Part shown: one piece after another, positions 1 to 64,000 of the stretch
How the letters are laid out: each line of letters starts with the position of its first letter
Position numbering within the stretch: position 1 is the first letter of the stretch
Assembly (NCBI GenBank): GCA_951406725.2
Contig: OX597817.1
Span: 5,270,001-5,334,000 of the forward strand
Source of the DNA: Octopus vulgaris
Lineage: Eukaryota
Reading direction: 5' to 3'
Length of the DNA stretch: 64,000 nt
Position numbers and translations under genes: made by a program
Notes under the pieces: generated by a model
Seen by the model: the letters and a program-made list of their open reading frames with translations, nothing else
The model's database searches: none
Told to the model about the DNA's origin: nothing

Positions 1-1667
1 GCATCAACACTACAAATGCCAACATTATTATTTACATAAAAGGAAGGACACATTGGAGTGTATAATCCTAGATACACTACATCTGAAATAAAAGATGTTT
101 ACAGCTTGAACGAAATTTTCGAGTGCTGCAGGATCAAGTTTAATTTATTGCTAAATTATAACAAGAATAGAATTACAGTGAACTTTGTTATCTACACCAA
201 CACCATTATACCTGCAAATAAACACAAACACTACTACCACCACACAACATTGCTACTACCACTGCCATCATAGTCACCACCAACGTCAATGTAAGTGCAT
301 AGTATAGTTCTCAACACCAAGACTTATGCCATTAAGAAACACCAGCACGTCCACAACAGCACTAGCGTACTCTGAATATTTTAATGTTAAAATGCAGGAC
401 AGTCTGAGAAAACAATATCTCTATTGTTACTCTCAGGCACACTCACACACATACATCTATATACATATGTAAAATGCACAGTCATACACAGACAAAAAGT
501 AACGAATTCAAATTGAGATACACTCATAGACATGCTTTCATATGTAAATACACGTAATCATACTCCTCTATCTATGACTGTATATATGTATATATATTAT
601 GTGTGTATTTGTGTTTGTAAAGCGTGTAAACATACATGCATAAGTATATACTAGGATATGCACTGGGAAGATTTCTCCCTGGATAACTGCAAAGCAAGTG
701 AATCTTATTTGTGCATTTATCGCAGTAATTAATTTGTATTACTAAAGTTATAATTGATTTGCGCTGTCTTACTTGATCTTTGATGATTTGCATTACGAAT
801 TTTTGCATATGTGTACACACACACACACACACACATACGATATATACAAAAAATATAAGTTATTCGGAGATAAAACTAAATTTACAAAGATTAAGAAACA
901 AAAATCAATGATAAGTAAATCAATTATATGTTATAGTTAAACAAATTAATTACTACAATAATTGCACAAATAAGGTTTCCTTACTTTCAACGTATTGAAG
1001 AATTCATCCCAGTATATATATATATATATATACAAGATATGATAAAAACGCATAAGAAAACTAATCCTTTCTACACACACATAATATCTCAAATAAATAT
1101 ACTTATTCATTTAGTCGCCAAACAAATAGCATTATCAAAAAATATACACAAATGAAAGGCGCTATCTGGCCATCAGAAGATTTTTTATAGATTTATATTA
1201 AATTCCTCACAAATTAGATGACTAAGCATGGAAACCATTCTCATGTTGCAATACAAAGCTAAAATAAACACACAAGCTCAGACATTTAAAAATTAACTTG
1301 TGACTGCTGACGTGTAAAGCTAAGAGCTAAAGCATTTTTGTTAGAGGTAAAATCTACAAACGAAACACAGAAGTGAAATGTATCTCATATCCTCATGATG
1401 CAACTGTGGAAGTCTAGAAACGTTGTTTATGGATCTAGGAACATTATACTTCCAAGCAAAGGACAAAAAATTGATAGAGAAATAAGAAAATTCTTTAATT
1501 CAAACAAAATAAAACTGCAACGTATTCATGTTGAAAATATATACATACATACAGGGTTGATAAAATAAGTACCAGCTAAGCACTGAGGACGATGTAATCG
1601 TCTTACCCACAACCTCCCTCAACCTGCTGGCCTTGTGTCAAAATTAGAAACCAATATATAAATACAT

Positions 1668-1878
1668 GAAGGTAGGGAACTTGCATAATCGTCAGCACGC
1701 CAGGCGAAATGCTTACCGGCATTTCGTCCGTCCTTACGTTGAGTTCAAATTCCGCCCAGGTCAACTGCTTTTCATCCTTTTGGGGTCGATAAAATATGTA
1801 TCAGTTGATCACTGGAATCGATTTAATCGATTTAGCACCTTCCTCGAAGTGGCTGGCCTGGTGTTAAAATTAGAAACC
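1668..1878 (+). mobile_element. tRNA-headed SINE, family C (degenerate); a partial 3' copy lies just upstream at ~1553-1655
   Basis: Head ...cagcacgccaggcgaaatgctta...gagttcaaattccgcc and core ctttcatccttttggggtcgataaaat match the copies at 11670, 30484, 30697 and 58592. Confidence 0.7.
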
Positions 1879-2019
1879 TATATATATATACATACATGTA
1901 AAATCACACACATGTGCGTGCATGGGAAGTTACAGATAAGATAGGATTAGGATGATGGCAGGATACAAGGAAATCCATAGAAATTAATGCATGTAGTGAG
2001 GAATAATTCCAATACAGAA

Positions 2020-2500
2020 CCACACACCCGCAAACGCGCACGGGCATGTACACACACACGCACGCCCAAACACACACACACAAACACGAACGCATAACCG
2101 CATACACATCCACGCACACAAACACCACATATACACACGTATACACGCACACACATATGCACATGCGCACGCGCACAAATGCGCACGTACACACATGCGC
2201 ACCCGCACACATGTACGCAGGAACACATACACATACAATAGGAATGCACGTACACAGACATACACACAGACACATATTTATTCAAATAAACGCCACACCA
2301 CATGGAGACGCATGTACGCCCACACACCTACTGGAATGCATTCACATAAGCAAACACCCGCACATTTACACACACTAATATAAACATAAACACTCACAAA
2401 CGGAAACGACGCAACCACAAAAACACGCACACTAGACCACACACACTCATGCACACACGCACACTCACACCACACACCCTCATCTCACACACATGCACAC
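2020..2500. repeat. Degenerate (CA)n/(CACG)-rich low-complexity tract
   Basis: Directly visible; source of the spurious VC/HT-rich ORFs. Confidence 0.85.
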
Positions 2501-3200
2501 AGGCAGATGCTCACATACCAACTCTCTTCTCCCCTCCCTCGTCCTCACATAAGGAACTATAACCGATAAATATTTAAAATCATGATAAGCTAATCCCAGC
2601 AGATCTGAGACCGAACTGACCTTCAAAAGCAAAGGCTCAACTCTTATTGAGGTCACTCATAGTTAATGCACACACACTCACAAGTACTCACACACACATA
2701 CAGGCAGTAGCAGAATTGTTTACACACAGCTATATACACGCGCACACACACGCACACACACAGAGTAAACTTTTGTTTATTCCCTCTCATACTCTATCCT
2801 GGAAACAAACAGACATCTACACACACTCAGATATATGACTAATTCTCACGCGGACCCAGAGTAGACCTTGAAGACAGAAAACATGTCATTGAAGAGATCG
2901 TGATTAGCCACGAAAGAACTTTGGCCAACAAACAACAGAATAATTTTCTAACCAGCATATTTAACAAATGATCAATTATTTAGTTGGGTAGATGTTTAAC
3001 CAACTGACTTACACTTTAGAAGAGGAAATGAAATGAACCAATGCGTGTGTTATTATTATTGGTGTAATACCCTTCCCAAAACAGAAGCTTTGTTTCAACA
3101 CATGAACTCCCTTCCAGGATCTTGCAAATCAAGTACAAAAACGAAGTATATATATATATATATAAATCGAGTTGATCGAAGATTTAATAAAATTCCTTTA

Positions 3201-3281
3201 CTTTCGACATATGTTTCGAAGACAACATGGTTTATTCCAAAGGAATAAACGGTGTAAGATGCAATCTTCTCATCAGGAAAG
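3201..3281 (-). ncRNA. Type I hammerhead ribozyme motif (intact core)
   Basis: Minus strand reads ctttc-CTGATGA-gaaga...(inner hairpin gtttattcc/ggaataaac)...tcttc-GAAA-catatg-TC-gaaag. Stem I ctttc/gaaag, stem II gaaga/tcttc, palindromic stem III, GUC cleavage triplet. Confidence 0.85.
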
Positions 3282-3619
3282 AAAGGGAGCCTCTCTCAAC
3301 AACAAGACAAAATAATAATTACGATGACTGCCTACATGATAAACAAAACGTTAATTCATTCACCCATCGAAATATATATATATAACTCCAAGAGAGTTAG
3401 AGATTGTGAATCCAACCTACTGAGAGATAATATCTATCCACTATACTGCTGGTAGAATATCCAATAATTAATACACAAGTGTTTTTTCATATCATGGCAA
3501 TTGCATAACAGAGTAGTACCAAAATATCCCTCATGCAATAAAAATAACTTTAACAGCAGTAAAAATGTAACACATCGGTTATGAATACCGAAATCCATTT
3601 ACAATATGGTGTAATGAGA

Positions 3620-3960
3620 AATGGTGAAGCAGGCTCGTACTTTATCATTGAATTACTTAAAACCCTTATAGGAGGTTACAATTTGTTTACAGAGATGACA
3701 CCATTGACAAGGGCAATGTTTACAGGTGAATGAAAATGTTTGAAGACGGCGAAAACAGCATTGAAGAAAACCAACTGAGCCGAATCGTTAACAAGAGGAC
3801 ATATTTTTTTCCTCCATACAGATGTCACAACGCGTAGACTTCATGCACAACTGGTCTGTACATTACAGAAGATTGTGGAAGCCATTGGGTATGGCAAAAT
3901 GCGTGCAGCGTAGGAACCTTGGACGTTGGTGTCCAACTTGAAGGGTAGAAGCGTTGGTAA
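3620..3960 (+). mobile_element. Highly degraded mariner transposase N-terminal remnant
   Basis: Manual translation gives RRLQFVYRDDTIDKGNVYR*MKMFEDGENSIEE (mariner HTH-like) and IVEAIGYGKMRAA*EP (LGYxKxxARWVP-like). Confidence 0.55.
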
Positions 3961-4237
3961 AAGTCTGCTGTTACCTACTGAAAACGTTTGCAGACAATGA
4001 AGACTCATTTTCCAGAGTTAGTGATGCGGAACTAATTTTATGAGTAGGAAATATTTATGTGATAAAGCAAAAAATGTAAAACGGATATTTTAAAAACCGC
4101 CCAATGATCTGCATAGGACAAAAACTGTCAAAGTGATGCATGTAAGTTTTGCTACCAAGCTGAAAATATTGGTTAGTATTTAAAAAAAACATAGAAATTA
4201 CATCGAGATCTTTTACTTACTATATACCAATATTTAA

Positions 4238-4421
4238 GTTTCTTTATTGGCCACACAGGGCTGCACACAGATGGGAGAAGTTACAAGGTAGAGCTTTTCT
4301 TTTGGGGGATGAAAAAAACAAAAAACAAAAGAAGAAAAAAGGTGGCGTAGGTTTTCGATCAAAAGGGATCGTAAAAGGGAAAAAGAAGAACAAAAAATAA
4401 ATAAATAAATAAATTTAAAAA
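4238..4421 (-). mobile_element. Short 5'-truncated retroposon 3' end with 14-bp TSD
   Basis: Flanked by ataccaatatttaa (4224-4237) and ataccagtatttaa (4422-4435). Minus-strand end tgtgtgcagccctgtgtggccaataaagaaa resembles the SINE family C tail. Confidence 0.65.
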
Positions 4422-4759
4422 ATACCAGTATTTAAACAAGAAAAACACCGACAAAAGTGGCACAATGACATACGATTAAGACATTGCTAAGATTTTGCTT
4501 CACATAGAATTCTGTGCAGTTAACATCATAGATTATCTTCATCAGAAACCACTTATTTGCATCCTACTTTATGTTAATAACTTCAGTGTATTATGAGAGA
4601 TACAAAACTGCGGAAGAATTGTGTTTAATAAATTTAAGTAAAACTAAAAAGAGCAACAACAAAAGAATTGTTTTGTATATTTAAGTACATTTATATTGTA
4701 TATAATATATAACTACATTCATATGATACATATGCAGATGGGCATACATGATATAAGTA

Positions 4760-4778
4760 TATTTAAATAATTATATAT

Positions 4779-4877
<99 letters not shown>

Positions 4878-5021
4878 TATATACTTTGATACTTTGATAC
4901 TTTGATATATATATATATATATATAACTGTATATGTGGGTGAGTATGTGTGTGTGTATAAATGTACATATGCAGATATACAGATATATATGCAGAAATCA
5001 ATTATACTCAAGAACATGTAA

Positions 5022-5084
<63 letters not shown>

Positions 5085-5310
5085 TATATAAGTACATATA
5101 TCCGTATACATATATACATACATATACATATATATATATATATTTATATACTTATATCCGTATACACATATATATACATATATATGTATATGTGTGCATA
5201 TATATGTATCTATATGTATATGTGTACATACCTAGATATATAGATATATATGTATGTATGTATATATATATATATATATGTATGTATGCATCCATGAATG
5301 TATGTATACA
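4760..5310. repeat. (TA)n / (TACA)n compound microsatellite
   Basis: Directly visible. Confidence 0.95.
4882..4907 (-). mobile_element. Tail-only remnant (TATCAAAG)x3 of the LINE family at 39812-42313
   Basis: tactttgatactttgatactttgata is the reverse complement of the tail at 42288-42313 and is also embedded in (TA)n. Confidence 0.65.
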
Positions 5311-5547
5311 TATTATCAAGCAAATTCGAGTCACGATATTTCTATCTTCGCAGGAATATTTATGATAACATCGACATTTCCGTTTTTATGTCGATAGCGT
5401 ATTATCTGAGGATGATATGTTTGACATTTCTAAAAGACTGAGCGATCACAGAGGTTAACAGTCGATTGATAGCCAATGCAGTGGCAGGATAGTTGTATTG
5501 ATATTTGTGTATGCATATTTATATGTATAATATATAGATATATGTTT

Positions 5548-5548
5548 G

Positions 5549-5630
<82 letters not shown>
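5548..5630. repeat. (TAGA)n microsatellite
   Basis: Directly visible. Confidence 0.95.
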
Positions 5631-5631
<1 letters not shown>

Positions 5632-5696
5632 ATATATGAATACATAGAGAGATGCATATATGTGTATATATCTATATATGTTGATGTGTATATAAA

Positions 5697-5794
<98 letters not shown>

Positions 5795-5801
5795 ATATAT
5801 A

Positions 5802-7047
5802 CAAGGATTGGACAAAATAATGTAAAAACCGTAAAATTTAAAACAAATTTACATGGGTATGGTGTAGGACCGCCTTTGGCAGTAATTACACCTTAAATTG
5901 TATGAGGTATGGACTCGCACAAAGTTTTCAAAGGGATTTTTGTCCATTCTTCAGCTAAAGCAGTCTCCAGTTCATGTAGTGATGATGGTGGAGTATATCG
6001 ACTCCTTACTTTTTTTTCTAAATTACTCCGTAAATATTCAATAATATTGAGATCTGGTGATTGGGGTGTCCAGATAAATTGTTCAACTTCACTAGAATGT
6101 TCCTCGTACCATTCAGTAACAATTTAGCTGTGTGAAATGATGCATTATCATCCTGAAAGATTGTATTTCCTTCGGAAACACTTCCGCAACCATAGGATGA
6201 ATTTGATCAGATAAAATGCTTAAATAGTCTTGACTATTAATTCTGCCATGAAGGAACCCATTGAGCCGGCAGATTTCGAAGAGCATCAAGATCCTCCTCT
6301 ATGTTTCACAGTTGGAAGAAGGCAGTCCGGGTCAAATGCTTCTTTTGGTTGTCTCCACACGAATACACGGCCGGTGGTCGGAAATAAGGTATAGGTTGTC
6401 TCCGAGAAAATAACATTCATCCATGGCTCTAGGGACCAATTCTGTAGGTTTTTACTCCACTCCAAAGGCTTTGCAACGTTTGTTGCAAAGTAGTGGTTTT
6501 CTGATTGCAGTCCTCCTATAAAATTCGGCTTTTTGTAGCTCCCGGCGAACAGTTTTTGTGGAAACTGGGTTCTCGTGGTGGTTATTAAGCTCTGCAATAA
6601 TTTTGGGAGCTGTACTTTCGTGATCCTTTCTAACAATTCGCATAAGAGTCCGACGGTCCCTTTCTGAAAGCTTTGGTTTTCTTCCGGAGTTTTGTTTCGA
6701 CGAGGAGATTTCCCCCCTCTTTCTTAAAGGTTGTCATTACTTTCGAGACAGTACTTCTTTATACACCAAACATTTCGGCTGTTTTCGTTACACAAGTGCT
6801 TTTCCATACGAGCACCAACAATTTGACCTCTTTGAAAGTCCGAGAGATCTGTGATTTTATTGAATTTCAATCAGCTTTATCTGATGATATCTGAAAAGAA
6901 ACAGCAATTTTAGCAAAACATATTAAAGCAACAGTAATAAAAATAAATCAAAAACACAAAAATAAACAAGCTTTTGACGGTTTTATAAATATTTCAAAAT
7001 TATGATGCTATAATTCTAGGTTTTTCCATTATTTTGTCCAACCCCTG
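5802..7047 (-). mobile_element. Tc1-family DNA transposon with both TIRs and a frameshifted transposase
   Basis: 29-bp TIRs CAAGGATTGGACAAAATAATGTAAAAACC / CAGGGGTTGGACAAAATAATGGAAAAACC (3 mismatches), TA flanks. Minus-strand motifs: VSTKTVRRELQK..RKPLL, WMNVIFSE, LPTVKHRGGS, FQDDNASFH, WTPQSPDLNIIEYL. Confidence 0.92.
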
Positions 7048-7309
7048 TATATATATATATATATATACATATACATACACACACACACACACAACACAAA
7101 GACAATCGCACACACGGTTGACAAATAGGCGCACATATACACACACCATCCTACCGGATTTTACAAACACACAGACACATCTATTCACACCAAATATGTA
7201 TATACACACACACAAAGACACACACACTCAAACTTTCTAGGTGTAATCCTATGGTCAGTCATGACCGAAGAGGGTCTCAGACTCAGATATATATATATAT
7301 ATGTAGAGG

Positions 7310-7337
7310 GAGAGAGAGAGAGAGAGAGAGATAGATT

Positions 7338-7428
<91 letters not shown>

Positions 7429-7433
7429 TGATT

Positions 7434-7476
<43 letters not shown>

Positions 7477-7494
7477 TGATAGATTGATATATAT

Positions 7495-7525
<31 letters not shown>

Positions 7526-7529
7526 GATT

Positions 7530-7596
<67 letters not shown>

Positions 7597-7600
7597 CACA
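7310..7600. repeat. (GA)n/(GATA)n compound microsatellite
   Basis: Directly visible. Confidence 0.95.
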
Positions 7601-7646
7601 TACATTTACACACATATACGTAAGTGTATGCATTTGTGCGTATGTG

Positions 7647-7683
<37 letters not shown>

Positions 7684-7858
7684 TTGCGTGTGTATGCGCG
7701 CATGTGCACGCGTATGCATTTATCATATCAAAAATGATAGTCTACTAGAGTTTATTCTGACATCTGGCTGAACCGTCGCACCCAGATAGCTCATCTTTTG
7801 ATAAGATAAACATACTTGTCCACTGTACTCAATGCACTGATTTCGATAACGCGTGATG

Positions 7859-7914
<56 letters not shown>

Positions 7915-7978
7915 ATCTCTTTTTCCCTCTCTCTCTTTCCATCTTTCTGTCTTTCTCTCTCCCTCTCTCTGTCTTTCT

Positions 7979-8067
<89 letters not shown>

Positions 8068-8072
<5 letters not shown>

Positions 8073-8345
8073 TTAGAGACAAAACCACTATTTTGCAAAT
8101 CAAACAAAGAAAGACTTAATCCAATACATTAAAAAATTTTAATATATATATATATTCGCCACTACAATTGTTTCATGTCTCTTCTCAGGACATTCATCAG
8201 GTGGATTTCAGATTCAGATATAGTCCAACACTTTGTCAGTTATTTTAGGCTCCATTTGTTGTCTTTATTTCCAATGTTTTTGGATGGATTTTGGAATAGT
8301 GTTTTATTGCTCTCACATGTTAAACCCTCTCTCTGTCTTTCTCTT
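8068..8345 (-). mobile_element. Short non-coding PLE-terminus-like module inserted in (TA)n
   Basis: (TA)n on both sides; contains a hammerhead at 8159-8204; start aattagagacaaaaccactattttgcaaatcaaaca is shared with 56553. Confidence 0.55.
8159..8204 (-). ncRNA. Type I hammerhead ribozyme motif (intact core)
   Basis: Minus strand reads ccac-CTGATGA-atgtc-ctgagaaga-gacat-GAAA-caattg-TA-gtgg. All three stems pair, stem III is palindromic, GUA triplet. Confidence 0.88.
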
Positions 8346-8378
8346 TATATATATATATATATATATTCATATATATAT

Positions 8379-8412
<34 letters not shown>

Positions 8413-9593
8413 CTTATAATGGCTAACATCATCGAATTTGTTTCCTTTTGAAATGCCCAAGACGCTGAAATACCGTATTTCTTCGAACTTAGATCGACGA
8501 TGTGTTCTCTATATATTGTGTCTATATACATGGTCCCTGTAGTGCTCTTGGAGATAAAATATGGTCGAATAGTTTCGAATTCTTTCCTGAATGACACCGA
8601 AACAGATAATGCAGTCTATCCATCTTACAGAAGCAGAGCACCAGTTAATGGAAGCTACCAAACCTTGACTACACAGCATGAAATTCGCAACAGATAGCTA
8701 GTTCCTCTCTGTTCATTCCTGTTGAATGTGTTTAATTCATACCTGAATTTCACGATCTACAATTCTATGAATTCATCAAATATGTTTAAATATGCATCAT
8801 GCTGTGATCTCACGCCGGAATGTTTGCTCTCGATTTAAATGATTCTAGCAAGAGCAATGCATCCCCAGCAATGAGGATTCCTAGTGCTTTTTGTTTTTCC
8901 CATTCATTAACATGTCACAATATTCATCAATTTGCTACTCACTTGAAAAATGGCCATGAATTATATTTCAATAATTATCGGTTTCACAAGCAGAAAATAC
9001 AAAGGACGCATTGCGGACAGTCTTTTCAAACATTAACAGTAAGGTACCTTTGAATAAACATTCCGTTCAATTATTCACGAATGCTATGGAAATGATGAAA
9101 GCTAGGTGTCGCTATAGAAAGCTGACCAGACATAAACTCTATCAGTATCGTGTGAAGAGAGTAAACTGTACTCCCAAGAATACCTCTTGCTACGAATTGT
9201 TCTCCTTAACCTGCAAAAACGTATTTCAGTATCTTCGAAGATTGTCTCTCATACAGGGAGAGACATAACTTATACAGTTATTGCTGGACAATGGTCCCTC
9301 GTCCAATAACGATCGATATTCTTCTATTTCAAAAATCTGCGAATTAGGTTGCCTTTCACCATCGTGTTAAATCCCTTTTGTTTTATCTTCGGTTCATATA
9401 TTGAGATGACGTGACAAAACGTTTCAAGCATCAAGCTCAACAGAGGTACCACGGCGGGAAATCTACCATGCAGCTTTCATCAATAAACTCAAATGTATAT
9501 TCAAGGTCGCTATGTGCGTGTACATCGCTATTTGTGCGGTTAATGCTGAACAAACCGAGCAAATAATATATAATGCAATAGTATATTAGTACA

Positions 9594-10433
9594 CAAGATG
9601 TAGTGAAAAAGTATCCGAACTTTGGCCAAACCATAAGTAATAATAAACAAAAATTACCATTTTCATTTAGGCTTCTTCAAAGTATTCGCCTTGGGAACCT
9701 ACACACCTCGGCCAGCATCCCTGCTACAGCCGAAAACATTTCTGGAAATCACTTTTTGGGATGCTGTAGAGCTGTACCGCCAAATTTTGCTTAATGTCCT
9801 CTGTTGACTCAAATCTTCTTCCTTTGAGTGTTTGTCTTTTTATTTTAGCTTTGGGAATAGCCAAAAATCACACAGAGTCAAGTCTGGGGAGTGGAAAACC
9901 TGACGAAAAAGTGGGACGTTTTGCTTGACAAGGAATGCTTCGATGACATGTGCAGAACAGAATGAGCGGGTACGTTGTCATGGTGGAGTTGTCAGTTGTT
10001 TGCTGATCACAGGTCGGGTCGTTTCACGAAGAACCCTCAGGTATCATTCTTGGTTAATTGTCTGGCCACAACATAGCTCACTGTCCGCTGAACTGCAACC
10101 ATCTTTGCACCGGTTGTACCACTCCTTTATTTGTGTTTTTTTTTTTGCATAGCCTCATCTCCAAAAGCTTTCTGAGTTTTCTCGATAGCCTGAGCTTGCG
10201 TATCAGCAAACTTTTGGCATGATTTGATACAGTATCTTTGCTCAATTCGCTCGGTCATCTTGACTCAAAAAGAAAAATTACCCACCACACGCTTCACGTC
10301 TGCTCTCAATGCGTCACTGCGGGCGAATGGCGCAATCTACAGACACGAAACTTTTTGTGCATACTCAGGAAGAACACGGCCACCTAATATACATGCAAAA
10401 ATCAAGGTCTGATACTTTTTTTACTACACCTTG
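9594..10433 (-). mobile_element. Internally deleted mariner transposon with TIRs
   Basis: TIRs caagatgtagtgaaaaagtatccgaactt and (rc) caaggtgtagtaaaaaaagtatcagacctt. Minus-strand motifs QLHHDNVPAHS, PDLT..DFWLFPKLK, IPKSDFQKCF..CWPRCVGSQGEYFEE. Confidence 0.85.
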
Positions 10434-10472
10434 TATGTAGTAAGTCCTTTGCACATTGCAGTCTCATATCAT

Positions 10473-10707
10473 GGGACTCATAGGGCTCGTTACCTGATTT
10501 CCATGCAGTATAAATGATGGAGATCATAACATTCCTTCTTGATGGATCACCTGTCCCTCGCAAGGTTACTCATTTACAGCAGAGTGGAATGGAGTAACGT
10601 GAAATGAAATATCTGGCTCAAGAACATGACTCACAGCTAGGTAGAAGAATCGAAACCACAGTCTTGCAATCGTGAGTGCAACAATCCTAGTCACAGGGCC
10701 ATGCGCC
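10473..10707 (-). mobile_element. tRNA-headed SINE, family B-related (same head, different 3' body)
   Basis: Head rc ggcgcatggccctgtgactaggattgttgcactcacgatt...ggtttcgattc; middle gagtggaatggagtaacgtgaaatgaa..gctcaagaaca resembles 19056-19394. Confidence 0.65.
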
Positions 10708-11669
10708 TCTTGTTAAATCTATACATATATATATGTGTGAGTATGTGTGTGTGTTGTATATACATGTATGTGCGTGTTTATACATGTCACTGGGCTAAGC
10801 CGCCAGCGGCACAGATCGATATCCGTTCTTGTGTAACACGCTGCATCCTGAAGATCTGAGAGATTCTCTGTAGCGTTTTGAAGTATGTTACAGGTGTTGC
10901 GCTACATACATACCTGTCTGTTTGATGTTAAGTGCAAAAAAATGAGACGATTGTAGAGATACTGTATAATCCATTCGTTTGTTTTTATTGTTATTTAACA
11001 CCAAGCTGAAGTTCTCTTGAAGACTGGATACTTTCGAAGTTGCGGAATACCAAGAACCACTGGATTTACTGGATTATTTACCTGTCTTTTTGAGTTTTAC
11101 CGCATCAGCATTAATGCAATGTACTTCACTTTGATATATTCCGATCTTAATTGATCTTGTTTAATACACACACACACACACACATACGCACTCACACACA
11201 CACACATACGCACTCACACACACACACACACACACACATACGCACTCACACACACGTGTTTCTCGCTTCTATAGAAATTCTATCGATTTATTCCGAATTA
11301 TTTTCAATTATTGATATTATTTTATTTTCTGTTATTGATAAAGTGGCCGCTTTCATTCATGTTTGTGTTAGTAAAATATGTCGAATCGTAAGCGAAAACA
11401 ACGTTCGTAATGCACAAATGATATTGGTTTCATGTTTATCAAGCAAAATCCCCTCTTAAAATTGCTCTTTGAGGGACACATTTACCATGTCCATTGCTGA
11501 TGCCTTAACTAAAGAAAGATTACCTTTTCTTTCTATCTCGTTACAAAATGTTAGCATAAACACGAGTTAAGAAGCTGATGTCCAAAGCAACAAAATAGCT
11601 GACCTTCACACAGAAAGACGCTCATGATTTGTCGCATAGCTTTAGTTCCTTTAATAATTACAGATAGTG

Positions 11670-11885
11670 AGGGTAGTGAGCTGGCAGAACTGTTTACACA
11701 CCGGGCACAATGCTTAGCGGCATTTCGTCCATCAACACGTTTTGAGTTCAAATTCCACCGAGGTTGACTTTGCCTTTCATCCTTTCAGGATCGATAAAAT
11801 AAGTACCGTCGAGTACTGAGATCAATGTAATCGGCTTACCCACTCCCTTGAAATTTTAAGACTTGTGCCAAAACGAAATCAATAA
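11670..11885 (+). mobile_element. tRNA-headed SINE, family C
   Basis: gagctggcagaa...gagttcaaattccaccgaggttgactttgcctttcatcctttcaggatcgataaaataagtacc. Confidence 0.8.
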
Positions 11886-12117
11886 TCAGTGCTAGGGTCT
11901 GATGGAAGTCTTCTAACAACACCAGAGCTATCCATCCTTTTTAATATATCACAATTCCTATAACATTCTACCAAGTGCTGTAGAACAATTTTCTGTGACA
12001 TTTTGCATTCATCTCGCACTGTCATTCAGTAGCCTTTAAGTTTTTGCCGAGTTCCCGAATGCCTGGTAAAGTTGCAACAATTGCATCATATCTGCTTATG
12101 TCTACGAAGAGGCATAA

Positions 12118-12294
12118 GATCGTTTGAAGCAAATAGTTTTAGAAAAAATCACTGAAGAAGATCATAACAACTTCATTAATCTAATGGAACGTCTGTTGTC
12201 TCAGTAATTTAGCGCCACAGAAGAGGAAGTCATTTTAAAATACAGAAACAAATATGAAAACCAGTTTTCACAAATTCAGATTGAAGAGCTTGAA
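12118..12294 (+). pseudogene. MRPS9: Probable pseudogene fragment of mitochondrial ribosomal protein S9 (uS9m)
   Basis: Manual translation DRLKQIVLEKITEEDHNNFINLMERLLSQ*FSATEEEVILKYRNKYENQFSQIQIEELE, with TAA at 12205-12207. From memory it resembles the metazoan MRPS9 segment before the S9 domain (human approx. [41 protein letters not shown]); not database-verified. Confidence 0.6.
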
Positions 12295-15200
12295 AGTACA
12301 TGTTTGGCTCTCAGCAAAGATTGTAACGCAATTCATGAAGTAACAAATGCAATGTATATGTCTTTATATGGACAGATCAGGAACATCTCTCCAGCTCCAC
12401 TATGAACATCAAAATATATTAATTCCAGGCCCATGTTGATGATCTCTGTTACAAATAGATTGCTTTCGTGCTTACTCTTAGCTTGTTTTAAAAGTATTAA
12501 TGTGACAAAATTACATAAATACATGCGCACGCCTACACACACATATACACACACTCACATATACAAGACAAAAGCATGTCTGTTTGTATGTTTGGATATC
12601 TAGATGCGACTATATCATGCGTTTATCCCAGTATGTATCGCTGTATTCATGTATGGATGAATGCGTGTATGTGTTCGCCGATGACGATGATATACATGTT
12701 GAAATTTTCGATCAAGGGAGATAAGCAGCCTTGTTTGAAAGATTTATATAATTTCTATTTCGGCGATTCTATTGGTTTTTTTCCCCCTCTTACCAGAAGC
12801 ATCCTCATATTAAAACCGGATTATCAGTTATCGAGAAACTGAATGTAATCCATTCAACAGTCATTCAATAATGACAGGACAGGTATTCACTTCCAGTTTT
12901 GTTTAGGAGTTAAGCGGATAAACTATTAATCCTCTCTTTTTGAATAATACGATAGCTTATTAAAGTTTGTTTTATATTTTTTGTTTTGATTTATTTCTAC
13001 AATTTGTCAACTAAATAGATAACTATTCTTGAAAATAGCTTTCCATTCAACATGGTATGATTACACATATTAAAAATGCTGTATAACTACATGAATAACA
13101 TATAATAACAATGGTTTAATAGTGCTACAAGGCGGTGGACGGCAAAACCTGTAAAGCACCACCCAAAATGATTTCGTACACTTAGTTATATACAGGAATT
13201 CTTTTTCATATTCCGAGATCAAATCATACTAGTATTGATTTTGAATTTTTATACTAACAAAAAACCTACCTCTAAACTATTCTATCTGGATTTAACCGAT
13301 GAACTAGACTGGCACATTTGACTGAGCATCAAATATAATACCTCCGAATATTTGTTTCCGCACTCTGAAGTCAACTTTTTATTTCGTGTTTTCAGTGTAA
13401 CTCCTTCTCCCTATATCTGTCACATTTTGGTTATTACTTTGTATCAATTGTAAGCGTACCGCACGGGTGACTGTTTGGCTTGCAACTACAAGGACACAAA
13501 AACACCTTTAGAAAAAACTTGGTATATATACTAATAGCAAGTCATCGTTGATAGCATAAACCGACTGTAGCTTTTTTTTTTTATTTTCTAGCTGATATAG
13601 AAGATAACTTTTACAAAATAACTGGTCTTGTTCTTACGTTGATTAAATTTTAATAGGGTATTTAGACTTACCTGTTTACGCTGAGCTATCAAATTCAACT
13701 TTGTCTTCGTTTATCGATTAAATTAAATACCAATCAATATGTACCTTCCCCTAAATGAATAGCTTTATGCCTCATATCGAAACTATTATCATTATTTCAT
13801 CATTCTAGATCGACTAAGAAGAAGTTTTAGTGGAAATGAAACGGCATATTCAGAGAAGTAATACTTTAAAGCCCAATAAATATTTAGTTTTATTTACTTG
13901 ATTCAGCAGACTTAATATCAAAGGCATGTCATCTTACATTTTAAAACCGTAGTAAACACTCAACTACATATCTGAATTTCTCTTTTACGAAAAAGAGTCT
14001 TGTTTGGGGAAGAATTTTGAGGGGGATTTGGTGGCTTCTTTGTCGAGCGATCACTTTGTTTGTATAAACCTCTGTACACTGAACTGACAGCAACTACAGA
14101 CAACAAACATGTGACGTGGAATAAAATAAAAATCCAAGCTGTAGATGTTACACCCATTAATCTACAATTCGTGTATCCAAGATTCTCAATGTTCATTGAA
14201 ATGCTATAGTACTTAAATAATAAAGCAAAAAGTAGCTATTGATATAAATTTATATTCTTTTTCCAAAAACTGCTCTTTATTTACATTATTATGTGAGAAA
14301 TAGAAACAGTTGAACCTCATATGATAATGATAGTAATTATATATATGTATGTTTGTACGTATGTATATATGTATGTATATATGCAAGTATATGCACGCAT
14401 ACAATAATATATGAAGGTTGTGTCTGATGAATATGTTTGTAATATTTCTCAACATATGAAATTATTAGTAGCTCTTAAAGACACGCATTGTGTCCTTTAA
14501 ATAAATATTTATCTTCTACCAGATGGAACAATTTTTTGTTGGTGTTTTTATCTAGAAACAGTAATTTGTGTGAGTGTGTGAGCGTGCGCGTGCGCCTGTG
14601 TATGGAGAGAGAGAAAGAGAGAGAGAGAAAGAAAGAGTGAGAGATAGAAAGAGAAGAAGAGAGTTTATTAATTTTATATTTCTATTGCCTGAATTTAGAT
14701 ATCAACGGTGTTCTTTTCATTTTCTATTCATCTTACACTTTTCATCGATTATATGCTTTGTAGACTTACAACTTTACAGTCAAAGGGTACTAATTCTCCA
14801 TTTTCTATTTTTTTCCTTACTTTGCCCCATTCCACTGTATGAACGTAGCTTCATCTTGCTTTCTCTCCCGATTTCGCATGTTCTATGGTTTTCAGTTGTA
14901 AATTGCATAGACCATGAGCGTAGAGTCTGACGATTACTCGAAGACACTAATGTTTTAAAATCCACGTAGATAAGCTTCAATGTATGAAACTATTACTAGC
15001 TCATACTTATAAACTGTGAATATTAATCAATATTTTATTCTCTCACCATTTAGAGTACTTTTTTTCTTGATCTTACTTTAACGGAAAAGTAATCTCTACA
15101 TACATACATACATACATACATACATACATACATACATACATACATAAATACATAAGTAGATTTATCTTTTCTGAGATGTCAATAATTTATGTAATAACTT

Positions 15201-15673
15201 TGTATTGTTGGAAAACATATATAGTCTGGTTGGAATCTTACTTCAAGTTCCTGGAACTCACTTCTATAACTTTATAAGGATATTTACACCCTCTAAGATG
15301 TTTGGAAAACCTATATGAAATTTAGCTGAAGAGTACTTGACATTATATTTGCTGTAATATTTGCAGCTTTAATAAAATGTTTATAGTATGAAACAATTGT
15401 ACTAAACTACTGATCCATTCTTGTTGCTTATTTTTTGGTTACATACATACATACACACATATTAGTAAATTTCTGAGCGAGATGTAAACAGTTGCAGCAC
15501 GACATCGTGAAGTATGTTTGCCACCTAAATGTGACTGACTCATATGGGATGATGCTACTGTTGTTTATTGACCCAGGAAGACATCTCCTCCAGCTGGCTA
15601 ATGACACAATGTCTGTGTCCGATCAATATATGCGAAGGGAAATCAGTGTTCCCATCTGTAGCCTTATGTGATA

Positions 15674-15718
15674 CACAAGGACCCGGGTTTCTGAATGGTA
15701 AACACTCATCAGCGTGTG
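15674..15718 (-). ncRNA. Degenerate type I hammerhead motif
   Basis: Minus strand reads cacacg-CTGATGA-gtgtttaccattca-GAAA-cccggg-TC-cttgtg. Core intact, stem I 5/6, palindromic stem III, imperfect stem II. Confidence 0.6.
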
Positions 15719-15892
15719 ACAATCACTAGCTAGGGCTGAGAACTGATATTCCAAACGCAAAAATACTATATGGTTTTTCCAGTGCCAAACCGTCGCTGAT
15801 CTCGAAAAATGAGACACAAGCGAAATGTGTATGTATATATGTATGTATATATATATATATACACAATATGTACATACACACACACAGATATA

Positions 15893-15952
<60 letters not shown>

Positions 15953-17169
15953 GTACAATTTTAGCTGATAGTAATACAATGTAAAAGTCAATGATATTTT
16001 GGCCTTACATTTCTTTCTTAAGAGCAGGATAATAGCAAAGATAAAGCTTTTTTGTCTCTCATTGTCTTCATGGATACTCTTTATTAACAAAGAAAAAGAA
16101 AACTAAGAAATATTGAATAAAGCAAAATTAGCTAAAATAGCATTATAGCATATGCTGGGAAAAATATATAAATTAAATAAAATAAAAATGCAATCCAATT
16201 TAGAGCGAAGATTAAAATCTGAAAATAATGTATATGTTTTTAAAAACAAAATTGTAAAACTATAGACAAATGCTGTCTGTCATACAGGTTCTAATTATGA
16301 TATGCTAACATGTGCTTGCTTGTAATTATACAATAAACTCTTCTTTACCAAATGAATAAGAGACACTTACAGACACACTTGAAATTTTATCAGCCAACTG
16401 GTGCAATTTTAATTAATTAAAATACATTTAATCACCAAATAAATTAAGTTAGCAGCAATCTTATAATTTGGTTTTTATTGGGGAGTATTGCTCTGCTTGT
16501 TTGTTGCTAAAATATTTTTTTTAAATCATCACAGTACCAGCATCTTCTCACAAGCGAATGTAGCATGGTGGTATGTACCATCTTTCACTAATTGTTTTGC
16601 GTACCCTTATTCTAACTGAAGACTTCTAGATGCGACAACTGGAGAAAAAGAGAGAGAGAGGGGGACGGCGTGCCTTCTACACTATGTAGGTGCTCATTCT
16701 CAACAGAGCAGGCTGAAGCAAGCTGAAACAAAAAGCGTTTCTCAAAAACACAACGTTAACCTGGAGGCTACAAACTTCTACATAAGCCATCACACCGCTC
16801 ACTGCTTATTCACAAAATATTTTCCTAAATACTCATCGTTTCTCACTTACATGTAAACACCTTTATTCTGTGATTTCCTAAAATTGATCCCTGTCAAGAT
16901 TTGTCATTGCACAGTTAAGATTAGACACACTTTTCAACAGATTTCATTTTTAATAAATCAATATTGTGTAGTGCTCCCTCAGTCTTTGCTTAATCAAATT
17001 TTATCATTAAACTGATCAGTATTCCTTTTCTCCATGGCCGCAATATCTTGACTCACTACATTAAGTGAGTAGAATAGAGTATCCTTGACTTTTCTACTTC
17101 AATTTCTAGGTTGTCATATATGCGTATATGTTTGCATGTAAATATGTATGTATATCTATGTTTATGTTT

Positions 17170-18296
17170 TTATAAGTATGCTCTCTCCTGTTTTTAATCG
17201 TTCAAATTCTTCCTCTGGAAAGGGTGCTAGCTTCTAACCAATATACAAAGGTCTATAATTGGAAAGTAGATACCAGAAACAAGGTCACATTAAAACTTTA
17301 GAAAAGTATTGCTTATTTTCACTTTTCCAGTGCGAGTTAGTTTGTTGATTTCTTTTTCTGAAAACATTAACCTATCCAGACTGCCAGTTAAGCATTTACT
17401 CAAGAAACCAATTCCACCAATTAATATTGCTATAAATGTAAGTTTTTACTCTTTATACCGAAGCTGGAGGATTCGAAGAAGTCTTTCATAATTACTTTCT
17501 CTTTGATTTTCAAACAGATATTCACATCAGCAGTACAGCATGATGTTTTGATGGGAATGTTCCACAAGTATTCCTTGTGTTGATGTTTGTGTACACATTC
17601 ACTAACAATGGGATTTCTATACTTATTCCAGGACAGTATTTTTGTTTTTCCAGATGACCTTGTATATTGTTTCTGCGATAACGTCGTGTCGCACAGGGAG
17701 AAAGGACCTTGACGACACTGTTGGGCCACTGCTAATCACATATGTAATGTCTTCCACAGAAATGTGACATTATCTACAATTTTCACTGTCTCTATTGTTT
17801 ATTACGTAATTATTACTAATATTCTCTTCTTGAATTGTAAATTCATTGCCTTCGAAGTGGAACGTGGTGTAGTGGTCACCAGTTAAAAAGTTGCTTCGCT
17901 TCCTGTCATTATTACTGTATTCTTCAAGTCTTCGGACAACATACCTTTGAATGTTTTTTACTTTTAATTTTTTGGTATACTAAGCTTTCCACATCTGGCT
18001 GTTTTGTGGTTGTTTGGTAGATCATCAAGAAGAGAGTCCTTCCTGAGGAGTTCGCTGCCGATACGTAGGACATCGTTCTCTTCACTTTCCAGCAAAAAAG
18101 TTAATGTATTTATTTTCTCTGTCTGAAAGAGACAACACGACATTTGGAGGCGGTTCGTACTGATCTGAATCTTCTTCCTCTTTTATTTCTTCTCAGTTAC
18201 AGCTTGTCGAATGAACCTATAGTATTCAGCCAATTCTTTCTTTCATTCTTGGTTACATGATTTTCACCGTGCTATAGCACACCAAATTGGTATGTC
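17170..18296 (-). mobile_element. R4/Dong-like LINE 3' remnant (CCHC knuckle and restriction-like endonuclease region), many stops and frameshifts
   Basis: Minus-strand fragments KRGRRFRSVRTASKCRVVS, YTTFHFEGNEFTIQEENIS, EDITYVISSGP..SLCD, EYLWNIPIKTS..ADVNICLKIKEK, LIGGIGFL..NTFLKF*. DNA-level homology to 31030-31400. Confidence 0.7.
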
Positions 18297-18396
18297 AGTT
18301 GGAACGGAACATCCATAGTGTTTCTGGATATAAATATATACATCTGTTTGTTTTGAACACCACCTGCCTTCGTCTTTTGTCTTTTTCGTAAACTCT

Positions 18397-18457
<61 letters not shown>

Positions 18458-18483
18458 ATATTGTATATATATGTATTTGTATA

Positions 18484-18545
18484 AATGGCGGTGCCCCAGC
18501 ATGGCCACAGCTCATGAGCTGAAACTAGAATCAATCAATCAATCA
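18484..18545 (+). mobile_element. Extreme 3' end of a LINE (same family as 20433-21032) with (AATC)n tail, inside (TA)n
   Basis: aatggcggtgccccagcatggccacagctcatgagctgaaactaga differs by 1 nt from 20980-21025. Confidence 0.85.
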
Positions 18546-18569
18546 TATATATATATATATATATATATT

Positions 18570-18619
<50 letters not shown>

Positions 18620-18649
18620 AACCGATAGAAATCTCTAAAAAATTCGTTA

Positions 18650-18710
18650 TTACCGTATTGGTCCAATTTCGGGGTTAATTCACAAGAAATTGTCCCCTCT
18701 TCAGCGGCAA
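18650..18710 (-). ncRNA. Type I hammerhead ribozyme motif (intact core)
   Basis: Minus strand reads ttgccg-CTGAAGA-gggg-acaatttcttgtgaattaa-cccc-GAAA-ttg-gac-caa-TA-cggtaa. Stems I, II and III all pair; AUA triplet. Confidence 0.85.
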
Positions 18711-19055
18711 ACACGCGAGATATAAATGAAATACTTATTCATACCCATGGACGAAGCAAGCACCAAGTCCTGAGCAGACTTAAGTGCCCCAAATATATCA
18801 AAAATACCTTTAAAGGCATTTTTTGATATGCTGGCCATTGATAAAACTTTTTTCCCGGAAAAAAAAAAAAAATTATCCTATATTAATTATAAATTGATTA
18901 GTGTTCACTTCCGGATTCTATCACTCTGTGAAAGTTTCTAGTTCGAATCACACGTGTCTCGAGGTGCACCGAAGATTTTTCTATTTTGGATATATTTGGG
19001 GTACTTAAATCTGCTCAGGACTTGGTGCTTGCTCCTTCCGTGGGTATGAATAAGT

Positions 19056-19394
19056 AAAGGGTAAAGACCCCCTTCGGTCATGAATGACCATGGGATTGCA
19101 CCTAGAAAGTTACCCTCCTAGACACAAGTCCGGGCAAGGTTGTTTATGGAAAGCCAGCAGTCGCCCATGCATACCAGCCTCCCATCTCCACGCCACCAGT
19201 GTTATCCAAGGGAAAGACAAAAGTCGATACAGCTTGGCACCTGTGACGTCGCAACTCATTTCTACAGCTGAGTGAACTGGAGCAACGTGAAATAAAGTGC
19301 CTTGCTCAAGGACACAACACCCAGCCCTGTCCGGGATTCGAGCTCACAACCTCACGATCGTAAGCTCGACGCTCTAACCACTGAGCCATGCGCC
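19056..19394 (-). mobile_element. tRNA-headed SINE, family B
   Basis: rc head ggcgcaTGGCTCAGTGGttagagcg...gagCTCGAATCCcgg (A/B-box-like); body shared with 45403 and 59966. Confidence 0.88.
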
Positions 19395-19412
19395 CATTTA
19401 TATCTCGCGTGT

Positions 19413-19473
19413 TTGCGGCTGAAGAGGGGAAAATTTCTTGTGAATTAACCCCGAAATTGGACCAATACGGTAA
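19413..19473 (+). ncRNA. Type I hammerhead motif, second copy (one stem-I mismatch)
   Basis: ttgcgg-CTGAAGA-gggg-aaaatttcttgtgaattaa-cccc-GAAA-ttggaccaa-TA-cggtaa. Confidence 0.78.
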
Positions 19474-19692
19474 TAACGAATTTTTTAGAGATTTCTATCG
19501 GTTTCTTTCGAGACGCATAAATGTAATGGTTATCGACAATTTTTTGTTTCGGCGTATCTGGCATTAGAATTTTTCTTCTGTCCTTATCTTGTAAATTATG
19601 TATAAATTTTACCTTTAAAGGCATTTTTTGATATGCTGGCCATTGATAAAAACTTTTTTGCCGGAAAAAAAAAATATTTATCCTATATTATA

Positions 19693-19755
<63 letters not shown>

Positions 19756-20432
19756 GTGTGTCATGTATGTATGTATGTACGTATGTATATATGTGTATGT
19801 ATGTATGTGTTAGTGGTTTCCAGTAAAAAGTCAGTTTCTTATACCAGGATCAAACCATTAGATCTCTCCCCGGTGCGTTCCCGTCATGCAGTTTGTCTAC
19901 AGCTATGGTGAAAGTTTTCGGGTCATTTGCATACTTTTTACTGTTGATGCTGATATAGTATTCTCTTCTAACTGCATTTAGACACGATGTATTAAGTTTG
20001 AAATCCTACTTTTGTTCCAGATTGTCAAACATACGTGTGTTTTTACGTGTGATAGTTGTTGTGTATATATTGGTACTAATATTCCAGTAATTGATATCAC
20101 ATGGTTCCATATGCTCTCTCATCGACATCGTCCATAACTTTCAACATTTGAGCTGTTGGAAGTTTTCTTAATCTTGTTAAGAATGACCTCTCGCTTAAGA
20201 GTTGTTTCTAAAATGTAGAAAAGTTTTCTATGAACTGTGGTTTCAGGATGTTTCTAAGTTGAATATATCTTACGGTTGTCTCTGTTGAATCAGTTACATT
20301 TACAGAAACAGAAACAATTGGCCAGTTCTCAGCGTTGTGAAAATCGATTTACATTACGAAAGCAAACCATTTTTTGCCAATGCTGTTTCGCAGTAAAGGT
20401 GCTTAAGTATTTTTTAAATGCTTCATGAGCAT

Positions 20433-21032
20433 GACTATTACTCTCAGCTATGGTCACCACCCAGTGTCAAATTAATCTCAGAACTTGAGGCAATCCAACG
20501 AAGCTACACGAAGAAGATAGCCTCTATGCAGCATATAAGCTATTGGGAAGTACTCAAGAGATTAAGGCTTTATTCCTTAGAGCGTTGGCGAGAATTATAT
20601 GCCATAATATACATCTGGAAGATCCTGGAAGGGCTTGTCCCAAACTTTGGCATCGAGAGTTACACAAATACTAGAACTGGGCGCCACTGCATAGTGCCAA
20701 GGACTCCAAATTTGCCATCAAGATGTAGGACAAATACTGCGGTAGCCTGGGCTTCAGAGGTCCACAGCTCTTCAATATCCTCCCGAAGGACCTGAGAGAC
20801 CTGCATGGGGTGGATGCAGATGTCTTTAAAATAAAACTGGACCTCTTCTTGTCGGGTATCCCAGATGAACCAACTTCACGGCAGGAGGTGCAGATGAGGG
20901 CAGCTGCATCAAACTCTCTCATGCACCAAATGTCAATTGCTAAAAAGCATTCGTGAAGTAAAATCATGTAGCAACACCGAATGGCGGTGCCCCAGCATGG
21001 CCACAGCTCGTGAGCTGAAACTAGATGAAATG
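20433..21032 (+). mobile_element. 5'-truncated CR1/L2-group LINE 3' fragment (frameshifted)
   Basis: DYYSQLWSP..LEAIQRSYTKKI..LRLYSLERWRELYAIIYIWKILEGLVPN, then SLGFRGPQLFNILPKDLR..FKIKLDLFLSGIPDEP. Homologous to the C-terminus of ORF 39812-42220. Confidence 0.88.
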
Positions 21033-21233
21033 GATTCGATAGAAGTGTTTTCACGGGACATTTCATAGCATCGAAGTAGATTTTGGGTTAGATGTAAAGT
21101 CCAAGTACAATGAGGAGAATACTTACGTATTCTCTGAAAGCTTTCTAGCGGTGTAGTTTTGTTTTCGTCGATAGTGTTGTTATTTATTTCAGCCATAATG
21201 GAGTTAGCGAAATCATACGTGATATAACTCTCT

Positions 21234-21628
21234 CTCTTTTACTCTTTTACTTGTTTCAGCCATTTGACTGCGGCCATGCTGGAGCACCGCCTTTAGTCGA
21301 GCAAATCGACCCCGAGACTTATTCTTTGTAAGCCCAGTACTTATTCTATCGGTCTCTTTTGCCGAACCGCTAAGTGACGGGGACGTAAACACACCAGCAT
21401 CGGTTGTCAAGCAATGCTAGCGGGACAAACACACACATACATATATATATATATATACATATATACGACAGGCTTCTTTCAGTTTCCATCTACCAAATCC
21501 ACTCACAAGGCATTGGTCGTCCCGGGGCTATAGCAGAAGACACTTGCCCAAGGTGCCACGCAGTGGGCCTGAACCCGGAAATATGTGGTTGGTTAGCAAG
21601 CTACTTACCAAACAGCCACTCCTGCGCC
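21234..21628 (-). mobile_element. tRNA-headed SINE, family A (internal CA/TA microsatellite)
   Basis: rc head ggcgcaggagtggctgtttggtaagtagcttgc..ccgggttcagg; tail ggcggtgctccagcatggccgcagtcaaatggctgaaacaagtaaaagag; five copies in the window. Confidence 0.9.
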
Positions 21629-22470
21629 TATAGGTATATTTATTTTAAAATCTGGGCTGAATAACGCCATGTTGATAAGTAAAAGGTGTTTCTCTTATTT
21701 GTATTGGAAGAAATAAACCCGTTTCTGATTTAAGCTGGAGGAGTCGGCATAAATGTATGAGAAGACGTTCAAAAAGAGAATTTAAACGGTCATGTACGCT
21801 CGCATGTCTGATGTTGATGCCATCTTGTATGTATGTATGTATGCATGTATGTATGTATGTATGTATGTATGTATGTATGTATGTATGTATGTATGTATGT
21901 ATGTATGTGTATGTATGTATGTGTGTGTGTGTATGTGTGTGTGTGTATGTTTGTGTGTCTATGTATATTTGTACATATGAATGCCAGTATGAATGTCATT
22001 GCGTATGAATCCATCTGGATTTATGTATATGTACACATAAATATGATCTATTTCTTTCTATGTGAAAGCATATGCAAATTCTACACATATTCCACATGTT
22101 TTTAAGATTGTTCCATTAGTGAGTTATAATTGGTTGTGTAATTAGCCTCCACTTTTCCTGATATTCTGAAGCCGAGTTAACTAAAAGTTGTCGAGATAAT
22201 CCGCTGTAAGGTAAAATACTTGAATAATCAAAGGTAAAATGTTATAGTTCGAATATAAGACTACGTAGAGTTCTAAGTGGTTTGCTGCAGATGTTTTCTT
22301 TTTAGCAATTATGTTAAAGTCTATTGAACATCTGATTTTTATTGTATAATAAAGTATATAATTTCTTTACACTGTCTTAGAGCAGTATGTCTGGTCTTTT
22401 AGATTTTAGATTTAGATTTTACAATGTTTCAGAATGAACATTTCATGTATATATTGTATGATATATACCG

Positions 22471-22880
22471 TTTACTCTTTTACTTGTTTCAGTCATTTCA
22501 CTGTGGCCATGCTAGAGCACCGCATTTAGTCGAGCACGTTGACACCAGGACTTATTCTTTGTAAGCCTCGTACTTATTCTATCAGTCTTTTTTGCCGAAC
22601 CGCTAAGTTACGGGGACGCAAACAGACCAGTATCGGTTGTCAAGCGATGTTCGGGGGACAAACACAGACACACAAACATATACACACACATACATATATA
22701 TACATATATATACATATATATATACGACAGGCGTCTTTCGGTTTCCATCTACCAAATCCGCTCACAAGGCTTTGGTTGGCCCGAGGGTATAGTAAAAAAC
22801 ACTTGCCCAAGGTGCCACGCAGTGGGACTGACCCGGAACTATGAAGTTCGTAAGCAAGCTACTTACCACACAGCCTCTCC
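22471..22880 (-). mobile_element. SINE family A
   Basis: Colinear with 21234-21628. Confidence 0.9.
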
Positions 22881-22884
22881 TTTA

Positions 22885-23434
<550 letters not shown>

Positions 23435-24246
23435 CATACATACATACATACATACATACATACATACATACATACATACAGACAGACAGACAGACAGATA
23501 GACAGACAGATAGACAGACAGACATACATACATACGCACATAATACACACTTGCACAAGAGGAACTTTAATTTTCTTATAGTTTTCTTGGTGAACCAGAT
23601 TACTTCTGCATCTCTAACAGTTTCGTGCAGTTGACGAATTGCTGAAAATCTAATAATATGCAGGGTGTTGGGTTCGGGATTGTATCGTTGTAACTTTGAT
23701 TGCTATATCGAGCAATACATTTCAACCTTAATCACAGTCGCGCTTTATTTCATGTTGGCCTTGTCTGCACAGTTAAAAATGACTACCGACATAGTATTAA
23801 TTTAGCCTTCCCTACCGCTTGCTCTCTCATTTTCCATGACCCGCTAGGTGAACCAAATGGTAGAACCGTGAGTGTCTTAATGTCTGTCTGCGGCAACAAA
23901 ATCAGTGAAAAAAACATTTTATCGAAAGAATAGTACGAACTACTATACAATACCCACTTCGTCGTGAGTCAACATCGACACACTCTCGAACTTTTTCACC
24001 TTTGACACTGTGGAATATCCAGGATATAACAATTGGATAGATAGAGCATTCCGTCAGTATCTAACTGGGATTTTATTTATCAACACCGAAAGGAAGACTA
24101 AAAAGTTGGCATCGGCGTGATTTGAACTTAGATCGTACGGATTCGAAACAAATAACGTAACAGACTCTCTTTCAGTTTTATGGTTTTGCTAATCCTATTT
24201 TCCAGAGATGTGGATTTCTTCCGTCGCTACACTGAGATTTTCATTT

Positions 24247-24298
<52 letters not shown>

Positions 24299-24818
24299 AT
24301 ATTGATATATGTATGTGTGCATGTGTATATGTGTGCGTTTGTTTGGATGTGTCAATGGATGCGTGTGTAGTGTGTGTGTGTTTATGTATGTATGTGGTGG
24401 GAATTCTTGCTGGTTGTTGTTAGCTGTCATTGTTAACACTTGTAGAAGTATTACAACATTTCCGACGCAGTTATTTTAAATTATATGTCTTCCTATTACA
24501 CAATTACTAAGTGGATTATTGCGTTTATTTAGAATTAATTTGTTGCTACTTGTAATATTATAATTCCATTAAAACAGCACGAACTTTGCTAGAACATTAT
24601 TTGTTATTGTTGTTGCTTCAATTATACGGGGAATTCATTATCAGTAATATTCCGTACAGGTTCTGTTCTAAAGGGAATAATTTTACTTTTACTTTTACTG
24701 CCTCATTTTTTTTTTTTTTTAGTTTCGAGGGAACCTATATGTGTTTTCTTGATCTTTTAGAAGTAACAGCTAAATTTCCTTAAAATTGCACACTACTGCT
24801 TTAAAAATAGAAAACATG

Positions 24819-25257
24819 GGATCTTATCGGTTTGAACGGCAGTTTTTTTTTTTCTAACGGTGTCATATGAAATTGTCACCCATAATTATGACCCTAGTAT
24901 CGATCTATTGCATTTCAATCTGTTTTAGGATTAGGGTTAGTTAGGGTTAGAGTTACGGGTGGGGGGAAGGGTATCTTTTTTTCTTCACAAATGTAAATAA
25001 ATCCAATCTGTTTCTTAAACGAGGGACATATTCATACGGCATATAATGTTTTTTACCTCAATACACGTCACTGATTGGTTGAAATTGTAGAAATTGAAGA
25101 AAAAACAACAACAAATATCTTACAAACTATAGAATTTTCTCAATAAAGCCAAGAGAAAAAGATGTTTTATAAATACATTCTACCAGTATACGAAGTTTAA
25201 AATTTTTTAGTTACCTAGAAATTATTTTAAAAACTGCCGTTCAAACAGAAAAGATCC
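24819..25257. mobile_element. MITE with GGATC termini and perfect 8-bp TSD
   Basis: TIRs ggatcttatcggtttgaacggcagttttt / aaaaactgccgttcaaacagaaaagatcc; TSD AAAACATG at 24811-24818 and 25258-25265. Confidence 0.9.
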
Positions 25258-25805
25258 AAAACATGATATGCTGTGTCCTATATACACAAATACATAAAAG
25301 CATAGTATTTGGTGGTGATACCTGCAGCAGATTCGATCTACTATACTAGACTTAACCTGAGACAAAACATGATGTTAACATACGAAATGAGAAACGCTTC
25401 TTTTTTGTTTCATTTTTATTTAGACTAGCGATTCTTACAATGACTGACATGAGACCTGCAATCTGCTAATATGTTCTTTCACTGATTTTTCACTCACAAG
25501 AATTTAGCCACGCTGCAGTACAGTATATAGTTGACATAACAGATCCTAATATTTGGACGCGTCCAAATACCACAAATTACATTGTCCAAGCCTCTGCTGA
25601 TTCGGTCATTTCCCCTAACGTAGATGACATTTATTGATATATATGTGTACTGTGTGTCAACAGCAAATTTGAATATATCCACAACTAGAATTTTTGTAGA
25701 ATGCATAATTCTTTTTTATTTATTTAGGCTGCGTGTTAAGTAATATCCATGGACCAATGAGTGATCTCGAAATAGGAGTGAAATTTCTTTCAAAATATCC
25801 TCTAC

Positions 25806-26207
25806 GGAGTGGCTGTGTGGTAAGTAGCTTGTTTACCAACCACATGGTTCCGGGTTCAGTCCCACTGCGTGGCACCTCGGGCAAGTGTCTTCTGCTATAG
25901 CCAGGGGCCGACCAATGCCTTGTGAGTGGATTTGGTAGACGGAAACTGAAAGAAGCCTGTCTAATATATGTATATATATATATATGTATGTGTGTGTATA
26001 TGTTTGTGTGTCTGTGTTTGTCCCCCCACCATCGCTTGACAACCGATGTTGGTGTGTTTACGTCCCCGTCACTTAGCGGTTCGGCAAAAAGAGATCGATA
26101 GAATAAGTACTGGGCTTACAAAGAATAAGTCCCGGGGTCGATATGCTCGACTAAAAGGCGGTGCTCCAGCATGGCTGCTGTCAAATGACTGAAACAAGTA
26201 AAAGAGC
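25806..26207 (+). mobile_element. SINE family A
   Basis: ggagtggctgtgtggtaag...gggttcagtccc...ggcggtgctccagcatggc...gaaacaagtaaaagag. Confidence 0.92.
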
Positions 26208-27804
26208 AAAATAATTAAAAGAGTACGGTTATGTAACAGAAAGTTATACGTGGAAGGATAAGATGTGCTTTGATCGTAGTTAATTCATGATTAACATATA
26301 GCTAAAAATCAATAACATCATCAACAATAATAGTAACAACTACAACAGCGACTATAACTAAAACGATAATATATTTGCTTCAATAACAACAATGTCAGCA
26401 GTCGTACCGTCTTCGTCGCCAGTAACAAAACTATTGTCAGATGTATTCCAGTCATAACAATTCCATCTTCTTCCAATAAATAGAATACCAGGAACCACAT
26501 TAGCCAGCGCTTTCGTCTTTTTGAAAATTCGGTGAGACTTAGGTGCTATTTCTAACAAATCGTGTAATCGCGTACAAATTCCTGCCGCGAGTCGACGGCA
26601 ATAATAATAGAATGTCTGAAATAACATATGCAGAGCAGCAGCAACGAAAACAACAACAGCAGCAACAGTAGTAACAACAACAACAACAACAACACTACAA
26701 ACAGCAAGATTGAAGACAACTAAAATCGTGTTAGCAACCATGAGAAACTGGTGTAAGCATAGAAACAGAGTCACTGTATAGAAAGGTCTTAGACAGTTCA
26801 TACGTTAGTGTGGACATTTCAAGCCGAGACTAAAGGCTGGAGATCAAATGTCAGAGGTCAGACTGTTATCATGAAAGCAAAAATACCAACTACACTCCAG
26901 ACATTGTATTTATTAAATGTCTTGCTCTGTTTTTTCTTCTACTTAACTATTAAATATTTCATGACAATAGATGATGGCTTAGCAAAAATGAAAGATCTAA
27001 AAAACAAATGGTATTACAGTAACTCTAAGTATTGAATATTTAGCTTTAAATTTCTATTTCCTGAGTTCAAACACAAGAGTTTTTTATCCAAAGAAGAAAA
27101 TTTTACTCTAGCCTCCCAGAAATGATCTTATCAATTAATTATAAAACGATAGATCAATAATAGAAACACTCTTTATAATAAAACTTAAAAATATACCATT
27201 TACTGATAAAATGGATATTTAGTGATATCTTGAATATGATGTTACTACTTTTACCCACCTTCTGTAACAAGACATATTTATAATACTATACCTTAAATAC
27301 TATTGTTAATATGACCCCTGTTAAGGGTTTACTAGTATGTCATTGAAGTGTCTTGATTTAAGAATTAATTATTTTCTTTCCTAAAAGTTACGATATAATT
27401 TGAAGGCATTTTTACTGATAATTTTAACATGAACGTATGGTTCATCAGAAGTCTGCTTGTTGGCCCATGTGGATACCTTTATCTTCGTGCTATATTCGAC
27501 TTCCAGTTGGTAAAAAGGTACTACATGTATGATTTAGCTATAGCCCGTGTATATAACAAATATATTTCCAAATCATGTATGCATGTGAATGCACTTGCGA
27601 ATGCTTTGGAGTACACACGTGTGTGTATCATAGCTTACGGGTCATGTGTGTGGGAGGGAGTTACGTGCTAGGGTCAAGAATGAGTACAAGCTGATGAACA
27701 TAACTGAACGTGAAAGGTCATGCGATTGACACTATCAGTCACAGATGGGGAAAAAGGAGATAGTAATCTGTAATATATACAATTATAAACACACATTCAC
27801 GTAA

Positions 27805-27859
<55 letters not shown>

Positions 27860-28360
27860 CGTGTGTATCTATACGTATAGACATATATACACATGAACGC
27901 AGATATATATGTATATACGTTTTGTGTAGGATGTACATGCATGAGTGAGAGTATGTCTGTATGTGTATGAGTGTGTGAATGATGTGCATGTGTGGGTGAG
28001 GCTCTGTGTGTGTGTGTGTGTGTGTGTGTAGTATCGTTAGATAAATCTACAGATATATGATATTGTCTGCTATATTGATCTTCAAACTGGGAGGGTTAAA
28101 TTTTGTCATGTGCACTACCCCATCCCAAATGACGATGCTTGAATGTGTGTATGTGTGTGTGTATGTGTGTTTGTGTGTGTACGTACGTGCGTGAAGCCCT
28201 CCAATGTTGGTAAGGATGATAGAGTTTTAGTCTAGCATAAATTTCTTGCAGTTCTGTATCCTAAGCACCATCATGTATGTATAAATGTACCTACCCATTC
28301 GTACATACACGCGCGCGTGTTTATAAATATATATGTATACACGCATATATATATAATATA

Positions 28361-28760
28361 CGGGGAAAACGCCCCTGTCCAATGGGAGGTGCTGAGCTGT
28401 CAAACTTTTAAACCACATTTTCTCAAAATAACTTGTCCGACAGTCCCATAGACCTCCCCTTTAAGAAACACTGATTTAACCTAAATTTGAGACACAAGCA
28501 ACATATGAAATAAAGATAGACTTCTTTCTATTCCAAGTGAAACGAATGCGATCGATAAAGCCGTGGGAACGTGCAGATGCACGTTCCCACGGCTTTATCG
28601 ATCGCATTCTCACTTGGAATCGAGTTTTGTAATTTTTTCAAGACTTATACACGCCCTGATACCGTCAGTATATACATATCAAATTTGAGCGCAATCGGAT
28701 GGCGGATACTGGAGATCCTAGAAGATACACACACAGACAGAACGGATTTTATATAATAGA
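28361..28760 (-). mobile_element. Truncated non-autonomous Helitron-like 5' portion containing a long palindrome
   Basis: Minus strand begins TCTATTATATAAAA (Helitron-type TC 5' end); no CTRR 3' end found. Confidence 0.5.
28530..28620. repeat. Near-perfect palindrome (32-bp perfect arms plus 11-bp extension)
   Basis: gaatgcgatcgataaagccgtgggaacgtgca (28544-28575), loop ga, tgcacgttcccacggctttatcgatcgcattc (28578-28609); attccaagtga/tcacttggaat outside a 3-nt bulge. Confidence 0.95.
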
Positions 28761-29153
28761 CTAGCAGTATCGCCCGGCGTTGCTCGGGTTTGTAAGGGAA
28801 ATAACTATATTAGCATTTTTAGAGAGTTATAGCCAAAAAATAGCAAAGAAAATGCATTAAAAATGGAAAAAATGATGGCAAATTATTTTTTTAAATCGTT
28901 TACTCATCGTAGACATTTTTAGATAGTTACTTCCCTTATATAATAGCGAAAAAATGCATTAAAATGGAAAAAAATGATGGTAATTTTTTTTAAATCGTAG
29001 ACTCATCGTAGACGCGCGCTAATACCCAGAAGGGCTCGATATAAATCACGACTATAAGATACCCGGTCTTGGTTAAACTGCACCGCAAAATGTGGGAGTA
29101 GTTATCTAAATCGTAGGAGATAGACAGCACAACCTCTCTTTTATATATAAAGA
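28761..29153 (-). mobile_element. Non-autonomous Helitron
   Basis: Minus strand A|TCTTTATATATAA...cccgagcaacgccgggcgatactgCTAG|T: TC start, subterminal GC hairpin, CTAG end, AT target, no TSD. Second copy at 44663-45059. Confidence 0.88.
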
Positions 29154-30483
29154 TATACACGCACACATACACTCACACACACTTACATACACACACACAC
29201 ACTTACATACACACACACATATATGTATGTATGTATATATATATAAGCATGTATGTATATATTCACACAGAAATGCGTATATTTCGAGCTTCTTTTCCTC
29301 GTGTATAGGCGTTTCCACTTTCATGCTTCAATATTACTGAATGCAGGAAATGTTTCACTCACGTATCATTGTGTACAAAGTAAATGTGGTGGTGTACATT
29401 TTTTATCAGAATTGCTTTTTATTTATAGTTAAATGTATATACTCATTTATGCACTCACTCAAGCATCCACAAATAAACCGACCTGACATTTATATGCATA
29501 TATAATATATGCAAATTTCTAGGCTATAAATTTGTTCTACTGTTTTTGTATGTATTAATACTCTCCCTACAGGAGATAAGTAGGGAAATTATTTACACTT
29601 TCAGGTTTGTCAATTGTGCTGATGTCGGTTATTGAGACAGAAACGTGTTCAAAACAGTCCCCTTATCTTTCGACTATAAGTCTGTCCTTTATGTTAATAA
29701 CATGTCTACTTTGGAACATTCTTGATTTTTAAAATTGTGTACTCTTCCTTTATGAAGCAGGTCTTAATTGTCATTCGTTAATTATTACATACCTCGTAAA
29801 ATTATAATACATTGTTTAGAGTTCATATTTGTAGGAAGCACCTACCTCGGAGTTTCATTGGCATGGTTATATATTTATTAATAACTACAATTTCACGATG
29901 ATTGAAGCCTATGCTGCATAGGGTTTGAAACTTGGATCCTTAGTAAATTTAATAAATCATTTCTCATATGATGAACTAAATCACACGATGGTGACTATTG
30001 CAGACATCTAACCTAAACCAAATGCTCTAGTATTAGTATATGAAAATGCTCCTAAGATCCAAGGGAAGAAACTCTGACGATGTGTTCGGAAACTCCTCAA
30101 GAAATTGGTTAAATTAATCTACGAGAAATGTTAATCTCAGTCAATTTGAAATTTTATCGAATTTCTTACGTTTACTTCTGAATAGCTGCATCTCCAGGGA
30201 ATTTAAGCCTCTAGCTATAATAATCTTTACAGAATGCAGAACAAAATTCTCTTGTGCTATTTGTTACCATTTATGCTCTGATTTCTAATGCTACCCGAAC
30301 TCCGACTGGTAGAAGAAAAGCGACTTAATTGATCCCATTCCTGTCCCAAACTGGATCACCTCTATCCTAATTTAATAATTTTGAAGGTGCTCTACACATA
30401 TCGCAGAATGAATCGTTGATTACGCTGATGTCAATATTCAACTCTTACTGTTTTTTTCGACACCAAATGGTTACTTTACTTTG

Positions 30484-30890
30484 CAAGCTGGCAGAAGCGT
30501 TAACATGCTGGGCAAAATGCTTAGCGGTATTTCATCCGTCTTTACGTTTTGAGTCCAAATTATGCCGAGGTCTCTTTTCGGGATCGATAAAACAAGTACC
30601 AGTTGACAACTTGGGTCGATATAATCGCCTTATCACCTGCCCTCAGAATCTATTAGCCTTGTGCCAAAATTTGAAATCAATATTCATAATAATAACGGCA
30701 ATGCTTGCAGAATCGTTAGCACGCCGAGCAAAATGATTTGCAGTATTACGTCTGATTTACATTCTGAGTTAAAATTCTTCCCATATCGTCTTGGGCTTCC
30801 ATCTTTCGAGATCGATGGAATATGCATCAGTTGAACACTGTGGTCGATATAATCGATATACCCTCTCCCTTGAACTTACTGGCTTGGTTG
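30484..30890 (+). mobile_element. Two adjacent degenerate SINE family C copies
   Basis: Heads gctggcagaagcgttaacatgctgggcaaaatgc (30487) and gcttgcagaatcgttagcacgccgagcaaaatg (30703), each followed by the gatcgat..ccagttg core. Confidence 0.7.
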
Positions 30891-31029
30891 ATTTCTTTTT
30901 CTGAAAAAAAAACTATCGCGATTGTCGCTTCGGCAATTACTCACAAAATCAAGTGCGCTAATTATTATTGTTATAAATGTGAATTTATAACCTGGATATA
31001 GAGCTGGATGTTTCGAAGCAGTTGTGTAT

Positions 31030-31480
31030 AGTTATCTTCTTCTTCTTTGATTTTCAAATATATATTCACATCAGCAGGACAGCTGTCCGATTTGTCCGTA
31101 CATGTTTTTCTTGTCTGACCCAAACAACAATATCCGGCCTGTTCATAAGTGACAGATGTTTTAATGACAATATTCCACCAGTATTCCTTGTGTTAGTGTT
31201 TGTGTATGTATTCAGTAATATGGGGTTTCTCTATATTCATTCAGTCAGTGTGTTTCCCCGGATGGCTTACCTATTGTTTTTGCGACAAAGTAGTGTCGCA
31301 TATGGAGTTAATAAGTTGACGATACATTAGGGCAGATACAAATCACATCTCCGGTGTCTTCCGCAGAAATATAACATATTCAACATTTTCATTTGCATTT
31401 TGGAGCTGTTCCTTTCCTTTATAAAGCATTTCGTAACAATCTTCATTTTATTAGATTGCAAATACATAGACTTCGAAATG
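31030..31480 (-). mobile_element. R4/Dong-like LINE restriction-like endonuclease remnant
   Basis: Minus-strand EDTGDVICICPNVSSTY*LHMRHYFVAKTI and EYWWNIVIKTSV..NRPDIVVWVRQEK..SCPADVNIYLKIKEEEDNY (PD-x-D/E RLE motif region); homologous to 17500-17790. Confidence 0.72.
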
Positions 31481-31542
31481 TGATGTAATGTAGCGGTCAT
31501 GAACCCGAGAAAAGCTACGTCTGCCTGTCTATCAATCTGTCG

Positions 31543-31603
<61 letters not shown>

Positions 31604-31698
31604 ATCCAAACAAGAAAACACAGAAAAAAACACAGCAACGCGAGGACGTGGAACAATTAAAGTATTATTTGACGCTCAGGAAAGAAGGGGAGGAGGGT

Positions 31699-31731
31699 TT
31701 TAACGTTTCGAGCGGAGCTCTTCGTCGGAAA
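31699..31731 (-). ncRNA. Minimal hammerhead-like variant within a (TA)n-flanked module (31600-31810)
   Basis: Minus strand reads ttt-CCGACGA-a-gagc-tcc-gctc-GAAA-cg-TT-aaa; core deviates (U4C, extra A). Confidence 0.5.
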
Positions 31732-32626
31732 CAAAGGAGAATGAAAGATCCCGAGAAGGGAAGACAGAGGAAAAAAGATTTTTGCTGGTGGTGCTCAAGA
31801 GATCACATGTTATATATATATAAAGAATATGGAGAGTCTGAATGCAGTAAAAGCAATTTATTTACATAAATGTCGATTACATAAGGCCTACGATCGTTTC
31901 GATATCTACCTTCATTTCTTTTTACAATTAAATAGTTGCATTACGAATTTAAAAAGTAGAGATACTTTCAAGGCGAAAAGTGACATATTTCTTTACACAT
32001 TAAGAGATTGAGAATTCATTATAGACTAACATAACATCATGCCATTCTTGTGTGTATGTGTTAGCATTTTCGCTCGAAAATGAATTGCTCCTGTGTGTCT
32101 TTTTTATGTATGTGAGTGTGTCAACTTATTTGTCTTCGGAATTCTGTTCTAAAAATAGCCAAAATATAAAGTTTGACCATAGCAGGACAGTGGTTAGATG
32201 TCGTCCCCGAGAATTTAAGTCATACTACCAATCCCGCCAAAAGAATGTATATTGGATACCTGGATGTCATTTTCCTCCCTACGTACATGCTAATGGAATA
32301 GAAAGATATACAATATATATATTTCTATATTTATTTCAGGATCTATTTATTTTATTTCTATTTATGTAATTAAATTTTGAGAAATTCAATTGATGGTATA
32401 ATTTATCATTTTTATTTTCTAGGTGTATTATTTTCTAGGTGTTTAAGGTTAATATATATTTTTTTTTATTAAACTAATCTGTCTACTTCAAGAGTGATAT
32501 GATTCTCTATGTATCATATGTACAGGGCTCGATCTTAACCAGTGGTTTCTTTCAATCTGTGAGTGAACATTTCACTCTAAGATTTGTACCTGCGTTTAAT
32601 TTAATTTCGTCATAGAATATTTACTG

Positions 32627-33227
32627 GGATCTTTGTGGTTTTGCAATTATCTTTAAAAAAATTTTTAATGTTCCATATTGAGGTAATTTTTGAGGCTGAA
32701 TCCGAATTTGTTACTAATATATTCAAGGAAAACTTTGCAAAAATGTTACAGATACTCAAATGTTGATAATTTTCAGAATTTTTAGCCAATCAGAAAACAG
32801 CACGTTCGTTGCCTTTTCTATCATCAGCTGGGAGGCGGGGGACATCGACATGTAGAAATATTAAACTAGGATTTTATAAAATAAATTATCTTTGTCGGAT
32901 GTCCTTCTTCTCCTTGTAAACATGCGTAGCATTTTTGTTTACTGTGAAAACAGTTCTTCGCACTCAGCCCTGCAAAATGTGGTGCTTCTTTGCTTTAGTT
33001 ACTATAGGAATAGAAATTTTCGCCAAGGTGATATGTAAAATACTCGCTTCTGATTGGCTAAACTACCCAACTTTTGCAAAATTTTAAAGGTTAATAACTT
33101 TTTAATTGTGGATTTATAGGAAAAATGAATTTCATTTTCTAAATTTGTATACAAAACTTTATCCATATGCCAAATTTGACAACAACTGGGACAAAACTGT
33201 AAACAGTGACGAAAATCACAGAGATCC
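32627..33227. mobile_element. GGATC-ended non-autonomous DNA transposon
   Basis: Ends ggatctttgtggtttt / aaaatcacagagatcc; inverted homolog at 52686-53473; TSD decayed (atttactg vs gtttgctc). Confidence 0.75.
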
Positions 33228-33322
33228 GTTTGCTCATATACTCATATAATTTATTAAAATTATTAAATGCACATTTACATACACACTTAATCTCACATAT
33301 TGTTTTTATATCCATACATATT

Positions 33323-33376
<54 letters not shown>

Positions 33377-33719
33377 CATATATATTTCTGTTATGAATTT
33401 GATCTCTCTACCCTATAATTACTTAATACAATTACTAATTTGCTTATTCAGGTATGTCAGCTGATAGTACGGATTATAATTTGTATTCTTCTAATGAGAT
33501 TATTATTTTTAAATCATTCAGTCTAGATATTGGTTTCTTCATATCATGTGTCTTCAATTATATTAATTATTGTTATTTGAAATATATTTGAATAACGTAT
33601 ATTTAATTTACTATTATTTTATTTTAATTATACTTATTAAACGTGTATCTAATTATGTGCAGGCAACAAAATCCTCATTCTCTCTTATTGTTGATTTATT
33701 TCTGCTTGGATGTGATGAT

Positions 33720-34070
33720 CTGGAAAATTTCCTCCACGCAATCAATCATAAATCTTGTCCCCACTGCTATTAGAGTTTTGATCTGGTAATTGTTTCTCAC
33801 TTCAACTTATAGTCCTTATATTTTTCTTGTATCCCCCAAATTAATCTACTAAGGCTAATATTAGCTAATTTTCGTGTCTCTAACGGTGCTGTCATGATTG
33901 GCTATCGTGCTCTTTATATAGTTTTCAGTAGCGCCTATATAGTAGTAATTCTTTCCCTTAGATATTATCTTACATCCATATATTAGACCATTTTCTTTAC
34001 AAAAGTGTCTTAATGAACATCGGTTTAAAATGTTTGCAATCAGAATGTTTATTTTCAACACCTTCCATTG
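33720..34070 (-). mobile_element. Penelope-like GIY-YIG endonuclease remnant
   Basis: Minus strand CSLRHFCKENGLIYGCKIISKGKNYYYIGATENYIKSTIANHDS, then SLSRLIWGIQEKYKDYKLK*ETI. Confidence 0.7.
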
Positions 34071-34219
34071 TTTCCTTTTTAAGGATGTTCTGCCTATTTT
34101 CCCCGTTTACGGGGTTATTTTCATTGTTAATTTCTTCTGTTTTGGGTCTTAACTAGTGGCGCTTCTCCTTGCTCGTTCCATTTCTTATTTGTATTAATGT
34201 CTATATTGTTACTTATATT

Positions 34220-35710
34220 ATGCTCGTTGCTACCATTATTCAAGGCCTCGATGTCAACAAAGGTCACGGCCCTGACGGCATACACCCACGGGTTATCAAA
34301 GCGTTGGCTCCGGTCATCTGCGAGCCCTTAACACGACTATTCAATATGTCATTGGCGACGGGTGTTATACCTGCAGACTGGAGAACAGCGATAATCTGCC
34401 CAATTTTCAAGAAAGGGAGCCGCGAAGACCCGCTTAACTACTGACCGGTTTCCCTTACATCAATTATCAGCAAGATGTTCGAAACCATCCTTAAGAAAAG
34501 TATGATGCTCCACCTCCTAAACACAGCCTCTATCTCTGATTCCCAACACGGCTTCGTGCCGAAGAGATCATGCTTGACCAACCTACTAGTAATGGAAGAA
34601 TTGATGACGCGCATCCTCGATGATAGTGATGCTGTTGACATCGTTTTACTGGACTTTGCCAAAGCTTTTGACTCGGTAAACCACCGCCTATTGCTTGTCA
34701 AGCTTCAAGCATATAGTTTCCATCCGGATATTGTACGATGGGTTGGTGTCTTCCTCTCAGATCGCTCCTTCCAAGTCCAAGTTAATGGTTCGCGGTCCGA
34801 CGTCTCTAGTGCGAGCAGTGGCGTGCCTCAAGGTTCAGTGCTTGGGCCCTTGTTGTTCTTAGTCTTCATAAATGACTTGCCCGACGACCTCACGCAACAC
34901 ACCCTTCTATTTGCCGACGATATCAAACTGGTCGCTCCTCGCGATAATATAGAGGATCTTCGTCGATGCCTCCACCAAATTTGGAAGTGGTCTAACAATT
35001 GGGACCTGTGTCTGAACGTGTCAAAGTGCTGTCATCTACCTGTCGGCTCTACTCCTGCAACTCAACTTGATTTCGAACCGGGTCGTCTGCTGCTGGAGAG
35101 GACCGATCAGGTAAAGGAACTAGGTATCTTGGTGGATTCCTCCTTTTCGCCTTCGGCCCAGTGCGTCCATGCTGCCAACAAAGCACGCGGAATTCTGTTC
35201 TTGATTCGACGGTCATTCGGAATGCTCACAGCAGCCATATTCCTACCACTCTATGTCACGCTAGTGAGACCCATATTGGAGTATGGGATTCAAGCCTCTT
35301 CTCCTTATCTCCTCAAAGACACACAGCATCTCGAAAGAGTCCAGAAGCTGGCTACCCGCATGGTTCATGGTCTCAAAAATTTGTCCTACGAAGAAAGGCT
35401 GAGGACGCTCGACCTTTATTCTCTTGAAAAACGCCGCCGCCGTGGTGATCTCATTCTCGCCCACAACATCATAAGCGGAAAGTGTAACCTCTCGAAAGAG
35501 CTGTTCTTCACTCCTGCTCCAGAGCGTCGGCTGCGGGGTCATTCCGAAAAGCTCTACCTGCGACGATTTCATCTCAATCGAAGGAGAGGAGCTTTCTCCG
35601 TCCGGGTTGCGGATCCGTGGAACAAGCTGCCAGACGAGATGGTGAAGATGCCGACGACCGCTTTGTTCAAAGCCTCCCTGGACCTCAAGTGGCCTGAACT
35701 CTTTACATGA
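34220..35710 (+). pseudogene. LINE ORF2 reverse transcriptase, one in-frame stop
   Basis: KGHGPDGIHP..PIFKKG..NY*PVSLTS (TGA at 34442-34444 where Arg is expected), QHGF, LDFAKAFDSV, SGVPQGSVLGPLLFLVFINDL, LFADD, LYSLEKRRRRGDLI. The two ORF-track segments are in the same frame. Confidence 0.92.
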
Positions 35711-35793
35711 ACACCACCCTGTACTTAACTCCATGTCCCCCTACATGGCCTTGCTATTTGCTTTTGAGCCAAATTAACTAACTAACTAACTAA
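34220..35793 (+). mobile_element. 5'-truncated CR1-like LINE with (TAAC)n tail
   Basis: RT ORF followed by a short 3' UTR and aattaactaactaactaactaa (35772-35793); GC content well above the flanks. Confidence 0.92.
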
Positions 35794-37392
35794 GAGAGAG
35801 AAATAAATTCCAGTAAATTCACCGATATATGGATAAAGAGGGGAACGTTTGGATATGAGACAACCCTGGAAAGAGCAATCCCTTTCATTACAAAACCTGA
35901 AATATGCGTGTATGTGTGTGTGCATGTGTGTGTGTGTGTGTGTAGAAAAGGACAAGGTAGTCAGAATTTTGGATGATTATATATATTTTTATTTACATTT
36001 AGTGCTCTTTTCCGTTTTCAGATTTGTCAAAAAAGTGATTTACATAAGAACAGTCGGCTTCGTCTTTTTATATAAAGTTGAAACTGATAATGATTTAGAA
36101 ATTGAGTGAGAGAGAGAGGTAGGGAGAGAAAGAGGGGGAGAGATGAACGAATTAGTAAGGAAGGTGCAGGTGTGAAAGAGGAGGCGAGAGTGGAAGATAG
36201 AGTAGAGAAGAGAAAAGAACGTAGGAGTGAGTTTGGGGGATTTGTGAAGGAAGAGAAAAGAAAGTAAAAAACGTTTGAGGGGGAGGTAAAGGAGGTGTGG
36301 TTTTTTTATCAGTTTGTTCAAACTTGTTCGGTTGTTGTGTTTTCCCACTAGGTGAACTTTTGGGTGGGGAAGAAATGGAATTTTTGTATTAAAGTAGTCA
36401 AAGTTTTAAATTTTCCAGTAAGAATTGTAATTAAATTTCAGGGTCTTGTTTTTCATTCTTTTTATTCATTAGTGTAAGGATGTGGTCAAAATTTTTCGAT
36501 TACATTTCCAGATATTGTTTTTGATTTAGCCTAGTATGAATATGTTTGTGAAAAAGTGATTTTTTAAAAGAAATTCAGATCATATGTATAATTGAGAAAC
36601 ACCTCCGTGCACTTTAGCTTTTCTCAGATTGTATTTAAAATCATAACTATACTTACTTAGAAATCATTCTTTCAAAAACATAGCCATACAGGGCTAAATC
36701 AAGAACGACCTAGCACCTTCACACATACACAAATGTGTATTTCTTTTGCATGTTTGTGTTTTTAATACATGTATACATACACGTGTGTAATTATATTTCC
36801 CTTGGAAGCGTATTTCATTTACAACCCTATTTATTATCTACTTTTTTTTAATTTTAGATGCAAAGACATTTACATTGGTGTATTCATCTATTGCTTCTTT
36901 CTTTGAATTTGTATTCAGCCATTGATCCCTGAAATCAAATCACAAATAGCTGCATGCTGAGTACGTCTTTTATTTGTGGAGTATACATTATCAGCTTCTT
37001 CTCTGTAGTAGAGTTCAATCTTTCGGCAACCATGAATCATCCTGAAGATTAGCCTATTAGTTTTCGTCCCAGTACGCTTGTATGTACGGGTGTACACCCA
37101 TAAATACGCATATATATAGTTATTTGTATATTTTACATGCATATGGATGTTGATGTAATAAGTATTATATAACCAACAAGATTATGAAACAGTTGTAAAT
37201 GAATGAAATAAACATTATTCTGTCATATCCCTTCTCTATCCGGGCTACAAATGTTTCATAGCGGGTGGAGCCTCAGAAGTGGTAAAAATCCAAGCGCAGT
37301 ATATACCGCCGGCTACTCCTCAGGGAAAGGATATCTAGATTAAATTAAATGTTACATTGTCGTAAGGATGTACATGTTGACGCATGGAAGAT

Positions 37393-37677
37393 TCAGTTAG
37401 AATGTTTAGAGAGCACAGTATCGGAGGAGTATATAAATGTAGTGTCATCTGTATAATGAACTGCTGGATCATAATTGAAAGCTGCTTCATAGGAGTTGCT
37501 TCTCTTAACTGTTGCAACTACTCTTCGTTCTGCAATGGAGATCCTATTCATTGTCAGCCGTGCATACATCTGTTCATCACTTTTAGATGCTCTGGTTTTG
37601 TAGTGCACAGTCTGTTCGTTTCTTGGTTTGCTTCCCTTTCTAAAGCTGTCTCTCTTTCCCTGGACAGAGACATTCAT
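37393..37677 (-). mobile_element. Possible Helitron RepHel N-terminal remnant
   Basis: RASKSDEQMYARLTMNR..AAFNYDPAVHY resembles the Arg-rich repeat plus AAFxYD segment at the N-terminus of animal Helitron ORFs (from memory). Confidence 0.45.
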
Positions 37678-38001
37678 TTGACTGACCTTGACATTATAGA
37701 CAAATTTGACACTTTTCTTCTAGGCATGATTATATACGTATACTGAAATACATGTGTGCAAAAGATAGTAAAGAATGAAAATAACTGACTAACAGAAATT
37801 ATACTTTCTAATACAACGGGCAGAAAGTAAATAAGAAATTTTTACGGAGAATACAGAATTGTACGGGTTGAAGTGAAATTTGTCATTGAACCATAGAGTC
37901 AGTATCAGAGGAACCCCAAAAATTGCCGTTAACAAAATATAAACACTAAACTGTTTCAGAAGTGAATAAAATTTTTTTAGGGAAATTCACTAAGATTTTT
38001 T

Positions 38002-38445
38002 CCTTTTACTTTCCTTTTACTTGTTCAGACATTTGAGTGTGGCCATGCTGGAGCACCGGCTTTAGTCGAACAAATTAACCCTAGGACTTATTCTTTGTAA
38101 ACCTCATACTTGATTTATATCGGTCTTTTGCTGAACCGCTAAGTTAGAGAACATGAACACATCAACATCGGTTGTCATGTGATGATGCGGGGACATGTGT
38201 GTGTGTGTGTATGTGTGTGTGTCTATGTCTGTGTTTGTCCCCGCATCATCACATGACAACCGATGTTGATGTGTTCATGTTCTCTAACTTAGCGGTTCAG
38301 CAAAAGACCGATATAAATCAAGTATGAGGTTTACAAAGAATAAGTCCTAGGGTTAATATGAGTGGCTGTGTGGTAAGTAGCTTACTTACCAGTCACATGG
38401 CTCCGGGTTCAGCCCCACTGTGTGGCACCTTGGGCAAGTGTCTTC

Positions 38446-38486
<41 letters not shown>

Positions 38487-38648
38487 ACGGGCTTTTTTGA
38501 GATTCCGTCTACCAAATCAACTCACAAGGCTTTGGTTGGACCAAAGCTATAGTAGAAGACACTTGCCCAAGGTGCCACACAGTGGGGCTGAACCCGGATC
38601 CATGTGACTGGTAAGTAAGCTACTTACCACACAGCCACTCATACGCCT
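38002..38648 (-). mobile_element. SINE family A carrying an internal double inverted duplication
   Basis: Arms 38074-38195/38236-38357 (122 bp, no mismatch seen) and 38357-38452/38548-38643 (96 bp, 1 mismatch). Confidence 0.9.
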
Positions 38649-39277
38649 ATAAGTGTACGGATTTAAGTGAAATTTTCCAAGGTACTTCTATTAGTAAATT
38701 ATGAATTTAGATTTATCAGTATTTCCGTCAAATAAAAAAAAAGCACAATACGTTTCAAAAGTAAGTAAGAAATTTGTAAGCAAATTTAACGAAGTGTAAA
38801 GATTGAAGTGAAATTTATGGAGTTACTTCTGTCAGTAAAATATATATGAAATTACCTTCATCAGTAATTGTGATCTTCTTTCTGTCAGTAATTTGTCGTT
38901 GTTGTTTGTAAACAGCGGTTGGAAACTTACAGTGAAAACAATAGCGATTGAACTTAAAGTGAAAACAATAACATCTGAAAAATGAAAATGAAAACAATAG
39001 AGAGCGAGTGAGATATAGAGAGAGGGAGAGAGAGAGCTTGGTAGTTAGACAAATAAGATAGATATAGATATATAGTTACAGAGATATGGATAGATATAGC
39101 AATAGAGGGTGATGGATAGACACTTATAGAGTGACATGGGATTGTCTATCTTAAGTAAGTTTATGTGTTTCCTACACATGGTTAGGCAGAAACTGGATAA
39201 TTGCATAGTACAAACACGGTATCTTTCCAGGTTTCTAATCCCTATTTCTTTACGTTATGTATATTAATCAAAGAAAT

Positions 39278-39553
39278 TCCAACTTAGCCTGATTTTTTAT
39301 TTTATTTGCAATTTTTACGATTTTACAATTTCACAATATTGAAATAAACTTGTACTTCCATGCATTAAACAATCAACGGGTTTATGTAGTGACCGTCATC
39401 TTTCACAATTGACATAGTTCCCCAATTGCGAAGCACGACTGTCACTGCATAAAACTCGTGATTGTGTGATGCATGGAAGTACTAATATATTTCCTTATTG
39501 AAAAAATTGTAAATATTGCAAATAGTAAAATTTGAAAATCAGACTAATCTGGA
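39278..39553. repeat. Degenerate foldback (palindromic MITE-like) element
   Basis: Paired blocks tccaacttagcctgattt/aaatcagactaatctgga, gtacttccatgcat/atgcatggaagtac, tttatgtagtgac/gtcactgcataaa, centred on caattg-acatagttccc-caattg. Confidence 0.7.
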
Positions 39554-39586
39554 GTCTCTTCGATTAATATATAGTCATACAAACTC

Positions 39587-39666
<80 letters not shown>

Positions 39667-39806
39667 GCATACATATACATATATATGTATCCTTATACAT
39701 ATATATATATATATATACATGCACACATATATATATATATATTCATATACATATATATACACGCATACATATATATACATGCACATATATATATATATAT
39801 ATATAT

Positions 39807-42313
39807 CATATACGAATGAGTTTTTCTTGTCCCAACTTGTCCTTGCACCAACAAGACATCAGAACATTTTGGACCTAGTGTTTAGTAACCACACTAACAC
39901 TATACATAACGTTACAGTGGAAAAAACCCTTCTTTCAGACCATGACATGGTTCTCTGTAACATGAAATTCCACCAGCCGAAAGCTAATCCTAGTGACCTC
40001 CCTCCAGCCCACCCATTTGACAACATGGATCCCCATAATGCCAACTGGGGTGCAATCAGGAACGAGCTATCACATGTTGACTGGTCCTTTACACATACAC
40101 ACATCTCCACCAACCATAAAACATCTTGGCAGATCTTTGTAGACACCGTCACAGACATATGTGCAAAACACTCCCCAACAAGACCTGTGAACAAAAAGTG
40201 CAGAATCCCCCAAAACAGAAAAACCATTATCAGAAAAATAAAAAGAACAAACAAAAAAATTAACAAACTAAAGTACTGCCAACAGCAACACACACATTCG
40301 ACGGCTATCTCACTGCTTGAATCCAAAAAATATAACCTCCAACAATGCATGAAGACCCTCATCAATAACCAAAGATCAGCTGAGGAGAAGTGGGCCATTG
40401 AAAAAATCAAACTCAACCCCAAAGTGTTCTTTTCATTTGCGAGGAAACGCAGGGTCACTGTCTCCATTGTTGGCCCTCCAATTGATGAAACTGGCACTCT
40501 CCAAGATAACGCCAAATCCATGGCCGAGATACTGCAGAAACAATACTGCTCTGTTTTCAGCAATCCTGATATGGCCGATCTGGGATGTATCAGTGATGTC
40601 AACCCCCAACACACTATATCGGACATAACGTTTAGTGCCCCTGATGTCTTAGCGGCGATAAACGAAATAAAACACAATTCAGCAGTAGGCCCCGATAGGT
40701 TCCCTGCTTGTGTCCTGAAGGTGTGTCGACACCAACTTGCATCTCCCCTTGCTAATCTGTGGAGAAACTCACTGGATGCTGGCTATATTCCAAAAAACCT
40801 TCTGTCCCAGTCTGTTGTCCCAGTTTTCAAAAAGGGAAACAAGTCCCTTGCAGTGAACTACCGTCCGATCTCACTCACCTCTCATATCATCAAGGTATTT
40901 GAGAGGGTGGTGAGATCTCGAATAACCCAATTTCTGGAAAGCAACAGACGGCTGATCTCCAACCAACATGGGTTCCGTAATGGAAGGGACTGCCTAACGC
41001 AGCTCCTGCATCACTTTGAGGACATTTTGAGAGCTTTGGGAGAGGGCTCCAACACCGATGTCATCTACCTTGATTTCAGTAAGGCCTTCGACAGGGTCGA
41101 TCACAAGATCCTATTGAAAAAACTATCCAACATTGGTGTCTCTGGAAAGTTACTGAAATGGATCAAGTGTTTCCTGACAGACAGATCTCAACATGTTGTA
41201 GTTGAAGGGGTAAAATCAAGCCCAGCCAAAGTCAGTAGTGGCGTTCCGCAAGGCACTGTGCTGGGCCCACTTCTTTTCATCATTTACATTAATGACATTA
41301 ATGACATCATCAAGCACAGCAACATAAAAATCTTTGCAGATGATTCCAAGCTACAGAAGGTCATAAATGAGGCGAGTGACCGGACATGCCTTCAGTCAGA
41401 TCTACTGGCTGTTATCCAATGGGCAGAAAAAAACAATATGCTGCTGAACGAGGATAAATTTGAGTTAATCCACTTTGGAAAAGAGGATGCCCTGAAACTC
41501 CCATACTCCCTTCCTTCAGATGAAACTCTCGCGGCGTCCAACAACATCAGAGACTTGGGAGTAATTGTCGACAACAACATAAGCTGGGCCACTCATATAA
41601 ACACCAAAGTTGACATGGCCCGCAGAATGTGTTCCTGGATTCTCAGAACTTTCCAGTCGAGAGATATCCACACCATTATCCTTCTCTTCTCCACTTTTGC
41701 CCGACCCCACCTTGAATACTGTTGTCCACTGTGGTCTGCCCACACAATACAAGGTATCATAAAAGTTGAAGCACCTCAAAGGGCAATCACAAAAAAGATA
41801 GATGGCATGACAGGCCTCGACTATTGGGGTCGACTAGAAAAGCTAAAACTCTATTCTCTCCAACGTCGTCGTGAGCGCTACATCATCTGCATGATGTGGA
41901 AAATATTCCGTCAGCATTGCCCAAATGATGTAGGCATCACCTTTAAGGTACATCCAAGGCTTGGGCCCCGTGCCATCCGCCCAAAACAAAAATCGCACTC
42001 TCATCTCATAACAACAATACGGCACAATTATTTCACCTCAATTGGCCCCGCTCTCTTTAAGATTACACCAAAACTCATTAAAACAGAAACTGACCCTATA
42101 GGGTTCAAGACGTCTTTGGACAGATTCCTTCAAGAAATCCCGGATAAACCCCCTACACCCGGATATGTCTCTGTAAACAATAACTCTCTACTTGAGTGGG
42201 CCATAGTGCCCAAATTCTGACTTGACAGACTTCACCAGGTGGTGCTATTAAGTTAGACATGGCCTGGGCCAATAATGGGCCGAAACCTATCAAAGTATCA
42301 AAGTATCAAAGTA
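39807..42313 (+). mobile_element. Young LINE insertion in (TA)n with (TATCAAAG)n tail
   Basis: TA-rich microsatellite on both sides; 3' UTR ggtggtgc..catggcctgggcc..gggccgaaacc followed by tatcaaag x3. Confidence 0.92.
39812..42220 (+). CDS. CR1/L2-group LINE ORF2 (C-terminal part of APE endonuclease plus reverse transcriptase), 5'-truncated but uninterrupted
   Basis: [21 protein letters not shown] (APE), [67 protein letters not shown]. The track ATG at 39665 comes from the microsatellite. Confidence 0.95.
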
Positions 42314-42474
42314 TATATACATATATATATATACGTATACATATATATATACATACATATACATGTATATATAACATATATACATATATATATATACATA
42401 TACTACATATACATATACATATATATATACATATACATATACATATATATATATACATATATATATACATATAT

Positions 42475-42533
<59 letters not shown>

Positions 42534-42816
42534 TACGTATACATATACATATATATATACATATACATATATATATATATACATATACATATATACATAT
42601 ATATATACATATACATATATATATATATACATACCTATATATATATATATATACATATATATACATATATATATATACATATATATATGCATATATTTAC
42701 ATACATATATATATATATATACACATATATATATATATGCATATATATATACATGTATATATATATACATATATATACATATATACATATACATATATAT
42801 ATTTAAAGAGAGAGAG

Positions 42817-42888
<72 letters not shown>

Positions 42889-42890
42889 TG
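42314..42890. repeat. (TA/CATA)n then (GATA)n microsatellite
   Basis: Directly visible. Confidence 0.95.
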
Positions 42891-44662
42891 ATTATATATC
42901 TGTATTATATATGTATACATATTTACACATATATGTATGTGAATCTGTGGGTCTGTGGTTCAGTCTCTGCTTCTGTGTGTGTATGTGCCCGTGTGTGTAT
43001 GTGTGCGTGTGTGCTTGTCTGTGTGTGTGCGTGTGTGTGTGTACGTTGTACTGAAAATATGTGGGTTTTAATTTAATCTTTTTTATGAAGGATTTTTTCA
43101 TGTCTGCTCATCAGATTCCCATAGAATTTGTAACAATAATCAACTGACTTTATCTTCATGAACCATTTTCGACTATCTCAGTCGCATCTTCGTGATTTGA
43201 AGTGGTTCTGGCGTCTGTGCAGCCTTTTCTATAGTCAGCAATTTATATTTATACTTAGAACATACATTTGTCTTAACGGAGAAACATTCACTGCGATATA
43301 CGTATGTATGTATTTATGTATGTATGTACGTATTTATGTATTATGTATATTTGTATTTCTTTATGTATTATGTATGTATGTATGAACATATGTATGTACG
43401 CATGTATGCATGGATGTGTGTATGTATCTATGTGTGTATATATACATACATTTAGAGATAGAGATAGAGTGAGAGACAGACAGACAGACAAATAGCTTGA
43501 ATGATTGCTTGAAAGATAGATGAATAGATAGATAGATTGATTGATAAAGAGATATATGTCTATATACATATATACATACATATGTATAAATAAATAATTA
43601 TATATATATGCATACATATATATATATATATATACATATATTCACATATATATAGAGAGAGACTGATAGAGAGATAGACAGGTACATACACACACACATA
43701 TATAACACAAAAAATGCGCGAACATAATTTCCCCGCCGACACAATATTCCAGACGAATACACATACGCATAAACTCGATAAACAAGTAGGTAAGACCATT
43801 AAAGTTATACACCAGGGAATTACAGTGTCACTTCATTAAAAGAATTTCTCAATATCGTAGAAGAAAGAAACGAAATATTCCAAATTATCCTACATATAGA
43901 CATTTTTGCTATTATCTTATTTTTTACTACCACCAACAATTGAAATTATATTAAATATGTAAGCAAATACCACAAAATAATGCTAACCATGATAGTAAAA
44001 TCTTCAAGTAACTTATACTCAGAAATTAGCTCTGTGCTGCACACAAGTCTGTTCATGTAAACAAAATGCAATAGTCGTAGGTACTCCCTTCGGGCTCAAA
44101 ACTACCATGGTTAACCTAACTACAATACAAAACAAATAATATTCAAACACAAATATATAATATACGCACTACTTATGCGACAATATATAATGTGTAATAG
44201 ACACATTAAAAAGCATTGAGACATTAAAGGAGGAACTGGAGAATAATTCTTTATCAAAATTCAACACACAAATAATACGACTATTTCTAAATTTAAACAT
44301 TTGGATTAAAAGATATACATAAATTACTTCAGTTTACAGAATAGCTCCAACACAAATGCATATACCTGCATGGTGATAGTAAATATTCACATTGCTACAA
44401 AACGCAGAAGTATAGTCACCACTTAGTCGTACATTTGTATCTTCTTGCATTTCATGGGATATCGCCAACGCTAAGAAACAATGGATATTCAAATAGACTT
44501 ATGGATGAAGTTGCTGATGAATAGAGATTAATGCAGACAGATATTTAGGACGATGGTTGTCAAGATTGTAAAAGATAAAGAACAAGAACACACTAAGAAC
44601 TAAACTCGTATGATATAAATTTAAAATCGATTGAAAAATAAAAACTGTTATATATAAAAAAT

Positions 44663-45059
44663 CTAGCAGTATCGCCCGGCGTTGCTCGGGTTTGTAAGGG
44701 AAATAACTATATAAGCATTTTTAGAGATGTAAAGTATAATAGCCATCTCAATATGGCTAACCACAAAGGGGGAGTGTTACTGTAACTTTTTACGTTCTGA
44801 GATTTAATAATAAATATTTAGAGAGTTACTTCCCTTATATATGCCAAAAATGCATTAAAAATGGGAAAAATTGATGGTAAATTATTTTTTAAAGTCGTAG
44901 ACTCATCGTAGACGTGCGCTAATACCCAGAAGGGCTCGATATGAATCACGACTATAAGATACCCGGTTTTGGTTAAACTGCACCTCAAAATGTGGGAGTA
45001 GTTAGGAATCTAAATTGTAGGAGACAGACAGCACAGAACCTCACTTTTATATATAAAGA
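44663..45059 (-). mobile_element. Non-autonomous Helitron (same family as 28761-29153)
   Basis: ctagcagtatcgcccggcgttgctcgggtttgtaagggaaataactat ... ttttatatataaaga. Confidence 0.87.
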
Positions 45060-45402
45060 TAAATAAAACGAAGTTAGGCAATGTTATCAATTTGGTTCAA
45101 TCTTGTACATTCGCCATTCTTTCCTCTTTTTATGTGCGAAAGATACAATACGGTTCTGCTCGAAGAATCCAGTGCCTATAATGTAGGGAGTTCGTATGTT
45201 ACTAAAGTCAGCGGCTGAGACTGTGAAACAAGTCACGGTTTTACTCCTGTGACACAACGTCAGATTTCATAGGAGATGAGACTCAACGTAGAAGTTCTAT
45301 CCTGCTATGAAACCAATGATATACAGACTTTACTTTCCATCCCACGTGTCTCCAGCTGTTCTGTTTAGTCCATTATGTCTTTCTATAGTGTGTATCCGTG
45401 AA

Positions 45403-45706
45403 GGCGCATGGCTCAGCGGTTACAGCGCCGAATTTACGACCGGGATGCGTGTTGTGTACTTGAACAAGACACTTTATTTCACGTCGCTCCAGTTCACTCA
45501 GCTGTAGAAATGAGTTGTGACGTCACAGGTGACAAGCTGCATCTGGCTCTTGCCTTCCCCTTGGATAACATCGGTGGCATGGAGAGGGGAGTCTGGTATG
45601 CATGGGCGTCTGCTGGCCTTCCATAAACTAACTTGGCGGGACTTGTGCCTCGGAGGGTTACTTTCTAGGTGCAATCCCATGGTCATTCGTGATCGAACAG
45701 AGTCTC
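45403..45706 (+). mobile_element. SINE family B (B-box region deleted)
   Basis: ggcgcatggctcagcggttacagcg...cacgtcgctccagttcactcagctgtagaaatgagttg...ctaggtgcaatcccatggtcattc. Confidence 0.85.
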
Positions 45707-47805
45707 CGGGTGTGTATCCTTATCTGCGCACGAATTTGCGTCTGTATCTGTGCGTGTCTGTTTGCGCTTTTCTATGTTTTGTATGACTGTTTTGCGTGTG
45801 TATATGAGTTTGCTTCCTATACCTATTGTATCCGTACCCTTTATATATTTAAATATTTTGTATTTATTTCTTTATTCAGGTCATTCATTTACGTATTTAT
45901 CCTTTGTAATCTAAGTGTCACGTCTGTTTTATGCCTTGATAGTAACTTAACATCTATGTTATTAATCGACACTCAATATTCTAATTCAGCGTGTTAGCAC
46001 AGCACCGACGAGAGTTTCTCCTCTTTCAATATCCGCCAGTATACATGTATCCGCCTCCCTATACTACGTGCCGTCTCACCATTGTAAGTTGTTGTCTTTT
46101 TCTGCACCACCCCTCAGTACACCGTATGCTACAGAATACATTCCTAGTCTTACAATAGGACGAATCCTCAGGCTAATAGACACATAGTAATAGACACACT
46201 GTGATTCGACAGAAAATCTTAATGGAACAATAACACCCTCCGCCACAACACTACACAACATGATGAGTAAAGATCAAATGGGAGAAAACATATGAGACAC
46301 AGATACAAACAGCATAATGCGTGAACCCCTGTACACACACAAAAGACACTCGTACACATGGTTAAAATGAAATGGGAAAAAGAAATAATACAGCGATAAA
46401 TAAGTAAATGAAAAAATAAATAAATCAATGATAATAAAGAAATGAATAAAAGTCACGGATACAAAGAGTATAGTAAGCAAACCCATAAACACATACAAAC
46501 ACACATACAAAACACATAGAGATGGGTACACACACAGGCACGTGCACACGCACGCACACACACAGACGCAAATGTATGCGCAGATAATGATATGCACCAT
46601 AGAAAGACAGAGTGGATTAAACGGAACAGGAGACATGTGGGATGCAAAGTCACTGAAGAGGTCACAGGTGTACGACAACAAAATTTCCAGACAATGGACA
46701 TAAAATAAGAACAGTAATAAACAAGTGAAGAACTAATATATAGTGCGTGTGTTTATTTGGCAAAAAAATGTCCATTCTAAAATATAAACAATATATATAT
46801 ATGTGTGGCTGAATGTATATATCTATATATTCAAGGTGGGGCGTACTGAGAGTAATACGCAGTAAATACCTATTTATACGTGATGAAATATTTGATTAAC
46901 AATGCCTGTTGCCGTTTAAAATGTAATGAGCGAAATAAAAGTAGAATGGGAGAAATAATTAAATAAGAAACTGGAACGAAAGAGACCATATTCTCAACTG
47001 TGTACCTGATAGAATGATCTAAAAAGGGTGATTTTAAAAATATTGGTATATACTTCGTTTCTTTAGTTATTCAGCAAGTTTTTATAATGAGCTTGGTCCT
47101 TATACGATAAAATACGAGATTCGTATTTGAAACAACTTTTATTCAAATAGCTTTTATTCAAAAACACAAACTTTGATACAGTAAAATCACTCTGAGAATT
47201 TTCTAATATCTGGTCTGACAAACGGTTTGAAATTTATGAGTGCTTATGTATGTATGTAGATATCAACACTGAATAGATGTTTAACAAAAGGGAAAACCGA
47301 AAAAGATGTTTCCTAATATTCGGAAATGCAAATCTTACAGTACCCGATAAAATATTCATAAGGACGTGCAAATAAAATTCTATTTGCTGATATAGTTTGC
47401 AGCTCTAGATTTCAGATTTCAGGCAAATGTAAGCAGACTCTTGTCTCCGAAATTACACTAAGAGTGCGAAATTTTGAAACGTACTTTCAAGGAATTCAAA
47501 TTTCACCCAGTATGTCATGTTCAAGTATGCATGTATGTACTTCCGCACTCTTTACGAATATATATATAGTAAGTTTAGAGTTTAAAATTTCTTTTAACTG
47601 GTTTTCATCAATAAGATAAGTCATGTTTTTGTTTTACATTAATATTGTTAAATTTTATTGAATTATTTACTGTTAATATAAATATATATATTTATTGTTT
47701 TATTATAATATCTAAATTTATTTATGTTATTTTTTTTTACCTGACTCATCAATATAGTATAGTTCTTGGCTGGTGTTTTCGGGTGAGTAAAGTCCATGAG
47801 AGTAC

Positions 47806-47855
<50 letters not shown>

Positions 47856-48103
47856 TTTAACCACAGCATTAGAGATTTTTAGCGCTTATTTCTTGCAATG
47901 TAGGCGTTCTAACACACTAGTCATATTTAGTGATGATTATAGTTTTCCTTTTTGGTAACACTTTGCACACGGTAGTCTATATATAATTTTTTTTATATGT
48001 ACGTATGTATAATATATAGGAAGAATGCAAAAAAAAAAGACGAAGACAGGTGGTGTAGACAACAAACAGATGTATTAGTTTAACGCTCAGGAAGTGAAAA
48101 AGT

Positions 48104-48139
48104 CTTTAACGTTTCGAGCCTACGCTCTTTAACAGAAAG
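48104..48139 (-). ncRNA. Minimal hammerhead-like variant, probably inactive, in a short module at 48012-48205
   Basis: Minus strand reads cttt-CTGTTAA-a-gagc-gtag-gctc-GAAA-cg-TT-aaag; stems pair but the core is mutated. The module end (48015-48075) recurs inverted at 18338-18400. Confidence 0.45.
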
Positions 48140-48515
48140 GAACACAGAAAGAAACATAGAGAGAAAATAAGGAATGTCTAGTGGCTAGCGATCTAACATG
48201 GTGAATATATACATGTATATGTGTGTGTGTATATATGTATGTATGTATATATCTATACAGTGGCCGAGATAGAAATGCATTACTATACGTTATTGCAAGG
48301 ATGAATGGAGTAAGAAAGAGGGACATAGAGAAATAAGTGAAATTCATCTGGTATTCGAAACCTCTCATCAATGCAAAATATATTTGAGTCTCAGAATACT
48401 GAATATGTCTTGGAACTAAGAAAGAACTGATCAACATTTCACACACGCACATACACAGGTATCAACATATCTGATTGTACATAGAAATAGATAGATAGGT
48501 ATGTAGGTAGGTAGG

Positions 48516-48595
<80 letters not shown>

Positions 48596-49154
48596 CCCAT
48601 ATACGTAAACAGATGGAATTGAGTATATATATGTATATATATATGCTTATTTATTCATATGTAAATACACATAAATATTTATATACACACATGTGTTTAT
48701 GTGTATGTGTAGGTATGTATAAATATATGTATGCACATAAGTATTTGTCAGCGTACGTCTTTCTACCTAAGTATTTACACAGACACTCAAATATTTCGAA
48801 GTACTATATTATTTATAGATTTCTTTATTCATAGATATAAAGATATTCTTTTCTTATTCATATGTTATTAACTGTCGCTGTCAAACTCTACATTAGAAGA
48901 TACGTCTAAAATATTTGTTTTTGATGGCTCTTAAACATAATCGTTACGTTGTTTTATTTTGGCTTTTGTATTCTTTAAAAAGACGAATTGCACAACAGCT
49001 AACACCTTCCTTAATATTCTACTTACTCGGTATTTCTTAGATAAACTACTACTACTAATACAGCGTATAATACCGCTGCTAATGCTATGACTATTAATGT
49101 TTTGTATACTTCGTTTTTCTAATCCTAATTCTCATTCTTGTTCCACTGTAGTAT

Positions 49155-49587
<433 letters not shown>

Positions 49588-50617
49588 GGAACTAAAACAG
49601 AAACAGCACCTCGTTGCAAAGATGGTAAGATACGACCAAAGAATGAAGGGTTACCACCAGAATACGTTATTCAGAGTAGATCAGAAGAGATTCTATAAAG
49701 AAATAAATGGACAGTGTACAGATGAAATGTTGATACCAGATAACATTGAGAGTCAAAGATTTTGGAGTGACATCTGGAGCAAAGACAAAGAGAACAAGAA
49801 GGATTCTGAATGGTTGCAAGAACTGAAACAAACAGTAGTCTGTCCAAAACAGGCAGAACTAGTCATTTCAGTTAAGGAAGTGAAGGATATCAGCAAAAAA
49901 ATGAGCAACCGGAAGGCCCCGGGACCAGATGAATTTCAAGGCTACTGGATCAAAAAATATACTCTCAACACCTTGTTAAATGCCGACCAAATAACACCAG
50001 AGTGGTTGACATTAGGTAGGACAGTGCTGTGCCTGAAAAACATTGAAAAAGGTAATACGGTAGACAATTACAGGCCGATATCCTGTTTGTCACTTATGTG
50101 GAAGTTATTGAGTGGAATAGTCGAAGAGTCAATGTACAAACATCTGGGAAAAAATGGAGTCCTGCAACATGAGCAGAAGTGTTGCTAGCGTAAGTGCAGA
50201 GATACCAAGGATCAATTCCTGATAGACAAAACTGTACTTAGAGACTGCAAGAGGAGGAAAAGTAACTTATCCATGTCATGGATAGACTATTGTAAGGCGT
50301 ACGATATGATCCCACATTCTTGGATTATGGAGTGTATGAACCTATTTGGTATTGCATCGAATGTAGAGCGATTGCTTGGAAAAAGTATGGCGAATTGGAG
50401 GAGGGACCTGACGGCATACAGAAGAAGCTTAAGGACAGTAGAAATTAGGAGGGTCATCTTCCAAGGGGACAGTCTGTCCCCACTGGTCTTTGTACTGTGC
50501 TTGATACCGTTAACACTGATTCTGAGCAAAGCAAAAGCTGGGTATGTATTCAAAACCCGCCAACAAAAAGTCAACCATTTGTTATTCATGGGTGACTTCA
50601 AACTTTATGGTAAAGAT
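49588..50617 (+). pseudogene. R4/Dong-clade LINE reverse transcriptase fragment
   Basis: QNTLFRVDQKRFYKEI, FWSDIWS, KAPGPD, NYRPISCL, EQKCC*RK..TKDQFLIDK, WIDYCKAYDMIPHSWI, IFQGDSLSPL, NHLLFMGDFKLYGK. Both track ORFs share one frame with a single TAG; catalytic DD changed to GD. Confidence 0.88.
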
Positions 50618-51553
50618 TCTGAAAGTTCACCCTTTCAAAGAATATTATATGATAATGATACAAATAAACACTGCACTGCAGCCATTGAAATAAACTTATT
50701 CACTGTGACTGTGGCTCACACTGCTAAATATGTAAAAATATTAATAATGTCTTTACAAAATCACACCTTGTATAAAAAGACACACTGAATAATATAATCC
50801 TAGGTACAAAATGTCAGGCGAAATAAAAGATAGAATGGGCACGAGTAGAAGATATTTGAACATACACCTGCTCAGTTTGTATTAACATGGTGATTAACAG
50901 GAACGTCAGCATTTGCGTGATTACTCAAATCCCTTCAAATCCCTCTCAACCGTTTTAACATAAAATTACGTTATACTGAACAATATAGTCATACACACTT
51001 TTAAAAACAAACAGCTTAGAGCTGATCTTGTGTTTGCTAAGCATGACTGACCTGCGTCTAGGGCTAAACAACAAAGGTGTGCAATGTTAATCGAAAACTT
51101 AACTTCGTTAAACGTTAATCCGTTAACCAAGAAGTTAACTTCAATAACAGTTAATCAGTTAGTTCTTTAAAAATATGACAAAAGTTATTGATAAACCGTT
51201 AACGCTAATTTTTATTTTAGAAAAAGAAACAAAAATCAGTTTTTGCACTAAATCCACCTAAAAATATCTTTAAAAAGTGACCAAACTATAAAATGTGCTT
51301 TTTGGCCTTTCCTAACGGCTTTAGATCCCCAAAACTATAGTTTTGTCAGTGTTTTTTTTTTTTTTTTTTGCTTTAGACTGTTAGATTCTTTAAATGCTGA
51401 ATTTATAGTTTTAATTTGTAAGAGATCTAAAATGGCTGATTTCATAATTTAAACTTTTTTAAGGTTTTTACAAGCATTTAGAGCCAGGAAAGGGTATTAA
51501 AAAATAAATAAAACAATATTAGCATTAAACTAAAAAGGTTTATTGATAACGAA

Positions 51554-51910
51554 GGAGTGGCTGTGTGGTAAGTAGTTTACTTACCAGCCACATGGTTTTG
51601 GGTTCAGTCCCACTGCGTGGCAAGTTGGGCAAGTGTCTTCTACTATAGCCTCGGGCCGACCAAAGGCTTGTGAGTGGATTTGGTAGACGGAAGCTGAAAG
51701 AAGCGCGTCGTATATGTATGTATATGTGTTTGTGTGTCTGTGTTTGTCACCCCAACATCGCTTGACAACCGATGCTGGTGTGTTTCTGTCCCCGTAGTTT
51801 AACGGCTCGGCAACAGAGACTTATAGAATAAGTACTAGGGTTCGATTTGCTCGACTAAAAGGCGGTGCACCAGCATGGCCGCAGTCAAAGGACTGAAACA
51901 AGTAAAAGAA
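51554..51910 (+). mobile_element. SINE family A nested in the hAT element
   Basis: Colinear with 25806-26207. Confidence 0.9.
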
Positions 51911-52490
51911 TAAAATAATAAAGTGACCGTAAACATTTTTTTTAAATGAAAAACATAATGTATGCATAATTAATTTTTTGTTACTCTCGTTCTCCATTTT
52001 GCTCTTGAGATGCATGTTGTCCTTCATAAAAATTAGCATGCGCACAGAGACAGAGGTGGAGTTGAACCACGTCATGTTGGGAACCACCAGCCTCTTCCCC
52101 ACCACAGTGTAGATCCTGTCTGCTGTCACACTACTGCGATCTTGCTGGTTCCAGAGGGCACGTGCCTTGGCCATGGCAGCCCTGTAGGTTCTCTTGAAAA
52201 CTGCACTCTTTTTACCCCTTTCTAGCTCTAAAAGCCTTTAAAAACCTTTAAAAAAAGGCAAAGCTAGGAAATCAGTCTTTTTTAGGTCTTTTAAAAGTTA
52301 AAACTATAAGATCAGCATTTTTTAACTCTAAAGCAAAAGAACAAAAAATTATAGCTTTGGGATTCTAAAAAGCCCAAAAAGGTCTTTTTAAGTGGTTTTA
52401 GAGCAAAAACTAATTATTTTTTCTATAATAAAAATTAAGGTTTACGCTTTATCGATAACTTCTGCTATATTTTTTTTTTTTAATCAACTG

Positions 52491-52685
52491 GGATCATCAC
52501 CAGCAACATGATTCTCAGTAACTACAACAACAACAACAGCTGAAACAGTTCCCTATAGACCGACATTGTATTGTAAACTTTTCTCTGGTAATATCTCTAG
52601 TGTCACTGCATCTGATAAAACCAATTTTTATGTTATTATCTGGAGAAAAGCTGTCTCTGTAATTCACTGATGGTTACTATGTCTG
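52491..52685 (+). repeat. Local duplicate of 54554-54812
   Basis: Shared catgattctcag..gctgaaaca..ccctatagaccgacattgt..ctggagaaaagctgtctctgtaattca..gatggttactatgtctg. Confidence 0.92.
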
Positions 52686-53473
52686 GGATATTTCTAGTTT
52701 GCGTCACTGTTTACAAATTTGTTCCAAATGTTTTCAAATTTAGTATATGGATTAAGTGTTGTATACTAATTATGAAAATGAAATTCATTTTTCCTATATA
52801 AATTCCTAATTGAAAAGCTATTAACCTTTAAAATTTGCAAAATTTGGGCATTTTAGTCCAGAGAAGCGAGTATTTGACACATCTGTTTCCATGGTAACCA
52901 AACGCGAGTATTTTACATAGTTCCTATAGTAATCAAAGATGCTACGCATGCGGACAAGGAGTGTCGGAAACAAACGCCGGTGTGGGACACATCGTTCCAT
53001 GGTTGACTGTTATAATTGTGAATTTGTGTGGAGAAGGAGATATGTGAAAGATAATTTATTTAATAAAATCCTAGAGTGTATTGCAAACTTTCGTTCTTGA
53101 AATTTTTCAACGAACGTCTGCTTTAAAATATTTAATTTGCTCGCGAATGTTTTAATGCTAACTTTGCTCGTGTATATTTTAATGTTTGGCTGTTATTTCT
53201 AGCAACTCCTATTGGTTTGTTTCCTGTAGCTAGTTTAATGTTTTGACATACCGATGCCCCACACCCTGATAATGGAAGAGGCAGCGAACACGCTGTTTTC
53301 TGATAGGTTGAAAATTCTGAAAATTATCAAACTTTGAACACCGATAACATTTTAGCACATTTTTTCTGGAAGAAATGAAGGACAAATTTGGATTCATCAA
53401 AGATTACATCTATATGATATATATTTTTTTTTTTAATGGTAATTGTAAACAGTGACGAAAACCACAAAGATCC
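52686..53473. mobile_element. GGATC-ended non-autonomous DNA transposon (family of 32627-33227, opposite orientation)
   Basis: Ends ggatatttctagtttgcgtcactgtttacaa / ttgtaaacagtgacgaaaaccacaaagatcc. Confidence 0.8.
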
Positions 53474-54199
53474 ATTAACTGATTAACTGAAGTTAAATGT
53501 AACGGAAGTTAATTAGTCAGACAATGATTTCCAAAGTTAACTTAAAAGTTAAATCATTAAGTGTTTACTTCATTAATTAACGTTTAACGGATTAACAGTT
53601 TGGTGCTCAGGTTTGCTAAACAACAATTAGAATGACCCATGAGATTAGTCAAATATATCGTAAAAAAATATAGTCCGGCGTCACATGAACGCCAAAGAGT
53701 GTTGACATGTTTGCGTTGGACATCACCTTGTATAGAACTTATTACAACTGCCAAATGCCTCAGAAGGCATATGTTAAAATCCATAAAACCAGCGAATACA
53801 TAAATCCATCACTTGAATTTATTGCTCTTTTCTGAAAACGATAAACACTACAAAAATATACGACAATACGGGAAAGAGCACTACTGTCAGTTGTTATTGT
53901 TATATTCAGGTCGATCATGACTCAGCAAATATATTATCAAAAGCATTCCAGTCGTAAACCATTCTGTTTCATATTTCCTATATGAAGACCTACATTTTAC
54001 AATGTATCATTCCCTTTACAGGGCGGTGAGGTATTATTTCAGTGAAATTAGCTGCTATTTCGAGCAGGTTGAGTAATCCAGTAAAAACACATTTTGCTTC
54101 TATTTGTCCTTGCTATTGTTGATCAATAACAAGAAAGAAGACAATATCAATAGTCGTTATACGGTATAGCGATTCATTCGCAAGCAAGATATACAAAAA

Positions 54200-54234
54200 T
54201 AGGAGTAGTAGTAGTAGTAGTGGTAGTAGTAGTG

Positions 54235-54295
<61 letters not shown>

Positions 54296-54428
54296 AGTAG
54301 CGGTGGTGGTCGTGGTCGTGGCAGTAGTAGTAGTAGTAGTAGTGGTGGTGGTGGTGGTGGTGGTGGTGGTGGTGGTGGTGGTAGTAGTGGTGGTGGTGGT
54401 TGTTGTCGTTGTCGTCGTCGTCGTCGTG

Positions 54429-54462
<34 letters not shown>

Positions 54463-54465
54463 CTA
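54200..54465. repeat. (GTA)n/(GTG)n/(GTC)n trinucleotide tract
   Basis: Directly visible; source of the poly-Val ORF. Confidence 0.95.
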
Positions 54466-55655
54466 TTACATCAGTTCTAGTAACAGTAGTAGATTTAACT
54501 GCGCATCATCCAAAGGCTATACAGTAACGACAGCAAACAACACGAAAACAGCAGCATCACCACCACCAACAACAACAGCATGATTCTCAGCAACAACTAC
54601 AACAACAACAACAACTACAACAACTACAACAACAACAACAACAGCTGAAACAACAGCACAGCAAGAATCAAACAGCTCCCTATAGACCGACATTGTGTTG
54701 TAAACTTTTCTTTGGTAATATCTCTAGTGTAACTGCATCTGCCAAAACCAATTTTTACGTTATTATCTGGAGAAAAGCTGTCTCTGTAATTCATTGATGG
54801 TTACTATGTCTGTATATTAGCCCGCAATATACATACGTACATAGACACATACATGCACCCCTCCACACACATATATATATAATACAAACGCATGCGTACA
54901 GATAGGTAGATTAAGAGATTACATACAAACACATACTTACAAAGTGTATATCACACTTTATACTGAATGTAAAGTTTACTATTTAGAAGTATCGGCTTGT
55001 GTGTTCTATACACAGAGAGGTACGTATTCAAGTTTGTGTGGGCTTGCGTATAAATAAATGTATCTATCTTATTTACCTGTTTCTAGTCCTCTTCATTACA
55101 CCTTTCTCTCTCTATTTCTCTCTTGTAATTCTGGTCATATCTATCTATCATATATATATATATATATAAGTTGCACATCAGTGTATTAATACTGGATTTA
55201 AAATTTATTGGAAAATCTTTTACTGTTTATTTCTTGGTTTCCGTTTGTTTTCTTATTTCTATATTATCATTCTCCGAATTAATGTTCATTTTATTTCTGC
55301 GTCTGGTTATCTATTGAAGGCATGACTGTCTGAATATGAAGTTTGGTTCACTATTGTGCTGAACCTATTTCAATCTCAAAACATTGCTACCGCATCACTT
55401 TTCTGGGGTTTTTTTTGGTTTTTTTAAATACTTTTTTTTTACTTTTTATGGCTTCGGGTTAACAAATAACTTGCTGATGAAATTTAGAGAACTCAAACAG
55501 TGGAGAAACCCTATATATATAATCCTGTATTTCTTCTCCTCTTTAAATCTATGTTCCAAAGGCAACTTTGAAACGCAAGGACGATATCATTAACAAAAAT
55601 TCCCAAAGTCATTGACCTAGTATATATGAACATTCACACGTATAGATACGTGTGT

Positions 55656-55701
<46 letters not shown>

Positions 55702-55869
55702 AATGTTGATTAGTTCTTTCTTAGTTCCAAAACGTAAACAGAATTCTTCTGAGAACCCCATTGTTTTTCATTAGTGTGGCGACTCGAATCGTAGATGAAG
55801 GAAGTTCACTTACTTCTCTATATCACATTTAATCTCTCCAATGAATGAAGATAAGGATCCTATATATAC

Positions 55870-55943
<74 letters not shown>

Positions 55944-56185
55944 GTACATACACATATATATATACATATATATATTCACACATATATATATACATATATA
56001 TACATTCATATATACATATATATATATATATATATACATATATGTACATATATATATATACATGTATATACATATATATACATATACATACACACATATA
56101 TATAAAGATAGATATGGCCAGTCTATGGGGTTAAGAGCGCCAGCATAATCATCATTATCGTCAACAGCTTTACTGACCTGAGTCT

Positions 56186-56384
56186 GAGGACTCTCAGGAC
56201 AAGTTATTCAGTTTCTATGGCATATTAAGTAACTGAAATTATAAAATGTCCCTTAAATGGAATGTCAGTCCATTGCAGAGTTACTCATTTACAAGTGGAC
56301 TGGAGTAATGTGAAATGAAGTATTGTGCTCAAGAATACAAATCACTAGTCCAGGAATTAAAACCATGGCTTCCAATCATGAGTG
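56186..56384 (-). mobile_element. Degenerate SINE, same subtype as 10473-10707
   Basis: gttactcatttacaagtggactggagtaatgtgaaatgaagtattgtgctcaagaataca. Confidence 0.55.
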
Positions 56385-56477
56385 GTTGTTGACAAATTTT
56401 TCCGATTTATTAGGCTAATTTACCCAAAGTTTCTACTGTTCTAATGGCGATTCTGCGTTCGAAAATAAATTATCATG

Positions 56478-56517
<40 letters not shown>

Positions 56518-57747
56518 CTGTGCGTGTGTGTGTGTGTGTGTGCATAAAATATAAATTAGAGATAAAACCACTATTATGCAACTCAAACAGTGATAGACAT
56601 AAACTAAATCATAACAAATAAAATATATTTTTATAAAACATATAACTAGATCTCAAAAAGTATAAAAATGAATAATCAATACATAAAGTTAAAAAAACTA
56701 TGTGTGTTTCAAGGCTACAATTAAATTCGAAATACAACTAAATTTAATTTTAATTGAAATGAATTCAATTTAAAATTATAGTCAATCTTCAGGTTAAAAA
56801 TAATAGTTAAATAAAAAAGCAAATAGAGTTAAACAATATTTATTTAAAAAATAAATAAAATAATAATTTATCTTATAGAAGAAAGTCTATTAACTAAATC
56901 TGAAACTTAAAACATTAGGATTATTTTCTACAACACATTTATCATGTTAAATATTAAATATTTAAGGTTAAAAAAGTAACGTAAATAGATAGAGATATGT
57001 ATTTGTCTGTGAAGATAAATTTAGCTTAAAAAACATTAATAAACTATAGAATATCTTTAATTCAGTTATTCTCCAATATTTAATTACCAAATTATTTAAC
57101 AAAATAATGACTATTAATATTTTTAGATTTTAGTTCGCATATAATAATTATAAAATAATAAATACATAAAAATATGTGTCTAAATTATAATCAACAAATA
57201 TAGTTATTAAAATCTAATTTTTTTTCTATCAATAAATGTATAAACATATAACCAAAAATAAATTAGTCCATTATTACTTCCATAGTTACATATTATAGAT
57301 ATCTATAGAAAATATTTATGAAATACAATTTAAAAATTGAAAAATTCAAATTAAAAACGTATAGTCTATCTTTTTAAAATACTTATTATTACTATTATCA
57401 AAAACATTTTTACGATCTATATTGGAAAGTGACTAGCTAATATGTTAAATTTTACATTCAGATATAATAATTATAATCTAATGTACATTAAATAAATGTA
57501 CATATCTAAGTTATCATTAACAAATAAAAAAAATTATAAATTCAAATTTAACAATCAATAGTTATATAGAATACAATAATTTTTCTTAAATAAAAGAGTT
57601 TATCTCTCAAAACGCGTGTCATTAATTAAAAAGTTTCAAAACGGGAAACGTCTTTTTAAGCGTTTATAAAAACTCGTGGAATTATGCTCCCTAATATTAT
57701 GTGTGTGTGTGTGTATTTATTTATTTATTCATTTATTTATTTATTTA

Positions 57748-57993
57748 TTAGGTCATCCCATAAATAATGCAGTATTTTCAAGTGCATGAACTTAAAGTCG
57801 GAGAGGACAGGATAAACTACCTGCATCAACTTGCCATAAGAGCAGGTAGTAATTTTACCTTCTACCTATTCTTAGTCCACGTTTTGAAGAGGGAAACTGT
57901 AATGAAATGACAAAGGAGCATATTAGGCATATTTTATTTTATGAGTTCGATAAAGGCAACGACACCACGGAACGTGCGAAGAATATTAATGCC
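57748..57993 (+). mobile_element. Mariner 5' fragment (one TIR and transposase start)
   Basis: ttaggtcatcccataaataatgc TIR-like start after TA; from 57907 MTKEHIRHILFYEFDKGNDTTERAKNINA (Hsmar/Mos1-type N-terminus). Confidence 0.8.
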
Positions 57994-58591
57994 ACACAAA
58001 CCATGAAGGGACCGAACACTCTACATTACTGTTTAGAACATAAATAAAATTATATATATACGACAAGATTCTACACTCTTCCGTCAATCGAATTCCACCC
58101 TCAAAAATATAAGAAGCTATAATGGAAGTGACTTCCCTTGAATGCAGTGGAATCGAACCTAAGATGCAGAGAACGTCGTCATCATATAAGAATGCTTGCA
58201 CCTGAAGATGTTGCAAATTTATGTTATCATCTCATATTTTATACTCTTTCACAATATTTGTAATAAAAAATGTTCCTATTCCTTCTCTATAGAGTTATGT
58301 GTCATTCACTATAGAGATTTTAATTATTATTTCTCATTGTTGGAGATGTGTAGCTGTTTTAAATACCTTCTGCTATTTTGTTCACATATATTGATCTTGC
58401 TAAGAATACAATGTCTACTAGAGTTGAGTAAGTTGGTGAATCCTGTCTTAAGACGTGATATTTAGTCATTATAAAACTATTTTTGTTTTGATAATTTTCA
58501 TATATGCATTTAGTGTATAATTTCTAGTGGTATCTTTGATTAATCACAGGATTTTATGACTCAGAGAAAAAAAGAATCCATTAAATAACCT

Positions 58592-59010
58592 CCTATTTCT
58601 TTACTACCCACAAGAGGCTAAACACAAAGAGGACAAACAAGGACAGGCAAACGGATTAAGTCGATTGTATCGACCCCAGTGCATAACTGGTACTTATTCA
58701 ATCGAGCCCGAAAGGATGAAAGGCAAAGTCGACCTCGGCGGAATTTGAACTCAGAACGTAACGGCAGAAGAAATACCTATTTCTTTACTACTCACAAGGA
58801 GCTAAACACAGAGAGAACAAACAAGGACAGACAAACGGATTAAGTCACTTATATCGACCGCAGCGCGTAACTGGTACTTAATTTATCGACTCCGAAGGGA
58901 TGAAGGGCAAAGTCGACCTCGGCGGAATTTGAACTCAGAACATAACGGCAGACAAAATACAGCTACGCATTTCGCCCGGCGTGCTAACGTTTCTGCCAGC
59001 TCACCGCCTT
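58592..59010 (-). mobile_element. SINE family C with tandemly duplicated body, flanked by 20-bp direct repeats
   Basis: Units 58592-58776 and 58777-58958; flanks tccattaaataacctcctat at 58577-58596 and 59010-59029. Confidence 0.9.
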
Positions 59011-59965
59011 CCATTAAATAACCTCCTATCATGTCTTTTTAAAGGGAACCCTACAAAACGTGAGGTTAGATGCATTAAGCTCGGGAATCACATGAGATAA
59101 TCATGGGTAGCAAACTGGGGTGTAAATAATAATGTAAGTATCAAATATATCAGCTGTCTATCGCCAGAGCCAACCATTAGCCTTTGCATATTTCTTCAGT
59201 AAAATAGCTTGAAATTCATAGACATCTGTGACAGCTGCATGATGTCACTGTCATCATGATGTTGGAAAGTTTTGGGGTTTGTTTTTTTTAACCGTAGATA
59301 TGTGCATCAGCTGTTTGCAATAAATAAAAATTGTTCGTAATAACTGTTGGTAATTTTTACTCAACACACTTGCTCCGACGCTTTTCATGGTGTGAAAGTG
59401 AAATAATAGATGCAAACTTTTAAGTCTACTTGAAATTCACTGCAGTTGTAAATACAAGTCTCTATTATAGTAACGCTGCCTATGAATAGGTATCGTTTAC
59501 CGTTGTAAGCTGCAGTAACACTATTCAGAATTACTACATCCAGTATATCCCTTTTTGAAACGGAAGTATCAAGTTTTAATGAGATCCGGTGTGTAATCCT
59601 AGTAGGCTTTGCGAACGCAGCTACGAGCATCTCAATGAAGTACAAGCGCCAAGGAAAAAATGGAGAGAAAAGAGCTTACATACCCTACTGTATTTATCTC
59701 TGAAGACTTGAATTTACAGAATGATTCTCACCTAGGACGATGCAAGATGTAGCGGGAACTACATATCTGTGTGTAATGCTAAGTCTTTCGGCTGGCTAAC
59801 CTTTGTACAGTTGCACCAGATCTGTTTAGTCAAAGTGACTCCGGTACTTCACGAGAACGGTGAGAACATATGTAACGACAATATTACATAACTAACAATG
59901 GTTAACTTAGGTGATTATTGCTTGGTGAGCCATGACATTTAACAGGTCTGCTTCTTGGAGAAAGA

Positions 59966-60296
59966 AGGGCCCCCTTCGGTCATGAAATACTATAGGATTG
60001 CACCTTGAAAGTTTCCTTCCGAGGGGCAAGTCCAGGTAAGATTGTTTATGGAAGACCAGCAGTCACTCATGCATACCAGCCTCCCCTCTCCACGCCACTG
60101 ATGTTGTCCGAGGGAAAGGCAAAGGCCGATACATCTTGGCACCAGTGACGTCGCAGCTCATTCCTACAGCTGAGTAGACTGAAGCAATGTGAAGTAAAGT
60201 ATCTTGCTTAAGAGCTCAACACATAGCACGGTCTGGGAATCGAACTCACCACCTCAAGATTGTGAGTCCGATACTCTAATCACTGAACCATGAGAC
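59966..60296 (-). mobile_element. SINE family B
   Basis: Colinear with 19056-19394. Confidence 0.87.
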
Positions 60297-60843
60297 ATTT
60301 GGGATATACTTCACTAATGAGTATTCTCCAATATAATGCATGTATCTTAGTTAATTGATAACTAATATCAGAGTTAATAATCTTTTCATCGAAAATGTCT
60401 ATTAACTATCTTCTGGCTTTAAGAAAATGACAAGTCGGGACTTGTTAATTTAGTATCGAACACCGAGCTTGGTTCCTTTCACCAAAACTCTATCTTGTTA
60501 TGTCCAAAATTGACTTATCTTTCAAAAGCTGACGCATCATAGATCTATGTTGATACAACTGGCCCTAGAGATCATTAGTGGTACCAGTCAAAATGGTAGG
60601 AAATTGCAAAGGATAGCATTGAATTTTAATGTTTTTTTTAGTTCCATTGTTGACAGATTTCAGCCAAACTTCGGAAATCTGTTCGAGAGTTGACTTGTCT
60701 TTCATCTTTGAATGCTATTAAGCGTGACCAAAGAAACCATTGTGAATTACAAAATGAACCGTTGTGTCTGTGTGTATGGCTGTGTGTAGTTATGTACATA
60801 CGCCTCTTTCTCATTCTTTCTCTCTTTCACTCCTTCATTATCT

Positions 60844-60847
<4 letters not shown>

Positions 60848-60887
<40 letters not shown>

Positions 60888-61169
60888 GCGCAGATACACA
60901 CAGATATACATACAAACATACATACATACATACATACATACATGCATACATACATACAAACATACATACATACATACATGCATGCTTACATACATACATA
61001 CATACATACATTCATACATACATACATACATGCATTCATACATACATACATACATACATACATACATACATTCATACATACATACATACATACATACATA
61101 CATACATACATACATACATTCATACATACATACATACATACAAACATACATACATACATACATGCATGC

Positions 61170-61200
<31 letters not shown>

Positions 61201-61940
61201 CATACATACATACATACATACATACATACATACATACATACATACATACATACATACATACATACACACATACATACATACATACATACATACATACATA
61301 CATACAAACATACATACATACATACATGCATGCTTACATACATACATACATACATACATTCATACATACATACATACATACATACATACATACATACATA
61401 CATACATACATACATTCATACATTCATACATACATACATACATACATACATACATACATACATACTTACATACATACATACATACATACATACATTCATA
61501 CATACATACATACATACATACATACATACATACATACATACATACACACATACATACATACATACATACATACATACATACAGACATACATACATACATA
61601 CATACATTTATACATACATAAATACATACATACATACATGCATACATACATGCATGCATACATACATACATACATACATACATACATACATACATACATA
61701 CATACATACATACATGCATACATACATACATACATACATACATACATACATACATACACACACACATACATACATACAACCATACATACATACATACATA
61801 CATACATACATACATACATACATACATACATACATACACACACACACATACATACATACATACATACATACATACATACATTCATACATACATAAATGCA
61901 TACATAAATACATACATACATACATACATACATACATACA
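60848..61940. repeat. ~1.1-kb (TACA)n microsatellite with recurring variant units
   Basis: Directly visible; blocks such as aaacatacatacatacatacatgcatgcttacatac recur. Confidence 0.97.
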
Positions 61941-62224
61941 CTCTGGTCTCACTTTTGCCTATGCCTGTGTTTTACAATGACAATGCATTCTGATACCAGA
62001 TATGGTAAAATACCAATATATTTCTAGGGTAGGTGAAGCACTCATTAATCAGCATAATGTTGGGTTACAGGTCAAAATGCCAATATCTGCATTGAATGCT
62101 GAACTATATTTAAAACAAAAACAATTATTCTAATAATGCTCTTCGTATATCAATAAACAACTACACATTCAGGGATAACTTCCATTGTTATATACAGGAG
62201 GGAATATGAGATTATGTGCGGGTT

Positions 62225-62480
62225 CGGATGTTAAATTCTTTTCTACAAAGGATTGTCTTTCCTATTTATTCGGGGCGATGTTTTTCCTTCATCGACCACT
62301 TAATACCGCCATAGTTGGAGGTATCTATTTCACGTTTTCGGAGATGTTTATACAAGTTTGCTTTATTGTGAAGTTTAGGTCAGTCTGCTTTTTTCCCCCC
62401 CATTCAGTGGTCAACTATACCGCATTGTTAATAGTTGTGGTGAAAGTTATTATTCAAATTATGTACTCAGATCTGTTCGT
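62225..62480 (-). mobile_element. Possible Penelope-like GIY-YIG C-terminal remnant
   Basis: Minus strand ANLYKHLRKREIDTSNYGGIKWSMKEKHRPE*IGKTILCRKE resembles the LSxxIWxLK..Y.IKW..CxLCxxE tail also seen at 33720-33860. Confidence 0.35.
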
Positions 62481-62994
62481 TATTAAAACTTGTGAAGTGA
62501 CAGGCAGTCTATGAGAAAGTTCCGTAAACACTGACATTAAATGGATTCCTGAATAGGCGTTCGCTTAATCGGTCATTCATACTCAAGATGCGAGTGACAG
62601 CTATTGTATACGATGAAGATATAATAATAGAGGTTTCGGGTTTTGTTTATATAATAGTTAATTACATTAGTTTCTGGCACGCTACATTATTCTTGCTTGT
62701 AAATCAACATCACTATCAAATGAGCATCACATGGTAGAGCGAAAATAAATTATACCCTACCCTAGAGAGAGCTTTAGATTTTGTGAAACTTTCTCACACA
62801 AATGATAACTTACACTTGATGTCATTATTACTTTTATTATTATTTCGTCGTCTCTACATACATCTTGTTCAATTCTATATTCCAATTACCGGCCTTCTCG
62901 GTCGCCTTGCAAGGAATGATTTTTGTCTGAGGGGATTAAATACCTTTGTCAATCTACAACAGTATATATTCCTACATTCTTTTTCCTGTTTGCT

Positions 62995-63029
<35 letters not shown>

Positions 63030-63078
63030 AATACGCATACATTTATACACGCACACATATATCTCTCTATCTATATAT

Positions 63079-63138
<60 letters not shown>

Positions 63139-63181
63139 ATATATATATATAACTCTATATATATAGCTATGCATATATATT

Positions 63182-63230
<49 letters not shown>

Positions 63231-63495
63231 TTACACACACTAGTGTGTGTGTGTGTGTGTGTAAATCCTTTACTATTTAGCTTCGCTTCTTGTTCAGTTT
63301 ACAGTAATGCTATTGTAGGTTATTATTCTGTCTTCGTCTATAAAACTCAGTCGTCGTATATCCCAGCGCATAGAAATTGTATAGTTTTGTGTGTTAGGCT
63401 CTAATATATGTTTATAACATCTTCCCAAATTACCCCATTCTAACTTCCTTTCATTCCCATCTCCCTTTTTTATTTTCCCCATACTATCACACATT

Positions 63496-64000
63496 ATGTA
63501 TGTAAGTATGTATGTATTTACGTACGTATGTACGTATGTATGTACGTATGTATGTACGTATGTATGTACGTACGCATGTATGTATGCATGAATGTATGTA
63601 TGCATGAATGTATGTATGTATGTATGTATGTATGTATGTATGTATGTATGTATGTATGTATGTATGTATGTATGTATGTATGCATGAATGTATGTATGTA
63701 TATATGTATGTGTGAATGTATGTATGTACGTATGTATGTACGTACGCATGTATGTATGCATGAATGTATGTATGTATGTAATTATGTATGTGTGAATGTA
63801 CGTATGTACGTATGTATGTACGTATGTATGTACGTACGCATGTACGTACGCATGTATGTATATATATATGTGTGTATGTATGTATGTGTGTATGTATGTA
63901 TGTACGTACGCATGTATGTATGTATGTATGTATGTATGTATGTATGTATGTGTGTGTGTGTATGTATGTATGTATGTATGTATATATGTATGTATGTATG
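63496..64000. repeat. (TATG)n microsatellite
   Basis: Directly visible. Confidence 0.97.

Follow-up and report, generated by a model that had tools for sequence, protein, structure and literature searches.

In the genome of Octopus vulgaris, a non-coding insert of 1.07 kb that has (TA)n runs on both sides is probably a non-autonomous, retrozyme-sized element that was integrated in trans into (TA)n by the reverse transcriptase (RT) and GIY-YIG endonuclease of a Penelope-like element (PLE). The insert was studied within a 64-kb window, meaning the whole stretch of DNA analysed, and on the plus strand it reads (TA)n, A inverted, B1, C, the 5' part of A, a SINE, the 3' part of A, D, B2 and (TA)n (Table 1). 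Its direct part amounts to 1.17 tandem units (B-C-A-D-B), which stand head-to-head with an inverted partial copy (A) whose 3' end faces the left flank.

Table 1. Features of the insert and its flanks (positions are those of the window)
Feature	Positions	Strand	Remarks and evidence
Left (TA)n flank	18545..18617	.	TRF and sequence
Inverted arm A	18619..18806	-	188 nt; ribozyme-sense on the minus strand; blastn and alignment
Type I hammerhead, intact copy	18650..18710	-	Descriptor scan and folds
Predicted long irregular hairpin just upstream of the hammerhead	18719..18799	-	z -3.35, 1/200 shuffles; region chosen post-fold
35-nt near-palindrome at the inversion junction	18795..18829	.	blastn, alignment, junction sampling
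Direct repeat B1	18805..18885	+	81 nt, without hammerhead
Unique segment C	18886..18981	+	
Arm A 5' part, direct-unit copy	18982..19056	+	blastn and alignment
SINE-like insertion	19057..19394	-	338 nt, GC 0.53; blastn relatives, boundary alignment
Arm A 3' part, direct-unit copy	19395..19504	+	blastn and alignment
Second hammerhead motif	19413..19473	+	C3 19419, H17 19467; descriptor scan and folds
Unique segment D	19505..19609	+	
Direct repeat B2	19610..19690	+	Right outer (3') end merges into (TA)n
Right (TA)n flank	19691..19755	.	TRF; continues as (TATG)n to 19808

A first-pass annotation of this DNA had proposed an inverted arm of ~190 bp, a direct repeat of ~80 bp, the lack of an ORF and (TA)n on both sides, all of which our analysis supports. 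Pairing 18619-18728 with 19504-19395 gives 108/110 identical positions and pairing 18732-18806 with 19056-18982 gives 69/75 (blastn, alignment), so that 177 of the 185 compared bases match, with the far end of the arm at 19504 and not, as annotated, at 19505. The direct repeat of 81 nt (18805-18885 versus 19610-19690) is 93.9% identical over 82 columns (blastn, E 1.5e-28), and with the SINE removed the spacing from B to B is 470 nt with a GC content of 0.345. The longest stop-free stretch in the element is 80 aa and none of its frames reaches the Pfam cut-off. The description of the insert as well preserved was too generous, however, given 8 differences between the arms in 185 bases, the damage to one ribozyme and the SINE that interrupts one arm. 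Since B1 is internal to the insert, B is ruled out as a target-site duplication (TSD), and within the (TA)n at the insert's ends a TSD is unreadable. TATA- and Inr-like words were seen by eye in C at a spacing of 19 or 35 nt, which is not canonical, and we make no promoter claim for them.

TRF placed the (TA)n arrays at 18545-18617 and from 19684 onward. The left flank is part of a longer array that starts at 18400 and is broken by a LINE 3' fragment; the short interrupting segment (18484-18545) shares 21 identical nucleotides with 20980-21000, the end of a LINE-like remnant, indicating that this array has taken more than one insertion. By a rough estimate, the chance of both insert ends adjoining one of the window's 64 arrays is ~1e-4, and the AT-rich, microsatellite target on both sides is weakly diagnostic in so TA-rich a genome.

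The insertion that splits the right arm replaces 3 nt matching 18729-18731 of the other arm and has no TSD, as had been annotated and as the alignment of the arms confirms; the final 3 nt of its tail repeat match bases of the target. It has relatives in the window at 45438-45705 (87%) and 59970-60292 (82%; blastn), and it carries A- and B-box-like motifs, read by eye, which we take to be of tRNA type. The SINE is confined to one arm, where it falls in the hairpin strand predicted to lie 3', and the simplest view is therefore that it inserted later. Two further SINE-like arrangements were observed in the window, namely a rearranged copy of a ~400-nt family with inverted duplications at 37991-38708 (38357-38452 versus 38548-38643 at 99%, and 38071-38360 self-inverted) and a 184-nt unit present as a head-to-tail dimer, 88% identical, at 58592-58960.

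The left arm contains a type I hammerhead motif with a conserved core, three helices and an NUH triplet (C3 at 18704, H17 at 18656; stems I, II and III of 6, 4 and 4 bp), in which stem III is quasi-palindromic and cleavage is predicted after 18656 at an AUA triplet, a triplet found in a natural viroid hammerhead (PMC1636495). The annotated claim that each arm holds a hammerhead stands for the core, which is intact in both arms, but not for stem I, as in the right copy the second stem I pair (19417) is a G.G mismatch, and the left copy alone retains this stem intact. A strict descriptor requiring stems of at least 4/4/4 bp gave one match in the window, 0/60 in block-shuffled windows and 0/20,000 in arm shuffles, and a relaxed 3/3/3 descriptor gave 1/20,000 in arm shuffles; the type I hammerhead motif is far beyond chance. 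Rfam produced no gathering-score hit in the window and no hammerhead among 23 hits at E<=10 in 18300-20000, and ARAGORN reported no tRNAs. Rfam overlooks such ribozymes, with no gathering-level hits where the descriptor finds four motifs in the window.

As a monomer, the hammerhead fold is not the minimum free energy (MFE) structure (-11.3 versus -15.3 kcal/mol). Co-folding two 61-nt left motifs without constraint gives the double hammerhead as the MFE structure, with stem probabilities of 0.96/0.70/0.69, the left-right heterodimer keeps one good site (0.81/0.78/0.73), and in two co-folded right copies stem I is not in register (0.10). The double hammerhead is lost when co-folded in a 112-nt context, and the energy gained on dimerization was rejected as evidence since 424/500 shuffles gain as much. 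We therefore predict from these context-sensitive folds that the ribozyme works poorly as a monomer and better as a dimer; a short palindromic stem III and dimer cleavage are described in a review of hammerhead ribozymes (PMC6765202). A 12-nt self-complementary stretch with G.U pairs occurs at ~19486-19497 (and 18626-18637), 7 nt from the left arm's end, and as the driver of intermolecular pairing in the longer co-fold it could be a dimerization site.

Elsewhere in the window, type I hammerhead motifs with palindromic stem III and sequences unrelated to the insert occur at 3206-3276 (-), 8163-8200 (-) and 15326-15401 (+). The first two end 41 and 8 nt, respectively, before (TA)n and both co-fold as double hammerheads. 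No inverted or tandem partner was found for any of the three, which are likely solo PLE-type remnants. Three of the four hammerhead motifs in the 64 kb end within 45 nt of (TA)4, against a background of 8%. A hammerhead-like motif with an altered core was also noticed by eye at ~31700-31735 (-), in a short element between (TA)n runs, and was missed by the descriptor.

For folding, the 470-nt unit was assembled SINE-free with the left arm, and it folds better than shuffled sequences on the ribozyme strand only (circular z -3.5, 0/60 shuffles; linear z -2.8, 0/60), the opposite strand giving a circular z of -0.9 (12/60) and 9/60 when linear. Control 470-nt windows were kept at 22 of 42 positions after microsatellite removal, and two of the resulting 44 strand-windows (12 shuffles each) reached z <= -2.8, both at one inverted repeat near 36500. 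This sole control window folding as well contains a MITE-like 46-nt inverted repeat (36517-36706; 83%, 98 nt apart).

The structure signal comes from a ~250-nt module in which a predicted closing helix (18954-18976 with 19493-19516; -25.1 kcal/mol, 3/1000 shuffled partners, a helix picked once the fold was known) surrounds both the upstream hairpin and the ribozyme domain. At this hairpin five of the six positions at which the arms differ are unpaired when the left arm is folded (P 0.011), one of which would pair in the right arm and bring the value to P 0.057, and divergence between the arms is uneven (6/75 versus 2/110, P 0.063); together these figures give only hints of selection on the hairpin. 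The end of the left arm falls within an internal loop of the predicted closing helix. An Anolis PLE RT is described as starting internally in a stem-loop, using uncleaved RNA and nicking AT-rich DNA on both strands (PMC11167929), and by analogy we speculate that the left arm's end may mark an RT start.

D and B alone have no unusual structure (z -0.2, 40/100 shuffles), and the 470-nt unit thus rests on the single B repeat. This would also suit a one-off remnant of an autonomous PLE, that is, a pseudo-LTR whose ORF was lost by deletion or by a template jump at D-B2, with no mobile 470-nt family behind it. We consider this explanation unlikely, even though the direct part has only one ribozyme, the window holds no other copy and PLE insertions are often truncated or internally deleted according to two accounts (PMC8557442, PMC3846280), because no coding remnant is present in any frame and the right end stops at B into (TA)n, where a second pseudo-LTR would continue into C-A.

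Integration of a non-autonomous unit by PLE enzymes, our preferred reading, draws on the head-to-head junction between the 5'-truncated inverted copy and the direct part. The near-palindrome at this junction is centred on a perfect 10-nt palindrome (18807-18816), with which B natively begins, A and B1 have 2 nt in common, and immediately past the palindrome B is similar to the start of A. Across the junction the inverted match is exact over 10 nt, a length reached by none of 3850 sampled alternative junctions (maximum 8; 4000 drawn, 150 dropped as B1/B2 pairs, the samples overlapping and hence not independent). Palindromes at inverted junctions, mostly of head-to-head polarity, have been read as self-priming (Arkhipova 2013; PMC3846280), and the origin of inverted pseudo-LTRs is stated as unsettled in this and a later account (PMC8557442, PMC3846280).

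On each outer side of the insert a ribozyme-sense 3' end abuts (TA)n, the direct part exceeds one unit in length and both arms cross the predicted cleavage site, so that an RNA template, if there was one, would have been uncleaved or circular. These three features point to target-primed copying of an uncleaved multimer or circle, as has been proposed for PLE tandems (PMC4209133) and retrozymes (PMC7229834). Under this model, a nick in (TA)n would prime cDNA synthesis on the 3' end of B, which closes with TA-like bases, and the RT would copy ~551 nt through the cleavage site of such a template. The inverted arm could then be formed in one of two ways: the cDNA end may snap back at B's native palindrome and switch to the start of A, which is similar, or a second cDNA, target-primed from the left flank, may anneal through the B palindrome. 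Snap-back with template switch and twin priming with palindrome annealing each reproduce the junction sequence; the snap-back hairpin is weak, not being the best DNA fold of the predicted cDNA end. Decay of the copies, entry of the SINE into the right arm and damage to stem I of the right-hand ribozyme would have followed.

Junction microhomology and a palindrome would suit any fold-back repair, (TA)n arrays are prone to breakage and the divergences of the arm and of B are similar, as one event predicts. A pre-existing solo hammerhead element beside fragile (TA)n could accordingly have been rearranged by template switching during DNA repair or replication, with no new retrotransposition. We regard this as quite improbable in view of the absence of any duplicated flanking host sequence, the ribozyme-sense 3' ends that adjoin (TA)n on both outer sides and a layout that reproduces the PLE pattern known from the literature. 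A DNA-type or tyrosine-recombinase element (MITE, foldback, Helentron-like or DIRS-like) with the hammerhead as a passenger would account for the long inverted repeat and, if TA-targeting, for the TA flanks, but is very unlikely because the inverted repeat is terminal on the left only with 186 nt following the right arm, the two termini are not complementary as those of a TIR element or MITE would be, B is a direct repeat instead of an internal complementary region, and the structure is strand-specific with G.U pairs.

The interpretation as a PLE-mediated integration is best judged against known elements. PLE copies have been described as a partial tandem with an adjacent inverted 5'-truncated copy at (TA)n targets, and non-autonomous PLEs are included in that account (Craig 2021; PMC8557442). 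Like the EN+ PLEs (Penelope/Poseidon, Neptune), the insert combines a partial tandem with an inverted truncated copy in head-to-head orientation, a junction palindrome, a type I hammerhead with a dimer-forming stem III and an AT-rich target. Unlike these elements, it has no RT/GIY-YIG ORF and so lacks the single ORF with both domains that defines an autonomous PLE; its hammerhead lies in A and not in B, whereas that of EN+ PLEs lies inside the direct pseudo-LTR; its inverted arm lies 175 nt from its direct copy; and its 3' ends (the equivalents of 19504 and 19690) differ by ~185 nt, compared with an optional tail of 30-40 nt that separates alternative 3' ends in EN+ PLEs. As in non-autonomous PLEs, a partial tandem gives a direct terminal repeat (B1/B2, 81 nt at 470-nt spacing). 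The first-pass annotation had read the insert as a non-autonomous PLE product with inverted and tandem pseudo-LTRs. The head-to-head polarity, the junction palindrome, the dimer-folding stem III and the retrozyme-sized unit support the first part of that reading, and the inverted arm and 81-nt direct repeat are in keeping with the second, but the direct repeat is not canonical, having no hammerhead and 3' ends that differ as given above.

Similar to metazoan non-LTR retrozymes, for which a PLE origin or mobilization has been proposed (Cervera and de la Pena 2020; Li, Clavereau, Pollet 2026 preprint), the unit is non-coding, low in GC, structured and a few hundred nucleotides long, and it bears a single type I hammerhead motif whose stems have canonical sizes (6 and 4 bp). 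Retrozyme monomers are given as ~300 bp with GC <45%, and those of mussels as 350-390 bp (PMC7229834), values to which the size and GC of the unit come near. The insert differs from retrozymes in its PLE-style inverted arm and in a direct part of just 1.17 tandem units that holds a single ribozyme, and consequently it cannot excise a monomer. It also lacks the two consecutive complete ribozymes by which an active retrozyme is defined in a preprint that derives vertebrate retrozymes from pseudo-LTRs (10.64898/2026.07.22.740005).

Dual hammerheads 100-700 bp apart on opposite strands have been reported (Cervera 2014; PMC4209133), and those of the insert are 380 bp apart without the SINE. The Cercyon-related dual min-HHRs of Schistosoma mansoni likewise have opposite-strand hammerheads a few hundred base pairs apart and no ORF, but their helix II is 7-8 bp and helix III is absent, while the insert has a helix II of 4 bp with an extended loop and a helix III of 4-5 bp. 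Non-autonomous Chlamys PLEs such as MRC1 resemble the insert in being ORF-less with pseudo-LTRs and head-to-tail units. Naiad and Chlamys elements are reported in one account to be without canonical hammerheads (PMC8557442), which argues against Naiad as the insert's partner.

The first-pass annotation had stated that transcription in either direction gives one sense ribozyme plus its antisense. This is literally true, but with head-to-head arms a transcript crossing the locus from either side makes the antisense copy first, and the ribozyme is therefore predicted to be sequestered in a long duplex in either read-through RNA. In both full-length read-through folds all three stems have a probability of 0.0, and the motif pairs with the distant arm (0.96). 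Transcripts starting between the arms alone escape the duplex, and stems I and III are still rarely formed in them as monomers. Based on these folds, in which read-through would trap the ribozyme, the locus today is likely inert or a minor source of dsRNA.

No second copy of A, B, C or D was found in the 64-kb window by blastn or by nhmmer --max, whose best outside hits had E values of at least 1.1, and GIY-YIG was not matched among 150 window ORFs scanned with Pfam (the longest 149 of 449 complexity-passing ORFs and one added RT ORF). Translated searches, weak negatives for a non-coding repeat, gave 0/1 homologous candidates for 19448-19687(-), no hits in 1.84 billion representatives for 18629-18823(+) and 0/5 candidates among longer proteins for 19397-19564(+). 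The hammerhead pattern was not found in prokaryotic genomes, and 18619-19056 had no match in phages and plasmids, these being weak negatives as well. Among the papers listed in literature searches there was no account of this family or of an inverted retrozyme insertion, and Repbase, Dfam or octopus repeat libraries may hold it. Recently active Penelope families are reported in Octopus vulgaris (PMC13282606). The window itself is repeat-rich, with 103 tandem-repeat rows (TRF), three LINE-type RT ORFs and one Tc1 fragment. The RT ORFs (RVT_1) are at 39575-42217, 34445-35707 and 49589-50785; the longest open stretch, part of it translated microsatellite, measures 881 aa, and among at least 120 listed matches the best one for the longest ORF is 53% identical and comes from Argonauta hians, the one species named. 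Broken Tc1/mariner transposase fragments (HTH_Tnp_Tc3_2, DDE_3) are at 5896-6733 (-).

The arrangement as such is already known from other animals and, as every element of its layout has been published for PLEs, a single decayed insertion matters little. By analogy with those elements, the locus would work like a PLE insertion of a retrozyme-like unit. Its value is that a short ORF-less unit with a readable junction provides a compact test case for both retrozyme mobilization and the origin of inverted pseudo-LTRs. PLE mobilization of animal retrozymes has been argued from co-occurrence and sequence kinship (10.64898/2026.07.22.740005, PMC7229834). A more specific scenario, possible but doubtful in our judgement, is that a cephalopod circular-RNA retrozyme was caught in the course of Penelope-type integration, a 470-nt circle having been copied for more than one round, with the arm made by palindrome fold-back and ended at the closing-helix loop. 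If this were true, direct structural proof that retrozymes are mobilized by PLE enzymes would come from a family of such copies, which would also tell self-priming and twin priming apart as sources of PLE inversions.
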